Positions 1 through 64,000 of a stretch of DNA of 64,000 nucleotides are shown one piece after another. The notes below the pieces were generated by a model that saw only the letters and a program-made list of their open reading frames with translations, was not told the origin of the DNA and searched no databases. Source of the DNA: Candidatus Moraniibacteriota bacterium (GTDB lineage Bacteria; Patescibacteriota; Minisyncoccia; Moranbacterales; UBA9337); assembly GCA_029865125.1 (NCBI GenBank), contig JAOUHN010000001.1, positions 1,360-65,359 of the forward strand, read 5' to 3'. The translations under genes were made by a program, and so were the position numbers. How positions within the stretch are numbered: the first letter of the stretch is position 1; every line of letters starts with the position of its first letter.

Positions 1-1
1 T

Positions 2-190
2 TCCTCAGTTGAAGAGCTCATGAAAATACACAAAAAAAGAAATGACTCTGACAATTACAGATACAAAAAATATTACGGCAAAGATTGTTATGACAAAAAG
101 AATTTCGACTTTATCATCGACACCACAAATCTAACCCCGCAAGAAGCTTTGGAAAAAACGCTAGAGTACATCAAGACAAAACAATCCTAA
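2..190 (+). CDS. 3' end of a cytidylate kinase-like P-loop NMP kinase (partial; start lies outside the window)
   Basis: Frame-2 ORF ends at TAA 188-190. Tail ...DFIIDTTNLTPQEALEKTLEYIKTKQS resembles Cmk C-termini. Followed by a hairpin and T-run terminator. Confidence 0.4.
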   Translation, partial: SSVEELMKIHKKRNDSDNYRYKKYYGKDCYDKKNFDFIIDTTNLTPQEALEKTLEYIKTKQS

Positions 191-192
191 CC

Positions 193-224
193 AAAAAAAA
201 CAGGCGCTCAGCCTGTTTTTTTTG
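193..224 (+). terminator. Rho-independent terminator (CAGGC-GCTCA-GCCTG hairpin plus T8)
   Basis: A-run, a 5-bp GC stem, then TTTTTTTT read directly from the sequence. Confidence 0.6.
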
Positions 225-235
225 TTCCACTATTT

Positions 236-400
236 GTTCATGTTTCATGTTATACGCTTTATGTTATATGTTTCATGCTATATGTTTCATGTTATACGCT
301 TTATGTTATATGTTTCATGTTACGTGTTTCATGTCGTGTGTTTCATGCTTCATATTTCATGCTCCATGCTCCATGTTCCATGCATTATATATTTCCCGAT
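236..400. repeat. Heptanucleotide tandem array (ATGYTHY)n, about 24 units
   Basis: ATGTTTC ATGTTAT ACGCTTT ATGTTAT ATGTTTC ATGCTAT ... ATGCTCC ATGCTCC ATGTTCC. The period is 7, so it cannot be coding. The 222-431 ORF is an artefact of this repeat. Confidence 0.85.
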
Positions 401-484
401 ATCTTTCTCATATGTTAAAATAAAAAAATGAAAGCCTCCCTCTTGTGAGGATTACTTCGTTTAAGAAATAAACACAAAAACAAA

Positions 485-1447
485 ATGGGAAAAGTCTTAG
501 AAAGACAAAGGGTTAGAAAAACAAAATTGAGCGTAAACTCAATCATAGCGCTCACACTCGCACTATCATCAATTGCAATTATTGGAAATCTGATCTATGA
601 AAAAAACAAAAGTTTTCAAGAAGCTGAGGAATGTGATCAGGAGCTCCAAGAGAAAATCAAAGAAGATTTTGAAGAAAATGCCGTCACAGACATTCAAACC
701 ATTCAAAGTCAAATCAATATGGATGATTGGAAAAATTATCAAACATCTTGGTATGGATTCAAAATACAATACCCTTCCACATGGAAAAACCCTGTTCCAA
801 GAAGCGCTGACAGATATTCACTTGCGGAATATTATTATGAATTTCGGAGTCCTTTGGACAATCCCGGACTATACAGCGGATTTGATGTTGTTGTGTACAA
901 CGTCTCAAAAGTTGAAGAACTTTCCAATACAAATGAATTTCCAAAACTGAAAGATCCCGAAACAACCGAATCAACGTGTCAAACGCTCGATGGACACCTG
1001 CTAGAAACAGGAGAATATCCCGCCGAAGAAATCTACATCCCTTCGATCAATAGATGCTACAACCCTGTTTTGTTTTTCAGTGTCACAAAAGGAGATTACA
1101 TATTCAACATCGTTCCTAAAACAAAAGCTAATGTTGAACCTTCAGGTGACCCAATGAAGGAAATTTCCGATAGTATCCCTGAATTCTTTGCAGCTATTTC
1201 CACATTTGAAAACATCGACATCGTACGAGTAGCCAAACGTTCCACAGCTACCATAAAGTCGCCAAGGCCTGTTTCATACAAACTAGACTCACTTGGACGT
1301 TTTGTGTGTGAAAAGAAAAACGACAAACCCGGAAAAAGCAAAAAAGGGAAAGGGAAGCATCTTGATATGGAATGTTGTCTCGATCCAGATGAATACGCAA
1401 ATCCACATTGTTATTATGATCCAGAGAAATACGGAAAATATCTTTAA
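485..1447 (+). CDS. Hypothetical membrane-anchored protein (N-terminal TM helix, Lys/Cys-rich C-terminus)
   Basis: 320-aa ORF with ATG at 485. Hydrophobic segment SIIALTLALSSIAIIGNLIY. No recognisable catalytic motif. Confidence 0.6.
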   Translation: MGKVLERQRVRKTKLSVNSIIALTLALSSIAIIGNLIYEKNKSFQEAEECDQELQEKIKEDFEENAVTDIQTIQSQINMDDWKNYQTSWYGFKIQYPSTWKNPVPRSADRYSLAEYYYEFRSPLDNPGLYSGFDVVVYNVSKVEELSNTNEFPKLKDPETTESTCQTLDGHLLETGEYPAEEIYIPSINRCYNPVLFFSVTKGDYIFNIVPKTKANVEPSGDPMKEISDSIPEFFAAISTFENIDIVRVAKRSTATIKSPRPVSYKLDSLGRFVCEKKNDKPGKSKKGKGKHLDMECCLDPDEYANPHCYYDPEKYGKYL

Positions 1448-1495
1448 AACACTGGACAAAAGACTTGAAAGGCTATACACTGGCACTAATTAAAT

Positions 1496-2488
1496 GTGCA
1501 ATCAATGAGAAAAAATCTCATCAAAAATATTCAAAATTTTGCCTTTCAGCATGAACTTTGGAACAAAAATTCAAAAATCCTTGTTGGGGTTTCAGGCGGG
1601 CCGGACAGCGTGTGTCTTTTGAGTGTGCTTGTAACTCTTCAAAAAAAATATAATTTCAAAATTCACGTTGCTCATGTGAACTATGGACTGCGAAAAAAAG
1701 ATTCTGATGTTGATGAAAATTTTGTGAAACTTCTTTGCGAAAAAAATAATCTTGATTTCACTATTCTCAATGTCTCAAAAAAAGAGCTGGGAAACAATCC
1801 ATCTGAAAACAAAATGAGAGACGTTCGATATAATTTTTTTGAAAAAACCAGAAGACAGCTTGAATTCAATCTTATTGCTGTTGCTCACAATCAAGATGAT
1901 CAAGCAGAAACAATGCTCATGAGAATCATCCGCGGATCCGGGCTTCAAGGACTCAGAGCAATTCAACCGAAATTAGGGGTCATTATCCGCCCTCTGCTGG
2001 AAACTAGCAGAAAAGACATTGTGGCCTATCTCAAGCAAGAAAAGCTGTCCTATCGCATCGACAAAACAAACAAGGAGTCCGTTTTTCTTCGAAACAAAAT
2101 TCGAAACAAACTCATCCCCTATCTTGAAAAAAACTATAACCCCAAAATCAAACAAACCCTGTCTTCAAACGCATCCATCATCTCATGTGATTATGATGCG
2201 CTTTCCAAAAGCGCTCAAAAAAAGTTGCCCTCAATTTCATTTGAACTATCCAAAAAAAATGTCGCTTCTTTTGATTGTCAAAAATTCAATCAACTTCACA
2301 TTGCTTTTCAGCGACAAATTTTGAGAATTATTATTGAAACGCTAAAAAGTGATCTTAAAAAAATTGAAAATAGACACATCGAAGAGATCATCAAAATTTC
2401 AAAAAGCACCAAAAAGAAAAGTCAATTGGCCGATTTCAAAGGGTTGAAAATTAAGCGAAAGGGTGCTAAAATCTATATGAAAGTTTAA
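1496..2488 (+). CDS. tilS: tRNA(Ile)-lysidine synthetase TilS
   Basis: PP-loop motif GVSGGPDSVCLL (SGGxDS) near the N-terminus; about 330 aa. GTG at 1496, with an alternative ATG at 1505. Confidence 0.85.
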   Translation: MQSMRKNLIKNIQNFAFQHELWNKNSKILVGVSGGPDSVCLLSVLVTLQKKYNFKIHVAHVNYGLRKKDSDVDENFVKLLCEKNNLDFTILNVSKKELGNNPSENKMRDVRYNFFEKTRRQLEFNLIAVAHNQDDQAETMLMRIIRGSGLQGLRAIQPKLGVIIRPLLETSRKDIVAYLKQEKLSYRIDKTNKESVFLRNKIRNKLIPYLEKNYNPKIKQTLSSNASIISCDYDALSKSAQKKLPSISFELSKKNVASFDCQKFNQLHIAFQRQILRIIIETLKSDLKKIENRHIEEIIKISKSTKKKSQLADFKGLKIKRKGAKIYMKV

Positions 2489-2599
2489 AAATTTTAATTA
2501 TAATCATTTTTAAATATTAAAACTTTGAAAAAATAAAAAGGCACCTTGAGATGCTCGATTGTTTTCATGTCTTAATATTTTCATGATTTCATTTACACC

Positions 2600-4426
2600 G
2601 TGGACAAATTCATCAAAAATTTCATTATTCCGTCTCTCCTATTCTTTGTTCTTGTGTCTGGGATTCTTGTTCTCTATAAATCTCCCGATAAAAAACCAGA
2701 GAAAATATCCATCAGCAAACTTGCAGAGCAAATCAACAACGGACAAGTGTCTTCCATAGAAGTGAAAAACAATAAACTCAGCATTAATTTAAACGATGAG
2801 ACTCTTGAGGAGGCCGTCAAAGAATCTGAGAGCTCTCTTAGTGAATCTTTGAATAACTACGGCGTTGATCAGGAAAAACTTCGAAATATCAAGATTGAAG
2901 TGCAAGAAAACAGCTCCACAACTGTTTGGGCTGGAATGATTTTGCCTTTTCTTCTTCCATTTCTGCTAATTGCAGCTTTTTTCTGGTTTATGATGAAACA
3001 AGCCCAAAAAGGAAATTCTCAAGCAATGTCATTTGGTTCAAGTAGAGCCAGAATGACTGACCCTAAGGACAAAAAGAAGAGAACGATGTTTAAAGATGTT
3101 GCTGGAGCCAAAGAAGCCAAGGAAGAGCTGGGTGAAGTTGTTGATTTCTTAAAGCATCCGAAAAAATTTCTTGATATGGGAGCCAAAATTCCAAAAGGTG
3201 TTTTGCTTTTAGGCCCTCCTGGTACAGGAAAAACACTGATGGCCAAAGCGGTTGCTGGAGAAGCAGGCGTTCCATTTTTTAACATTAGTGGTTCCGAATT
3301 CGTGGAAATGTTTGTTGGTGTTGGAGCATCCAGAGTAAGAGATCTTTTCAAGCAAGCAAAGAAAAATGCACCTGCTATTGTTTTCATTGATGAAATCGAC
3401 GCTGTTGGAAGACATCGAGGCGCTGGACTTGGAGGAGGGCATGATGAAAGAGAGCAAACGCTAAATCAAATTTTAGTTGAAATGGATGGATTTGAAACGG
3501 AAACCAACATTATCGTTTTGGCAGCAACCAACAGACCTGATATTCTTGATCCTGCACTTCTAAGGCCGGGAAGATTTGACAGAAGAGTGACTTTGGATCT
3601 TCCAGATATCAATGAAAGAGAGGCTATTCTCAAAATACATGCTCAAAACAAAAATCTTGAAAAGGATGTTGAGCTCAAAAACATTGCGCAAAGAACTCCT
3701 GGATTTTCAGGAGCTGATCTTGGAAATCTTGTCAACGAAGCTGCGATTTTGAGTACTCGAAGAAACAAAAAAACCATCGGGATGCAAGAATTGAGAGAAT
3801 CCATCGAAAAGGTGATCATGGGGCCGGAAAGAAAAAGCAGGGTGATTAGTGAAAAAGAAAGAAAAATTGTAGCCTACCACGAAGCTGGTCATGCTCTCGT
3901 GGCTGCAAGTCTCAAAAATGCTGATCCTGTTCAAAAGGTTTCCATTATTGCCAGAGGAAGTGCTGGAGGATACACAATGTCAGTTCCAACAGAAGACAGA
4001 AGCCTTCACTCCAAGAGAGCATTTATCGATGAGCTAGCCACTCTTCTTGGTGGATATGTCAGTGAGGCTGCCACATTTAATGATGTCACCACAGGAGCAT
4101 CTAACGATCTTGAGAGAGCTACTCACATGGCAAGAAACATGGTGACTCGCTACGGAATGAGTGACCTCGGACCAAGAACATTTGGAAAAAAAGAAGAGCT
4201 TGTTTTCCTTGGAAAAGAAGTTAGCGAAGAAAAAGACTATTCTGAGCAAACCGCTCAAAAAATTGATGAGGCAGTTTCAATATTTATTAACAATGCAAAA
4301 GAAACGGCCCACAAAATCATCACCGAAAAGAAAGACTTGCTAGACAAAATATCCGATACACTTCTTGAGAAAGAAAATATTGAAAAAGAAGAATTTGACG
4401 AAATCATAAGTGGAATTAAGAAGTAG
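2600..4426 (+). CDS. ftsH: ATP-dependent zinc metalloprotease FtsH
   Basis: N-terminal TM helices, Walker A GPPGTGKT, second region of homology, and the zinc motif HEAGHA. 608 aa with a GTG start. Confidence 0.95.
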
Positions 4427-4437
4427 TCACAAAAAAT

Positions 4438-5388
4438 ATGACTCTCAAAAAAGATATCGAGAAATCTGTTGAATTAATGAAAGAAGCAATCCAAATTACC
4501 TGGAAAAATGGATATCTTTGGTGGTTTGGATTGGTCATTGCTATTAGTGAAGACTTAATTTATTTTGCAACAGGTGCTGCAGTAGACCAAAAGTCCCAAG
4601 AAGCACTTACTCAGCTCAATATTGCTCCTCTTATTGAATTAGTTAGGGTAATCAATCAAAATAAAGAAGAAGCTATTTTAGGGCTTATTTTAATATCTTC
4701 AATTCTAATTATTATTAACATCGCTTCTTATTCTTCAATATTAATATCTTTAAAAAGAATACTAAAAAACCAAGAAAGCACCTTGAAATCTAGCATCATC
4801 GAGGGAAGAAAATTCGTCAAAAAAATTATTGGATTTGAATTATCTCTAGCTATCTTTTTATTGTCAGTTCTCGTGATACTCGCTCTTCCAATCTATCTTC
4901 TCAAAAATGCTAACCTTCCCATCATAGCGGATTTCATGTTTCTCGGAGCCATTCTTATTTTCATTCCAATTGCAATAATTTCATATTTCACAAGAATATT
5001 TGGACATCTCTATTTGGTGCAACACCGTCTTAGCATCAAAGAATCATTTCGAAATGCTTATTCCGTTTTCAGCAATAACCTAAGATCATCTTTCACACTT
5101 TTTGCATCACTCATTATTATTTTGATGACTCTTACACTGTTTCTAGTATTGCTAGTTAATATTTTTTCTGCTATATTGTTACTCACTGGTTCAGAAGTAA
5201 TCGTAAAGCTAGGAATGGCTATCTTGATCATATTTGATATTATTGTCAAAGCTGCAATGATAGTATTTCAAAGAACTTTGTGGGTTATCTTTTTCAATAA
5301 GATCACAATTCGTAAAGATGACTTGAAAGAAAAAGTGCTCGCATCCGAACTTCAAGAATCCACTGCAATTGCAAAAGAGCAGGCATAA
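4438..5388 (+). CDS. Polytopic membrane protein of unknown function
   Basis: 316 aa with six or more hydrophobic helices; tightly follows ftsH. Confidence 0.6.
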   Translation: MTLKKDIEKSVELMKEAIQITWKNGYLWWFGLVIAISEDLIYFATGAAVDQKSQEALTQLNIAPLIELVRVINQNKEEAILGLILISSILIIINIASYSSILISLKRILKNQESTLKSSIIEGRKFVKKIIGFELSLAIFLLSVLVILALPIYLLKNANLPIIADFMFLGAILIFIPIAIISYFTRIFGHLYLVQHRLSIKESFRNAYSVFSNNLRSSFTLFASLIIILMTLTLFLVLLVNIFSAILLLTGSEVIVKLGMAILIIFDIIVKAAMIVFQRTLWVIFFNKITIRKDDLKEKVLASELQESTAIAKEQA

Positions 5389-5396
5389 GAAAAGTT

Positions 5397-5470
5397 GCGC
5401 GTGTAACTCAGCTGGCTAGAGTACTTCCTTGACATGGAAGAAGTCCCTGGTTCGAGTCCAGGTACGCGCA
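5397..5470 (+). tRNA. tRNA-Val (anticodon GAC)
   Basis: Cloverleaf: acceptor GCGCGTG/TACGCGC, D-arm ACTC-AGCTGGCTAG-AGT, anticodon stem CTTCC/GGAAG with loop TTGACAT, T-arm CCTGG-TTCGAGT-CCAGG. CCA is not encoded. Confidence 0.85.
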
Positions 5471-5477
5471 CAAAACA

Positions 5478-5513
5478 AAAACTACTCCGAACAATCGGGG
5501 TAGTTTTTTTTAA
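5478..5513 (+). terminator. Rho-independent terminator after tRNA-Val
   Basis: ACTACTCCGA-ACAA-TCGGGGTAGT hairpin followed by T8. Confidence 0.65.
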
Positions 5514-5525
5514 TCTTAACTATTG

Positions 5526-6503
5526 CTACCGAAGTGTACATCCACCAGAAGAAGAGGTTCTTCCAAGAGATCCGATTCCCAAATCTCCAAACAAACTTCC
5601 GTCTGGACTAAGATTTCCCAATTCATCTGATATATTTTGAAAACTACTACAAATCTTTTCGTTTATTGCTTGCTGCGCGTTTTTCTGAGCATTTCCAACT
5701 CCTTGCTTGATGACTGATGTCAAAATTTTTCCAACAGTCGCACCTACGACCCCGCCAACAGAATCGGCATTTGCTAATGACTCTCCTGACATAGCTAGTG
5801 AATCAGCTTGAATATCTTTTGTTAATGAACCAGGAGTCAAAACAGTTTTTCCATCACTACCAACAGTCGCTTTGTATCCATGATATGCAATCGCTTGGAT
5901 TTCTGCTTCTTTTTCGAGTTCTTCCTGTCTTTGAGATTTAATATCTTCCGCTATCAATGCATATGCGGGAGGAAAGTTATTTGGCTCAAAAAGAGCATCA
6001 AAAGCTGCCCATCCACCCTCTTCAATTGCATTTTGAACACTACAAGCGTATTCTTCAAAATCACTTTGCAGATTGCTCCAATCAACCACAATATCCGTAG
6101 ACTGCCTGGCTCCTGCTGAACGCCATTTTGTAAAATTGTCTTTGCCGCAACCAGAAGCATAGCCAGACGAAGAAGATCTTCCTCGATTTGTCACCGTGAA
6201 AAAATCATTCATATACATCGAAGACCTGGCTTTAGGAGAGGAAAACAAATATTCTTCCCAATCAGTAATGAATAATGCGCTTGTTTGAGTTGCTCCGGAT
6301 ATCAGATTGTTTACAGTATCATTGATCATTTCAATTGCTGCTGTTCTCAATGCACTAACCAATGCTTCTTTTACTTCATCAAAAATTCGTTGTGCAGCAA
6401 AATTAGCTGTAGTTTCTCCATACCAAGCCATGGATTTTTGAGTTGGCGCAAAGCAAAAAAACACCACAATAAAAACAATTACTATTTTCTGCATATAGTT
6501 CAT
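5526..6503 (-). CDS. Secreted hypothetical protein (N-terminal signal peptide)
   Basis: 325 aa. N-terminus MNYMQKIVIVFIVVFFCFAPTQKSMA; Gly/Ser-rich C-terminus; no known motif. Confidence 0.55.
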   Translation of the reverse strand: MNYMQKIVIVFIVVFFCFAPTQKSMAWYGETTANFAAQRIFDEVKEALVSALRTAAIEMINDTVNNLISGATQTSALFITDWEEYLFSSPKARSSMYMNDFFTVTNRGRSSSSGYASGCGKDNFTKWRSAGARQSTDIVVDWSNLQSDFEEYACSVQNAIEEGGWAAFDALFEPNNFPPAYALIAEDIKSQRQEELEKEAEIQAIAYHGYKATVGSDGKTVLTPGSLTKDIQADSLAMSGESLANADSVGGVVGATVGKILTSVIKQGVGNAQKNAQQAINEKICSSFQNISDELGNLSPDGSLFGDLGIGSLGRTSSSGGCTLR

Positions 6504-6509
6504 ATATTT

Positions 6510-7526
6510 TTATATTCCTAATCCAATTTCTTCAATTTGATCAAGCCCTAATTCATTCATTTTTCCTGAAATCTCATTTTGAAAATCTGCAAATAACGCT
6601 AACATATTTTGAGCTTTTCCCAGAGAAACTATGGATCCGATAGGGTCATCAGGATTAATTTCAACATTTTCTTTGAGTGTGATCGCTTTGTTCAAAAGTT
6701 TCAATCCTTTTTTGTGCATTTCAACCATATCTTCTGGAACCTCGATTTTTTCAAATTGTGTCAAAAAGTTATCACCTTTTTCAGCCATATTTTCAAAATA
6801 TTCCATTTTTGAAGAAACTCCTTCCAAACTTGAAAGAGATGAAATTTTTGAAATAATTTCATCCTCAAAACCACCCAAATCATCTGGTTTTGTTATTTTA
6901 TATGGAGAATTCTCCACTGCTAGATAATATACTGCTGTGACATATTTTTCATTATCTTCCTTTTTTTTTCTGGCTTGTTTTTCTTCGCTAAACTCAGAAT
7001 AATTTTGTTTTTTTATTTTTATTGAAGATTCATCAATTTCTTCAATTTCATCAAGATCATCAAAAGCGCTGTTTTCAGATAGGGCCCCCTCAACAAGCAT
7101 GTTTATATCATCTATCGTGGCTATATCTTCTTCATTATTATTTGAATCAGAAATCATTTCTGAAATCTTTTTTGCAATTTCCTGAGTGAGATTTGCATCG
7201 TTTTCATCTTCTTTGTTTTCCTCGTTACCATCCACAGAAGTCTTTGCTTTTTCTTGAACAATTTTGTCTCCTGGCGCCGGCTTTAGCGGATCATATCCAC
7301 TTTGAACCTCTGTTCCATCGGAATATCCATCACCATCGCTATCTTTATTATTAGGATCCGTTCCATACACAACTTCCTCATCATTTGAAAGACCGTCTTG
7401 ATCGAAATCAGCAAAAACACCCTCCGATGATGAAGAGTTGCTTTGCGCATATACAGAAAAACCAATTCCAAAGAAAAATAATACTAAAAAAATTCCAATA
7501 GATTTTTTTGTTTTCGATAAATTCAT
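6510..7526 (-). CDS. Secreted acidic protein with thrombospondin-type-3-like Ca-binding Asp repeats
   Basis: Signal peptide, then DQDGLSNDEE and DSDGDGYSDGTE repeats, then a long acidic region. Separated by 6 bp from the upstream ORF on the same strand, so a likely operon. Confidence 0.6.
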   Translation of the reverse strand: MNLSKTKKSIGIFLVLFFFGIGFSVYAQSNSSSSEGVFADFDQDGLSNDEEVVYGTDPNNKDSDGDGYSDGTEVQSGYDPLKPAPGDKIVQEKAKTSVDGNEENKEDENDANLTQEIAKKISEMISDSNNNEEDIATIDDINMLVEGALSENSAFDDLDEIEEIDESSIKIKKQNYSEFSEEKQARKKKEDNEKYVTAVYYLAVENSPYKITKPDDLGGFEDEIISKISSLSSLEGVSSKMEYFENMAEKGDNFLTQFEKIEVPEDMVEMHKKGLKLLNKAITLKENVEINPDDPIGSIVSLGKAQNMLALFADFQNEISGKMNELGLDQIEEIGLGI

Positions 7527-7592
7527 TTTTGTTTTACATAATCACAACCTCAATGCTATTATACTAAATAATAATCCAGTAAGCAAACAAGA

Positions 7593-9248
7593 ATGAAAAA
7601 ATTCCTCGATATAGCAGGCTCTCTTTTAACTGAGATAGAAAACAGCAAAACCAATCTTTCTATTTGGATCATTTCCTTCCTTGCACTAATCTCAATCAGA
7701 CTTCTGATCATCAGATTTTTGACTGAATCATGGGCCAAAGTTCCTCTGGCAAAAAAAGACTTGTGGTTTTTCTATGAATTTTCACACACATTTTTATTTT
7801 TTCTGATAACCTATCTTCTTTTTTTGATAATTTTGAAAAAACTACTGAAGTTATCTATTAAAAAAGTTTCCAATATTCTTTTATTTGGATATATCATCAT
7901 TCTCACGCCACCAGTGACAGATCACATTATTTCCAAAGGAAAAGGATTTTGGAGTTTCTATGAATTTGACAATCTATATGGACTTTTGATCAGATTTTTC
8001 ACTTTTTTTGGCTCCACTCCTGAATCTGGAATGACTTATGGCGTCAGAATTGGAGTGGCCATATCATTGCTATTCATCTTCATCTATGGATACGCAAAGA
8101 CAAAAAAAGTTCTCGCATCTTTGAAATTACTCCTTGTGTCCTATGTGATTTTCTTTATTCTTGGAACACTCCCATCATGGATCGCGATCCTGGTTCAAGG
8201 AGCAAGCAAAGGATTTCTTTCGGTAGATGCAATTGACACCGCACAAATGTTTTTGTCTCCTCCTTCAATATTTTCAAGGGAAGTCGGAGACACTCTGAGC
8301 GCCATAAGCGTCAAAATGAGTCTGGTTTTGACACCAGTTCTCATTCCAACAATTCTGCTCTCGTTCTATTCTGAATATTTTGAAAAAATAAAGCTGTTCA
8401 TGAAAAACATACGTGTGGCTCAAATTTTTCTTCATGTTGGAATGTTGCTCACTGGAATAGGACTTGCTATGATTTTTTCTCCAAGTGATTGGGATTTGAA
8501 TTTTTTCAATGCATTGGCAATATTGATTGCGATTCAAGCTGTTGTTCTTTCATGGATCACTTCCATTGTCGTTAATGACATTTTTGATCAGAAAATAGAT
8601 GAAATTTCAAACTCATCTCGACCACTTGTTCTCAAAAAGTTTTCTGTCGTTGAATATCAAGTAATTGGAATCGTCTCTTTTGTCTTAGCAATCCTTTCTG
8701 CCTATACCATAAGCACAAAAGTAGCCTTATTTCTTGTTGTATATCAATCACTCGCATGGCTATATTCCGCTGCGCCTTTTCGCCTCAAAAAATTCACTGT
8801 CATTTCAACTTTCATAAGCTCAGTTGCACTAATAATAATCATGTTTTGTGGATTCATATTAGTTTCTCCAACACAAACAATCACCAATCTTCCTCAAAGC
8901 ATCATCTTGCTACTTTTGATTTCTCTCACAATATCCCTCCCCGTCAAAGATCTCAAAGATATCAAGGGAGATGCGAAAGACAAAATTCGCACTATTCCTG
9001 TTGTTTTTGGAGAATATTGGGGGAAGGTTATCATTGCCAGTGGAATCTTTCTCTCATTCATCCTGAGTGTTTTCTTTTTGAATGAGTTTCAACTTCTCTG
9101 GTGGGCAGCCCTATTTGGAGGAATATCTTTTTGGGTGGTTCTTTATTCAAATCAAAATAAATACATCACTCACAGAAATATCAATTGGTGGCTTCTTTCG
9201 ATTCTTTTTGCCTACACTGTAATTCTCATCTTCACAGTGTTTGTATAG
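7593..9248 (+). CDS. UbiA-family prenyltransferase with a roughly 300-aa N-terminal polytopic membrane extension
   Basis: The C-terminal half carries the UbiA Asp-rich motifs NDIFDQKIDEISNSSRP and KDLKDIKGDAKD. 551 aa with more than 12 predicted TM helices. Confidence 0.65.
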   Translation: MKKFLDIAGSLLTEIENSKTNLSIWIISFLALISIRLLIIRFLTESWAKVPLAKKDLWFFYEFSHTFLFFLITYLLFLIILKKLLKLSIKKVSNILLFGYIIILTPPVTDHIISKGKGFWSFYEFDNLYGLLIRFFTFFGSTPESGMTYGVRIGVAISLLFIFIYGYAKTKKVLASLKLLLVSYVIFFILGTLPSWIAILVQGASKGFLSVDAIDTAQMFLSPPSIFSREVGDTLSAISVKMSLVLTPVLIPTILLSFYSEYFEKIKLFMKNIRVAQIFLHVGMLLTGIGLAMIFSPSDWDLNFFNALAILIAIQAVVLSWITSIVVNDIFDQKIDEISNSSRPLVLKKFSVVEYQVIGIVSFVLAILSAYTISTKVALFLVVYQSLAWLYSAAPFRLKKFTVISTFISSVALIIIMFCGFILVSPTQTITNLPQSIILLLLISLTISLPVKDLKDIKGDAKDKIRTIPVVFGEYWGKVIIASGIFLSFILSVFFLNEFQLLWWAALFGGISFWVVLYSNQNKYITHRNINWWLLSILFAYTVILIFTVFV

Positions 9249-9384
9249 ATTATTCACTCTGCTTGTTTCTCCATAAACCATCACATATGCTCTGTGTCAT
9301 CTCGAGCGAAACAAAATGAGAAACGAGTGAAGTGAAGTTAAGAGACCTCGCACTTTTGATTAACTGAGACCTTATCAAGCCACA

Positions 9385-9418
9385 AAAAAAATCCTGACGC
9401 CTCCGTCAGGATTTTTTG
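9385..9418. terminator. Bidirectional rho-independent terminator between convergent genes
   Basis: A8-TCCTGACG-CCTC-CGTCAGGA-T6. Confidence 0.7.
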
Positions 9419-9427
9419 CTATATATC

Positions 9428-9512
9428 ACATGTCCCATGCCCTATGTTTCGTGTTCCATGCTATATGTTCTATGCTCCATGTTATGTGCTGCATGCTCCA
9501 TGCTCTACGCTG
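9428..9512. repeat. Heptanucleotide (ATGYYYY)n array, about 12 units
   Basis: ATGTCCC ATGCCCT ATGTTTC GTGTTCC ATGCTAT ATGTTCT ATGCTCC ATGTTAT GTGCTGC ATGCTCC ATGCTCT. Confidence 0.8.
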
Positions 9513-9515
9513 CCT

Positions 9516-10337
9516 CTATTCATTCAGTGCTTCAAAAGCGTCTCTTAGCTTCTTCCAATTTTCAACCGAAAGCTCTTGAGCTCTTGTATAAATATTAAAC
9601 CCATTGTTTTCCAAAATATTTTGAACCACCACCTTTTCCAGATGAAGTCCATTGGCCAAATTGTTTAATAATGTTTTTCTCCTCGCAGAAAATCCGGCTT
9701 TGACAATTCTAAAAAATGCTTTGTTTTTTTCTTTGTCACGAACATCTTCTGAATTTTTCGGAATAATTCTCACAACAGCGCTGTCCACTTCCGGAACCGG
9801 CTCAAAACATTCTCTGTCCACTTCAATCAAAAACTCAACGTCTGCATAATATTGAACAGACACAGCCAAAATACTCATCTGTCCAGACTCCGCCAAAATC
9901 CTGTTGGCCACTTCAAGTTGCATCATGAGAATCATTTCCTTGGGTGGATTGTCTGATTCTAAAAACAAACGGATTATTTTTGAAGTGATGTAATATGGGA
10001 TATTGGCCACTACCTTGTATCCGTCATATTGATAGGGTGCCATCATGTCAGTAAGATTGATTGTCAAAATGTCACCGTGAACAACCTCAAAGCCTTCTTC
10101 ATCCTGAAACTTTTTCTCCAAACCTTCCACAAGATTTTTGTCCAGTTCAACTGCCACAACCTTCCTCACATATCTCATCAACTCCTGAGACAAAACTCCC
10201 TGCCCTGGACCGATTTCAAGCACAACATCATCCGGATCAAGATTGGCAGAAACAGCAATTCTTTCCACCACACTATTATCCTTCAAAAAATTCTGCCCCA
10301 ATGATTTTTTAGGCTTCGCCTTAAATTCTTTTTCCAT
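9516..10337 (-). CDS. rsmA: 16S rRNA (adenine1518/1519-N6)-dimethyltransferase RsmA/KsgA
   Basis: LGQNFLKD near the N-terminus, SAM-binding VLEIGPGQGVLSQEL, and the DxxxxNIPY motif. 273 aa. Confidence 0.9.
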   Translation of the reverse strand: MEKEFKAKPKKSLGQNFLKDNSVVERIAVSANLDPDDVVLEIGPGQGVLSQELMRYVRKVVAVELDKNLVEGLEKKFQDEEGFEVVHGDILTINLTDMMAPYQYDGYKVVANIPYYITSKIIRLFLESDNPPKEMILMMQLEVANRILAESGQMSILAVSVQYYADVEFLIEVDRECFEPVPEVDSAVVRIIPKNSEDVRDKEKNKAFFRIVKAGFSARRKTLLNNLANGLHLEKVVVQNILENNGFNIYTRAQELSVENWKKLRDAFEALNE

Positions 10338-10427
10338 ACTATTAAACTTAATTAACTATTTATAACAAACTCCTTTACCCCTCCCTCCTCGGGAGGAGGG
10401 GGTTGGGGGGAGGTGCGAAACGTCACA

Positions 10428-10769
10428 CTACTTCAAGCTTTCCAATATCTTAAAAATTACCCCGTCTAAATTATTATTTATTTCGTTATTCCAAAATCTC
10501 AAAACTTTTAAACCTTTTCTCTGCAAATACTCAGTTCTTTCAGTATCATAATTCTGATGCAAATCTTTTTTATGTTGACAGCCATCAATTTCAATAACCA
10601 AACCCTTCTCTTTGCAATAAAAATCTACAATATATTTCCCAAATGAATGCTGTCTCCGAAATTTATATCCTAATTGCTTTCTTTTCAATCTTGACCATAA
10701 AACTATTTCTTGGGGAGTAGAATTGTTTCTTAGTTTTTTTCTCAATTGTTTAGCCTTGCAATTATTCAT
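10428..10769 (-). CDS. DUF559 / Vsr-like endonuclease-domain protein
   Basis: 113 aa: ...LWSRLKRKQLGYKFRRQHSFGKYIVDFYCKEKGLVIEIDGCQHKK...RTEYLQRKGLKVLRFWNNEI matches the DUF559 pattern. Flanked by GC-rich hairpins. Confidence 0.75.
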   Translation of the reverse strand: MNNCKAKQLRKKLRNNSTPQEIVLWSRLKRKQLGYKFRRQHSFGKYIVDFYCKEKGLVIEIDGCQHKKDLHQNYDTERTEYLQRKGLKVLRFWNNEINNNLDGVIFKILESLK

Positions 10770-10869
10770 AAGTTTCTAACCCCTCCCTAACCCTCCCCTT
10801 CAAAGGGGAGGGGAATAAAAAACACATCTAACACAAAATTACTATAGCTACCGAACTAATTAACTAATT

Positions 10870-11253
10870 TTATCTTCTAGCATCCATTATCAAAAAGTCT
10901 GCAAAATCAAATGTAATTACTGCTACCCAAAAAATAAGGATGGCGGACCGAAAAACAAAAACATTTCCAATCATTAAAACAAGTAAAATATCTAGGATTA
11001 CAAATAACATTCCCACCACTAGCATAGAAAAAAATGTTGTGATATGTCCCCAAACTAGTGACTTTTGATCTTCTGAGTTCTTATAGCTATAGATAAAATT
11101 AGAAGTAATAGGAGCAATCACAATCAAGCCAACAAAAAGCAATAGTGTGTCCAGCTTATCCGTCGGCATCTTAATAATCTCATTTAAAGCAACAAAATAA
11201 AATGGAACCAAAAAAATATGGATTAATACATTTTTAATTATCAATAATTTCAT
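10870..11253 (-). CDS. Small integral membrane protein (four TM helices), unknown function
   Basis: 127 aa, very hydrophobic. Confidence 0.5.
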   Translation of the reverse strand: MKLLIIKNVLIHIFLVPFYFVALNEIIKMPTDKLDTLLLFVGLIVIAPITSNFIYSYKNSEDQKSLVWGHITTFFSMLVVGMLFVILDILLVLMIGNVFVFRSAILIFWVAVITFDFADFLIMDARR

Positions 11254-11313
11254 TGAGTTTTAATTTTATTAATTAATCAATAACTTAACAATACAATAAA
11301 TTGAAAATTCTTG

Positions 11314-12312
11314 CTAATTCTTCACTTCTTCCATTCGAATGTTGGCTACTCCTGCGCCAATTGAGGCGATTTTACTGAAAGCTAACTTGTCGAGATCAAT
11401 GATTCTGTCCGGAACGAATGGTCCACGATCATTGATGACAGCCACGATTGCTTTTCCATTATCTTTGTTTGTCACTCGAACGTAACTTCCTTTTGGAAGC
11501 CACGGGTTGGCTGCATAATATCCTGTAATTGAAGGATATTGATTTTTCAAGTGTTGTGGCTGGGCATACCAAGAAGCAAGGCCTGTGTGTTGTTTTCCGG
11601 TTTTGACATATGTTCCTTGAACCACTTCTTCCTTTTTTGGCTCCTTGATAACCTCGCTTCCCAAAAGCTTTCTGGAAATCTCCTTTCCATCATGATACAC
11701 AACACTATATTTCATTTCCGTCACCCCTTTCTCGCCCTTTTCTTTCACCACCTCTTTTCTCCAACTCATCTCCTCATCTTTTTTCACGATTTTTTCAAAA
11801 TCAATTTCTTTTTTGACAACCTCTTCCACTCTTTCCACCCTGGTCACCTTCACCTCCAATTCATCATAGGCAAAGGACTCTCTTGGCTCTGACAAAATGT
11901 CAAATTCGTCTAATTCCACTCTCGCACCCAAAACAGCACTTTCAACTGTATTTTCGAAAGTGAAGTCCTCAATCTCATTTCCATCTACCAAGATTTTAAT
12001 TTTTTTAGCTCTTTCAACAATCACTTTTGAGCCAGAAAATATTTTTGATTCTGATTGCGGATACACTCTGTCAATTTCTTCAAGTTTAACATTTTGTTCA
12101 ATCAAAAACTGTTCTACATTTTTTGCACTGGAAAGAACCATACTTTCAATTCCTCCATCACTAAAAATAACTTTCCTTTCTGTCGCACTCAAATCCAACT
12201 CTCTTGTATGAAAAAAAATATTTTTCACGACAAAAAAGCAAGTTATCAAAAAGATAATTCGCCCAAAATAATTTTTCTTTTTTGTTTTTTTATTTCTAAA
12301 ATCTCTTCGCAT
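11314..12312 (-). CDS. Membrane-anchored RlpA-like double-psi beta-barrel (3D-domain-type) cell-wall protein
   Basis: C-terminus TGLASWYAQP...TGYYAANPWLPKGSYVRVTNKDNGKAIVAVINDRGPFVPDRIIDLDKLAFSKI fits the RlpA/DPBB signature. N-terminal TM helix. Confidence 0.7.
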   Translation of the reverse strand: MRRDFRNKKTKKKNYFGRIIFLITCFFVVKNIFFHTRELDLSATERKVIFSDGGIESMVLSSAKNVEQFLIEQNVKLEEIDRVYPQSESKIFSGSKVIVERAKKIKILVDGNEIEDFTFENTVESAVLGARVELDEFDILSEPRESFAYDELEVKVTRVERVEEVVKKEIDFEKIVKKDEEMSWRKEVVKEKGEKGVTEMKYSVVYHDGKEISRKLLGSEVIKEPKKEEVVQGTYVKTGKQHTGLASWYAQPQHLKNQYPSITGYYAANPWLPKGSYVRVTNKDNGKAIVAVINDRGPFVPDRIIDLDKLAFSKIASIGAGVANIRMEEVKN

Positions 12313-12682
12313 AAGCTCTCTGCCTCTATTCTATCACCAAATTCAATATCATTCTACCTTTTCAACCATCCACATCACATTAATACTCATTTTTTTCAAA
12401 AGAAACTCATACGAAATGGAAACAAGGCAAAAATACTCGAAATGACCGCTGCTTTGTGTTTGAGATTGTGTTTTTTGTGATGAGTTATTTCATTGCAACT
12501 CAAAACATTCATCAATTCATCTTCAAATTGAGCAAAAAATATTCCTTTTCCAAACAAAATCACAATCGTCCACATTGAAAAAGAATTTTTCAAAATATGT
12601 CAAAAAAACGCCTAGGACGAGCATGCACTTCATCAATGTGTGTTTATATATCTCATGTATAGTTTTTTCCGTACAGCTCAGT

Positions 12683-14233
12683 TTATTCACTTTTAAAACG
12701 ATATTGAATAGACTCTGCAATGTGATTATCTCCAATTTCTTGTGATCCATCCAGATCAGCAATTGTTCTGGCCACTTTGATGAGTCGGAAATATGACCTG
12801 GCGCTGAGTCCCAATGAGGCTATGGCGTTTCGAAGAAGCATCTTACTGCTTTCCTTGAGAGGACAAAATTTCTTTATTTGATGAGAATTCATTTCACTGT
12901 TTGTGATGATATTTTCATTTTCAAATCTTTTCTCCTGGATTTTTCTGGCTAACTCCACTCTCCTCTGGATATCTTTGCTCGATTCACTAAGGCTTTCACT
13001 TTCCAACTTATCAATTTTAACTCTTGGAACCTCAATTTGAAGATCGATTCGGTCCATAATGGGTCCAGAAATTTTTCTTTGATATCTCGCAATTTGCGAA
13101 GGAGAACAAGAACACATTTTTTCCGGATCAGTTGCATTCCCACATGGACACGGATTCATTGCAGCCACCAAAGTGAATCTTGCTGGAAACTCCAAGGTTC
13201 CTTTTGCGCGAGAAACAGTGATAAGTCCGTCCTCCAATGGTTGTCTCAAGCTTTCCAAAACAACTCTTGAATATTCCGCAAACTCATCCAAAAACAAAAC
13301 TCCTCTGTGTGCCAAGCTTATTTCTCCTGGCTTAGGATAACTTCCTCCTCCAACCAAAGAAACTGCACTGGCACTGTGATGTGGCGCTCGAAACGGTCGA
13401 CTACTTACCAATGAAACACCTTTGGAGAGATTACCTGAAATGGAAAATATTTTTGTCACTTCCAGTGATTCTCCAAGTGTTAATCTCGGAAGAATTGTCG
13501 GCATCGTCTTTGCAAGCATGCTCTTTCCTGACCCAGGAGGACCGTTTAAAATGATATTGTGTCCACCAGAAGCTGCGATCTCCAAGGCTCTCTTCACATG
13601 TTCTTGTCCTCTCACGTGCGACATGTCAAAACCTCCTTTGACTTCTTCTGTGAAAAATTCCTTATTTTCATTTTCAAACGGAGTAATTTTTCTTTCTCCC
13701 ACAAAATGCTCCACCAACTCACTCAAGGTGCTGACAGGAAAAACCTGCACATCTCCAACAACACCAGCTTCAGGAGCGTTGTCATGCGGGACATAGATTT
13801 CTTCAAACCCCAACTTTTTTGCCATCAAGGCAATGGGTAACACTCCTTGAATTGAACGAACCTTTCCATCCAAAGAAAGTTCCCCGATAAAAATTCTTTT
13901 TTCAAAAGAAAAATCAATTTGATTCGTAGCCAAAAGAAATCCGAGTGCAACAGGAATGTCATAGATAGGACTATTTTTTGGCAAATCTGCCGGAGCAAGA
14001 TTGACAGTTACTCTTCCGCATTGATGTGGTGGCTTGAATCCACTATTCTTAATAGCACTACTCACTCTATCTCGAGATTCTTTGATTGACGTGTCTGCAA
14101 GTCCCACAATAGTGAAAGCATGAAGTCCACTTCCCAAAATGTCCACTTCAACTTCAACTACCTCACTATCCAGCCCAACAGTAGCTGCAGAAAATATTTT
14201 AGACGGCATATTAATTTGCTCACAAAAACCCAC
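12683..14233 (-). CDS. comM: Mg-chelatase-like AAA+ ATPase, YifB/ComM family
   Basis: Walker A ILNGPPGSGKSMLAK, Walker B LFLDEFAE, and an N-terminal Lon-like domain. 516 aa. Confidence 0.9.
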   Translation of the reverse strand: MGFCEQINMPSKIFSAATVGLDSEVVEVEVDILGSGLHAFTIVGLADTSIKESRDRVSSAIKNSGFKPPHQCGRVTVNLAPADLPKNSPIYDIPVALGFLLATNQIDFSFEKRIFIGELSLDGKVRSIQGVLPIALMAKKLGFEEIYVPHDNAPEAGVVGDVQVFPVSTLSELVEHFVGERKITPFENENKEFFTEEVKGGFDMSHVRGQEHVKRALEIAASGGHNIILNGPPGSGKSMLAKTMPTILPRLTLGESLEVTKIFSISGNLSKGVSLVSSRPFRAPHHSASAVSLVGGGSYPKPGEISLAHRGVLFLDEFAEYSRVVLESLRQPLEDGLITVSRAKGTLEFPARFTLVAAMNPCPCGNATDPEKMCSCSPSQIARYQRKISGPIMDRIDLQIEVPRVKIDKLESESLSESSKDIQRRVELARKIQEKRFENENIITNSEMNSHQIKKFCPLKESSKMLLRNAIASLGLSARSYFRLIKVARTIADLDGSQEIGDNHIAESIQYRFKSE

Positions 14234-14316
14234 ATCTCACTTTGCAATCAGTTGCAGGAATTCATTCTGATAATTTAACTTTACTTAGAAAACTATGAGC
14301 ATCTAATGCCTCTTTT

Positions 14317-14829
14317 TCACTTTTTTAATTTACTAATCCCCAATATCATCATTATAGCACCAAAGGAAATAAAAACATCTGCGATATTGAAAACAGGAAA
14401 TGATCCTATGCTAACAAAATCAGTGACACATCCAAAAGCAATTCTATCCGTCAAATTGGAAATACCTCCCCCTAAAAGAAAATAGAAATATTTGTTTTCA
14501 CACCAATCTACTCCAATCAATCCCCACAAAACAACCTTATTCTTTTTCTCTTCTAAAAATTTATACTTACTCTCATCTTGAATTCCTTTTTCTTTTGACT
14601 TTTGACTTTCGACTTTCGACTCATGCCCACAGGTACCAAAAAAGCAGCATCCCACAAAAATGACAAACAATACCCACAAAATGACAAACATCAAAGCGGG
14701 CAATTGAATTCCAAAAGCGATCCCTTCATTGCAAATATAAAATCCGCCCGTAGAGCGGATAATATATTTTGAAATCTGATCAATCAATAACACAAAACAA
14801 ACAATGGTCAATTTTTCAATTCTTCCCAT
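14317..14829 (-). CDS. lspA: Lipoprotein signal peptidase II (LspA) with a roughly 40-aa hydrophilic insertion
   Basis: Motifs GIAFG and FPVFNIADVFISFGAIMMILG (SPase II boxes). Insertion CGHESKVESQKSKEKGIQDESKYKFLEEKKNK. 170 aa. Confidence 0.75.
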   Translation of the reverse strand: MGRIEKLTIVCFVLLIDQISKYIIRSTGGFYICNEGIAFGIQLPALMFVILWVLFVIFVGCCFFGTCGHESKVESQKSKEKGIQDESKYKFLEEKKNKVVLWGLIGVDWCENKYFYFLLGGGISNLTDRIAFGCVTDFVSIGSFPVFNIADVFISFGAIMMILGISKLKK

Positions 14830-14846
14830 TTTGTTTATTGAAAAAA

Positions 14847-15200
14847 TTATTGATTACATTTCATGCATTTTTTCGCAGCAGGATAAATCTCCAATCTTTC
14901 TCTTCGAATAGCTTCGCCACACTCTTCACAAGCACCAAAGGTTCCGTTTTCAATTTTCTCCAAAGCACTTTTGATGTCTTTCAGTCTTTGTTCCAAACTA
15001 CTCTCCACTGAAATATTATCAACATATTCCTCAACCTCAGTTGCACTTTCATCTTTGTGTGTTCCCAACTCATCATGTCTAGTCTTAAAGTCATCTGAGT
15101 TTTCTGAAGGATTCGCAAATTTGCTCAATTCACTTCTCAGCTTGTCTCTTTCTTCTTCTAACATTTTTTTGAATTTTTCTTGCTCCTTTTCATCGAACAT
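14847..15200 (-). CDS. DksA/TraR-family C4 zinc-finger protein
   Basis: CEECGEAIRRERLEIYPAAKKCMKC four-Cys finger at the C-terminus with a coiled-coil N-terminus. 117 aa. Confidence 0.75.
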   Translation of the reverse strand: MFDEKEQEKFKKMLEEERDKLRSELSKFANPSENSDDFKTRHDELGTHKDESATEVEEYVDNISVESSLEQRLKDIKSALEKIENGTFGACEECGEAIRRERLEIYPAAKKCMKCNQ

Positions 15201-15295
15201 ATTTTTTGATTTTATTTCTTATTTAAATTTGCGGTTCACTAAAATTATTCAATTTCCGCTCACATTATTATAATATCAATAAAAAAAATTAATGT

Positions 15296-15681
15296 CTACT
15301 CGATAAAAATGCTTTCCAGGTGCTTTATTTTTTCACACCTTCGCTCTTCATCTAACCACACTGAAACTGCATCAAATCGATAATCACTTTCTGTCAGTTT
15401 ATTTTTCCTCAAATAAAAATTAGCAATTTTTTCCAGCTTGTGCAATTTCCTTCTGTCAATATTTTCTTCAGGAACAACCACTTCCCCAGGACGAACCATT
15501 CTTGTTTTCACCTCCACAAAAACAATACTATTTCCATCTTTGGCGATCACATCAATTTCTCCCAACCTTCTTCCTTGAGTATTTGAAAAATTAAACTCAA
15601 GAATCCTATAGCCTTTTTTCTTGAGATGTTTGGCCGCCAATTTCTCACCTAATTCTCCCGGACTATTTTCTTTTTTTCTCC
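15296..15681 (-). CDS. yraN: YraN-family (UPF0102) endonuclease
   Basis: GELGEKLAAKHLKKKGYRILEFNFS...GEIDVIAKDGNSIVFVEVKTR. The likely start is the internal Met (MIFWRK) at 15681; the ORF-track ORF extends to 15739. Confidence 0.75.
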
Positions 15682-15789
15682 AAAAAATCATAATTTTGGC
15701 GCATAATATAAAACATGAAACACTTCCTTGCAACTCCAACTACACTTCCTAATTTACTAATCAACTATTTCACTAATTAACTAAAATAA

Positions 15790-15815
15790 AAAAACACCCT
15801 TTCGGGAGTCCACTT
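15790..15815 (-). terminator. Minus-strand rho-independent terminator (CTCCC-GAAA-GGGTG plus T7)
   Basis: Read on the reverse strand: hairpin followed by TTTTTTT. It terminates a leftward transcript just upstream of the yraN promoter region. Confidence 0.5.
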
Positions 15816-16159
15816 TCCTCTTTTTCAAAAAATCTTTTCTTCAATGACCCGGTTCAAATGAGGTATTGAAACCGGGCGCGAGGCCCAATATATTAAAAAT
15901 GTGGCTGCGCCCGGGATTTCACATGTACTAACGTGAAAGCCGGAAACTTTTTAGCCTGGGTGAAGAGGCATCGAAAGTTATGAGCCACACGTACTTTATG
16001 TACATGTCTTTATTTGTCACTTGCCCTAGCTTGCAAATGATATCTTTTACTGTCTTAAGGTTTATTACCTTTTTTAAAGAACTTATTTTTTTGTTTTTCT
16101 TTTTGTTTTTTTTCTTTTTCTTTTTCTTTTTTATTTTTGTTTTTGTTTTTTTAGTTCCC

Positions 16160-16332
16160 TGACTAGGATCAGGGAGGTCTTAGCTAACATGCTAGCCTCT
16201 TTGTCACCGAAGTGACAAAAAGTTCAGCTAACACTATCTGCTAAGACCAGAAAAACAGTAAAAGATCTTTCAACCACAATTAGGGGGTAGTTGTGGCTGA
16301 AAAAACTTGCACCGTTTATGGTGTTTTTTCAA
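16160..16332 (+). ncRNA. Candidate structured sRNA ending in a terminator (nested helices)
   Basis: CCCTGA-ctag-GATCAGGG hairpin; long-range GGTCTTAGC...GCTAAGACC enclosing GTCAC-cgaa-GTGAC; CCACAA-N-GTTGTGG hairpin; terminal CACCGTTTATGGTG plus T6. No protein-coding potential. Class unknown; RNase P, tmRNA and SRP signature motifs were not found. Confidence 0.35.
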
Positions 16333-16583
16333 TTATCCGTGAATTTAATCCACAGGATTTTTATTTAGTTTTCAATGTTCTGCCCTCTCTCAACCTCACA
16401 ATACAATTATAACAAAAAAATGGGTCTTGGTCAACACTGAAATACCTGCAGTCCTTTATTTAAGCCATTTTTGACAACTTATAAAAACTTTGTCATTTTT
16501 CAGAAAACAGCATTTTTTTGTCATTACTTTGCCTTATTTGCGCCTTCATGTCAATTTTTCTCCCCAGCTTATCCACAGAAAAA

Positions 16584-18152
16584 CTATTGATTCATATTCA
16601 TTTCTGCATTCATATTTTCATCCTCATCACTTTGCGTTGTATCAATGTTATCATTTGGCATTATTGTTTCATTCTCCACTTCAATAACAGGACTATCTAA
16701 AATAACAGGACTATCTAACATCCTATCAATAATCGCTCGCATGGAATTTTTGCTTGTTGCAATTACCAAATATCCGTTCATGAATGAATAATCAACAGAC
16801 AAAGCATTGTTCGTATCGATATTAAAATATCTGATATTCATTCCTCTATATTCACTATCAGAAAAGTTAATATTTTCTCCTGCAGAACTGAGCCCGGTAG
16901 CAAAAAACTCAGGAATCATACCAGGAATATCAGACTCTGATGCCATCAAAAGATTTTTTAGATCATTTTTATTTTCCTCTGTAACTTTCATGGAGATTGA
17001 TACTCTATCCACTCCATTGTCTCTAAATAAGAATAAGGAAAAATTATCAGTCAATTTCTCCATGGTTTGATCTGAAAAATTAAATTTTGTGATCGCAAAA
17101 AAATTGCCGAGTTTCATATCCGCATATTTGTTATCTGCCAAAACAAATTCAAATGGACCTGATTCACCAGCAGGAAATTCAGCAAATATTCTTTTTATTT
17201 CATTTCCTATGGTTTCACTCGTAGCAGCTTCAATGTCAACATTCAAATAATTTGGCATAGTAAGAGAATACTTGAATTCTTCTTTGACCACTTCTTCTTC
17301 TACTTCCTCGGTAACAGCTTCTTTTTCAACTGCAATTTCTTCAACTTCTGCACCCTTCATAAAATAGAAATAATATCCACCAAAAGCTGCTCCTCCCACA
17401 ATAATCAAAATTACAACACTCACAAAAACTTTTCTCCAACCAACTCTGGGACCTGGCTTGAATTCTTCTACTGGTTCCTGAGATGGAATGTCAACAACTT
17501 CAGCTCTCATTTCTACAGGTGCAGGAGTCGCCAATATTTCTTCTTTCTGTTCTGGCTTTACCGTTGATTGCAAATCATCACCAAAAGCCCCCACAAATCT
17601 TCCTGGTTCTTCTTTTCCAAATACACTTTTTTCTTCCACTGGAAGTTCTTCAGTAACTGACGGCTCTGGATAGGCTAAGATATCTTTCTCTGGAGAAATT
17701 TTCTCTTCTTCTGCAACTTCAACTGGCTCTAGTTTGGAAATATCTCTTGCTGATCTCATGTCCATAGATGGTGCAGGTTTTGGGCTCCACCCTGCTAATT
17801 CTGGCTCTTTTATTTCAGCTACTTCTTCGATTGGTTCTTCTTCTTTGATTTCTTGAGCAAATGGAGATTCTGCGCCAATAACTTCTTTTGTGCTCTCGAT
17901 TTCTCTTTCCAAAAATGGACTGTCTTGAGCAAGAACACCTTTGCCACCACCCATTTCTTCTGAAGTTCCTAGAGCACTCATTGAAGTTTCCGCGACTTCT
18001 CCTGAAGATATTTTTCCGCCTCCCTTAGTCACTTCCAAATCACTTTTCATGGTAAAAAATTTAACATCACTTGAATTGATTTTTTCATCTCCAGCTCCAA
18101 AAGGAGATTTGGAATCTCCTCGGGATTGTTTTATGTTTGAATTATTATCCAT
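16584..18152 (-). CDS. Hypothetical bitopic membrane protein (acidic Glu/Pro-rich N-terminal half, one TM helix, folded C-terminal domain)
   Basis: 522 aa with a TM helix VFVSVVILIIVGGAAFGGYYFYF. Internal in-frame duplication LDSPVILDSPVI arises from a 15-bp direct repeat. Confidence 0.6.
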   Translation of the reverse strand: MDNNSNIKQSRGDSKSPFGAGDEKINSSDVKFFTMKSDLEVTKGGGKISSGEVAETSMSALGTSEEMGGGKGVLAQDSPFLEREIESTKEVIGAESPFAQEIKEEEPIEEVAEIKEPELAGWSPKPAPSMDMRSARDISKLEPVEVAEEEKISPEKDILAYPEPSVTEELPVEEKSVFGKEEPGRFVGAFGDDLQSTVKPEQKEEILATPAPVEMRAEVVDIPSQEPVEEFKPGPRVGWRKVFVSVVILIIVGGAAFGGYYFYFMKGAEVEEIAVEKEAVTEEVEEEVVKEEFKYSLTMPNYLNVDIEAATSETIGNEIKRIFAEFPAGESGPFEFVLADNKYADMKLGNFFAITKFNFSDQTMEKLTDNFSLFLFRDNGVDRVSISMKVTEENKNDLKNLLMASESDIPGMIPEFFATGLSSAGENINFSDSEYRGMNIRYFNIDTNNALSVDYSFMNGYLVIATSKNSMRAIIDRMLDSPVILDSPVIEVENETIMPNDNIDTTQSDEDENMNAEMNMNQ

Positions 18153-18226
18153 GATTTTATAAATTTAAAAGCAACTTAAACAAGTTGCTTTTATTTTACA
18201 ATAATATTGATTTATTGCCAAATGAC

Positions 18227-20341
18227 TCATTCTTTTTTGGCATCTTTCATAGACAAATTTATTCTTCCTTGTCGATCAATTTCTTTCACTTTCACCGAAA
18301 CAATGTCTCCGACTTTCACCATATCTTCAACCTTCTCAACTCTCTTTTCAGAAAGCTCTGAGATGTGAATCAATCCTTCTTGTCCAGGCAGCACTTCTGC
18401 AAATGCACCAAAATTCATAATCTTTGTCACTCTCGCACTAAATGTTTCTCCGGCCTTAACTTCTCGAGTCAAGTTTTCAATCCATTCCTGCGCTTTCAGT
18501 GCAGATGTTTCATCAGGTGATGTCACAAAAACTCTTCCATCATCTTCAATATCAATTTGAACTCCGGTTTCATCAATAATCTCATTGATTACTTTTCCTC
18601 CTGGTCCAATGACATCACGAATTTTATCCGGATTAATCTTGATGATAATAATTCGAGGAGCATATGGTGACATATTTTCTCGAGGAGCAGCAATTGTTTC
18701 TTTCATTTTTTCAAGAATATGCATTCTTCCCTCACGAGATTGACTAAGTATTTTTTTGAGCATTTCAGTTGTGACTCCTGCAACTTTCACATCCATTTGA
18801 ACGGCTGTAATTCCTTTCTCACTTCCCGTTGCCTTGAAATCCATATCTCCATAATGATCTTCTAGCCCTTGGATATCGCTAAGAATTCGATAATTTTCAG
18901 GTTTCTTTTGATCAATGACAATTCCCATTGCGATTCCACTCACAGGTCTTTTGATCGGAACACCCGCGTCCAAAAGAGCCAGTGTTGAACCACAAGTTGA
19001 ACCCATTGATGAAGATCCGTTGCATGCAAGCACCTCACTAACCAACAAAATAGTATATGGAAATTCATCTTTAGAAGGAAGCACTGGAATCAACGCCTTT
19101 TCAGCAAGTGCTCCGTGTCCAATTTCTCTTCTTCCTGGACCACGCATGAATCTCACTTCTCCGACTGAGTAAGGAGGGAAATTATAGTGATGGATATATC
19201 TTTTCTTTGTATCCACTTCCATGGTATCAATGATTTGCTCATCTCCAGGGGAACCTAAAGTCGCTACTGTCATTACTTGAGTTTCTCCTCTATTGAAAAG
19301 TCCTGTTCCGTGAGTTCGTGGCAAAATCCCAACCTCACACCAAACATCTCTGATTTCTTCCATTTTTCTTCCATCAGGACGTACACCTTTTTCCAATACA
19401 TGGCTATGAACAACCTCATCAGAAGCATCTTCAAAAACTAATTCAGCAATTGCTTTGAATCTTTTCTCATTTTCAGGATATTTTTCTTCAATATGAGCAT
19501 TAATTTTTTCAGTAATAACCTTTGAAGCTTTTTTCACTTCTTTTTTATCAGCTTGATATAATGCTTTTTCCAATCCCGCAGCAAATGCAAGGTCTCTAAT
19601 TTCTTTTTCAAATTCAGGAGTTCCTTCCAAAAGTTCAACCTCCACTTTTTCTTTTCCAACTTCCTTTTGAATATCTTCAATGAAAGTGGCAATTTTTTTG
19701 ACAGCATCGTGAGCAAATTCAAAAGCCTCCAACATTTTTTCCTCTGGAACTTCTTTTGCTCCAGCTTCAATCATGTTAATACTATCTTTTGTTCCAGCCA
19801 CAATCAGATCAAGATCGCCTGATCCTGATTCTTCTTCTGATTTCACAGGATTCAAGATAAGCTCACCGTCAACCATTCCAACTTTCACAGCACCAATAGG
19901 ACCACTCCATGGAATATTTGAAATTGAAAGAGCTGTTGAAGCTGCAATCATTGAAACAATATCCGGATCACTTTCTCCATCAATAGAAAGCACGGTGATA
20001 ATCACCTGCACTTCATTTCTCATTCTATGATTAAAAAGAGGTCGGATTGTTCTATCCACCACGCGACCAGTAAGAACCGCTTCATCAGAAGGACGTCCCT
20101 CTCTTTTGATGAAACGTGAACCCTTAATTTTTCCAGCAGCATAATATCGCTCCTCGTAATCTACCATCAAAGGAAAATAATTCATTCCTTCTGAAACCTT
20201 GTCACTCATCACAGCAGTGGCCAAAACCATTGTGTCGCCATAGCGAACAGTAACTGCTCCACTAGCTTGACCAGCAAGAGCACCGGTTTCCACCTTCAAC
20301 TCTCTTCCCGCAATTTGAAGAGTCCATTGTTTCTTTTTCAT
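18227..20341 (-). CDS. pnp: Polyribonucleotide nucleotidyltransferase (PNPase)
   Basis: Two RNase PH domains, a KH domain and a C-terminal S1 domain (...GDIVSVKVKEIDRQGRINLS). The likely start is MKKKQWTL at 20341; the ORF-track ORF extends to 20413. Confidence 0.95.
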   Translation of the reverse strand: MKKKQWTLQIAGRELKVETGALAGQASGAVTVRYGDTMVLATAVMSDKVSEGMNYFPLMVDYEERYYAAGKIKGSRFIKREGRPSDEAVLTGRVVDRTIRPLFNHRMRNEVQVIITVLSIDGESDPDIVSMIAASTALSISNIPWSGPIGAVKVGMVDGELILNPVKSEEESGSGDLDLIVAGTKDSINMIEAGAKEVPEEKMLEAFEFAHDAVKKIATFIEDIQKEVGKEKVEVELLEGTPEFEKEIRDLAFAAGLEKALYQADKKEVKKASKVITEKINAHIEEKYPENEKRFKAIAELVFEDASDEVVHSHVLEKGVRPDGRKMEEIRDVWCEVGILPRTHGTGLFNRGETQVMTVATLGSPGDEQIIDTMEVDTKKRYIHHYNFPPYSVGEVRFMRGPGRREIGHGALAEKALIPVLPSKDEFPYTILLVSEVLACNGSSSMGSTCGSTLALLDAGVPIKRPVSGIAMGIVIDQKKPENYRILSDIQGLEDHYGDMDFKATGSEKGITAVQMDVKVAGVTTEMLKKILSQSREGRMHILEKMKETIAAPRENMSPYAPRIIIIKINPDKIRDVIGPGGKVINEIIDETGVQIDIEDDGRVFVTSPDETSALKAQEWIENLTREVKAGETFSARVTKIMNFGAFAEVLPGQEGLIHISELSEKRVEKVEDMVKVGDIVSVKVKEIDRQGRINLSMKDAKKE

Positions 20342-20525
20342 AAAACTTTTTTCACTTTCAGCAAGAATTTGAAACATGAAATGTAATCTAAAAAAATTTA
20401 GTTCGCATTTCAAGCTTCAATCACATCTCTCTTCGAGAGATATCAACCTTGCTGAAATAAATATTAAATACTTAACTGACTTTACTATATTTCAATTCCA
20501 ACCATTAGTCAATTAAAGATCAAAT

Positions 20526-20575
20526 GGCATAGAACATAGAGCACGTAACATACAGCACAGAACATGAAACGCGCA
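20526..20575. repeat. Heptanucleotide array, reverse orientation (GRAACAT-type units)
   Basis: AGAACAT AGAGCAC GTAACAT ACAGCAC AGAACAT GAAACGC is the reverse complement of the ATGYTHY family. Confidence 0.75.
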
Positions 20576-20576
20576 A

Positions 20577-20610
20577 CAAAAAAACAGGGTTGCGCAAACC
20601 CTGCTTTTTG
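20577..20610. terminator. Bidirectional terminator (A7-CAGGGTT-GCGCA-AACCCTG-T5)
   Basis: Sits 3' of the RRM gene on the minus strand. Confidence 0.65.
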
Positions 20611-20641
20611 TATTTTGAAATATTTTGATTTCGAAGAAATC

Positions 20642-20920
20642 TTATCTATCAAAATCTCTCTTAGGTCTCTCTTCCATAGGACGAGCCTCATTAACGGTAA
20701 TGTTTCTTCCATCGAAGTCTTTACCATCAAACATTTCAATAGCTGCTTGAGCTTCTTCATCTGTTGACATTTCAACGAATCCGAAACCTTTTGAACGACC
20801 AGTTGCTCTATCCATAATTACGATAGCTGATTCAACTGTTCCAGCTGCTGAGAAAGCTTCTTTCAATGCATCTTCAGTAGTTGCATATGGAAGTCCTCCT
20901 ACATATAGTTTCTTTGCCAT
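20642..20920 (-). CDS. RRM-type RNA-binding protein
   Basis: RNP-2 LYVGGL and RNP-1 KGFGFVEM; 92 aa. About 270 bp of untranslated leader lies upstream. Confidence 0.85.
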   Translation of the reverse strand: MAKKLYVGGLPYATTEDALKEAFSAAGTVESAIVIMDRATGRSKGFGFVEMSTDEEAQAAIEMFDGKDFDGRNITVNEARPMEERPKRDFDR

Positions 20921-21154
20921 AACGATTTTTTCTTACTTTTAATTAGTGAGCGCGTGATAAACATTTTTCCTTAAAATACGTTCACTTGGATATGTCAATT
21001 TGCGCAAAAATCGCCAACCCAAAGAAACCAACTAATGAAAAACTTACACTTACTCTTACGCGTACAGTATACACTATCGCGCCTCAAAAGTCAATGGCTA
21101 CGCCCACTGGCAATGTCTGAATTCAAATACTCGTACTTATTACATTCCCAGTGA

Positions 21155-21190
21155 TTCATGCTATATGTTCTATGTTATATGCTACGTGAC
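21155..21190. repeat. Heptanucleotide array (short)
   Basis: ATGCTAT ATGTTCT ATGTTAT ATGCTAC. Confidence 0.6.
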
Positions 21191-21192
21191 TA

Positions 21193-22605
21193 TTAATATC
21201 TATAATGATCCGCTTTATATGGTCCATTCATTGAAACTCCCAAATATTCAGCTTGCTCCTTTGTCATTTTTGTAAGCTTCACTCCTAATTTTTCAAGATG
21301 AAGTCTTGCAACTTCTTCATCAAGAATCTTTGGCAAAGTGAAGACTCCAATTTCATAATCATTTTCCCAAAGCTCAATTTGAGCCAAAACTTGATTTGTG
21401 AAAGATGCGCTCATCACAAAACTTGGGTGTCCTGTTGCATTTCCAAGATTCACAAGCCTTCCACGAGACAGAAGAATGATTGAGTGCCCATCAGGAAAAA
21501 CAAACTTGTCCACTTGAGGTTTGATGTTGATTTCCTTGATTTTCGGATATTTTTCTAGAGCTTCCACTTGAATTTCATTATCAAAATGTCCAATATTACA
21601 AACAATTGCCTCGTCTTTCATTTTTTCCATGTGATCAATTCTGATGATATCCTTGTTTCCTGTTGTTGTCACAAAAATGTCACCTTCTTTCACAGCTTTC
21701 TCAAGTGTTGTCACTTCAAATCCTTCCATTGCTGCTTGAAGAGCACAGATTGGGTCAATTTCGGTCACAATAACTCTAGCGCCAAAACCTTTCATGCTTT
21801 GAGCGCATCCTTTTCCAACATCACCATATCCACAAACAACAACGATTTTTCCAGCAATCATCACATCTGTTCCGCGCTTGATTCCATCCGCCAAACTTTC
21901 TTTGCAACCATACAGATTGTCAAACTTACTCTTCGTTACAGAATCATTTACGTTGATCGCAGGGAAAAGAAGCTCTCCTTTTTCAAAAATTTGATACAGT
22001 CTGTGAACTCCTGTTGTAGTCTCCTCTGAAACTCCTCGAAGCTCTTCAGCTATTCTGCTCCAATAAGTCTTGTCTTCCTTATACTTTCTCACAATGACGC
22101 TCATCAACTCTCTTTCTTCCTCGTTTTTTATTTTTTTCACATCACTGATGTTCGTTGGACTTTCTTCAATCTTCACTCCTTTGTGAATCATGAGTGTTGC
22201 ATCTCCTCCGTCATCAACAATCAAATTTGGACCTTTTCCTTTTCCAAAATCAAGTGCTTTTTCAGTGCACCACCAATATTCCTCAATTGTTTCTTCTTTC
22301 CAAGCAAAAACAGGAATTCCAGCAGCCGCAATTGCAGCAGCAGCATGATCTTGGGTTGAAAAAATATTGCAAGATGCCCATCTCACATCCGCTCCAAGTT
22401 CTACAAGTGTTTCAATGAGAACTGCCGTTTGAATTGTCATATGAAGACTTCCGGTAATCCTTGCACCTTTCAAAGGTTTTTTCTTTCCATATTTCTCACG
22501 CACAGCCATAAGTCCCGGCATTTCTTTTTCAGCCATTTCAATTTCTTTGCGTCCATATTCTGCCAAACTCATGTCTTTCACTTTGTAATTCTTTGTTTCG
22601 TCCAT
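21193..22605 (-). CDS. ahcY: S-adenosyl-L-homocysteine hydrolase (adenosylhomocysteinase)
   Basis: NAD-binding [40 protein letters not shown], with SAHH N-terminal and C-terminal signatures. The ORF-track ORF extends to 22629; the start at MDETKNYKV is assumed. Confidence 0.9.
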
Positions 22606-22688
22606 TGCTTTATATTTAGTAATTAGCAATCCGTAACTAATAACTAGGAATTCCTAGGAAAACCATATTACCGATTACTGATTACGCG

Positions 22689-23684
22689 TTACGAGTTACT
22701 TATTTTATACTTCTCAATCTCTCCATGATATTTCTCATCCATTCTTGCTCCTGGACTTGCCACCACGAGTGCGGCCAAATGGCTGGCAATTTTCCCTGTC
22801 TCATCCATATTGATTCCATTTACAATCCCATGAAGAATTCCAGCTGCATACATGTCTCCCGCTCCATTTGTGTTCACTTCTTCAATTACATAGGGGTCAA
22901 TTCTGTGAAGCATTCCATTTGATTTGATGATACTTCCTTTTTTTCCAAGTTTCACAATTGCCATGTCACACATGCTTGCAATTTCATGCACCGCTCCTTC
23001 AGAATCAAGTCCTGTAAATTTCTTAGCTTCATCCTCATTGGCAAATACAATGTCTACATGCCTGTCCACCACTTCCTTGAAAAGATCTCCGGTTCGCTCA
23101 ATGAGCCCTGGATCCGAAAGATCCAAACTAATCTTTGCTCCATTTTCCCTGGCAATCTCGATTGCTCGAAACATTGCTTCTCTGGTCAACGGATCTTCCA
23201 ATTGATATGCCTCCACATGAAGAACCTTTCCGCTCTTAATGTCATCTTCCAAAATATGTTCATCTCTGATGGCTGCTGCTGCACCCAAGTGCGTGGCAAA
23301 TGTTCTTTCTCCATCTGGAGTAATGAAAGTGATTGCGTGACCCGTTGCGTGATCATCGTGCTTGTGAAGCGCACCACAGATTCCATCCTTGCAAACTTGT
23401 GCTTCATAAATTTCCCCGTGCTCATCATCACCCAAAACTCCAATGAGCGCTGTCTTGTTTCCCAAAAGACTGGTTCCTGCAATCGTGTTTGCAGCGCTTC
23501 CACCGCTCACAATGTCTTTTTTGTGGTTCTTGATATACTCTAAAATTCTGTCACTGTCTTCTTTTGTGATCAGATTCATTCCTCCCTTCTCAAAACCAAG
23601 CGCTCGGAGCACTTTTTCTTCAACATTCACAATTATATCCAAAAGCGGGCTTCCAATGCCCACCACATCATGTTTTTTGTTCAT
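22689..23684 (-). CDS. PfkB-family carbohydrate/nucleoside kinase (possibly adenosine kinase, given the ahcY neighbour)
   Basis: C-terminal PfkB signature NTNGAGDMYAAGILHG and an N-terminal GG motif. 331 aa with a roughly 60-aa insertion. Confidence 0.75.
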   Translation of the reverse strand: MNKKHDVVGIGSPLLDIIVNVEEKVLRALGFEKGGMNLITKEDSDRILEYIKNHKKDIVSGGSAANTIAGTSLLGNKTALIGVLGDDEHGEIYEAQVCKDGICGALHKHDDHATGHAITFITPDGERTFATHLGAAAAIRDEHILEDDIKSGKVLHVEAYQLEDPLTREAMFRAIEIARENGAKISLDLSDPGLIERTGDLFKEVVDRHVDIVFANEDEAKKFTGLDSEGAVHEIASMCDMAIVKLGKKGSIIKSNGMLHRIDPYVIEEVNTNGAGDMYAAGILHGIVNGINMDETGKIASHLAALVVASPGARMDEKYHGEIEKYKISNS

Positions 23685-23756
23685 TTGTTTTCTATTAAGA
23701 AATACTTAAACATGTTCTAGTGTACCACACTCATAAAATATGCCAAATCCGAGTCA

Positions 23757-23792
23757 CGGAACATGAAACACATAACATAAAACATGCACCAC
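23757..23792. repeat. Heptanucleotide array, reverse orientation
   Basis: GGAACAT GAAACAC ATAACAT AAAACAT GCACCAC. Confidence 0.6.
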
Positions 23793-23867
23793 AAAATTCA
23801 TTGACACGCTAACAAATTTACCCTATATTATCAACAATCCCAAAACTCAGCTGATAAGAGGTGCTCT

Positions 23868-24113
23868 ATGTATTTTATTACAGGCAGTTTAACTCAATCC
23901 GGAACAGGAAACTATTTTTTGGAGGCTATTTATGCGCCAAATCATCCTGAATCTCAGGATGTTGCCTCCATCTATCACAAAACTCGCCAGGATACAAACG
24001 AAAGAAAAACCTGGGGATGTGACGACAAAAAAAGAAATGTCATCGGGATTCAGATGCACGGCAAAAACGGCACCAGAATGGTGTTTTTCCCCAGAGCAAT
24101 AAGCTCTAAGTAG
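23868..24113 (+). CDS. Small hypothetical protein (81 aa)
   Basis: ORF followed by terminator GAGCC-GTGG-GGCTC plus T7 (24175-24196). No homology recognised. Confidence 0.35.
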   Translation: MYFITGSLTQSGTGNYFLEAIYAPNHPESQDVASIYHKTRQDTNERKTWGCDDKKRNVIGIQMHGKNGTRMVFFPRAISSK

Positions 24114-24210
24114 CCAGCACCCTTTGAGCAAAAACTAATCACACGACAATACAAAAACCCCGCAGCTCGAACCAGAGCCGTGGGGCTCTTTTTTTATCTC
24201 CATCTTTTCT

Positions 24211-24239
24211 CTCAAATCTCAACTCTCCCATCTCAAATA
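24211..24239. repeat. 29-bp perfect direct repeat (copy 1), TCTCAAATCTCAACTCTCCCATCTCAAAT
   Basis: Identical to 24931-24959; together they flank the 720-bp gene. Confidence 0.9.
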
Positions 24240-24952
24240 CACCTCTTCACCAAATCTCTCAATTCACAATCTTCAAGCTCTTTCAAAATTCTGTCATGCG
24301 TTCCTTCAATCTTTTTTCTGACCTCATCATCCTTTTGAAGCTTAGCAAATTCTTCTCGCATCTTTTTCCACAACTCTTCTCCGATTCCCATGTCAAGCCA
24401 CAAACCCTCATAATCCTCAATGCCTAGCTTTTTCTTGCTAGCATACATGCCAACAGTCAACTCATAGTGCTCTTTGAGTTTTTGAGTGTCCTCGCTGTTG
24501 GGAATTTGGGTTACCAAAACACCTTCTTTGATGGCCTCAAAGTCAACTTTCTCAAAATCAAACATGTCTTGAATCATTTTTGCCGCAGAAAATGCAATCC
24601 AAACGCTGTTTCCAGCCGCAATTTCAGAAAAAGACATTCCCAAAATTTCTTCCATGATGTTTCCTTGAGCCAAGTCCAAAGCCAAATGAGTGTACCAGCC
24701 TTTTCTAAAGTCACTGTCTCCATACTCAAACTCCTCAAACACAGGATGGGCCAATCTCCGATCAATCCCGGTGACATATCTGCTATCCGGATACACTGAA
24801 CCTGAGACGTATTCTTTCAAATCATTCACGCCCATCCTTTCTTTCAATTCCAGTGCAAATCTAATGTGTGATGCTTGCAACGCCATACGATTATTTTTAA
24901 AATTAATCCTCCGTATTTTCCTTTTTCCTATCTCAAATCTCAACTCTCCCAT
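24233..24952 (-). CDS. Hypothetical cytoplasmic protein (239 aa)
   Basis: No recognisable motif. The N-terminal 8 codons lie within a 29-bp repeat, so the true start may be the internal MALQASH. Confidence 0.5.
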   Translation of the reverse strand: MGELRFEIGKRKIRRINFKNNRMALQASHIRFALELKERMGVNDLKEYVSGSVYPDSRYVTGIDRRLAHPVFEEFEYGDSDFRKGWYTHLALDLAQGNIMEEILGMSFSEIAAGNSVWIAFSAAKMIQDMFDFEKVDFEAIKEGVLVTQIPNSEDTQKLKEHYELTVGMYASKKKLGIEDYEGLWLDMGIGEELWKKMREEFAKLQKDDEVRKKIEGTHDRILKELEDCELRDLVKRCI

Positions 24953-24959
24953 CTCAAAT
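24931..24959. repeat. 29-bp perfect direct repeat (copy 2)
   Basis: Identical to 24211-24239. Confidence 0.9.
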
Positions 24960-26147
24960 CTATTTCCTCCCTGTCATTCCCTTTCCGACAAAATAGCTGA
25001 GTGCTGCCACAACAAACATGCTGAGAGCTGCCAAGATGAAGCTGGTGTGAAAAACATTGACCAACACCGCAAGAACCCCGAACAAAATGGCATTGGCAAA
25101 CATGTGCGATGTGTTCATATACATTGATGCTGAAAGAGTATCAACTTTCTCTCCTTTTTCAAAAATGTTGCTGTCCAATGGAAGCGCTACGAAAATAGTG
25201 AAAAATCCAATCAAAAACACGCTAATATAATAGAAGTAGCTATTATCCACAAACAGTCTCGAAATCCAAACCACCGCAATAGCCATGCTCGCCATTGCCA
25301 TGATAGTGTTTCTTTTTTCTTTTTTGGTTTTACTGGCAATATAGATGAAAAATACCGCTGTCACAGAAACAATGATTGGAAGCACTGCCACAGATTCCAC
25401 TGTCACAAAAAGCAAATAAATAAAAATCGGCCACAAAATGCTTTCGGTCGTATTGTGAAATGTGATGAAAATTGAAGCAACATAATCACGTGTCACATCC
25501 CAAGTAGAAAAAAATTCTTTGTAACTCTTCTGTTTTCTCTTTGGCTTGTCATCAATCTCTTTGATTTTGACCAAAGGCACAATGGACACAGCCAAAATCA
25601 ATGCGCTCGCAAGCAAAAGTGCTTCTCGACCCCAAGAAATCAAAACAACTGCTCCAAGTGCTGGTGCAACCATTCCTGCCACTCTCCTCACCATCCTCAA
25701 TGTTCCAGCGTCTTTTGAAACATCCTCATCGTTTTTGCTACATTTCATGAAGAGATACAAATGAGCCACCCAATAGAAGGTGTCATAGAGTGCTGCAAAA
25801 AGAGCAATCAAAACCAACAAAGGCCAGTTTCCTGCACTCAACGCAAAGAGTCCCACAAAAAATGCCACTGCAAAAGCAGATCCCCAAACAACAACCCACT
25901 TAGCCCCAATTTTCCTGGTCAAATACCTGGCAAAAAAATTCAAAGGGGTGTCAAAGAGATTAAACAAGAAATAGTAAATCATCACTTCTCCAATGCCGTA
26001 GCCAATCTGCAAAAGAAAGATTGGAACAAAAATGGAAACCATTGAAGTTGCGAAAGTGTGAAGCCAAACAGAAAACTCAAACAACCAAAAATCTGAATGA
26101 ATGAGCCTTTGAATGGACTGCCTATGATGAAAATGAAATAACTGCAT
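24960..26147 (-). CDS. Major-facilitator-superfamily-like transporter (12 TM helices)
   Basis: 395 aa with two six-helix halves and the loop motif GTLRMVRRVAGMVAPALG. Confidence 0.65.
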   Translation of the reverse strand: MQLFHFHHRQSIQRLIHSDFWLFEFSVWLHTFATSMVSIFVPIFLLQIGYGIGEVMIYYFLFNLFDTPLNFFARYLTRKIGAKWVVVWGSAFAVAFFVGLFALSAGNWPLLVLIALFAALYDTFYWVAHLYLFMKCSKNDEDVSKDAGTLRMVRRVAGMVAPALGAVVLISWGREALLLASALILAVSIVPLVKIKEIDDKPKRKQKSYKEFFSTWDVTRDYVASIFITFHNTTESILWPIFIYLLFVTVESVAVLPIIVSVTAVFFIYIASKTKKEKRNTIMAMASMAIAVVWISRLFVDNSYFYYISVFLIGFFTIFVALPLDSNIFEKGEKVDTLSASMYMNTSHMFANAILFGVLAVLVNVFHTSFILAALSMFVVAALSYFVGKGMTGRK

Positions 26148-26253
26148 TTTTTGTTTTTTTAAAACTAATTAACTTTTCAAGTATACCACATCCCGCACCC
26201 TCATCCATTACTGCCTATTATCAAATATTCTCTTTTTTATATTATTCAAAAAA

Positions 26254-26325
26254 CACTGTCATCCTGAACTTGCTTTGCCTCGCCTTGGGCGGGATTCAGG
26301 ATCCCGTCATAACAGCGCAACTCAG
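26254..26325. repeat. REP-like dispersed element, copy A (TGTCATCCTGAAC...TTCAGGATCCC hairpin)
   Basis: Shares the core with the copies at 45288, 47305 and 54318; this copy has a 22-bp insertion in the loop. Confidence 0.8.
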
Positions 26326-26580
26326 CTATATCACCCCAAAATAACTTCATCAAATATAAAATAGGTATAACTTTACCTAAATTATACCTATTTTATACCT
26401 ATTTATCTTTCCCCGCTTTTGCTCAAAAAACACCTACTTTCACTTATTTTCAACGGCTCATACGGTCGTGTGAGCCGTTGAAATCCCGAGTTTTGCCTCA
26501 TTTTTCCCATTTTTGAGAAAATAAAAACGAGGTGCCGGGGAATTTCCCTAACACCTCGTTCAAGCCTTTCTGGCTTATTT

Positions 26581-26985
26581 TTATCGAATCGTCCACCAAA
26601 GGGCTTTCTCTCCGTATCGAGCCACAAAACCTCTGTCTTCCTTTAATAAACCCTCAATCAATGGGATCAACTCATTCATGCAATCAAACAATTGATTGTT
26701 TTTTGAGCTAATATCCAGTATTTTATCGCCAATATAGAGAAGTGCCTCTACAACGCGACCTTGATACAGTATCCTAACCATAATCGGACCCATCAAGGAA
26801 GGGTCACTACACCCCCCAGCAATGTATCTGGCAACGTCATTCGAATCATGCGCCTCATGAATCACGCAAGGAGTAGCTCTATTTTTAGCCATGTCAATCC
26901 TCCTTTTAGCCCCTTCTATCTCTTCTTCAGTTCGACCTCTGACCATGCATCCCCCTCTATAGGTTTCGTCTTTATTTACTAGCAC
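26581..26985 (-). CDS. Hypothetical protein on a short higher-GC segment
   Basis: 134-aa ORF with roughly 48% GC against roughly 33% in the surroundings. Two strong hairpins lie 3' of it (26452-26482 and 26527-26560). Confidence 0.4.
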   Translation of the reverse strand: MLVNKDETYRGGCMVRGRTEEEIEGAKRRIDMAKNRATPCVIHEAHDSNDVARYIAGGCSDPSLMGPIMVRILYQGRVVEALLYIGDKILDISSKNNQLFDCMNELIPLIEGLLKEDRGFVARYGEKALWWTIR

Positions 26986-27061
26986 TTGTTAGTGCTCTAT
27001 TTGCCAAAAACACTTTTTTCAAAGTGAGGTTCTATTCTGTTACAATATTCAATTTTTGTCA

Positions 27062-27097
27062 AACAAAAAACACCCTGCTTTGTCGGGGTGTTTTTTG
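27062..27097. terminator. Bidirectional terminator (ACACCC-N9-GGGGTGT flanked by A and T runs)
   Basis: Directly readable from the sequence. Confidence 0.65.
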
Positions 27098-27115
27098 TTC
27101 TGTTCCAAGTATGTT

Positions 27116-28291
27116 TTATTTCTCAGCCAATTTTCTTCTAAGTTCCTCTAATTCTGCCTCTTGTCGCGCAATTATTTCTTTCTTTTTCTTATCTTCTTTT
27201 TTTAGATTCTCATTTTCTTCAGTCAAGCTATCAATTTTTTCCTGATCACTTCTTCCGGAGCGATAAATTGACTCAGTGAGTCTTTCCTTTTCATCTTCTG
27301 ATTCAGCTCTTCTTTCTTGATCCTTTTCCTTATTAACACTCATTTCCTTATCAGAAATACTAATCATCTTTTCAATAACATTCACTAATAATTCCTCATA
27401 TCCTTTGCCTTCAATATTTTCACCATCTAAAACATCCCTCAAAGCATCCTTCAAAATTGCCACCCCACCGCTAATGCTCGCTTTGAAACGAAAATCCCGT
27501 GGCCACGAGTCTGTGTCGAAACCTATTTTATCATAGGCTGCTTTCTGTTCATCATTAGAAAAATCCTGAACATCATCCATATCCAAACTTCCAACGTCCT
27601 CTTGGATTTTTTCAATAACATATTCAATAAACGTCCTATCTTTCACATTTTCTCCATCTATTCCAACAAAATCACTTTTTTCATTGAGTGATTTGCTCGC
27701 CTTAATCGCACACATAAATTCATCTCCTGATCTTCTTGCTGGATAAAACTTAATTCCAGATTCTCTCAACCACATTGCAGTTTTCCCTCCATTGAAAACA
27801 TCCGCGATTTTTTTCAAGAACAAGTCACCCGCATCATGCTTTCCTAGTGCATGATCATTGACTGATTTGAGGCCATCCACGTCAAAAAAAATCATGGCGC
27901 TTTTGCTCAAATCCTCAAAAGATCCCTCCCTGCTTTCAATTAAGTTGTCATCTACAAGCTCCAGAAGCTCCGCTTTGAGAAAATTGAAATTGGCAATTCC
28001 AATTCGATCATCATAATAATTCGCAAGAGCGTCCAAAACAAACCATCTGGAAGTTTTTCGCAAAGCCCCTTCATTTACCTCCATCTCCCTTAGCTCTTTT
28101 ACCCTGTTACTAATAATCTCAACAGCCCCCTCAGGAAGACTACACCTTACTTCAAGATCCTTCAAAATCTTTTCAATTTTCACCTCTTCTCTATCCCTTT
28201 TCTTTGTCATCCCTTCAACTAACTGTTCTATTTTTTCATCTCTCTCGGGAACATTTTCTGCACTAGGCATCATTCCTTGTTCTTTCATCAT
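27116..28291 (-). CDS. GGDEF-like nucleotidyl cyclase domain protein with degenerate SGDEF motif, N-terminal helical domain and C-terminal coiled coil
   Basis: IFFDVDGLKSVND ... GKHDAGDLFL ... YPARRSGDEFMCAIK matches the GGDEF palm-domain order D-x-D-x-[FL]-K-x-x-N-D / GHxxGD / RxGG[DE]EF. The C-terminus is charged and heptad-repeat-like. Confidence 0.6.
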   Translation of the reverse strand: MMKEQGMMPSAENVPERDEKIEQLVEGMTKKRDREEVKIEKILKDLEVRCSLPEGAVEIISNRVKELREMEVNEGALRKTSRWFVLDALANYYDDRIGIANFNFLKAELLELVDDNLIESREGSFEDLSKSAMIFFDVDGLKSVNDHALGKHDAGDLFLKKIADVFNGGKTAMWLRESGIKFYPARRSGDEFMCAIKASKSLNEKSDFVGIDGENVKDRTFIEYVIEKIQEDVGSLDMDDVQDFSNDEQKAAYDKIGFDTDSWPRDFRFKASISGGVAILKDALRDVLDGENIEGKGYEELLVNVIEKMISISDKEMSVNKEKDQERRAESEDEKERLTESIYRSGRSDQEKIDSLTEENENLKKEDKKKKEIIARQEAELEELRRKLAEK

Positions 28292-28356
28292 ATTTTCTTA
28301 TTTTATCTTATCATTAATATTCTACCACAAAACGAAAATTTCAGTGATTCTAGGAC

Positions 28357-29250
28357 CTATCTCTTTGATTCAAGCACACCGTTTCTAGTGCTTCCATTTT
28401 TTCTCCATTCGCTACATTTCAAAACCTTGTCCCCACCCTGAAAACACTTATTATAGGAATCTAGACGACCCTCATACAAATAACTTTCTGCGTCAACAAT
28501 TTCCCCATGCATATACAAATGCCTCGAATCTTTCCCAAATGGCCCGCAAGCATCAAAAGTCCTGGCGTCAGCATTTTCAACTTTGACTCGACATCCCTCT
28601 GCTGTTTTTCCAATTTCTTCTGTTCCAATGTAATACACATTCTTTCCATCACTCGCATAATCATTGCTGCACTCAAACAAACTGAAGTTTTCAAGCAATG
28701 GGTATTGTTTGTTGTCACAATAATAATGTTTGTTGTCCAAACCACGATTAGACTCCGCATCCATCACAACAAAGGACTTCGGGTCAGAACCATCAAAAGC
28801 AATCAATTCTTTTGAATTATTCAAAAACACCTTGTCTCCATCATCAAAAAATGAATTGCATTTCCCTTCTCCCACCATGCTAAACTCAGAGGCCTCCACA
28901 TCGTCAACTACTGTCAACGCATTGAATACATATCCATTGCCATCACTTCTATCATCAAGAAAAAAAACTTTTTCATTGTCTCTTGCTATCATTCCACTGC
29001 AGCCAACCGCTTCAAATGAGTCCACTTGTGCTTGAGGAATGGTTTTGACAAGTGGCAACGCTGACTGCATGCCAAAACGACTCATGTCAAAATGAATCAG
29101 ATACCTGTCCACATAATACACCTTAAAAGAATCCTTATAATACCCTGCTTTTCCTATCTTCTCCTTGCCAAAAGGAGTGAAGACATAGGCAGCAACCAGT
29201 GCCACCACAGAGACCGCAATCAAATAGAACACCCATCCTCTTTTGTTCAT
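28357..29250 (-). CDS. Membrane-anchored DKNYY-type repeat protein
   Basis: N-terminal TM helix; repeated D(G)KN(V/Y)YY...ADxxTF units (DGKNVYYIGTEE..ADARTFDA; DNEKVFFLDD; GDKVFLNN; DNKHYYCDNK). Confidence 0.55.
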   Translation of the reverse strand: MNKRGWVFYLIAVSVVALVAAYVFTPFGKEKIGKAGYYKDSFKVYYVDRYLIHFDMSRFGMQSALPLVKTIPQAQVDSFEAVGCSGMIARDNEKVFFLDDRSDGNGYVFNALTVVDDVEASEFSMVGEGKCNSFFDDGDKVFLNNSKELIAFDGSDPKSFVVMDAESNRGLDNKHYYCDNKQYPLLENFSLFECSNDYASDGKNVYYIGTEEIGKTAEGCRVKVENADARTFDACGPFGKDSRHLYMHGEIVDAESYLYEGRLDSYNKCFQGGDKVLKCSEWRKNGSTRNGVLESKR

Positions 29251-29388
29251 AGCGAAAGATTTTAAATTTTACTTTTCTATTCTACCATAAAACGAAAAAC
29301 CGAGCATGAATGGTGTTGTTGACAAAAACTGAAATTTGTATATAATGAAGTGTAGCTTTTGTGGTTTTTTTATTACCCAAAAAATTAT

Positions 29389-29462
29389 AGCGGGGTGGAG
29401 CAGTCTGGCAGCTCGTGTGGCTCATAACCACAAGGTCGCAGGTTCGAATCCTGCCCCCGCAA
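29389..29462 (+). tRNA. tRNA with CAU anticodon (Met or Ile2-lysidine; A1·A72 mismatch, A11:U24)
   Basis: Acceptor AGCGGGG/CCCCGCA, anticodon arm TGTGG-CTCATAA-CCACA, T-arm GCAGG-TTCGAAT-CCTGC. Confidence 0.8.
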
Positions 29463-29518
29463 CACGAAGAATTGAGAGTGAGTTTTACAAGGAGTGAAAA
29501 ATACTCCTGGGCATATTT

Positions 29519-29592
29519 GCCAGGGTAGCTCAGTTGGTTAGAGCGCGGGACTCATAAGCCCGAGGTCGTGAGTTCAACTCTCACTCCTGGTA
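29519..29592 (+). tRNA. Second tRNA with CAU anticodon
   Basis: GCCAGGG-TA-GCTC-AGTTGGTTA-GAGC-G-CGGGA-CTCATAA-GCCCG-AGGTC-GTGAG-TTCAACT-CTCAC-TCCTGGT-A. Confidence 0.8.
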
Positions 29593-29595
29593 CAA

Positions 29596-29668
29596 AAAAC
29601 ATACAGCACATAACATGCAACATGCAGCAATTTTTTTGTTCTATGTTTCATGAGATGTGTTTCATGAA
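29596..29668. repeat. Heptanucleotide array between tRNAs (both orientations)
   Basis: AAAACAT ACAGCAC ATAACAT GCAACAT GCAGCAA ... ATGTTTC ATGAGAT GTGTTTC ATGAATA. Confidence 0.7.
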
Positions 29669-29675
29669 TAAACAC

Positions 29676-29749
29676 GGGGGCGTAGCTCAGCTGGTTAGAG
29701 CGATTGCCTGTCACGCAATAGGTCGAGGGTTCGAGTCCCTTCGCTCCCG
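29676..29749 (+). tRNA. tRNA-Asp (anticodon GUC)
   Basis: GGGGGCG-TA-GCTC-AGCTGGTTAG-AGC-G-ATTGC-CTGTCAC-GCAAT-AGGTC-GAGGG-TTCGAGT-CCCTT-CGCTCCC-G; discriminator G. Confidence 0.85.
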
Positions 29750-29945
29750 CAGAAGAAACTTGAAACAGAGTCGCCTTAGCTCTGTTTTAAGTTTTCTATT
29801 AGACAGAAAAGGATGAAAAGGGTATTTTAAAAAGACACCTGATCCTTTTCTTCAAGCATCCATAAGGTAAAAGCTCTTTGTAATAGAAAAGGTTTTTAGT
29901 TAGTAGCTATTGTCATCCTTTATTATCAACAGTGAAAAGACACAT

Positions 29946-30428
29946 TTAGCAAAAAATGCTTCCCATTATGTTCTGAAAAAAAACTAACTTATTTTTATAA
30001 AAAACCTGCTCCTTAGCAATGAAATAGCTCCAGTCACCATTTTTTTCAAAGACGTATTTCCAATCCTCAATTTCATATTTTTCAGGACCTCTAAGAGGAT
30101 TATTTTCATCAGTATTTCTAAGGGCTTCTTTTAGAAAAGCATAAGATTGATCTGGTTTTACTAAATCGTTTTCAATAAATTGTCCTTGATAAGCCATTGT
30201 CCAAAATGGCTTATTTTTATAGAAAACAATCTCTTTTCCGGGTGGAAAAATGTGGCCAGAATAGCTATCGTAATAAAGCCAATCATCTTTGGAAAATGAA
30301 TATTCAGTGTGTCCCAACATCTTTACCTTCTTACATCTGGTTAATGCTCTGTCTTCATCGGTTCCGGCATAAGTTTTTGAATGAGCTAAAAATAAAAATT
30401 TTTTAAACGCAGCTTCTTTTTTTATCAT
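29946..30428 (-). CDS. Hypothetical protein (160 aa, Trp/Tyr-rich)
   Basis: ORF only; divergent from the radical SAM operon. Confidence 0.45.
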   Translation of the reverse strand: MIKKEAAFKKFLFLAHSKTYAGTDEDRALTRCKKVKMLGHTEYSFSKDDWLYYDSYSGHIFPPGKEIVFYKNKPFWTMAYQGQFIENDLVKPDQSYAFLKEALRNTDENNPLRGPEKYEIEDWKYVFEKNGDWSYFIAKEQVFYKNKLVFFQNIMGSIFC

Positions 30429-30554
30429 TGACTTAGATTGAATTTAATGCTATATTTTTTTATCGAGCTCCTTAAGCCCGATAGTATCTTAATAATAGAA
30501 TAAACGTGAGAATAAGGCAATAAGCCAAAAACAAAGTCTTAGAGGAGATGATTT

Positions 30555-31523
30555 ATGACGAAACGAAAGAATGTGGTATGGAACTTAACTAAACTGTGTC
30601 CATTTGGATGCACCTTCTGCTGTGTGTCAGCAACTTACGTTAAAGGTTTTAAACAAGTTTTTTCTGTCAATGATGATACGCCTGTGATTGAAAGTGAATT
30701 ATCCTTCAACAAACAGTTGCAAGTAATTGATCAATTGGATGCTGAAAAGTTTAGGATCGACTTTTCAGGAGGAGATGTATTGATAAATCCACGAAACATT
30801 GATCTAATTATCTTGGCGTCTGAAAAATTTGGAGCGGAAAATATTGGGTTAAGCATCCCTGGCACATTTACAACTCCAAATAATTTAAGTAAGTTAACTG
30901 GAAGGATTAATGATGTTGAGATTACGATGGATACTACGCCGGATATAAATTATTCTTATCGTCCGCTAAATTATGCTGAACACGCTTCTGATGCTATAGC
31001 AAGATTGGTAGACGCAGGATTTTTTGTTGGAGTACAAACCGTGTTGCGCAGGGAAAATATGTTTAAAGAGACGATTAAAAGACTACACAAGCACTTATTG
31101 CTGCTTGGGGTAAAAAAATGGAGTTTTTTAAAATTTGCTCCTGTGGGAAGAGGCTATAGTAAGTGTGAAAATCATCCCAGTGACGAAGAATACCGTAAAT
31201 TTTCTGACGTCATAAAACACGTAACCCTGAACTCAATGATTGAGGTACATTATCAATACCTGATGCCGTTGAGTCCTGCAAGAGACTTTTATTGTCGTGC
31301 AATTAAAGATTCTATCGGCATTGCGCCAGACGGGACTGTAAGTTCTTGCTTTTGGGCTTTTAATCAAAATGGAAAACCTTTTGATGATGTTGTGTTAGGC
31401 AAGGTTCCAGAGGATAACATCCTTGATATTTTGAAATCTGAAAAAGCAAGAGAATGGCTTTCATATGGTAAAACCAAAAATTATTGTCCCCTTAAAAAAA
31501 TTCTCAGAGGAGGAGTGATATGA
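30555..31523 (+). CDS. Radical SAM enzyme (CxxxCxxC) with C-terminal Cys-containing SPASM/twitch-like region
   Basis: N-terminal LCPFGCTFCC (Cx3Cx2C), FSGGDVL (GGE-like SAM motif), and C-terminal SSCFWAF...NYCP. 322 aa. Confidence 0.75.
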   Translation: MTKRKNVVWNLTKLCPFGCTFCCVSATYVKGFKQVFSVNDDTPVIESELSFNKQLQVIDQLDAEKFRIDFSGGDVLINPRNIDLIILASEKFGAENIGLSIPGTFTTPNNLSKLTGRINDVEITMDTTPDINYSYRPLNYAEHASDAIARLVDAGFFVGVQTVLRRENMFKETIKRLHKHLLLLGVKKWSFLKFAPVGRGYSKCENHPSDEEYRKFSDVIKHVTLNSMIEVHYQYLMPLSPARDFYCRAIKDSIGIAPDGTVSSCFWAFNQNGKPFDDVVLGKVPEDNILDILKSEKAREWLSYGKTKNYCPLKKILRGGVI

Positions 31524-32494
31524 ATTATGCATTGATGACTTTTCTTTACAATTTTTTTGACCTAGGTTGCTTTTTATGGAGCATGCAACTTTTCGGACTA
31601 AAAGAAGGGTCCATTATTTTTGTCTTTGCAAAAATTGGAAGACTCTCTGTAGAAACCATCAAAGTAAAGTCGTTCCACATTGTTTTTGGAGTATTCTTCT
31701 TCGGAATAGTTTTGGGAATAATCTCCGTGTACACTACCTGGTTATTTACTTGCCTAGGAGCCCCTTTTGTTATATTTGGCATATCCAAAATAAGGGAATA
31801 TTTTGGGATATTAGAAAAACCGCCCAGAAGGTACAAAATACTATCCAGAATGGTAGGGTTTTGTTTGGCTCCACTATTTAACTTTTGGGTTTTAATTCCA
31901 TTTTTTTGCTATTTAGCTTTTAGCTTGCGCAATCAAAATGAGATTAAAAGTGAGAGGAGAGCACCCCTTTTCCCTTATTTAGAACAACACGAATGGCAAT
32001 ATACATTACTAATCACTCATCAGATTCATTATTTTGCATACGCATTTCTGGTGCCGTACACAGCATGTGCCATTTTCAACGTAAATATCATGTTTGCTGG
32101 AATCATTTTTTTTATTGGTTGGGGCGCATATAACCTGTACGAAAAAATTCTAGCGCATAAATTAAAATACGTTGCTTATGGGCACTTCATTGCCGGATTT
32201 GGAGTTTGCATCATATTATTCTTTCAGCAAAGCTTACTGGCGTTAATTATCGGTTGGTTTATAACTGGAATTGGTGGTGGAACTTTTTATATTATAAAAA
32301 GTAAGCTACCAGATGACATCGGGAAAGCAGAAGTTGTAGAGCTTTGGGGTCAGTTACTCGGAATGGCCTTATTTGCTATAGGAGTAAATTTCGCAAATAG
32401 TAGTTATCTCTATTTTTCTGCTATAATATTTGCAACCGCAACATCCGTAATCGCATTATTTTTAGAGAAAGACTATGTCAGAAATAACAGCTAA
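31520..32494 (+). CDS. Polytopic membrane protein (8-10 TM helices), unknown function
   Basis: Start overlaps the upstream stop (ATGA) and its 3' end overlaps the next gene by 20 nt, indicating translational coupling. Confidence 0.6.
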   Translation: MNYALMTFLYNFFDLGCFLWSMQLFGLKEGSIIFVFAKIGRLSVETIKVKSFHIVFGVFFFGIVLGIISVYTTWLFTCLGAPFVIFGISKIREYFGILEKPPRRYKILSRMVGFCLAPLFNFWVLIPFFCYLAFSLRNQNEIKSERRAPLFPYLEQHEWQYTLLITHQIHYFAYAFLVPYTACAIFNVNIMFAGIIFFIGWGAYNLYEKILAHKLKYVAYGHFIAGFGVCIILFFQQSLLALIIGWFITGIGGGTFYIIKSKLPDDIGKAEVVELWGQLLGMALFAIGVNFANSSYLYFSAIIFATATSVIALFLEKDYVRNNS

Positions 32495-33275
32495 AACAAT
32501 AATTACCAAGAGTAAGCTTCCAGAAGTGGACTACTGTTTTAATCCCTACATCGGCTGTACTCATCGTTGTGCCTATTGCTATGCCAGGTTTATGAGTAGA
32601 TTCACTGGGCACACAAACGAAAAATGGGGCACCTATCTGGATTGGAAGATTAATGCCCCAGAACTCTTAAGAGAGGAGGCTTCTCGAATCAAAAAAAAGG
32701 GCGGTGTGGTTATTCTTGGCAGTGTAACTGATTGCTATCAACCCATAGAAAGCAAGCTTGAGTTGACACGTAAGTGTCTGGAAGTGTTTTTGGAATACCA
32801 GATCCCAATTTCTATCCTTACAAAAAGTAGTCTGGTTGAGCGAGATTTTGACTTACTCAGTCAGCTTAAATATTGTGAGATAGGGATTAGCTTAAGTATT
32901 CTTAACAAAGAACAACAAAAAGCTCTCGAGCCCGGAGCTTCGAGTCCAATGGAGCGAATTAGGGTTCTGAAAAGAGCTTTCGATTTAGGCTTAAACACCT
33001 ATGCCTTTATTGGGCCAATTCATCCATTCCTTGGAGAAACGGAGAAGGTTATTAGGGAAGTTTGTCCATATGTTAATTTCATTATGGGTGAAATTCCAAA
33101 TCTCCGTTGTGGCAACTGGAAAGACTTTAGTCAAACATTGAAAGAGCTAAAGATTAATCCAGTAGATTATAGAAAAGTCGCCGAAAGCGATGAATTTTAT
33201 AAAAAAGCCGATGGACTGCTTAAAAAATTGTGCGAAGAATGTTCCGTAGAATATAGAGGCACATTTAAGCACTAG
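32475..33275 (+). CDS. SplB-family (DNA-repair-photolyase-like, COG1533-type) radical SAM protein
   Basis: FNPYIGCTHRCAYCYARF matches the NPYxGCxxxCxYC[YF]A signature. 266 aa. Confidence 0.75.
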   Translation: MSEITAKTIITKSKLPEVDYCFNPYIGCTHRCAYCYARFMSRFTGHTNEKWGTYLDWKINAPELLREEASRIKKKGGVVILGSVTDCYQPIESKLELTRKCLEVFLEYQIPISILTKSSLVERDFDLLSQLKYCEIGISLSILNKEQQKALEPGASSPMERIRVLKRAFDLGLNTYAFIGPIHPFLGETEKVIREVCPYVNFIMGEIPNLRCGNWKDFSQTLKELKINPVDYRKVAESDEFYKKADGLLKKLCEECSVEYRGTFKH

Positions 33276-33290
33276 GCTCTTAAATTTAAC

Positions 33291-33335
33291 GCTCCCCAGT
33301 AAGATGTATCTTACTGGGGAGTTTTATTTTTGGGT
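33291..33335 (+). terminator. Operon terminator (CCCCAGTAAGAT-GTA-TCTTACTGGGG plus T-rich tail)
   Basis: A 12-bp perfect stem. Confidence 0.7.
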
Positions 33336-33714
33336 AATCAATAAAACAAATCTGTCGAGGTTAATAGCTTAAAATTTTCTTTATTTTCAAGCAAAAAAGT
33401 TCGAACTTCGTTCACTTGTCCCCGCAAACGAATTGAGGCTTTTTTAAGCCTCTTTTTTGATACAAAATTTTGGACAAAGATACAGACTCGAATTTTTAAA
33501 GCGAACAAGAAGAAAGAAACTCTGATTCAAAAAATGAGCCTAATTTATTGATTTCCTCTTGTTTTTTTGAAAAATTCCTTCATACTAAAGGCGCTAAGTT
33601 AGTCAGAGAAGCACGGCTCAAAAAGACAACTAACTCCTTAAAGCAAATGACTGAAAAGAGGCTGAAAAATGAGTGCCATAATAATAGTGTGCTTAAAACA
33701 CAGCAGTAACATTT

Positions 33715-34203
33715 ATGACTATTAAAAAATATATAATTTCTGCAGGATTGATATTTAATAAAAAAAATCAAATTCTTTTAGTCAAACACACCCCAGAGTT
33801 TGGATCGGATTATTATTGGACTGTCCCTGGGGGCTCGGCTAACGAGAATGAAGATAAGATAACCGCTCTGTTAAGAGAAGTCAAAGAGGAAACAGGAGTT
33901 GATATATGTAAAATAAGCAAACTTGTTTACAAAGTTAAGCACATTAATTACAAAAGAGAGTGGGATCATGACATTTACACTTATAAAATTGATAATTGGA
34001 AGGGTGACTTGGTGATAAATGATCCCGATAATGACACAGTTGATTTGAAATGGTTTGATATAGATAAAGCAATTAATGTGCTTAAGAAAAATCCATTTAG
34101 AGTTATAAAAGAGCCGTTGATTGATTATCTAATTGGAAAAGAACGAATAAAAAACTGGGATTATTTAGAAGATAAAAACGGAAAAATAGCGCGCATTTTA
34201 TAA
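33715..34203 (+). CDS. NUDIX hydrolase
   Basis: Nudix box GGSANENEDKITALLREVKEETGV (GX5EX7REVXEEXG). 162 aa. Confidence 0.85.
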   Translation: MTIKKYIISAGLIFNKKNQILLVKHTPEFGSDYYWTVPGGSANENEDKITALLREVKEETGVDICKISKLVYKVKHINYKREWDHDIYTYKIDNWKGDLVINDPDNDTVDLKWFDIDKAINVLKKNPFRVIKEPLIDYLIGKERIKNWDYLEDKNGKIARIL

Positions 34204-34364
34204 AAAGCCTATTTTAGGGATAGTTTTGTTTAAGTGCTAGCTTATTTTTTATTCCCCCAAAACCAACCTCTCTCACAACAAAAAAGTGAATAAGATGAAA
34301 TACATAGGTAACACTATAAATTTAGTAAAATTAAAAAATAATAACTTAAAATAATTAAAATTCC

Positions 34365-34562
34365 ATACCTGTCATTCCGGAAAATATATTTTTCAGTCTG
34401 AGTAATCGAAAACTTGAAAAATAGTTTATCCGGAATCTACGCTAACAATAGCCCCAGAATTACTATATCATCTCAGATTATATACAGCGTAGATTCCGGA
34501 TAAGTTAATTTCTTTGAGCTCGATTACTCGCTCAAGAAATTATACTTTCCGGAATGACAAGA
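34365..34562. repeat. Roughly 200-bp nested imperfect palindrome (MITE-like long hairpin)
   Basis: Perfect outer inverted repeat TGTCATTCCGGAAA (34368-34381 with 34546-34559). Perfect inner inverted repeat TATCCGGAATCTACGCT (34428-34444 with 34485-34501). Arms are colinear with equal 43-nt spacers of about 65% identity (GAGTAATCGA / TCGATTACTC). Confidence 0.8.
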
Positions 34563-34633
34563 TAAAGAGAAAGGCTTCAATTAATTCTTAAACTTAGTAT
34601 ACCATGCGTGCTATTTTAATACTCAAGAGAAAA

Positions 34634-34807
34634 TGAAGGTGATTGCTAATCTCACGGACAAATATCTGAATGAAAAAAGCATAACACCTTCTAAAGTTTT
34701 AGAGTTCATGGGATGCGCACCTGCGGCCATAAAGCAAATTGAATCCGGAATCACCCTCCAGGATCCCTATGTAAAGTTTCTTATGCTGATCGTTAAAAGT
34801 GATTAAA
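34634..34807 (+). CDS. Possible small ORF (57 aa) next to the palindrome
   Basis: MKVIANLTDKYLNEKSITPSKVLEFMGCAPAAIKQIESGITLQDPYVKFLMLIVKSD. Contains a CAGGATCCC repeat-core fragment. Weak support. Confidence 0.2.
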
Positions 34808-35055
34808 ATCACACGACAAATACAAATCTTTACTTCCACCTAGAACATAGATTAACATCTTAGTTCCAGGCGGTTTTTTATTTCCCAAAAACCAATTTCT
34901 CACACAACAAAAAAGGCTTCGGGGTTTGAATTCGGGGTTTGACGTTTAGCATTGACATTTCTTCTTTTTTGGCCTATCCTGGACTATCTGATTTAATTCC
35001 ACCACACCGCGCAATACTTTATCAATCCAATTATTTCTGCTACCATATAAACATT

Positions 35056-36216
35056 ATGAAAACTTTTTTACTTCGTTATCAAAAAAAAATCGTCTTCTCT
35101 GCGCTAGCTTTATTATTGCTTGCGCTTTTTGGCATTGGCGCTTTTTGGGTTGATTCCAAAACTCACCCTTTTTCTTCCAAGCAACAATCCATTGAAAATA
35201 CTCAGGTCGATTCACCCAGCATAACTCCTGAAATTGAGATCCTCCCCTCAACACCCGAAGCTCCTGAAGAATCAATGGATGCTCCAACTGAAGAATTAGT
35301 GGAAGAATCAACCGAGGAGACTACTCTTGAAAATGAAGAGGGAGAAGAAGAATTGGCAACCACAGAGGAGCTAGAAATGTTGCCACCTGTCACAAAAACT
35401 CATGGATCAGACGAACTTCGAATTGGTTTTTTGACGGATCTTCATGCAAGATCCAATGCTGGGATTCCAGAATCTAATCGAGTCATCAAGCCATTCTTTA
35501 AAAACATAATCACTTCTTTTGTCACACAAATGAATAATGATTTCGGGGCTGACTTCTTGCTTCTCAATGGAGATGTAATTGAAGGAACAGGAAGAAATGC
35601 CACTGTTGGAATGGGCGAGTTGAAATCACTGAAAAAATTGTTCGATCTCACTCAAATCAAAAAATATTGGGTCATCGGGAATCACGATGTTCGCGCTGTG
35701 AACAAAAAACAATGGCAGCAAGCACTTGAAATTGACTATTTGTACGACTACTTTGATAAAGGTGACTACAGAATCATCATGCTGGATAGTAATTTTGATG
35801 ACCTAGACAAAAACATCGCACCTGGAGATTATTTTACTCGAGGAGGTGTTTCTCAAAAACAACTTCAATGGCTAGAAAGAGCTTTGGACACAAAAAAAAC
35901 AAAGATTGTTTTCATGCACCACCCTCCGCTTAAAAATATCGGGATTCATCCTGATTCAGGATTACTCTACAATGCCCCTGAGCTTCAAGAGATCTTTTCA
36001 AAAAACGAAGTAACCGCTGTATTTTTCGGACATCTTGAATATTCCTATCAAAGCGAAGTGAATGGTGTCAAATATTTCATGATTCCCGGCGCCACAAAAA
36101 ATGAGAACTACCAAGGAACTTTTGCAGAAATCAAAATCAAAAACCAGACTATTGAACTAACTCTCAACTATCTCGACAAAAGTGGATTCTATAAATCAAA
36201 AAAGGTTTTTAACTAA
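35056..36216 (+). CDS. Calcineurin-like metallophosphoesterase with N-terminal signal-anchor
   Basis: Motifs GFLTDLHAR (GDxH), LLNGDVIEG (GDxx), VIGNHDV (GNH[DE]), FMHHPP and FGHLEY. Start taken at MKTFLL (ATG 35056). Confidence 0.8.
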   Translation: MKTFLLRYQKKIVFSALALLLLALFGIGAFWVDSKTHPFSSKQQSIENTQVDSPSITPEIEILPSTPEAPEESMDAPTEELVEESTEETTLENEEGEEELATTEELEMLPPVTKTHGSDELRIGFLTDLHARSNAGIPESNRVIKPFFKNIITSFVTQMNNDFGADFLLLNGDVIEGTGRNATVGMGELKSLKKLFDLTQIKKYWVIGNHDVRAVNKKQWQQALEIDYLYDYFDKGDYRIIMLDSNFDDLDKNIAPGDYFTRGGVSQKQLQWLERALDTKKTKIVFMHHPPLKNIGIHPDSGLLYNAPELQEIFSKNEVTAVFFGHLEYSYQSEVNGVKYFMIPGATKNENYQGTFAEIKIKNQTIELTLNYLDKSGFYKSKKVFN

Positions 36217-36235
36217 ACCCACCTCTATTTCAGTT

Positions 36236-36272
36236 TAAACAAAAACAAGGTTTTACACCTTGTTTTTGTTTT
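36236..36272. terminator. Bidirectional terminator (ACAAGGT-TTTAC-ACCTTGT)
   Basis: Lies between the convergent phosphoesterase and pilC. Confidence 0.65.
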
Positions 36273-36291
36273 TCCAAAAATATTTTTCAAT

Positions 36292-37512
36292 CTAATTAAT
36301 GTTTTCCATAAGACCATACATTGGTTGAAGCATGGCTACTGCAAAGAATCCAACGGCACTTCCCATGACAACCATAAGCACTGGCTCGATCACAGAAGAA
36401 AGGTTTTTTGTGATCTGATTTACTTCCTCCTCATAGAACTCCGCTAATTTCAAAAACATAGACTCACTTTTTCCTGTCTCTTCTCCAACCTCAGCCATTT
36501 GACCCACCAATGGAGGAAATATTTTCTTGTTCGAATTGATAATACTACTCAAAGAAACACCTTTTTGAATGTCTTCGGAAGCTTTGGCTAAAACACTCTT
36601 ATATTCATAATTTGAAAGAGTATTAGAAATAATGTCTAGCGCATCAAGAACTGACACACCACTCTTGAGAAGAGAGCTATAGATTCTGGAAAATCTAGCA
36701 CAATTCACCTTAATAACAATATTCTTCGTTATTGGAGCATTCAACACCAAAAAGCTCAGTGTTTTTTTTCCAGGAACGGTTCCCAAAAAAATTTTCAAAA
36801 ATATTCCTCCGACTACAACCGCAATGGCAATAGCAACGAGATTATTTCTGAGCAGATCACTCGCATCCACAATGAATTGAGTGCTGGCTGGAAGCTCTAC
36901 ATCCATGTCAGCAAATACTCCTGTGATTTTAGGAAGAATATACGTGAGCATCAAAACTCCAACACCACTCATAGCCACAACAATCACAGCTGGATACATC
37001 ATCGCCCCCTTCACTTTGCTCCGAAGCGCGCTTTCTTTTTCAAGCTGAATTGCAACAATTGTGAGTACTTCTTCCAAATTTCCTCCGATTTCTCCAACTC
37101 GCACCATGTTTACAAATAAATCATCAAACGCGTTTGGATGTTCTGCCATTGATTCACTCAAACTTTTTCCCGCTTGAATGTCTTTATACATCTTTGCCAG
37201 GATTCCTTTGAAAGTCTTGTTCTGTACCTGAACTGAAAGATTGTCCAATGCTTTTCCGATGCTGAGCCCTGATTCAACCATCACGGCAAGATTTCTTGCA
37301 AATATCATCTTTTCCTTAAGCGGAACAGAAAACAAATTGAAATTCATCTTAGTTTTGATTCCTTTTTCCTGGTCTTTAGACTCTTGAATTGAAGTCACCA
37401 AAAAACCCTCGGCCTTAATTTGAGCAACCGCTGATTGTTCAGTTTTTGCTACGATTTCTCCCCCTTTGGTCTTTCCATCATAGCTTTTTGCTGTATACAA
37501 AAACTTTGCCAT
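36292..37512 (-). CDS. pilC: Type IV pilus / T2SS inner-membrane platform protein (PilC/GspF family)
   Basis: Two GspF-type repeats with three TM helices. 406 aa. Confidence 0.9.
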   Translation of the reverse strand: MAKFLYTAKSYDGKTKGGEIVAKTEQSAVAQIKAEGFLVTSIQESKDQEKGIKTKMNFNLFSVPLKEKMIFARNLAVMVESGLSIGKALDNLSVQVQNKTFKGILAKMYKDIQAGKSLSESMAEHPNAFDDLFVNMVRVGEIGGNLEEVLTIVAIQLEKESALRSKVKGAMMYPAVIVVAMSGVGVLMLTYILPKITGVFADMDVELPASTQFIVDASDLLRNNLVAIAIAVVVGGIFLKIFLGTVPGKKTLSFLVLNAPITKNIVIKVNCARFSRIYSSLLKSGVSVLDALDIISNTLSNYEYKSVLAKASEDIQKGVSLSSIINSNKKIFPPLVGQMAEVGEETGKSESMFLKLAEFYEEEVNQITKNLSSVIEPVLMVVMGSAVGFFAVAMLQPMYGLMENIN

Positions 37513-37533
37513 ATTTTTTTACCCTACACTAAA

Positions 37534-39318
37534 TTATTCCTTTGTTACTCTCAACACCTCTTCTACGGAAGTAATTCCTTGAAGTGCTTTCAAAAATCCG
37601 TCTTCAACCATGGTTGACATTCCATTTTCTTTAGCTTGCTTCTCAATAACTTCCGTTGCAGCGGCCTGTGAAACCAATTTTCTAATCGATTCATCCATTT
37701 CCAAAACCTCATAGATTCCCATTCTTCCTTTATATCCGTCACTACATCTCTCACATCCTTTTTTCCTAAAAAAACTAACCGTTGTCCATGTGTCTTTTGG
37801 TTTTATCTTTCCCTTGAGCGCATCAGCACTCTTAACAAATTCTAGAATTTCATCCATATTATAACTATCTCGAAGTGTAGCAAGTTCTTTTTCGTTTATC
37901 TTATATTCTTCGCGACATTCTGGACATAGTTTTCGAACCAAACGTTGCGCGATTATAACATTTACCGTTGAAGCTACCAAAAAGGGCTCCGCACCCATAT
38001 CCAAAAGACGAGGAAGTGTAGCTGCAGCACTATTTGTGTGAAGAGTGGAGAGAACCAAATGACCTGTCATAGCAGCATGCATGGCAATTTCCATAGTTTC
38101 TTGATCGCGAATTTCTCCAACCATGATAATATCCGGATCTTGACGAAGAAGCGAACGCAAAGTAGCTGCAAAAGTAAGATTTATCTTAGGCTTAATTTGA
38201 GTTTGATTCACTCCGCTCATTCGATATTCAACAGGATCTTCCGCAGTACTAATGTTTACTTCAGGAACATTCAAAATATCCAAAACGGTATACAGAGTGG
38301 TTGTTTTTCCGGATCCCGTAGGTCCAGTCACCAAAATCATTCCGTTTGGCTTATTAATTTCTCTATGAATAATCTCAAGTGGTCTTGGCTGAAATCCCAT
38401 CATTTCCAAAGTGAGACCCTTGGAAGACTCATCCAAAAGACGCATTACGATCTTTTCTCCATCAAAAATAGGAAGGATGCTAACACGAAAAGAAATTTTA
38501 TACCCCTCTTTTTCAATTTTAAATCTTCCGTCTTGAGGAAGTCTGTGTTCATCTAACTTTAAGTTAGATAAAACCTTAATTCTCGCTACAATTCCCGGCA
38601 AAACCTGCTTTGGAAGAGTCATGGCTTCGTGCAAAATTCCATCAATACGATAACGAACGCGCACTTCTTTTTCATCTGGCTCAATGTGAATATCACTTGC
38701 TGACTGCAAAATAGCATGCTTAAGAAGTGTGTCCACCACACGCACAACAGGAAGATCTTCTGCAACCTTTGCCAAATTTTGATCCTTATCATCACCTTCC
38801 TCATCACCTTCTTTGCGAATACCTGTTGTAACTCCCTCCAAATCCTGCGAATCAGTGTCGATAATATCTCCAAATTCTGCTTTTAAACTCTTTTCATATT
38901 GCTTAATCGCAGCCTCTAGCGCTTCTCTTGAAGCAATACAAGGAACGATTTTGAGTCCTGTCTTTTTCTTAATAAAATCAATGGTTTGCAAGTCATCCGG
39001 GTGAAGCATTGCCACTCTCAATTCTCCTCCTGTCTTTTCAAATGCAACAATGTTGTGTTTTTTTGCAATGGGCTCAGGAATAATTTGCAAAATTTCCGGA
39101 TCAATTTGATTTTTTCCCAAATCGACATATGGAATTCCCAAAATATAAGCACGCATTTTCCCCAACTCTGCCTCATCCACAAGCTCCGCTTCCAGCAACA
39201 AGTCACCGAGTTGCTTCCCGGTTTTTTCTGCATCTTGAAATTTTTGCTCCAAAACCTTCGGATCTACTAATTCTGCATCCAAAAGGAATTCTTTTAACTG
39301 TTGATTTCCGATTCTCAT
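37534..39318 (-). CDS. pilB: Type IV pilus assembly ATPase (PilB/GspE family)
   Basis: Walker A GPTGSGKTTTLY, Asp and His boxes, tetracysteine CPEC...CERC, and an N-terminal GSPII domain. 594 aa. Confidence 0.95.
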   Translation of the reverse strand: MRIGNQQLKEFLLDAELVDPKVLEQKFQDAEKTGKQLGDLLLEAELVDEAELGKMRAYILGIPYVDLGKNQIDPEILQIIPEPIAKKHNIVAFEKTGGELRVAMLHPDDLQTIDFIKKKTGLKIVPCIASREALEAAIKQYEKSLKAEFGDIIDTDSQDLEGVTTGIRKEGDEEGDDKDQNLAKVAEDLPVVRVVDTLLKHAILQSASDIHIEPDEKEVRVRYRIDGILHEAMTLPKQVLPGIVARIKVLSNLKLDEHRLPQDGRFKIEKEGYKISFRVSILPIFDGEKIVMRLLDESSKGLTLEMMGFQPRPLEIIHREINKPNGMILVTGPTGSGKTTTLYTVLDILNVPEVNISTAEDPVEYRMSGVNQTQIKPKINLTFAATLRSLLRQDPDIIMVGEIRDQETMEIAMHAAMTGHLVLSTLHTNSAAATLPRLLDMGAEPFLVASTVNVIIAQRLVRKLCPECREEYKINEKELATLRDSYNMDEILEFVKSADALKGKIKPKDTWTTVSFFRKKGCERCSDGYKGRMGIYEVLEMDESIRKLVSQAAATEVIEKQAKENGMSTMVEDGFLKALQGITSVEEVLRVTKE

Positions 39319-39379
39319 TTTGTTTTTATTTTTTTATAAGATGCCGATATGTGTCTAGAATAGCTTGCATTTGCAAAAA

Positions 39380-39751
39380 CTAACTCATGATGGATCTTAT
39401 TTTTTCCACAATTTCTTGCAACTTATAATCTCCTTTTACTAAATAGTTAGTAGCACCGAGCTCCAGTGCTTTCTCAATATTATCTAAACCAGCCAAATTA
39501 GTCAGAATTACAACAGGAATATCTTTGATTTTCTCATCTTTTTTTATTTCCGCCAAAACTTCATATCCATTCTTTCGAGGAAGCACAATATCAAGCAAAA
39601 TCAAATCAGGCAACTCTTTCTTTGCAACCTTAACTCCCATTTCACCATCTGATGCAGCCATTGCTTCGAAATCTTCTTTTTTCAAAAATTCCATCAATGT
39701 ATCTCTCAGTATAGCGTCATCTTCTATTAACAATATTTTATTTTTTTTCAT
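39380..39751 (-). CDS. Stand-alone response-regulator receiver (CheY-like)
   Basis: ILLIEDD...DLILLDIVLP...K; 123 aa with no output domain. Confidence 0.85.
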   Translation of the reverse strand: MKKNKILLIEDDAILRDTLMEFLKKEDFEAMAASDGEMGVKVAKKELPDLILLDIVLPRKNGYEVLAEIKKDEKIKDIPVVILTNLAGLDNIEKALELGATNYLVKGDYKLQEIVEKIRSIMS

Positions 39752-39759
39752 ATTTTTCC

Positions 39760-40725
39760 TTATCTCTGGGCATCTTTCTTATTTATTGGAAAAGAAAAGC
39801 AAAACAAACTTCCCACATGTTCAATTGACTTGAACCACATATCACCACCAGATTGATCGATTGTATTTTTAGCAATATATAACCCCAATCCAGTTCCTGA
39901 TGTTCGAAGCTTCACTGCATTCTCACTTCTAAAAAACTTTTCAAAAATGTTATCCTGCTGATCTTCTGGGATTCCTACTCCATTATCCTTCACGCAGCAA
40001 ACAACTTTATTTTTTTCTTTTCTCAAAGTCACCTCAACAAAGCCGTCTCGATCCGCATATTTAATCGCATTGGAAATTAAATTTTCAATTACAATTGCAA
40101 TTCTTCTCTTATCTCCCGTAATAGACGGAATTTCTTTGTCAATAATCACATTTATCTTAGCCCCGAATTTTTTGGCCAAATCCTTATTATTCGCAACTAC
40201 CTCTTCAACAAGCTTATCTAATTCTATTTTTTCATTTGCCAAAAAAAGGTTTCCTTGATCAATTCGAGCAACATCCAGCAGGTCTTTCACAAGTCGACTC
40301 ATTTCATCATTAGCAGAAACAATCCTGCTAATAATCTTTTCTTGTTCCTCATTCAATCCCTCTCTGTGCTTGAGAAGCAACAACTCAGCTGCCCAACTCA
40401 CTTTGGAAAGTGGAGTTTTCAATTGATGAGAAGCAATGGAAACAAATTCTGACTTCATCTTATTTGCCTGCGCTACCACTTCAAAATTTCGAATAACCAC
40501 ACTACCTAGAGCAAAAATAATCGCAACTGTCAAAGCTTCCGTAACCACTAGTGTTTCTACGGATCTATTGTCTCGAAGAAGATAATATAAAATCAACATT
40601 GAAGAAATACTCACCACTCCCATCATGATAAACATGAGGCTCGGAGCTTGCCAAACGCTTACTCCAAGATTTTCTGCCTGCTTTTTTATATTAAACTCAT
40701 TTGCAAGTCTTCGTGCTAATTTCAT
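39760..40725 (-). CDS. Membrane sensor histidine kinase
   Basis: H-box SHQLKTPLS, N-box, G-boxes DNGVGIP and GTGLGLYIAK; two N-terminal TM helices. Confidence 0.85.
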   Translation of the reverse strand: MKLARRLANEFNIKKQAENLGVSVWQAPSLMFIMMGVVSISSMLILYYLLRDNRSVETLVVTEALTVAIIFALGSVVIRNFEVVAQANKMKSEFVSIASHQLKTPLSKVSWAAELLLLKHREGLNEEQEKIISRIVSANDEMSRLVKDLLDVARIDQGNLFLANEKIELDKLVEEVVANNKDLAKKFGAKINVIIDKEIPSITGDKRRIAIVIENLISNAIKYADRDGFVEVTLRKEKNKVVCCVKDNGVGIPEDQQDNIFEKFFRSENAVKLRTSGTGLGLYIAKNTIDQSGGDMWFKSIEHVGSLFCFSFPINKKDAQR

Positions 40726-40894
40726 TTATTTTTGTTTTTATTTTTATCTCTCGCTAATATCACCCGTTCAATTTTTTCATGCTATGTTATGAAAATATTA
40801 TACCACAATTTTATTTAAAAACATAACACAAAAAAATCCCTTGCTAGCAAGCAAGGGATTTTTTGTTTTCCATTTTCTTTTTTAGATCTCAAGA

Positions 40895-42583
<1,689 letters not shown>

Positions 42584-42588
42584 TTACT

Positions 42589-42615
42589 TTAGCACTCTTG
42601 CTTTCCAAGTGCTAA
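42589..42615 (-). promoter_or_regulatory. CIRCE element (HrcA operator), TTAGCACTT-N9-GAGTGCTAA on the groEL strand
   Basis: Reverse strand reads TTAGCACTT GGAAAGCAA GAGTGCTAA, 38 nt upstream of the groEL start. Confidence 0.85.
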
Positions 42616-42660
42616 TTCATATTATTAAATTTTATTTTTCTCGTCAAGAAGGCTCTGGAA

Positions 42661-42692
42661 ACATGAAGCATAGAGCATAAAACATGGAACAC
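42661..42692. repeat. Heptanucleotide array (reverse orientation)
   Basis: ACATGAAGCATAGAGCATAAAACATGGAACAC. Confidence 0.55.
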
Positions 42693-42744
42693 AAATCAAA
42701 ACTCATCAGTTAGCTTACACGTACGTGCTGCATATCCTATACTA

Positions 42745-42753
42745 CCCCCCCCC
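42745..42753. repeat. C9 homopolymer tract
   Basis: Nine consecutive C in an AT-rich intergenic region. Confidence 0.9.
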
Positions 42754-42773
42754 AATCAACTTTGCAGACCTCA

Positions 42774-42860
42774 ATAACTTTACGGACTTTATGGACTTTA
42801 CGGACTTTATGGACTTTACGGACTTTACGGACTTCCAGGACTTTATGGACCTTACGAACC
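42774..42860. repeat. 9-bp tandem repeat (ACTTTAYGG), about 9 units
   Basis: actttacgg actttatgg actttacgg actttatgg actttacgg actttacgg acttccagg actttatgg accttacga. Confidence 0.9.
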
Positions 42861-42863
42861 CTA

Positions 42864-43916
42864 TTATTGTCCCACTCTAAATTCAATAACGTCTCCATCT
42901 GCAACAACATAGTCCTTTCCGACTGACTTCAATTTTCCAACCTCTTTTGCTTTTGATCGAGAACCGGCTTTCATTAAATCATCAAAAGAGACCACTTCTG
43001 CACAAATAAACTTATCTTTAAAATCATTGTGAATTGCAGTCCCGGCTTCTGGAGCGGTCCATCCTTTTTTGATTGTCCATGCTCTTGTTTCCATTTTTCC
43101 TGTAGTAAGAAAAGTGATGAGTCCCAAAAGCTCATAAGACTTAACGATCAAATTATCCATATTTGAACTCAATCCCAACTCTTCCTTCTCTTCGTGAGTC
43201 ATCTCATCCAATTCTTCTTCCAGTTTAATATCCAGCTTCACATGCGGTCTGTTTTCTAGCTCATCTCCGAGCTTTATATCAATATCAGAAACATTATAAA
43301 CATACAAAAACGGCTTTATTGTGAGAAGCGCCAATTCTCTCACTGCAATTTTTGTAAATTCATCTTTCATGTTTAATTCGGCTTTATTTGCCAACTTTCC
43401 AGTTTCAAGCACAGCCTTTATTCCCTTGGTCACTTCCAATTTTGCATTCGCTTCTTTGTCCCCAGTCTTTGCTTCTCTTTCAAGCCTTTCAATTCTCTTG
43501 TTGACTGTTTCAAGATCAGCCAAAATGAGCTCTGTGTTGATCACATCAATGTCATCCACCGGATCAATTTTGTTGTGAACATGTATGATATTTGGATTTT
43601 CAAAAACACGCACAACTTCAACAATTGCGTCAACTTCGCGGATGTTAGCCAAAAACTTATTTCCAAGACCTTCTCCTTCAGAGGCCCCTTTCACAAGTCC
43701 TGCAATGTCCACAAATTCAACAATAGCCGGCACAAGCTTTTCACTCCCAGACATCGCTGAAAGCTTAGCCAATCTTTCATCTGGAACCTCAACAACGCCT
43801 ACATTTGGTTCAATGGTGCAAAAAGGATAATTATTAATATCAACAGCTTTTTTGGTCAAAACCTTAAACAGCGTAGACTTTCCAACATTTGGAAGTCCAA
43901 CAATTCCAATTTTCAT
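42864..43916 (-). CDS. ychF: Ribosome-binding ATPase YchF (Obg-family GTPase with C-terminal TGS domain)
   Basis: G1 [15 protein letters not shown]4 NKID, and the C-terminal TGS/MoaD-like ...[15 protein letters not shown] at 43916. Confidence 0.9.
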
Positions 43917-44002
43917 ATATATCAAATTTAAAATTTAAAATTCTCAATTTAAAATCAATTTTCAAATTCTCTAATTTTCAATTGATCATTATTGAGGATC
44001 TC

Positions 44003-44662
44003 CTATATTAAATGCATTATAACCTCTTCAAAATCATTTGCTACTGCGTCAGCGTGCCGAACTACTTTGTCTCGTCGCACATTCTCAGTGAAAGCAATGA
44101 ATTTTTCAACACTTGCGCATTCTTTTGTTTGACAATCAGTCCATCCATCACCTACCATAACAGCTTTCTGATCCAATTCTAATTCATTAATTTGTTTGAT
44201 CTTGCCACCTTCTTGAGACATAAAATTGTCTTTGTTAACGCCACACACACAGTCATTCTCATCAAAAACAAACTCGTTAGCCAAAATATTTTCTCTCGCA
44301 ATTCCCAGTTTTTCTGCAGTTGGGACAATCAAATCAACAAATCCTCCTGAGATAATGTAAATCTTACCCGCATTCTCTCTAAAAAAATCCGCGTTTCGGA
44401 TCACAGAATCAGAAATATTGTCCAAGATATGCTGCGCAGCCTCAGAAATAATGCGCTTGTCAGCACTGACAAGCTGAATCCTTCTTTCCAGTGACTCCGA
44501 AAAAGAAATTGCCCCTTCCATTCCGAGATTCGTAAGCTCAATAATCTCCTTCACCTTCCTGTCTTTCTCAGCGTCTCCCTCCAAAGCCTTCTTTGCAAGC
44601 TCATCTAAGCCCTCCACTTTGGAAATAGTGCTATCAAAATCTAAAATCAAATACTTCTCCAT
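44003..44662 (-). CDS. HAD-superfamily phosphatase (phosphoserine-phosphatase-like)
   Basis: Motif I LILDFDSTI (DxDxT), motif II, and motif IV VGDGWTD. 219 aa. Confidence 0.7.
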   Translation of the reverse strand: MEKYLILDFDSTISKVEGLDELAKKALEGDAEKDRKVKEIIELTNLGMEGAISFSESLERRIQLVSADKRIISEAAQHILDNISDSVIRNADFFRENAGKIYIISGGFVDLIVPTAEKLGIARENILANEFVFDENDCVCGVNKDNFMSQEGGKIKQINELELDQKAVMVGDGWTDCQTKECASVEKFIAFTENVRRDKVVRHADAVANDFEEVIMHLI

Positions 44663-44671
44663 ATACTTTCT

Positions 44672-44727
44672 TTTTCTTCCCCTCTTTCACTCAAGGGAAA
44701 TCCGCCAACTGACGGAGAGGAGGGGTT
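44672..44727. repeat. GC-rich hairpin (CCCCTC...GAGGAGGGG)
   Basis: Same CCCTCC/GGAGGG family as the hairpins flanking DUF559. Confidence 0.5.
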
Positions 44728-44898
44728 TTATTTTACATTCCTATCTCAAATCACAAATCTCATCTCTCAAATCTTATTGTTACTTGTAAAAAAGGAAATG
44801 TCAATGTAAGATACTAATTGCAAGTAAAAAGTAATATTTGATTTTCTATTTTTAATTGAAAAAATTTAGACATCGAAAATTGACTCTTAAATTTTAAA

Positions 44899-45177
44899 TT
44901 GAAAATTGAAAATTTTACGCTTATGTTAGACAAAATGAAACAACTGTATCAAATGAAAAAAATGCTTGAAGGTATCGCTTCAACAGAAGACTACAAAGGA
45001 GTGAAGGTAACCGTCAATGGTTCCATGAAAGTTTTGAGCGTTGAAATCAGTGACCAAGCCCGAGAAAGTCAGGATTTGGAAAAAAACATCGTCAAATCAA
45101 TCAACAACGCGATGAAGAACGTTCAGAAGAAGATGCAAAAGGAAATGAAAGCCGGAAATCTAGAAATGCCGTTTTAA
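44899..45177 (+). CDS. ybaB: Nucleoid-associated protein YbaB/EbfC family
   Basis: MKQLYQMKKMLEGIASTEDYKGVKVTVNGSMKVLSVEISDQA...; 92 aa. The start may be the internal MLDKMKQ. Confidence 0.75.
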   Translation: MKIENFTLMLDKMKQLYQMKKMLEGIASTEDYKGVKVTVNGSMKVLSVEISDQARESQDLEKNIVKSINNAMKNVQKKMQKEMKAGNLEMPF

Positions 45178-45225
45178 GACTAGCAATCAGTAATTCATAA
45201 CTGGTAACTAGAAATTGAAATAAAA

Positions 45226-45262
45226 AAAATAGAGCGTTTGCTGCAGTAGTACAGCAAACGCT
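45226..45262 (+). terminator. Terminator hairpin (AGAGCGTTTGCTG-N-CAGCAAACGCTCT)
   Basis: A 13-bp stem followed by TTTAATAT. Confidence 0.6.
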
Positions 45263-45287
45263 CTTTAATATATCCTTCAACCTCCCG

Positions 45288-45350
45288 TTGCTTGTCATCC
45301 TGAACTTGGTTCAGGATCCCGTAATACTAGCACGCACTCAGTTTTACTTC
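45288..45350. repeat. REP-like dispersed element, copy B
   Basis: CTTGTCATCCTGAACTTGGTTCAGGATCCCGTAATACTAGCACGCACTCAG. Confidence 0.85.
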
Positions 45351-45489
45351 TAAATTCTCACCTTCTAATTCCCATTCCCAAATTCGCATATTCATGAATT
45401 CTCAGCTTCCTCGCGCGTACTAATTTGGCAATAATGCACAAAAAGTATAGAATACATATGCTTAAGAAATAAACATTTATCAAAAAACT

Positions 45490-46842
45490 ATGCTAGACAC
45501 AATTTTCAAAGCCTACGACGTTCGAGGAATCTATCCGGAACAAATCAATGAAGACATCGCCTATAAGATTGGACGTGCTTTTGTTCGCTTTTTGGGGGCC
45601 AAAAAGGTGGTGATTGGATGCGACATCCGAGAATCCAGCCCAGCCCTTTTTGAAAAATTGCAACAAGGAATCGTTGACGAAGGTGCGGATGTATATGACC
45701 TAGACCTTGTGACCACTCCAATGCTGTACTACGCATCTGGAAAACTAGACGTGGACGGAGGAATCATTCTCACCGCTTCTCACAACCCAGGGGAATACAA
45801 TGGAATGAAGTTTTGCAGAGCTGAGGCTGTTCCAATCGGAGAAAACAGTGGGCTTTTGGACATCAAAGAAATTGTTGCCAACGGAAAATTTCCGGAACCT
45901 ACTGAAAGAGGAACGATCATCAAAAAAGATATCAAAGATGAATTCATTGACTATCTTGCCTCTTTCATGAACATTGGGGACAAAAAATTCAAGGTTGTGG
46001 CTGATTTTGCCAACGCCATGAGTATTCTCGAAATCGGACTATACAAAAAATTTGAAAAAAACATTGAACTTATCACTCTTTTTGACGAATTTGACAGCAC
46101 TTTCCCAAATCATGAGGCCAACCCGCTCAAAACAGAAACATTAAAAGACCTTCAAGCAGTAGTGTCTTCTCAAAAAGCTGACATCGGAATCGCCTATGAC
46201 GGAGACGGAGACAGAGCTGGGTTTGTGGATGAAAAAGGAGAAGTTATTTCTATGGATCTCACAACAGCTCTAATCGCAAAGGTGATTCTTGAAAAACACC
46301 CTGGAGCAAAAATCCTATATGATCTTCGCTCCTCAATGTCTGTGAAGGAAGTAATTGAAGAAAACGGAGGAGTTGCTGGAGAATGTCGTGTTGGTCACGC
46401 TCTTATCAAAAAACAAATGCTCGAAGAAAATGCAATTTTTGCTGGAGAATTGTCAGGACACTACTATTTCCAAGAAAACTTCCGCGCAGAAGCAGGGTCA
46501 TTGCCAATGGTGTATCTTTTGAATCTCATGGCTGAAACAGGAAAATCTATTTCTGAATTAGTTGCCGACGTGAAAAGATACTATCACAGCGGAGAAATTA
46601 ACAGCGAGGTCAAAGACAAGGACGCGATTATTGCCACTTTAAAGGAAAAATATGCCGCTGGAGAAATCACAGAGCTCGATGGAGTGAAAATCAGTTTCTG
46701 GAGCAACAAACAAGGAGAACGCTGGTGGCTCAATGTTCGCCCTTCCAACACAGAACCCGTTCTCAGACTCAATCTTGAAGCTGACAACCAGGAACTAATG
46801 GAACAAAAAAGAGACGAGATCTTGGCAATCATCAGAGGATAA
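45490..46842 (+). CDS. Phosphomannomutase/phosphoglucomutase (alpha-D-phosphohexomutase family)
   Basis: Active site TASHNPGEYNGMKF and metal-binding DGDGDR. 450 aa. Confidence 0.9.
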   Translation: MLDTIFKAYDVRGIYPEQINEDIAYKIGRAFVRFLGAKKVVIGCDIRESSPALFEKLQQGIVDEGADVYDLDLVTTPMLYYASGKLDVDGGIILTASHNPGEYNGMKFCRAEAVPIGENSGLLDIKEIVANGKFPEPTERGTIIKKDIKDEFIDYLASFMNIGDKKFKVVADFANAMSILEIGLYKKFEKNIELITLFDEFDSTFPNHEANPLKTETLKDLQAVVSSQKADIGIAYDGDGDRAGFVDEKGEVISMDLTTALIAKVILEKHPGAKILYDLRSSMSVKEVIEENGGVAGECRVGHALIKKQMLEENAIFAGELSGHYYFQENFRAEAGSLPMVYLLNLMAETGKSISELVADVKRYYHSGEINSEVKDKDAIIATLKEKYAAGEITELDGVKISFWSNKQGERWWLNVRPSNTEPVLRLNLEADNQELMEQKRDEILAIIRG

Positions 46843-46858
46843 CAAAAAAATATTTAAC

Positions 46859-46890
46859 AAAGCCTGCAATTGCAGGCTTTTTAATTTGAC
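46859..46890 (+). terminator. Terminator (AAGCCTGCAATTGCAGGCTT plus T5)
   Basis: Perfect palindrome followed by a T-run. Confidence 0.7.
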
Positions 46891-46969
46891 AAAAATCTAA
46901 TCTCATACAACAATTAAGTACCAGAAAAACAGCTCTTTATTCGCTAATCTCAACGAAAGCGAGGGTATC

Positions 46970-47215
46970 ATGTTTAAAATTCATCTTTGTCATGTACCTA
47001 CTGGAATTGGCATTATTGCAAAGCAAAAAAATATCAATGAAAATACTGTTCCCTCCGTTATCCTTGGATTTATCGATCATTTCAGGCAAAGCTTTCCTGG
47101 CGCAACAATACGTCCAGAGGAAGTAGTTGTCATGGTTCCGCAGCAGAAACCCCCGCCATTGCCAGCGCTCAACACTAAGCCTTTGCCACACAGTTGGATG
47201 ACTTTGTCACACTAA
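46970..47215 (+). CDS. Hypothetical small protein on a higher-GC patch
   Basis: SD-like GAGGG lies 5 nt before the ATG. Pro-rich with no homology. An alternative ORF is on the opposite strand. Confidence 0.3.
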   Translation: MFKIHLCHVPTGIGIIAKQKNINENTVPSVILGFIDHFRQSFPGATIRPEEVVVMVPQQKPPPLPALNTKPLPHSWMTLSH

Positions 47216-47304
47216 TCAAAGCTCCAACAACCAGCGATTCCCTTCATCTCACCTGAAGGCTGAATCGCTGTTTTTTTACCTACAAACTCACATCCACCAA
47301 AAAA

Positions 47305-47352
47305 CACTGTCATCCTGAATTTAGTTCAGGATCCCCAAATACTAGCACCCAA
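47305..47352. repeat. REP-like dispersed element, copy C
   Basis: CACTGTCATCCTGAATTTAGTTCAGGATCCCCAAATACTAGCACCC. Confidence 0.85.
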
Positions 47353-47420
47353 TTCTATTATCTTCCATTTCTCACCTCTCCTGTCTCAAATCTATCTTCT
47401 CATTCGTAATTCGTATATAT

Positions 47421-47475
47421 AAAAAAAGCCCGGCCAGTAGTCCTCAACTACCAACCGGGTCTAAAATTTTTTGGA
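47421..47475 (-). terminator. Terminator for fabZ (GC hairpin plus T-run on the minus strand)
   Basis: Reverse strand: GACCCGGTTGGTAGTTGAGGACTACTGGCCGGGC plus T7. Confidence 0.55.
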
Positions 47476-47488
47476 AAAATGCAAAAAC

Positions 47489-47947
47489 TCAGCCAAAAAC
47501 CTGATCAACGTTCACAAAGGATCCCGAAAATTTTGCACTGGCAATCAATTTGTCGTCCACATAAGCTTTTCCGGACAAAAAATACTTGCCCATTTTTACT
47601 TTTTCGATTTTCACCTCATACACAATGCGATCCCCGGGTTTCACCATTCCCTTAAAACGTGAGTCGCTCACCCCACTAAGAATTGGCAGCTTTTGACCCA
47701 CTTGACTGGGATTATGAAGGTAATAAAGCAACGCGCTTGTTTGCGCCATTCCTTCCACAGTCCACAACCCTGGAAAAATAGGATGTCCGGGAAAATGGCC
47801 CTGAACCAACGGTTCGTTTACGGACACATTTTTTTCTGCCCTGATGAACTCGTCATTAAACTCAATCACTTTCTCGACAAGCAAAATCGGGGGTTTATGC
47901 GGAAGAGTTGATAAAATCTCCTGAATTCCAATTGTTTTCTTTGACAT
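47489..47947 (-). CDS. fabZ: 3-hydroxyacyl-ACP dehydratase FabZ
   Basis: LPHKPPILLVEKV...NEPLVQGHFPGHPIFPG (hot-dog fold, catalytic His). Start at 47947 with the RBS GAGGTGA; the ORF-track ORF extends to 48016. Confidence 0.9.
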   Translation of the reverse strand: MSKKTIGIQEILSTLPHKPPILLVEKVIEFNDEFIRAEKNVSVNEPLVQGHFPGHPIFPGLWTVEGMAQTSALLYYLHNPSQVGQKLPILSGVSDSRFKGMVKPGDRIVYEVKIEKVKMGKYFLSGKAYVDDKLIASAKFSGSFVNVDQVFG

Positions 47948-48093
47948 TATATCACCTCGCAAAAAGATTAATCTAAAAATCGAATAGTCCCACTTGCTCG
48001 CAAGCCATTGCGACACAAATTACCAAAAATACGATAGTGCCAATCATGCTGGCGTTTTTTAGTATCCAATTCACGATGATCCTCCTTTTATGG

Positions 48094-48252
48094 TTAAAGT
48101 TGTCCAAACCAGGCAACTATACTGTACAGGAATTCTTTTACGGCCTTGAAAAAACCCAGGCGATAAAACAAATCTGTTAATCCAGCCCAAAAAAGAGCTG
48201 TGAACACCAAAACGCCTATTCTTCCCAAACGTTTTTCTTTATTCGGCTCCAT
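48094..48252 (-). CDS. Small membrane protein on a high-GC patch
   Basis: MEPNKEKRLGRIGVLVFTALFWAGLTDLFY...; roughly 50% GC. Confidence 0.35.
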   Translation of the reverse strand: MEPNKEKRLGRIGVLVFTALFWAGLTDLFYRLGFFKAVKEFLYSIVAWFGQL

Positions 48253-48631
48253 TTGCGCCTCCCTTGTCCGAATTGAAAAAAACATACCCACCCCAATACC
48301 GTCGGGGCTTTTGGTTGCTCTTCGATTGCTTGACTTCAACGATCAATTCGTTGACGTCGATGACCTTCCATCCATCCGCATTGCGTTCTCCAAATTCATA
48401 TTGAACATACCCCAGCATAGCCAGGATGCAACAAAAAGCGAGAATTTGCCATGTCCGTATCCCTTCGTCGGTGAACTCAAATAGTCTGTGTGTAACCGCG
48501 ACCAATAAAATCGCAATCGCAACTACGCCTATCCAGATCCAACCAGGGATCATGAAAAGCTTAAACAAGCCCATACCGCAATACAGGGCCACCAACAAAA
48601 GAATTCCTCCTCCAATCAGATACTTTTTCAT
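48239..48631 (-). CDS. Membrane protein (three TM helices) on a high-GC patch
   Basis: 130 aa. Composition is atypical for the window. Confidence 0.45.
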   Translation of the reverse strand: MKKYLIGGGILLLVALYCGMGLFKLFMIPGWIWIGVVAIAILLVAVTHRLFEFTDEGIRTWQILAFCCILAMLGYVQYEFGERNADGWKVIDVNELIVEVKQSKSNQKPRRYWGGYVFFNSDKGGANGAE

Positions 48632-48658
48632 CGTCTGCTCCTTTCTTGAAAAAATTAA

Positions 48659-49645
48659 CTATTGTAGAAATCCCACCTTATTTTTCACCTCATCCATCTT
48701 GTTTTTCGCAATGGATGAAACTTTTTTTGCATTTTCCAAAAGAAGTTCAATGACTTCCTCATCTTTCAAAGAGCTATACTTTTCCTGAAATGGAATTATG
48801 AACTCTAAAACAGTTTCTGTCAATCCTTTTTTGAATTCTCCAAACCCTTTTCCTTCATATTCCGCGACAATTTCTTCTGGGCTTTTTCCTGAAAATGAAG
48901 AATATATGTTGATCAAGTTTTGAATCGCTGGCCTGTCGTCACTGTAGGTGATGTCTGACCCACTGTCAGTGACCGCTCTTTTGATTTTTTTCTCAACAAT
49001 TTCCGGCGAATCCAAGAGCGAGATGTAGTTCATTTCAGAAGTTGCAGATTTGCTCATTTTCTTGGCTGGATCATCAAGCCCCATCACTCGCATTGTTTCT
49101 TTCTTGAGATGACCCTTTGGAACCACAAAAGTGTCCCCAAACCGCTTGTTAAACCTTCTTGCAAGAGTTCTGGCAAGCTCAATGTGCTGCATTTGATCCT
49201 CTCCCACAGGCACCACCTCAGTGTCATACAACAAAATGTCTGCTGCCATGAGAACCGGATAATCAAAAAGTCCAACTCTTGCGCTCTCTAGCCCATCTTT
49301 CTGAGACTTATCCTTAAACTGGGTCATCTTCTCAAGCTCACTCATTCCCGTGATTGTGTTGAGAATCCATGCCAACTCAGCGTGCTCACTCACTTGCGAC
49401 TGGACATAGATTGTTGATTTTTTCGGGTCAATCCCCGCTGCCAAATACACCTTAGCCACTTCCAAAGTCTTTCTTCGAAGTTCTTCTGGATCTTGAGAAA
49501 CTGTGATTGCATGAAGGTCAACAATGCAAAAAATTGACTCGAACTCATCTTGAAGATCAACCCAATTCTTGATCGCACCCAAATAATTCCCAATATGCAC
49601 GTCTCCACTTGGCTGAACTCCTGAAAAAATCCTTTTTTTACTCAT
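48659..49645 (-). CDS. trpS: Tryptophanyl-tRNA synthetase
   Basis: HIGH motif FSGVQPSGDVHIGNYLGA and KMSKS motif KKMSKS. Start at 49645. Confidence 0.92.
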   Translation of the reverse strand: MSKKRIFSGVQPSGDVHIGNYLGAIKNWVDLQDEFESIFCIVDLHAITVSQDPEELRRKTLEVAKVYLAAGIDPKKSTIYVQSQVSEHAELAWILNTITGMSELEKMTQFKDKSQKDGLESARVGLFDYPVLMAADILLYDTEVVPVGEDQMQHIELARTLARRFNKRFGDTFVVPKGHLKKETMRVMGLDDPAKKMSKSATSEMNYISLLDSPEIVEKKIKRAVTDSGSDITYSDDRPAIQNLINIYSSFSGKSPEEIVAEYEGKGFGEFKKGLTETVLEFIIPFQEKYSSLKDEEVIELLLENAKKVSSIAKNKMDEVKNKVGFLQ

Positions 49646-50083
49646 AAATATACGAATTACGAATCCGCTACAAATATACAAATGTACGAATTACTAATTT
49701 AAAATTATTTTTTTCAATCTCTTTCTTTTCACAAAGAGTTTTTAAATAAAAATTTTCACAAAAAATCCCGAGGGAGAGATGATTTTCCCAAAAAATGCGT
49801 GAGTCAGCACAAGTGTTATACGTATGTAAACGGAGTGGAGCATTTTTTGTTAGAAAATCGCGCCCGCCCCGTCTTTCGCGAATGACAGGGCCCGAGCATT
49901 TTTTTGAAAAATTTTATTTAAAAACCCTACCATCATCCTACCTCAAACCACCCATCAAATCAACAGCGACAGCAGTCAAACCCTATCGACAAGCACTTTT
50001 GAATATGCTAATCTACATAAAGAAAGTATCGATTGCATATGAAAAAATAATTTACCAATCAAACATTAAAATTACAAAATAAG

Positions 50084-50743
50084 ATGAACATTCAATACTA
50101 CGGGCATTCTTGCTTCAAAATCACAACAAAACCAGAAGGACGCGGAGCTGAAGACATTTCTCTTTTCATTGATCCATTTGAAAAAGAAGTGGGACTAAAG
50201 CCACCACAAGGACAAGCTGACATTGTCCTCATCTCTCATGGACATTTTGATCACAACAATACCAGCTCATTGAAAGGAGAGCCTGTGATCATCAACACTC
50301 CTGGAGAATTTGCGGTCAAAGGATTGCACATTATTGGTCTCGATACATTTCATGACAAAAGCGAAGGAGCTGAAAGAGGGCGAAATACGGTTTTTATCAT
50401 TGAAACCGAGGATTTACGCATTTGTCACATGGGAGACATTGGAACAGAGCCGACTCCTGAGCAACTTGATGAAATCGGAGAAGTTGATGTTTTGATGATT
50501 CCTGTTGGAGGAACATTCACACTGGATGGGAAAGAAGCCATGAAACTTGTTCACAAAATTGAGCCCAAAACAGTGATCCCAATGCACTACAAAACAAAAG
50601 ACAGTAAAATATCCGACATTCAAGACGAAAAAGAATTCTGTGACGAAATGGGAAACTGTCCGAAAGAAAAAATAAACAAAATCACACTGAAAAAGAAAGA
50701 TTCGGAAGAAAAGGGTATGGAAATTGTTCTTATGACTGCCTAA
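50084..50743 (+). CDS. Metallo-beta-lactamase-fold hydrolase
   Basis: LISHGHFDH (HxHxDH), with downstream His and Asp ligands. 219 aa. Confidence 0.8.
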   Translation: MNIQYYGHSCFKITTKPEGRGAEDISLFIDPFEKEVGLKPPQGQADIVLISHGHFDHNNTSSLKGEPVIINTPGEFAVKGLHIIGLDTFHDKSEGAERGRNTVFIIETEDLRICHMGDIGTEPTPEQLDEIGEVDVLMIPVGGTFTLDGKEAMKLVHKIEPKTVIPMHYKTKDSKISDIQDEKEFCDEMGNCPKEKINKITLKKKDSEEKGMEIVLMTA

Positions 50744-50760
50744 AAACAATTTGAGAAAAA

Positions 50761-51045
50761 ATGGACATCAACAAAAAAATTGAAGAGATAAGACAAAAAC
50801 CAGAGCACGTTCGCATGCAATATGTTTTGTTTTGCGTAGGAGCGTCCATGCTCATTCTTTTTTCTTTCTGGTTATTTTCCTTAAAAAGCACTTTGTCCGG
50901 CGCATTCTCTGGGAATACTCAGAGTGAAGGCACATGCTCAGGTGGAGACAAAACGTGCTCCACTCCATCCAAATCACAAGATTCATCCGGTTCCTCAGAA
51001 AATATTCCCAAAAAATCCATAAATGACCTGATTATTCCAGAATAA
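50761..51045 (+). CDS. Small membrane-anchored hypothetical protein
   Basis: 94 aa with one TM helix and a Ser/Cys-rich tail. Confidence 0.4.
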   Translation: MDINKKIEEIRQKPEHVRMQYVLFCVGASMLILFSFWLFSLKSTLSGAFSGNTQSEGTCSGGDKTCSTPSKSQDSSGSSENIPKKSINDLIIPE

Positions 51046-51173
51046 AAAACAAAAATATATTCTTGAAAAATAATCGTGCACAGCAAGTGCACCGTTGTTT
51101 GTTTGTTTGTCTTTTTTTGCTATTCTCATAGCAAAAAAACATAAACAAATAAAAGTAAAGATTCAAAAAAAAT

Positions 51174-53603
51174 ATGAAAGATAACATCAAACCACAACCG
51201 ATCGTTCAAGAAGTGCAACAATCCTATCTTGATTATGCCATGAGTGTCATCGTATCTCGCGCCCTTCCGGACGTTAGAGATGGACTGAAGCCTGTTCACA
51301 GAAGAATTCTGTATTCCATGTGGAAAACAGGACTCAGGCCAAGTGCAAAATTCAGAAAATCTGCAACCGTAGTTGGAGAAGTGCTTGGAAAATATCACCC
51401 ACATGGTGATAGTGCAGTATACGACTCCATGGTTCGTATGGCTCAAAGCTTCTCACTTCGATACCCTTTGATTTGGGGACAAGGTAACTTTGGTTCAATG
51501 GATGGAGACAGCGCAGCTGCTTATCGTTACACAGAGGCAAAGCTCAACAAAATCGCAGAAGAAATGCTTTTCGATATCGAAAAAGAAACTGTAAATTTTG
51601 TTCCAAATTTCGATGGATCTCACAAAGAGCCTTCTGTTTTGCCTGCCAAGCTTCCTCAATTGCTCTTGAACGGAACTATGGGAATCGCTGTTGGAATGGC
51701 AACCAACATCCCTCCACACAACCTAAATGAATTAGTTGATGCCATAGGTCACTTAATTGAAAATCCAAAAGCCAGCATTGATGATCTCATGCAATTTATC
51801 AAAGGTCCTGATTTTCCAACAGGAGGAGTGATCTACAACACCAAAGAAATCAGAGAAGCCTACGCTACAGGAAAAGGAAAAATCACCGCAAGAGCAAAGG
51901 CCACAATTGAAGAAAAGAAGGCGGGTCAATTTCAAATTGTCATTAACGAAATTACCTATGCAACCAACAAGGCAACTCTTTTGATGAAAATAGCCCAACT
52001 AGTCAAAGACGGAAAAATTCAAGGAATCAAAGATCTCCGAGATGAATCTGACAAAGATGGAGTGAGAATTGTAGTGTATCTAAAAAAGGATGCTTATCCT
52101 CAAAAAATTCTCAATAAGCTATATAAAGCAACTGATCTTCAAAAGAATTTCAACATGAACATGTTGGCGTTAGTCAACGGAATTGAGCCTCAAATTCTCA
52201 ACCTCAAGGCAGTTTTGGAACATTTCATCACTCATCGGGTGGAAGTTGTAACCAGAAGAACTCAGTTTGATCTTCAGAAAGCAAAAGAAAGAGCTCATAT
52301 TCTCGAAGGATTGAAAAAAGCGCTTGATCACATTGATGCAGTCATTGAAACAATCAAGAAATCAAAAAACAGAGAGGTTGCTCACAAAAATTTGATGCAG
52401 AACTTCAAGCTGTCTGACATTCAAGCCACCGCTATCTTGGAAATGAAACTTCAGACACTTTCTGGACTTGAAAGAAAAAAGATTGAAGACGAACTGAAAG
52501 AAAAAATGAAGCTTATTGCAGAACTTGAAGCGATTCTTCAAAGTGAAACCAAAATTCGAAACATCATCAAAAAAGAACTTCTTGAATTGAAAGAAAAATA
52601 TGGTGATGCTCGAAAAACCAGAGTGATCAAATCTGGAATCACTGAATTCAAGCAAGAAGATCTTGTTCCAAATGAAGAGGCTATCATCACTCTTTCTCAA
52701 GATGGCTACATCAAAAGAATGCAACCATCCGTCTATAAGGTTCAAAAGAGAGGTGGAAAAGGTGTGATCGGTGCCAGCACTAAAGAGGGCGATATCATCA
52801 ACCAAGTAAACTCAATTATGTCTCACGATGAACTCATGTTCTTCACAGACAGCGGAAAAGTGTATCAAACCAAAGCCTATGAAATTCCAGAATCATCAAG
52901 AACCGCAAAAGGACAGTCTATCGCAAACTTCCTAGAACTATCCAACAAAGAAAGAATCACAGAAGTAATAGCCTACAACAAAAGCGATAACTACAAATAT
53001 CTATTCATGGCAACAGAAAAAGGGCTCATCAAAAAAGTAAAAATTGATGATTTCGCAAATGTTCGCCGAAGTGGCCTCATTGCCATCAACTTGAATAAAG
53101 ATGATAAACTTGGATGGGTAAAGCCAACCACAGGAACCGACAATATCATCATCACAACAGCCAATGGACAAGCGATACGATTCAAAGAAGCTGACACGAG
53201 AGCCATGGGAAGAAATGCAACTGGAGTTCGCGGAATAAAATTGAAAGGAGAGGACAAGGTTGTTGGAATGGACGCGGTGCTTTCCACTCAAAAAGGTAAC
53301 CAATTATTGATTATCACACAAAAAGGATATGGAAAAAGAGCTAACCTGTCATTATACAAGATTCAAAAACGAGGCGGATCTGGAATAAAAACCGCAAAAA
53401 TCACTCCAAAAACAGGAACTATCGCAGGAGCAACCATTGTCAACACTGAAGACCTGGACAGAGATGTGATCATAACATCCACCAGAGGTCAGATCATCCG
53501 AATTCCACTCAAGAGCTTCTCCACCCTAGGAAGAGCTACTCAAGGAGTCCGAATGATGAGACTAAAAGCAGATGACCACGTAGCAGCTTCAACAGTGCTA
53601 TAG
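51174..53603 (+). CDS. gyrA: DNA gyrase subunit A
   Basis: [24 protein letters not shown], the catalytic Tyr region [11 protein letters not shown], and the GyrA box VQKRGGKGV. 809 aa. Confidence 0.95.
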
Positions 53604-53679
53604 TCCTTGAGCTAACTTTCTGAGAACAATAAAAAGTTATTTACTAAGTGAATAGCTTTTTATTATATCCGAGTAATTC

Positions 53680-53875
53680 AAAGTGCAAAATGCAAAAATC
53701 AAAACCACATTTCAAAGATCAAAACTCTCCATTACCCTATGCATTCTCTAAAAAAATAACTTTTCATAATTAACAAATGAATTCACTGATTTGATATGAC
53801 TACCTGATTTAAAGGTTTTTAGTTGTACATTGTGATTTTGAGTTTTGATCTTTGAGCTTTGATTTGAATTATCCT
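53680..53875 (+). promoter_or_regulatory. Inverted-repeat leader upstream of rpsO (possible S15 autoregulatory structure)
   Basis: CAAAGATCAAAACTC (53713-53727) pairs with GAGTTTTGATCTTTG (53838-53852), with further AAATCAAA/TTTGATTT pairing. Confidence 0.4.
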
Positions 53876-53978
53876 CTTGCCAAAAAAGAAAATTAATGTT
53901 AACGTACAAGTGTAATTTAACTTATAAGGCATGCATTGGTTTTCGGGAATACGGAACGAATGTTTAGCTGAAAAACGT

Positions 53979-54248
53979 ATGGCGCTTACAAAAAAGCAAA
54001 AAGACACAGTAACAAAGGGAGTAAAGAGACACGAAACTGACAGTGGTTCTCCAGAATATCAAATTGCCCTTTTTACTGAGAAGATCAAAAAGCTAACTAC
54101 TCACCTAAAGAAGAACAAGAAAGATTTTCATTCAAGACGTGGTCTTTTGAAAATGGTTTCAAAGAGAAAGAAGCTTATGGGATATCTTCAAAAAACTGAT
54201 GAGAAATCATACAAGAAACTTATCAAAAAACTTGAACTAAAAGGATAA
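53979..54248 (+). CDS. rpsO: 30S ribosomal protein S15
   Basis: MALTKKQK...LTTHLKKNKKDFHSRRGLLKMVSKRKKLMGYL; 90 aa from the internal Met. Confidence 0.93.
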   Translation: MALTKKQKDTVTKGVKRHETDSGSPEYQIALFTEKIKKLTTHLKKNKKDFHSRRGLLKMVSKRKKLMGYLQKTDEKSYKKLIKKLELKG

Positions 54249-54317
54249 AACTTCAAATATACTTTAAAGCGAATGATTTTCATTCGCTTTAATTGTCTAG
54301 AGACCAACCTGCCGCCA

Positions 54318-54368
54318 TTTGTCATCCTGAGCTTGATTCAGGATCCCTAAGTCCTAGCACACACTCGG
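54318..54368. repeat. REP-like dispersed element, copy D
   Basis: TTTGTCATCCTGAGCTTGATTCAGGATCCCTAAGTCCTAGCACACACTCGG. Confidence 0.85.
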
Positions 54369-54470
54369 CACCATACTGAGATTCTGAAACAAATTCAGAA
54401 TGACACAAAGATGCACGGTTCACACAAAAAACAAATTTCACTAAATAAACTTAGTATTTAATAAAACAAT

Positions 54471-54968
54471 ATGTCAAAATTCAAAGAACAACGCGTAGGA
54501 ATGCTAGTGGACATTCAAAATCTCTACTACAGCGCTCGCGTAATCTACAAAAAGAAAGTAAACTTCAAAAACATTCTCACAGAAGGAGTTTCTGACAGAA
54601 AGCTGATCAGAGCAATCGCCTATGGAATCAAAACACTCGAAGGATCCGAAGAAAAATTCCTTGAAGCAGTTGAAAAACATGGATTTGAAATCAAAACCAA
54701 AGATCTCCAAATTTTTCCGGGGGGAGCAAAAAAAGGAGATTGGGATGTTGGGATCGCAGTAGATGCAATCAAAATGTCCAAGAGTCTCGATGTTATCATC
54801 TTGGTCTCTGGAGATGGAGACTTCATTCCACTCGTTGAATATATCCAAAACACAACGGGTTGTCGTGTGGAAGTAATCGCTTTCAAAGAATCAGGAAGCT
54901 CCAAGCTCATCGAAGTGGCAGATGACTTCATAGACCTGTCATCCAACAAGAAAAAGTTCTTGATTTAA
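54471..54968 (+). CDS. NYN-domain (LabA-like, PIN-related) protein
   Basis: MLVDIQNLYYS...GDWDVGIAVDA...ILVSGDGDF; 165 aa. Confidence 0.8.
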   Translation: MSKFKEQRVGMLVDIQNLYYSARVIYKKKVNFKNILTEGVSDRKLIRAIAYGIKTLEGSEEKFLEAVEKHGFEIKTKDLQIFPGGAKKGDWDVGIAVDAIKMSKSLDVIILVSGDGDFIPLVEYIQNTTGCRVEVIAFKESGSSKLIEVADDFIDLSSNKKKFLI

Positions 54969-54975
54969 ACTATCA

Positions 54976-55010
54976 ACAAAAAACTACTCATCAAATGAGT
55001 AGTTTTTTGT
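54976..55010. terminator. Bidirectional terminator (ACTACTCAT-CAA-ATGAGTAGT)
   Basis: A6 upstream and T6 downstream. Serves both the NYN gene and tRNA-Leu. Confidence 0.7.
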
Positions 55011-55016
55011 TATTCT

Positions 55017-55100
55017 GGTGCCGCGGGAGAGACTCGAACTCTCACGGGTTGCCCCACCAGTTCCTAAGACTGGCGTGTATACCAATTTCACCACCGCGGC
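55017..55100 (-). tRNA. tRNA-Leu (anticodon UAG), class II, CCA encoded
   Basis: Reverse strand: GCCGCGG-TG-GTGA-AATTGGTAT-ACAC-G-CCAGT-CTTAGGA-ACTGG-TGGGGCAACCCGT-GAGAG-TTCGAGT-CTCTC-CCGCGGC-A-CCA. Confidence 0.85.
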
Positions 55101-55401
55101 GTAATAAAAACCTGGGTTCACAGGTTTTTTCAAGTACCCTACGAGTGTAATACAATTTTTCAAACTTTGCAAGAGCCCCAAATTACGAATGTATGAATGA
55201 AAGAATATAAGCATTTAGGCATAATCCTAAATTCTCAACTTCCTATCCCAATACCTGGGCAATCCGCATCACTTCTTCCTTGAGCGCCCCATCATTCTCA
55301 TATTCCCCGCTTCAAACTTCTTTTTAATCAAAAAGCAAGCGCTTGTCCTACAAAAACAAACACTTGCTATATATCACCTCCCCGAAATAAAGAACTTTCC
55401 C

Positions 55402-56241
55402 TTAATGCTTAATCGACTCAAGCCCAACGCTTTTGACCCAAAAGCCGGTCTCGTCGTCTCGTTCGATGGAAACCGTCGAACCGACATTTTCCATCGTGGC
55501 CTTCCATTTTCGAAGATCGGCATACTCCCGATCATCAAAATGGACTGGCCGACCTTCCCTTTGGGCCAGCAATGCCCGACACATCATGTCGGCTGCCAAC
55601 CACTCGGCCTGTTCCTCGAGAGTGGCCTTGGAGTACTCAATGCTCCAATGCCAGCCCTCTTGGACAAACCCAGTCAAAAGGGTCGAGGGGTCGACCTGAC
55701 CCGGGAAAAATAGCTGGGTCCTGCCAGCAAATTTTCCCGAAGTCGCTGTGACGGAAATTCCGCGATAAACGCGGATTTCGTCAAAGCCCTCAGTTAGTTC
55801 CGGCAGATTATCGGCCAACTGACTGGCCATCTGCCGAATAGTATCCTCCGGGAGGGTCGCTTTCTTGCCCTGAGCCGCCCGCTTTTGCTGGCGCTCAAGG
55901 CAAACCTCCAGTGGTGTGTCCATCAGGACCGCCACCACTCGGGAAGCATGTGGCTTTCCAGCCAGGATGTTGTCCCGACGCCATTTCCGAATAATATTCG
56001 TGGCATCAAAAACGACATCCCGGCCAGCCTTGAGACTGCCGGCAATTTCTTGCCTAGCAATCTCGAAAGCCCTGTCAGACCCAACTCGGTGCTTCACCCG
56101 AATATCATCCGGGCAAATCACCGTCGCCTCGGTTGTTTCGGCAATCCATTTCGCATGAAACGACTTGCCAGAACCGGGGATGCCGACCATGAACCAAAAG
56201 GTTGGCCCTGTCATTTCTGGCATCAATCCTCCTTTTTCCAA
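55402..56241 (-). CDS. P-loop polynucleotide-kinase-like (AAA_33/zeta-like) kinase with C-terminal domain of unknown function; high GC
   Basis: Walker A MVGIPGSGKS and an FDATN motif; 279 aa. Roughly 55% GC against roughly 33% for the window. Confidence 0.65.
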   Translation of the reverse strand: MEKGGLMPEMTGPTFWFMVGIPGSGKSFHAKWIAETTEATVICPDDIRVKHRVGSDRAFEIARQEIAGSLKAGRDVVFDATNIIRKWRRDNILAGKPHASRVVAVLMDTPLEVCLERQQKRAAQGKKATLPEDTIRQMASQLADNLPELTEGFDEIRVYRGISVTATSGKFAGRTQLFFPGQVDPSTLLTGFVQEGWHWSIEYSKATLEEQAEWLAADMMCRALLAQREGRPVHFDDREYADLRKWKATMENVGSTVSIERDDETGFWVKSVGLESIKH

Positions 56242-56430
56242 TAAACCCGGAATTTGAATTTTTATTCCAAAGAACTCCTCTCATCTTTGAAACACCAATT
56301 TATTGGTATCTCAATAATGAGTTTCAAACGCCGCGCCGTTTGAACTGATTTTAACCCTTTTTTAAATTAAAGAACTATTTACCACACGCGGGTGACACAC
56401 AAATCAGTCCTCAGACCATATTGTTCCGTC

Positions 56431-56922
56431 TCAGAAAACATGGTCGCCTCCTTCGCCATTAAAGATTCGTATTGATGAGCGAAACTCTTCTTCATCCCGC
56501 TCCTCCTCATCATCAACTGAAGGACCGACTTGCAGTCGATCCCATTCGTAGTCGGTCACGGGAATCACTGGGCGAGCATCCCAAGTGACTCTTTCTGGGG
56601 GATAGACTTCAGTCCAGATAAATTCATCATCTGGGCTGAAATCAACGAATACCACCTTATAGGTGGTTCCGTCGAATGCTACAGCCTCCACGGTTTTTCT
56701 TTTTGCCTTCACCTCCTTCCGATATAGTATATCTATATCGTCCCGATACTGTTCATGATACTCCGCCAAGAGCATTCCCTCGATAAAGGACCTCTTGACA
56801 TCTTCGTCTTCTACGGTGTAGAGGACGTGAACGGTAGCAACCGCTCTCTCATGAAAAGCACACGGGTCAAAGTCCAGCCCAAGATCGAGCATCTTCGCTA
56901 CCTGCGCAGCTATTTTGCTCAT
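56431..56922 (-). CDS. Hypothetical acidic protein, high GC
   Basis: 163 aa with no motif; acidic C-terminal stretch DDEEERDEEEF. Confidence 0.5.
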   Translation of the reverse strand: MSKIAAQVAKMLDLGLDFDPCAFHERAVATVHVLYTVEDEDVKRSFIEGMLLAEYHEQYRDDIDILYRKEVKAKRKTVEAVAFDGTTYKVVFVDFSPDDEFIWTEVYPPERVTWDARPVIPVTDYEWDRLQVGPSVDDEEERDEEEFRSSIRIFNGEGGDHVF

Positions 56923-56949
56923 AAACCAGGGTTATTCTCAGTTTTAGAA

Positions 56950-57155
56950 ACAAATGAAGCGAGCATCTTTTTCATAACCATTCCCTCCTCAGAAAATTTT
57001 GCCCAAAAACGGGCGTTAAACTTTGCTCAAAACGAGCCTTTCTGTTACGAACCTAAAACAACTTTTTTGAAATTATCTTGGGTTCGTAGCAGAAGCCTGA
57101 AAGAAAATATATGATTTTCTCGGATAAATATTTTTTGATTCAAAGAACTTTTCAA
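56950..57155. repeat. Roughly 175-bp direct repeat, copy 1 (contains a conserved hairpin)
   Basis: About 85% identical to 61736-61910; the 3' 50 nt are identical (AAATATATGATTTTCTCGGATAAATATTTTTTGATTCAAAGAACTTTTC). Confidence 0.9.
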
Positions 57156-57228
57156 CTATAAGCTTTCAATAAATTCAAAAGCTTAATAATCGGCAGGAGA
57201 ACGGATCGCTGTCCATTCTCCTGCTTTC

Positions 57229-58107
57229 CTACATTCTTCTTGCTATAGCGGCCTGCCTTACCGCTAGGCTAGAGGAGGAAGAGGTCACATTGGCGAGCTC
57301 AAAGACTCGCTTCACGCACCTCTCCGCCTCCTCACGAGACAAATGCGGTCCTAGTCCAATTCCTTCGCGCAAATACCACTCGCGCGGGGATAGAAGACTG
57401 AAACCTGCATCTGCTACTTTTTCCCGCCAACCATCCTCGGGTAGAATTTCTTCGTTTTCTTTCCCGATATAATGTCGGCGTGAGGCCTCCGGCATCCATG
57501 AACTCATCCGAGCATCGCAATACCGGAGACCTTTGACCGAGATCTCGCTATATCCGAGCTTGTGTAACTCGGACAGGAATCCGAGATCGGAAACTCCTGC
57601 TATATACGGATGCGCTATTGGCAAGGCGCGCACTCCATACTCTTTTGCCAATGCGAGAGTTTCGAGGTGCTGTTGCACCGAAACTCTTTCGATTGGTAAA
57701 TGGTTGCCCGTAATCCCGACTACTAAAAACAGATTGTGATATTGGGCGAGCTGTGCCATTTGCCAACGGCTTGCCGGCCACTTTGACACTAAAGTGACCA
57801 GTTTTGTCCGGGACGCCACCTGCTCAAGAAAATATTGCAAGTAGTAGTCGATTTTTGGCCAGAGAGGATCAGTGATGGCAGTAAATCCGACAAAATCCCC
57901 CTCAAGCACTTCCCAAGGAAAGTTGAAAAAGCGACGTTCAACTTCATTGTTTTCAATGATCCAAGGTGGCACATTGATATATGTGCATGCCTTGTTGATA
58001 CCCGCCACTGGATTTTGATTCCAGACTTCACGGCGGGTATCATGCTCGGTGATGAAACAGTATTTACAAGCCACTGGGCAAGCCGGATTTCCAGCAATGA
58101 ATTTCAT
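57229..58107 (-). CDS. SplB-like radical SAM protein, high GC
   Basis: N-terminal AGNPACPVACKYCFIT (Cx3CxYC[F]); 292 aa. Overlaps the upstream ORF by 4 nt. Confidence 0.7.
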   Translation of the reverse strand: MKFIAGNPACPVACKYCFITEHDTRREVWNQNPVAGINKACTYINVPPWIIENNEVERRFFNFPWEVLEGDFVGFTAITDPLWPKIDYYLQYFLEQVASRTKLVTLVSKWPASRWQMAQLAQYHNLFLVVGITGNHLPIERVSVQQHLETLALAKEYGVRALPIAHPYIAGVSDLGFLSELHKLGYSEISVKGLRYCDARMSSWMPEASRRHYIGKENEEILPEDGWREKVADAGFSLLSPREWYLREGIGLGPHLSREEAERCVKRVFELANVTSSSSSLAVRQAAIARRM

Positions 58108-59261
58108 TTTCTGTTTCCTTTGAAAAAATTTAATAATTCAGTCGGCATACACCCAACTGAACCTTTGTTTGGATACAACTCGCTCACGCAGTACTTGCAC
58201 CCAAAACAATTATCCAGCTGACGCGCCCAGACAAACCAAGAGTTTATGCAATGAATTGACATCTTCGTCAGTTCTTGCATTTTCGTGACATGCCCGACAT
58301 CCTTTCTTGCTCCGTCCACCATACCCGGCTTCACACAAAGCGTTCCACCAAGCACGAACCGACAAAAAGTCAAATCACCAAGGGTTTCGGCATTGTGAAC
58401 CATTACTCGCGGTTGCCTTTGTACGAAACAAGTCGTGCAACACGACTGACATTCTAACCTATTGTCAGTCTGAAACCCACAGACTTGCCTTGAGGCTGGT
58501 TGGTATTCAATATCATATCCAACCTGCCTGAGCCAGATCAAAACTTCCTGATCAGGCTCAACCGGACCACATGTTCCACGTAAGGGACATCCGATCGCCT
58601 CACAGCGCACTAATTGGGGTGAGCCCCAGTATGGATTGAGTGGCTTCTCCCGTCCAGTGAGATATGAAACAGCACAGTTCACTCTCGTGAACAACCGGAT
58701 TCCGTTCTCTTTCGCAACCCGCAAAATCTGATCAAATCCAGTCATCTGTTTCACACGCAAAACCCAGTCTATCGCATTGTCAGGGTTAACCGCCTCTACG
58801 AGAGAAGCGTCTCCGCGAAATCCTGAGACACAGGCCACTTTGCATCCCACTGCCTGAAGGCGAGTGAAAATGCGATTGATTACCTCCTCACTAGTGTTGT
58901 AAGGAGGAATGAGCGGCCGCACTGCTGCAAAACATTTAACTCCTGCTTCCCGAAGATTACGGAGTGTCTCATACCGATGATCGTGTCCGACTTTTTCAAA
59001 TCCGTCAGGAAGCTCACTAATGGAAACCATCACGACAAGCCCAGAAAGATTCAAAAAAGCTAACTCGTTTGCGCGAGATGGACCAATTGATCCTTTGGTG
59101 ATAACACTCACTGGGCCAGTGTGACCCGCCTCAGCCAATAACCGCAACTTCCTCATAGTGTCCTCCCACTGCAAAGTGGGGTCACCATAGTAACAATTTA
59201 TAGATACCGGCATAGACAGCAAAGCCCTTATTATCTTTTTCATAACGCCCTCCTGCGTCAT
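58104..59261 (-). CDS. Cys-rich protein of unknown function (multiple CxxC/CxxCxxC clusters), high GC
   Basis: 385 aa, translationally coupled to the radical SAM gene. C-terminal NCFGCKYC and CQSCCTTC clusters. Confidence 0.55.
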   Translation of the reverse strand: MTQEGVMKKIIRALLSMPVSINCYYGDPTLQWEDTMRKLRLLAEAGHTGPVSVITKGSIGPSRANELAFLNLSGLVVMVSISELPDGFEKVGHDHRYETLRNLREAGVKCFAAVRPLIPPYNTSEEVINRIFTRLQAVGCKVACVSGFRGDASLVEAVNPDNAIDWVLRVKQMTGFDQILRVAKENGIRLFTRVNCAVSYLTGREKPLNPYWGSPQLVRCEAIGCPLRGTCGPVEPDQEVLIWLRQVGYDIEYQPASRQVCGFQTDNRLECQSCCTTCFVQRQPRVMVHNAETLGDLTFCRFVLGGTLCVKPGMVDGARKDVGHVTKMQELTKMSIHCINSWFVWARQLDNCFGCKYCVSELYPNKGSVGCMPTELLNFFKGNRK

Positions 59262-59360
59262 TATTTATATCAAAGAACCTCTAACATTAAATTCTTGCGC
59301 ACAATTGCGCTTTTGGAAAAACCAATTTTGCGTCCCCAAAAGCGCAATCAAGCGCTTATT

Positions 59361-60737
59361 TTATCTTTTTGTTATCTCCTTGATAGCCAAGATGAACCTC
59401 TCAACATCCTCATTGGTATTGCACAAAGAAAATGAAGCTCTGATAAATCCCGGCACCGCGCTTTTCTTTTCGTTTTTAATATTCTCAATAATTTCTTTTT
59501 CATCTTCAATCCTTAGCAACTTTCGAATCACATTATAAACACAGAAACTTCCATATCTTACACCAATACCGAATTCACTGTTCAATCTCTCTGCAACTTT
59601 TTTTGAATTCATACCTTTGATATTAAAAGGCAATACCGTATTTAAATGCTTTTCTGATACATATAACTCAATCTTTGGATTTGATTTTAAATAATCAAAA
59701 GCTTTCTTGGTTAGTTTTTTTTCATAACTTTCAATATTTTCAATCCCAATATTTCTCAATTCTTCTAATGCATACATCATTGACACCGCTCCAACCGCAT
59801 TGGGCGTCCCAGGATCATGAGCTAGCTGATTCTTATATCTCAGAAATTCACCTTCTTTAGTTATGTATGGCAAATTTCCACCACCGATCTCATAAGAAAT
59901 AAATTTGTCAAAGAAATTTTTCGGTCCAATCAAGAATCCTCCGCCATAAGGAGCATAGAACTTATGACCCGATGCCGCCAAAAAGTCGATTCCCATTTTC
60001 TGCATATCTATTTTATGGTGTTGAATGAATTGACAAGCGTCCACAATAAAATACGCCCCGTGTTTATGAACAATTTCTCCAATTTTTTTAATATCAGGAC
60101 AATAACCGGTTGCATTTGATGAGGCGGTCAACACAAAAGCTTTGATTTTATTAGTACTCAAAATATTTTCAATACTTTTCAAATCAAATTCAAACTCATT
60201 ATTAACATCATATTGCACAACCTGCTTTCTTCCTTCTTTTTGAATTTTTTCACTAACATTATCCATTTCAGATAAATCAAACTGCTTCTTGCCTATTTTT
60301 TTAATCCCCTCAGCTTTGATCCAAGGAAGCCACGAGGAAGAATGTTCTATTCCAGAAACAGCTACTTTTCCCTCCAAAAATGAAAAATAATGTGCAGCCG
60401 CATTCATTGCACCTGTTGTATTTCCCGTAAAAACAACGTAATCGCTCTTAGGAGCATTAACAAATTTTTTTATAACATCCCTACTTTTTTCATAAATATC
60501 TGTAGAAATTTTTGATTTTATTCCTGCACCTCTATGAACAGACCCGTAACTAGATAAATATTCATCAACTTTTTTCTGAACAGCTCTAAAGGGAGGTGTT
60601 GTAGCAGCATTATCTAAATTAACATAACGAACAACCCCAAGTTTACTTGTTTCAACTTGGTAATTATGAATTTTACTCAAAAATAATTTCTTTGGATTAA
60701 TTTTCATATAAAAAAATATTAATAATTTTCTCTTCAT
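59361..60737 (-). CDS. Class V aminotransferase / cysteine-desulfurase-like PLP enzyme (AT-rich, native composition)
   Basis: PLP-Lys motif ASGHKFYAPYGGGFL, an N-terminal NLDNAATTP, and a C-terminal GSFC loop. 458 aa. Confidence 0.75.
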   Translation of the reverse strand: MKRKLLIFFYMKINPKKLFLSKIHNYQVETSKLGVVRYVNLDNAATTPPFRAVQKKVDEYLSSYGSVHRGAGIKSKISTDIYEKSRDVIKKFVNAPKSDYVVFTGNTTGAMNAAAHYFSFLEGKVAVSGIEHSSSWLPWIKAEGIKKIGKKQFDLSEMDNVSEKIQKEGRKQVVQYDVNNEFEFDLKSIENILSTNKIKAFVLTASSNATGYCPDIKKIGEIVHKHGAYFIVDACQFIQHHKIDMQKMGIDFLAASGHKFYAPYGGGFLIGPKNFFDKFISYEIGGGNLPYITKEGEFLRYKNQLAHDPGTPNAVGAVSMMYALEELRNIGIENIESYEKKLTKKAFDYLKSNPKIELYVSEKHLNTVLPFNIKGMNSKKVAERLNSEFGIGVRYGSFCVYNVIRKLLRIEDEKEIIENIKNEKKSAVPGFIRASFSLCNTNEDVERFILAIKEITKR

Positions 60738-60895
60738 CTCAAATCTTATTCGTATATTTGTAAATTTGTGAAAAATTTGTAATTCATATACTAAATAAGA
60801 TCTGAGAAAAGGGATAGAGCAGGCAAGCGCTGTTGCGTGCTCTATCTGTTGTGAGAGAGTTTAGTTTAGGCACTCTCTCGGAAGCCTTGAAATAT

Positions 60896-61732
60896 TTATC
60901 CTTTTACAACTACCCCGGCAAACCCACGAGTGGGATTGCCATAGGCATTTCCGATCCGATTTGGGAGTGAGTTTCCCCACCCCATAAACCGATTGACGAT
61001 CTCGGGCGTCGTATGTCCGCCGAGAACAATTTTCTTGTTCCCGGTTGGGTTCCGGTCGCGATCGACATCGTCGATCATGGCAATGTAGGCCTCGCCCGTT
61101 ACCAATGCCGCCTCAGGCAGTTCATCGATTAAACCGGCCTCGCGAAGATCGCGGACACCGTCCACGACCTTTGCCTCCTGAAGCTTGTCTTTGGCCTTGG
61201 CGATAAACTCCCGAATTTTTTCTTCATCTGCCTTTTGGGCAGTTCGAGGGTTAGTGGCATAAAATGCCGCCTTCCCCTTGATGCGAAACTCTAAAAACTC
61301 CTCCGGGTCAATCCCAGAGCAACGCCCAGCATAGGCATCCGCTGGGCAATGGTCACCGGCAGCAACCAATTCCAGCTGATGAGTACGCTCCACACCAAGG
61401 ATGGCGCAAAGCTGCCCCAAGGAGGAAGCGTCCCAGTACCGGTCGGCCCCGAGACCATAACCGAAATCGCCAGGATTGTGGTGGTCGCAAATGCCAACCA
61501 CCGACATGGAGCCGGCACAGTTCGGGTTGACCTCGAATATAATTACCTGTTGAACAAGAGCGAAATCACCCTCGTCAACAACGTAACCATCTGCCTGGTA
61601 AGCATTGCCCCCGTGGACTTTCGTCCCGGAGACAGTTGCTGTGGCCAGCACACATCCCGCTTCACGGGCCACATTGCGTGCTGCTTGCTCTTCGTTATCT
61701 TGGCCACCGAAAACTACCATTGTATTTTTCAT
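60896..61732 (-). CDS. Hypothetical protein, high GC
   Basis: 278 aa with roughly 57% GC. No recognised motif (contains CDHHNPGD). Confidence 0.5.
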   Translation of the reverse strand: MKNTMVVFGGQDNEEQAARNVAREAGCVLATATVSGTKVHGGNAYQADGYVVDEGDFALVQQVIIFEVNPNCAGSMSVVGICDHHNPGDFGYGLGADRYWDASSLGQLCAILGVERTHQLELVAAGDHCPADAYAGRCSGIDPEEFLEFRIKGKAAFYATNPRTAQKADEEKIREFIAKAKDKLQEAKVVDGVRDLREAGLIDELPEAALVTGEAYIAMIDDVDRDRNPTGNKKIVLGGHTTPEIVNRFMGWGNSLPNRIGNAYGNPTRGFAGVVVKG

Positions 61733-61735
61733 CGC

Positions 61736-61910
61736 TTTTCCTCCTCGGGAAATATTTGCCCAAAAGCGGGCGTTAATTTTGCTCGAAAATGAGCTCTTCT
61801 ACTACGAGCCCAAAACAACTTTTTTAAAATTATCTTGAGTTCGTAGTAGAAGCTTGAAGGAAAATATATGATTTTCTCGGATAAATATTTTTTGATTCAA
61901 AGAACTTTTC
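61736..61910. repeat. Roughly 175-bp direct repeat, copy 2
   Basis: See copy 1. The internal hairpin shows compensatory changes between copies. Confidence 0.9.
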
Positions 61911-61969
61911 TCTCTGGTCAAAATAACCAAGAGATTCTTGAGTCCAACCACAAGGATTGTTCCCAAAAA

Positions 61970-62000
61970 TAAAAAGCTTTCCAACCGGAAAGCTTTTTGC
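61970..62000. terminator. Bidirectional terminator (AAGCTTTCC-AACC-GGAAAGCTT)
   Basis: A 9-bp perfect stem with A and T runs on either side. Confidence 0.65.
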
Positions 62001-62792
62001 ATGACTCTTCAAGAGAAACTAAACACGACTAAAGTCCTCGAGAAAAGTCTTGCAAGAAACCTTCCTATTCGCCTGCATTGAAGCGAAGCTTTGTCGTGTT
62101 TTAGTTGTTATCAAAATACTGTTATAATAAACTCACTATTCTTCTTCCGAAGAATGGATGATCCGCCTATCTTTTTAGATCCTGTATTAAACAGGCTCCA
62201 TAGCCGGGACCAGTCCATTCATCGCAATGGATGAATAAATTGTAGGGTTACCGGGTTTCGGAATAGCCCGAGATCAATTGAACTTTGTCAATCACTATCT
62301 CAAACTGAGACACCACCCGGATTTTTATGAACTATCCTCTGCATTGAGAGGAGGTGATCTTTTAATATCACTGGATTGAAACTTATTATTCTAAGATTCA
62401 ACACCGCTAATATCAATGTGACTGCCTGTTGCCATAACTGTTTTTCTCATCTTGACTCATTACTATACCATAGCTTTACAAAATTGTCAATAGTTTGTGA
62501 ATGCATTTGACTATCTATCCTACTTTGGCTTAATACGGCCCTTTGTTCAGGAAGCATTCTGTCACAATGCATTCACAAATATTTGACACTATGTTTTCCA
62601 CTTAATTATCAATGTTCTTTTGTTCTCTTAATCACCCAGCCCTTACTGCCTTTTCTCATCTTGACTAGTCAGTATAGCATGCTATCACAATATTGTCAAT
62701 ACCCTGTGACTGCTTTTTCCAACATTTCAGTATTATGGCTTAAATTAGGCTTATATCTCATTTTATTTTGCTTTAAAAATATTCACGATTGT

Positions 62793-62821
62793 TTGACAAT
62801 AGGCAAAAACAAGAGTATAAT
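62793..62821 (+). promoter_or_regulatory. Consensus sigma70-type promoter (TTGACA-17-TATAAT) oriented toward the TrmB-like gene
   Basis: TTGACA at 62793-62798, a 17-bp spacer, and TATAAT at 62816-62821. Confidence 0.6.
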
Positions 62822-62928
62822 AGAAGCATAACTTATTTTCTTTCTATATAAGCGCCAAGTAAGACTCCCCATTAAAAAGCACTGTCAAAGAGTCACGTTT
62901 ATATAAAAATAGCCAAAAAAACAAAATT

Positions 62929-63717
62929 ATGTATGAAAAAATCCTGTCCGTTGCCGGACTTTCCCCAAAAGAAGCCGAGATATATGAAATTCTCCTAAAT
63001 ATCGGACAAGCCGAAGCAAGTGAGATATTCAAGCAAACTACCTATAAAAGAGGTTTATTATACAAGATTTTAGAGCAACTTATCGAAAAAGGGCTAATTG
63101 TTAAAATAGAAAAACCCCGCAAACCGGCCGTTTTCAGGGTAGAGCATCCCAACAAAATAACCGAGATGCTTGATTTGCAAGCACAAAAGGTAACTTACTA
63201 CAAAAAAAGTATTGAGGATTTGATGCCGCAGCTGATTTCCAACTATAATTTAGCCTTTCATAAGCCTGGAATCAGGTTTTTTGAAGGAAAAGAAGGCGTG
63301 AGAAGGGTTCTTGATGATACCCTCACCGCCAAAGAAACTATTTATACCTATGTTGACATGGAAGCCATTGTCGAACATATCAATGACATAAACAAGGCTT
63401 ATGTCAAAAAAAGAGAGAAATTGGACATCAAAAAAAAAGGAATCGTTCTAGACTCCCCTTTTACCCGAAAACTACTCAAGAATTATCATACTAGTGTCAC
63501 TGACACCAGATTCATGGACCACACTAAATATTCCTTCAGCTCTATAATGCAGATATATGACGACCGCGTTGCTTATATCTCCCTATCGGAAGATAGCTTC
63601 ACTTCAATCATCATCCAAGACAAAAACATTTATCAAATGCACAAACAAATCTTTGAATTCAACTGGCAAAATGCCAAAACCTATGAAGAGCTTACGCCTC
63701 TTTCTAAAGCGCAATAG
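62929..63717 (+). CDS. TrmB-family transcriptional regulator (N-terminal wHTH)
   Basis: MYEKILSVAGLSPKEAEIYEILLNIGQAEASEI...LLYKILEQLIEKGLIVKIE; 262 aa with a TrmB-like C-terminal domain. Confidence 0.75.
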   Translation: MYEKILSVAGLSPKEAEIYEILLNIGQAEASEIFKQTTYKRGLLYKILEQLIEKGLIVKIEKPRKPAVFRVEHPNKITEMLDLQAQKVTYYKKSIEDLMPQLISNYNLAFHKPGIRFFEGKEGVRRVLDDTLTAKETIYTYVDMEAIVEHINDINKAYVKKREKLDIKKKGIVLDSPFTRKLLKNYHTSVTDTRFMDHTKYSFSSIMQIYDDRVAYISLSEDSFTSIIIQDKNIYQMHKQIFEFNWQNAKTYEELTPLSKAQ

Positions 63718-63995
63718 ACACTCTTCTGGTCCTGGCTAAAAAAATATCTCGTGATCACAAAATGCTTCTTGTTCACCAACTCGTCAAGAAGCTTTCTTGT
63801 TTCATTTTCCCCAATGGGAAGAAACAGCACCATCCTGGAATCATCTTCGTTGTATGCATTCCCAAGATTATTTTGCATATGATATTCGGCAACATCTGCC
63901 TGAGACATCTTCTTGAAAAAATAATCCTTGCCCTGTCGTTCTTTTGCAAGACTAAATGTATATTCCCCCTCATACTCATATGCTCTAGTGGCCAC
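63681..63995 (-). CDS. Hypothetical protein (may extend beyond the window edge)
   Basis: ORF on the minus strand overlapping the 3' end of the TrmB gene. Low information. Confidence 0.3.
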   Translation of the reverse strand: MATRAYEYEGEYTFSLAKERQGKDYFFKKMSQADVAEYHMQNNLGNAYNEDDSRMVLFLPIGENETRKLLDELVNKKHFVITRYFFSQDQKSVYCALERGVSSS

Positions 63996-64000
63996 AAATC

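What the first reader, a model, noticed from the sequence alone, without database searches (positions are those of the whole stretch)
56950..61910. Two roughly 175-bp direct repeats bracket a 4.6-kb segment and contain a hairpin with compensatory base changes
Copy 1 (56950-57155) and copy 2 (61736-61910) are about 85% identical with an identical 50-nt 3' block. Each sits immediately upstream, on the minus strand, of a high-GC gene. Inside, copy 1 has CTGTTACGAACC...GGTTCGTAGCAG and copy 2 has CTACTACGAGCC...GAGTTCGTAGTAG. Pairing is preserved through G-C to A-U and U-G to C-G changes, which argues for selection on RNA structure. They could be repeated 5'UTR or cis-regulatory RNA elements, or recombinogenic ends of a mobile cassette. 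The small ORFs in the track over these repeats encode similar peptides only because of the repeat.
Basis: seen in the sequence. Interest (0 to 1): 0.7.

Follow-up and report, generated by a model that had tools for sequence, protein, structure and literature searches.

The report
Duplicated boxA-type leader before island genes
The two repeats are copies of one 5' control region placed in front of two neighbouring gene sets in a Candidatus Moranbacteria genome; it starts with a sequence identical to the ribosomal-RNA antitermination signal boxA, and related genomes use the same kind of module in front of many swappable unknown genes.

Summary
The repeat is real: 56968-57153 and 61725-61910 are 87% identical (blastn E 4e-59), end in a 51-nt identical block, and are the only two copies in the window. 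On the minus (gene) strand each copy is a complete 5' leader. It runs: hairpin, GTTCTTTGAA box, pyrimidine anti-SD, a 23-26 bp hairpin, two small GC hairpins, SD, ATGAAAAA. Copy 2 leads the 278-aa gene. Copy 1 is the derived duplicate: its start codon opens an 18-codon mini-ORF whose stop overlaps the start of an orphan 163-aa gene.

Within the window there is only one true compensatory pair. Related Moranbacteria loci make the stronger case. They carry 2-11 modules of the same design, all on the gene strand. The box matches the γ-proteobacterial boxA consensus at 10 of 11 positions and is identical to the 16S-23S spacer motif of Priestia. The hairpin before it covaries strongly. Two 99.9%-identical strains differ by exactly one cassette plus one module.

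Best reading: a portable, recombinogenic nut-like (boxB-boxA) leader. Nus-factor binding, the transcription start and the effect on translation are untested.

The parts
61725..61910 (-). Repeat copy 2: complete 5' leader of the 278-aa gene, running from 5 nt before the box through ATGAAAAA.
56968..57153 (-). Repeat copy 1: the same leader in front of the mini-ORF and the 163-aa ORF. This is the derived copy.
61860..61910 (-). 51-nt block identical in both copies (copy 2), GAAAAGTTCTTTGAATCAAAAAATATTTATCCGAGAAAATCATATATTTTC.
   Evidence: A run this long has P = 0.007 under evenly spread differences.
57103..57153 (-). 51-nt identical block (copy 1).
61896..61905 (-). boxA-like box GTTCTTTGAA (copy 2).
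   Evidence: It matches the consensus GYTCTTTAANA (PMC5725501) and is identical to the Priestia megaterium 16S-23S spacer motif.
57139..57148 (-). boxA-like box GTTCTTTGAA (copy 1).
57160..57184 (-). boxB-like hairpin AAGCTTTTGAATTTATTGAAAGCTT, followed by ATAG; its extended stem in the fold ends 4 nt before the box. It lies outside the repeated segment.
   Evidence: (z -3.5)
61909..61934 (-). Weaker hairpin before the box of copy 2 (11 bp, 3-nt loop).
   Evidence: (z -2.6)
57195..57222 (-). Hairpin at the 3' end of the 292-aa radical-SAM-like gene, upstream of copy 1.
61971..61998 (-). Strong terminator-like hairpin plus T run upstream of copy 2. It marks the end of the putative ncRNA.
61856..61864 (-). 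Pyrimidine anti-SD UUUUCCUUC (copy 2), predicted to pair with GGAGGAAAA at the SD.
57097..57107 (-). Anti-SD UUUUCUUUCAG (copy 1).
61796..61852 (-). Long hairpin of copy 2 (26 bp on the sense strand, with a G.U-rich inner helix).
57038..57095 (-). Long hairpin of copy 1 (23 bp, two C.A mismatches).
61758..61794 (-). Two small hairpins of copy 2: GCTCATTTTCGAGC (61781-61794) and GCCCGCTTTTGGGC (61758-61771).
57001..57037 (-). Two small hairpins of copy 1: GCTCGTTTTGAGC (57025-57037) and GCCCGTTTTTGGGC (57001-57014).
61740..61746 (-). Shine-Dalgarno GAGGAGG of the 278-aa gene.
56983..56990 (-). Shine-Dalgarno GAGGAGGG of copy 1.
60896..61732 (-). 278-aa gene (hyp278). It is conserved in CPR bacteria and has a DHH-type motif and an NrN-like fold. 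Its own start codon ATGAAAAA is the last 8 nt of the repeat.
56919..56975 (-). 18-codon mini-ORF MKKMLASFVSKTENNPGL opened by the duplicated start codon. Its TGA overlaps the ATG of the 163-aa ORF (ATGA).
56431..56922 (-). 163-aa ORF with no SD of its own and no homologue found (orphan).
56264..56344 (-). Third, short module before the 273-aa polynucleotide-kinase-like gene: terminator-like hairpin 56323-56344, boxB-like hairpin 56280-56321, box GTTCTTTGGAAT 56264-56275, then 49 nt to the ATG.
   Evidence: (z -7.3)
59267..59278 (-). Partial box GTTCTTTGATAT, 35 nt before the ATG of the 379-aa radical-SAM-like gene.

Best explanation
The two repeats are paralogous copies of one composite 5' leader module. 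They head two neighbouring transcription units on the minus strand of a variable gene island in a Candidatus Moranbacteria genome.

Module layout, 5' to 3' on the gene strand:
- a hairpin
- the box GTTCTTTGAA
- a pyrimidine anti-SD
- a 23-26 bp hairpin
- two small GC hairpins
- the SD and the start codon

I read the hairpin plus box as an rrn-type nut-like site (boxB-boxA). In that reading it loads NusB/S10 and the other Nus factors onto RNA polymerase. This protects the long untranslated leader and the genes behind it from premature termination. It also keeps the 5' part of the leader tethered, so that the anti-SD closes on the SD. Translation would then be off by default, and the roughly 25-bp hairpin could act as an RNase III-type release point.

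Copy 2 is the original leader of the 278-aa gene. Copy 1 arose by duplication of that leader together with the first 8 nt of the coding sequence. It now drives an orphan gene through a coupled 18-codon mini-ORF.

As direct repeats the modules are also substrates for homologous recombination that adds, removes and shuffles gene cassettes.

What is shown:
- the anatomy
- the box identity at sequence level
- covariation of the upstream hairpin
- the strand asymmetry of folding
- cassette gain or loss at modules in relatives

What is inferred:
- Nus binding
- antitermination
- translational repression and its release
- the position of the transcription start
For: Anatomy.

Same design elsewhere. 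Modules beginning with GTTCTTTGA occur 28 times on the gene strand and 3 times on the other strand in 371 kb of non-redundant loci, against 3.6 expected. L021 has 11 in 12.5 kb, each before a different ORF.

Box identity. It matches the gamma-proteobacterial boxA consensus GYTCTTTAANA at 10 of 11 positions (PMC5725501). GTTCTTTGAAAA is present verbatim in the 16S-23S spacer of a Priestia megaterium rRNA operon, about 11 nt after a hairpin. It is also the start of the Mycoplasma spacer primer GTTCTTTGAAAACTGAAT (PMC4312986). Mycoplasma spacers are reported to carry boxA and boxB motifs (PMC3979950). The rrn order boxB-boxA-boxC and the tethering of the 5' element are described in PMC8632103.

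Hairpin before the box:
- It ends 2-8 nt upstream of the box in most of the 28 sites folded.
- 86.7% of cells are paired, against 60.5% in shuffles and 36-48% when the partners are slid.
- 10 of 11 pairs show double changes.
- A G.U pair is kept in 18 of 23 sequences.

Sense-strand RNA. 20 of 21 modules fold better in sense than in antisense, with 165 vs 59 G.U pairs. Two long-hairpin types covary without broken pairs.

Position. The box lies only 35 and 49 nt before two start codons in the window, so there it cannot be a -50 promoter element.

Recombination. L018 and L021 share only hyp278, the modules and the flank. L021 and L022 differ by one cassette plus one module.

Direction of duplication. 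Several hyp278 homologues start with ATGAAAAA. The 163-aa ORF has no homologue and no SD.
Against: - There are no transcription-start data. No sigma-70-type promoter is evident upstream of the box, and one weak match that includes it occurs only in copy 1.
- Every module follows a terminator-like hairpin, so each unit needs a promoter that I could not locate.
- In the GC-rich relatives the upstream hairpin is followed by UUUUGUUCUUUG, which also looks like an intrinsic terminator.
- In Clostridia-like viral contigs the same motif lies about 30 nt upstream of an extended -10. That would fit a DNA-level element.
- nusB, rho and the rRNA operon of this organism are not in any sequence held, so its own boxA is unknown.
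- The window copies match the position-weight matrix built from relatives only weakly, and the upstream hairpin of copy 2 is weak.
- Leaders of hyp278 orthologues differ greatly, and some lack the long hairpin.
- SD pairing is common among control genes, so the top rank of this leader (1 of 33) is weak evidence.
- Within the window the long hairpin has one compensatory change against about four mismatch-creating ones.
Confidence: 0.55

Rival explanations
1. The box is a DNA element: a promoter element, or an operator for an alternative sigma factor or a regulator such as the TrmB-like protein encoded next to hyp278. The 51-nt identical block is the promoter. The hairpins only stabilise the mRNA and mask the SD.
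For: - Each unit follows a terminator and needs its own promoter.
- The most conserved part of the repeat is the box-proximal 51 nt.
- A TATATT lies about 28 nt after the box in the window.
- An extended -10 lies about 30 nt after the same motif in viral contigs.
- A TrmB-family gene neighbours hyp278 in the window and in L003, L004, L006, L010 and L011.
- GTTCTTTGAAC in one module is a perfect palindrome.
Against: - The boxes before the kinase-like gene and the radical-SAM-like gene lie 49 and 35 nt from the ATG, too close for a -50 element.
- The hairpin just upstream keeps a G.U pair in 18 of 23 sequences, which points to RNA on the sense strand.
- The L021-type arrays have no TrmB gene within 16 kb.
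- No -35/-10 pair at proper spacing is shared by the modules.
- The verbatim identity to an rRNA spacer motif would be a coincidence.
Confidence: 0.2
2. Hairpin plus box is simply the intrinsic terminator of the upstream gene. The repeated unit is then a terminator-promoter-leader composite like the PeSL cassettes of T4-type phages, and the resemblance to boxA is chance because both are U-rich.
For: In L003, L018 and L021 the hairpin is followed directly by UUUUGUUCUUUG. The terminator scan finds twice as many sites as in shuffles across the island (18 vs 7.3). PeSLs are such composites and mediate shuffling (PMC2839356, PMC4122927; titles and abstract openings).
Against: - A U-tract does not need invariant G, C and GAA, yet GTTCTTTGA is kept across genomes of 38-50% GC while everything around it changes.
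- In the window the stems are followed by AAAA or AGGA, not by U.
- One box sits 18 nt from any hairpin.
- Most modules already have a separate upstream terminator hairpin with its own T run.
Confidence: 0.15
3. A recent neutral segmental duplication with no function of its own, or the ends of a transposable or site-specific element (MITE, integron attC).
For: There are only two copies in the window. A public 4766-nt contig begins and ends inside the repeat.
Against: - 13% divergence alongside a 51-nt identical block is not the pattern of a recent neutral copy.
- The unit ends exactly at SD plus start codon and is used to translate a gene that lacks its own SD.
- No integrase appears among the called genes of three related arrays.
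- GTTCTTT does not fit the attC core GTTRRRY.
- The contig ends are what a k=31 assembly graph gives at a 51-nt shared block.
Confidence: 0.05
4. The leader is a ligand-sensing riboswitch or another already described cis-regulatory RNA.
For: It is a long, highly structured 5' UTR with the SD sequestered.
Against: No Rfam family matches at gathering or permissive thresholds. The structured core is a near-perfect hairpin whose sequence is not conserved between modules, with no conserved junctions or loops of the kind aptamers have.
Confidence: 0.03

Closest known systems
rrn nut-like antitermination elements (boxB-boxA-boxC) in rRNA leaders and 16S-23S spacers
   Same: The box is identical to the spacer motif GTTCTTTGAAAA of Priestia and matches GYTCTTTAANA at 10 of 11 positions. 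A hairpin lies a few nucleotides upstream, which is the rrn order. The sequence just after the box pairs with a distant downstream segment, as the rRNA leader pairs with the trailer.
   Different: It precedes protein-coding genes, mostly orphans, rather than rRNA. It is repeated many times per locus in relatives. The distal partner is the SD. No boxC was identified, and Nus binding is untested.
BoxA in the E. coli suhB 5' UTR and upstream of CRISPR arrays (PMC5725501, PMC7665894)
   Same: These are boxA elements outside rRNA that control expression of what lies downstream. BoxA prevents Rho termination of CRISPR arrays; for suhB the abstract states repression. That this repression acts on translation and so permits Rho termination is from my own knowledge.
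   Different: Those are single sites close to the target. Here the box is part of a 110-185 nt structured module that is duplicated and exchanged between genes.
Phage lambda N leader (nutL, RNase III-sensitive hairpin, SD of N); from my own knowledge, not checked in a paper here
   Same: The order is nut site, then a long double-stranded hairpin, then the SD. In lambda the complex at nutL represses N translation, and RNase III cleavage of the hairpin relieves it.
   Different: There is no N-like protein here. The box order is the rrn type (hairpin first). RNase III cleavage here is only a guess based on hairpin length.
PeSL promoter-stem-loop mobile regulatory cassettes of T4-type phages (PMC2839356, PMC4122927)
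   Same: Both are repeated intergenic regulatory composites that flank small orphan genes in hypervariable regions. Their similarity lets homologous recombination insert, delete and swap genes. Here L021 and L022 differ by one cassette, with the crossover in the module.
   Different: These are bacterial chromosomes of the Candidate Phyla Radiation, not phages. The module carries a boxA-like box and a long SD-masking leader. No promoter consensus was recognised.
Integron gene-cassette arrays with attC sites
   Same: Both are same-strand arrays of unrelated small genes separated by structured repeats that are similar within a genome and differ between genomes.
   Different: No integrase was found and no RYYYAAC/GTTRRRY cores are present. 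The repeat lies 5' of each gene and carries its SD. The exchange looks homologous, not site-specific.

Membership tests
rrn-type nut-like element (boxB-boxA) | Linear boxA sequence matching the consensus recognised by NusB-NusE | tested here: met
   GTTCTTTGAAT matches GYTCTTTAANA at 10 of 11 positions. GTTCTTTGAAAA occurs verbatim in the Priestia megaterium 16S-23S spacer. The positions called critical, G2, C5 and U6 (PMC3177189), are kept.
rrn-type nut-like element (boxB-boxA) | boxB hairpin directly upstream of boxA | tested here: met
   A hairpin ends 2-8 nt before the box in most of the 28 sites folded, with strong covariation. In the window it is clear for copy 1 (57160-57184) and the kinase module (56280-56321), and weak for copy 2.
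rrn-type nut-like element (boxB-boxA) | The element lies in the transcript, downstream of the promoter | tested here: inconclusive
   It is always on the gene strand, and the upstream hairpin keeps a G.U pair. No transcription start is known and no promoter was recognised upstream.
rrn-type nut-like element (boxB-boxA) | The same boxA is present in the organism's own rRNA leader or spacer | not testable with these tools
rrn-type nut-like element (boxB-boxA) | Binding of NusB-S10 and a Nus-dependent effect on termination | not testable with these tools
   This needs biochemistry or genetics. The presence of nusB and rho in this genome was not checked.
PeSL-like mobile regulatory cassette | Repeated intergenic composite flanking variable small genes, with indel end points inside the repeats | tested here: met
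   Met in relatives: 11 modules in L021, cassette content differs between L018 and L021, and there is a one-cassette indel between L021 and L022. For the window itself no variant was observed.
PeSL-like mobile regulatory cassette | Recognisable early-type promoter within the composite | tested here: inconclusive
   The sigma-70 scan found only a weak 9/12 match, specific to copy 1. No shared -35/-10 pair was seen across modules.
PeSL-like mobile regulatory cassette | Located in a T4-type phage genome | tested here: not met
   The flanks are chromosomal (gyrA, rpsO and tRNAs in the window; helicase and rpsA in L021). There is no match in the phage collection.
Integron cassette array (attC) | Adjacent integron integrase and attC core sites RYYYAAC/GTTRRRY | tested here: not met
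   No integrase domain appears among the called genes within 10-16 kb of three arrays. GTTCTTT does not fit GTTRRRY.
Any Rfam family (riboswitch, leader, sRNA) | Score at or above the family's gathering threshold | tested here: not met
   Only tRNAs pass in the window. The best permissive hits over copy 1 are far below threshold.

The most novel reading that the evidence does not exclude
Moranbacteria (Candidate Phyla Radiation) run an integrase-free gene-capture platform. A portable nut-like leader (boxB-boxA, anti-SD, long hairpin, SD) is placed in front of each acquired gene. It puts dozens of orphan, RNA-repair and signal-nucleotide-degrading cassettes under Nus-factor control, and its repeats mediate cassette gain, loss and shuffling by homologous recombination. 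The window shows a small, diverged instance of this system, with two full and two partial modules.
Probability: 0.3. Interest if true: 0.8.

Novelty: new variant of a known kind. Interest (0 to 1): 0.6.

Why it matters
BoxA and Nus factors are usually seen as an rRNA and phage-lambda device, with a few single-gene exceptions. If this reading is right, a ribosomal antitermination signal has been recruited as a repeated, exchangeable expression module for horizontally moving genes. It would do so in bacteria with tiny genomes and few regulators.

The reading also gives a concrete, testable motif for finding transcription-unit starts and variable islands in CPR genomes, where almost nothing is known about gene regulation. 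It links those islands to functions that look like RNA repair and defence-signal turnover: RtcB, a polynucleotide-kinase-like protein, an NrN-like DHH protein and a Csx3-like protein.

If the boxA reading fails, the finding is still a clean case of a duplicated regulatory leader captured by an orphan gene, which is ordinary.

Tried and rejected
- Rfam at gathering threshold over the whole window, and at E up to 10 over copy 1: only tRNAs and noise.
- Further copies in the window by blastn with word size 7: none.
- Exact 20-mer ATTTATCCGAGAAAATCATA in metagenome and viral contigs: none, not even the source contig.
- The whole repeat against the phage collection: none.
- Sequence similarity of the window leader to upstream regions of 30 hyp278 homologues: none. 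The link to other loci therefore rests on the box and the architecture, not on alignable leaders.
- Sigma-70 promoter scan: no more hits than in shuffles, and nothing shared by the two copies.
- SD-sequestration test against 33 control starts in the window: the hyp278 leader ranks first for pairing and stability. Many controls also score high, so I do not rely on it.
- Homologues of the 163-aa ORF: none, so its usual context cannot be compared.
- Circular or excised form suggested by the 4766-nt Logan contig: rejected. Its ends are positions 22 and 30 of the 51-nt shared block, as expected from a k=31 graph.
- rRNA genes in held sequences, to read the lineage's own boxA: none.
- Similarity of the 1-kb non-coding stretch upstream of copy 2 to other loci or to Rfam: none.
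- Readings considered and dropped: integron, MITE and riboswitch (see rivals).

Full report
**1. Observation**

The direct repeat is real. The repeat finder reports 56968-57153 and 61725-61910, 186 nt, with a start-to-start spacing of 4757 nt. With three short indels, 165 of 189 columns are identical, which is 87%. blastn gives E 4e-59, and no third copy exists in the 64-kb window. The last 51 nt on the plus strand (57103-57153 and 61860-61910) are identical. If the 24 differences were spread evenly, a run that long would occur with P = 0.007.

The inverted repeat inside each copy is present.

The compensatory-change claim holds only in part. There is one true double change (G-C to A-U) and three wobble-compatible single changes. 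By my hand reading of the aligned arms, about four single changes put a mismatch in one copy or the other.

**2. Anatomy on the gene (minus) strand**

| Element | Copy 2 | Copy 1 |
|---|---|---|
| Terminator-like hairpin of the preceding unit | 61971-61998 | 57195-57222 |
| Second hairpin | 61909-61934 (weak) | 57160-57184 |
| Box GTTCTTTGAA | 61896-61905 | 57139-57148 |
| Pyrimidine stretch (anti-SD) | 61856-61864 | 57097-57107 |
| Long hairpin | 61796-61852 (26 bp) | 57038-57095 (23 bp) |
| Two small GC hairpins | 61758-61794 | 57001-57037 |
| SD (GAGGAGG) | 61740-61746 | 56983-56990 |

Each copy ends in ATGAAAAA.

As RNA the sense strand folds at -53.7 and -47.4 kcal/mol (z -6.6 and -4.9), against -42.9 and -38.3 for the antisense strand. 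In the predicted structure the pyrimidine stretch pairs with the SD and closes the whole leader.

Copy 2 runs into the 278-aa ORF (hyp278, 60896-61732). Several hyp278 homologues also begin with ATGAAAAA, so the last 8 nt of the repeat belong to hyp278, and copy 2 is the original.

In copy 1 the duplicated start codon opens an 18-codon ORF (56919-56975). Its TGA overlaps the ATG of the 163-aa ORF (ATGA). That ORF has no SD of its own. It has no homologue in a search of 5.8 billion protein clusters. I conclude that copy 1 is a captured expression module, coupled to an orphan gene.

**3. Context**

The contig is from a Candidatus Moranbacteria MAG. On the minus strand the island reads, in order:
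- hyp278
- a low-GC class V aminotransferase
- two radical-SAM-like genes
- copy 1, then the 163-aa orphan
- a polynucleotide-kinase-like gene
- a tRNA

A third, short module precedes the kinase-like gene: hairpin 56280-56321, then box GTTCTTTGGAAT at 56264-56275, 49 nt from the ATG. A partial box, GTTCTTTGATAT at 59267-59278, lies 35 nt before the first radical-SAM-like gene.

**4. Related loci**

hyp278 has 114 homologues, those with source names being CPR (Candidate Phyla Radiation) bacteria. I fetched about 50 loci. Their upstream regions cannot be aligned with the window leader. Several Moranbacteria loci nevertheless carry their own intergenic repeats, and these begin with the same box.

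GTTCTTTGA occurs 28 times on the gene strand and 3 times on the other strand in 371 kb of non-redundant loci, against 3.6 expected. A position-weight matrix finds the strong sites only on the gene strand. Box counts per locus (GTTCTTTGA) are:
- L021: 11 in 12.5 kb
- L003: 5
- L018: 3
- L012: 2

Each box precedes a different ORF. These ORFs include RtcB and hyp278, and most of the rest have no family match.

Folding the stretch from the box to the start codon gives the same architecture every time, over 111-185 nt: box, CCUCC-like stretch, long hairpin, small hairpin (often with a UUCG loop), SD. The long hairpin has at least 23 bp in 15 of 20 distinct modules. Its sequence differs between module types. 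Two types in L003, L018 and L021 are homologous and covary, with CG to UA in 6 of 13 sequences and no broken pairs.

Sense RNA is more stable than antisense in 20 of 21 modules, with 165 vs 59 G.U pairs. This favours RNA structure on the gene strand, although G+U richness contributes to the asymmetry.

**5. What the box is**

The box matches the gamma-proteobacterial boxA consensus GYTCTTTAANA at 10 of 11 positions (PMC5725501). It keeps G2, C5 and U6, which are singled out in the NusB-NusE-BoxA structure paper (PMC3177189).

A viral-contig scan with the extended motif led me to test a recollection that Bacillota rRNA spacers carry this exact sequence. A Priestia megaterium plasmid-borne rRNA operon has GTTCTTTGAAAACTAGATAAC in its 16S-23S spacer, about 11 nt after a hairpin. 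Variants GAACTTTGAAAA and GCACTTTGAAAA occur in the Priestia and Clostridioides leaders and spacers.

The Mycoplasma spacer primer GTTCTTTGAAAACTGAAT begins with the same sequence (PMC4312986). Mycoplasma spacers are reported to carry boxA and boxB motifs (PMC3979950). Some Moranbacteria modules even share the extension, for example GTTCTTTGAAAATTGAGTAG and GTTCTTTGAACACTGAATAG.

In rrn operons the order is boxB hairpin, boxA, boxC. The 5' element stays fastened to the polymerase and helps long-range helices to form (PMC8632103).

Consistent with a boxB, a hairpin ends 2-8 nt before the box in most of the 28 sites folded. In an alignment of 23 modules:
- 86.7% of cells pair, against 60.5% in shuffles (0 of 500 shuffles reach the observed value) and 36-48% when the partners are slid.
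- 10 of 11 pairs show double changes.
- One G.U pair is kept in 18 of 23 sequences.

Copy 1 and the kinase module of the window fit this alignment, including the TTATT before the hairpin and the ATAG after it. Copy 2 fits less well.

**6. Recombination**

L018 and L021 have hyp278 at 89% nucleotide identity and a right flank at 96%. Otherwise they share only the modules, and the genes between the modules differ.

L021 and L022 are 99.9% identical over 8.2 kb. They differ by about 704 bp. That is exactly one 156-aa cassette plus one module, and the junction lies in a stretch common to two adjacent modules. This is the product expected from homologous recombination between direct-repeat modules.

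No integrase domain is recorded among the called genes of these arrays. For the window itself no deletion or duplication variant was seen. The 4766-nt Logan contig that ends inside the repeat is an assembly-graph break.

**7. Mechanism**

My best reading is a portable nut-like leader, and I rate it at about 0.55.

Inferred steps:
- The hairpin plus box recruits NusB-S10 and the other Nus factors.
- This guards a long untranslated leader and poorly translated acquired genes from termination.
- The tethered 5' segment delivers the anti-SD to the SD, so translation is masked.
- The roughly 25-bp duplex could be an RNase III-type release point, as in the lambda N leader. That comparison is from my own knowledge.

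Shown: the anatomy, the sequence identity of the box with rrn boxA, covariation of the upstream hairpin, the strand asymmetry, and module-mediated cassette gain or loss in relatives.

Not shown: the transcription start, Nus binding, any effect on termination or translation, and the boxA of this lineage's own rRNA. No rRNA gene is present in any sequence held.

**8. Rivals**

- A DNA-level promoter or operator element (0.2). A promoter is needed after each terminator, and a -10-like hexamer follows the box by about 30 nt in the window and in Clostridia-like viral contigs. Against this, two boxes lie only 35-49 nt from start codons, and the conserved G.U pair points to RNA.
- A terminator U-tract within a PeSL-like composite (0.15). 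The GC-rich relatives fit this reading, but it does not explain the invariant G, C and GAA, or the A-rich spacers in the window.
- A neutral duplication, MITE or attC site (0.05), and a riboswitch (0.03), fit poorly.

**9. Comparison and novelty**

By sequence and layout the element resembles rrn nut-like sites and the non-rRNA boxA cases (suhB, CRISPR leaders). By genome behaviour it resembles the PeSL cassettes of T4-type phages (PMC2839356, PMC4122927). I did not find this combination described. A search for Patescibacteria with 'intergenic' and 'promoter motif' returned nothing.

I file it as a new variant of known kinds. Membership in the boxA family is supported by sequence and by the neighbouring hairpin. 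The functional criteria remain open.

Noticed in passing
window 61968-62717, minus strand: About 1 kb between the TrmB-like gene and copy 2 has no long ORF. It holds two tandem near-consensus promoters (TTGACA-17-TATAGT at 62462-62490 and TTGACA-17-TATACT at 62671-62699), themselves a 67-nt direct repeat, and a strong terminator (61971-61998). The 488-nt stretch from the first promoter to the terminator folds with z -5.9. It contains GATCACCTCCT (62349-62359), which I recognise as the 3' tail (anti-SD) of 16S rRNA. It has no Rfam match and no similarity to other loci. It is a candidate new ncRNA.
   Followed up: partly
window 60896-61732, minus strand: The 278-aa protein has an invariant DHH motif. 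Its AlphaFold model is confident (pLDDT 94.5), and its best solved-structure matches are NrN, crystallised with SAM-AMP (Foldseek E 1e-5, TM 0.49). The gene is 10-19 points richer in GC than its surroundings in most of the 14 loci compared, so high GC is a family trait and not proof of recent transfer.
   Followed up: partly
L059, L060, L061 and L021 (Ga0194126_10006443, Ga0194119_10007406, Ga0194127_10007888): The module-flanked arrays hold RtcB, a weak Csx3-like protein and a DEAD/HA2 helicase next to hyp278. The window has a polynucleotide-kinase-like gene. Together this suggests an RNA-repair or defence-signal-turnover theme for these islands.
   Followed up: no
window 56431-56922, minus strand: The 163-aa ORF behind copy 1 has no homologue other than itself in the 5.8-billion-cluster protein search and no Pfam or PHROG match.
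   Followed up: yes
window 57229-59243 and 59361-60737, minus strand: Two adjacent, overlapping radical-SAM-like genes (weak Pfam hits; one has CxxxCxxC near its N terminus) sit next to a low-GC class V aminotransferase that has its own promoter-like site. None of them was found next to hyp278 in the seven genome-collection loci checked by tblastn.
   Followed up: no
L064, L066, L067 (IMG/VR UViG 2617271218, 27-30% GC): Clostridia-like viral contigs carry ATAGAGAATTTGTTCTTTGAAAATTGAATAG between small genes. This is the same hairpin-ATAGAG-box composite as in Moranbacteria locus L012, here followed by an extended -10 (TGCTATAAT). The motif may be used more widely in mobile DNA of low-GC bacteria.
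   Followed up: partly
L012 4658-4667: A box (GTTCTTTGAAAC) preceded by a hairpin lies between the ribosomal protein L21 gene and the next ORF. This is a ribosome-related context, as expected for a boxA.
   Followed up: no
L056 7256-7639: In the L003-type lineage a bAvd / 23S-rRNA-IVP-family gene (the accessory protein family of diversity-generating retroelements) sits between the TrmB-like gene and hyp278.
   Followed up: no
L002 1-30 and 4737-4766: A public Logan contig of 4766 nt begins and ends inside the 51-nt identical block. This is an assembly break at the repeat and not evidence of a circle.
   Followed up: yes
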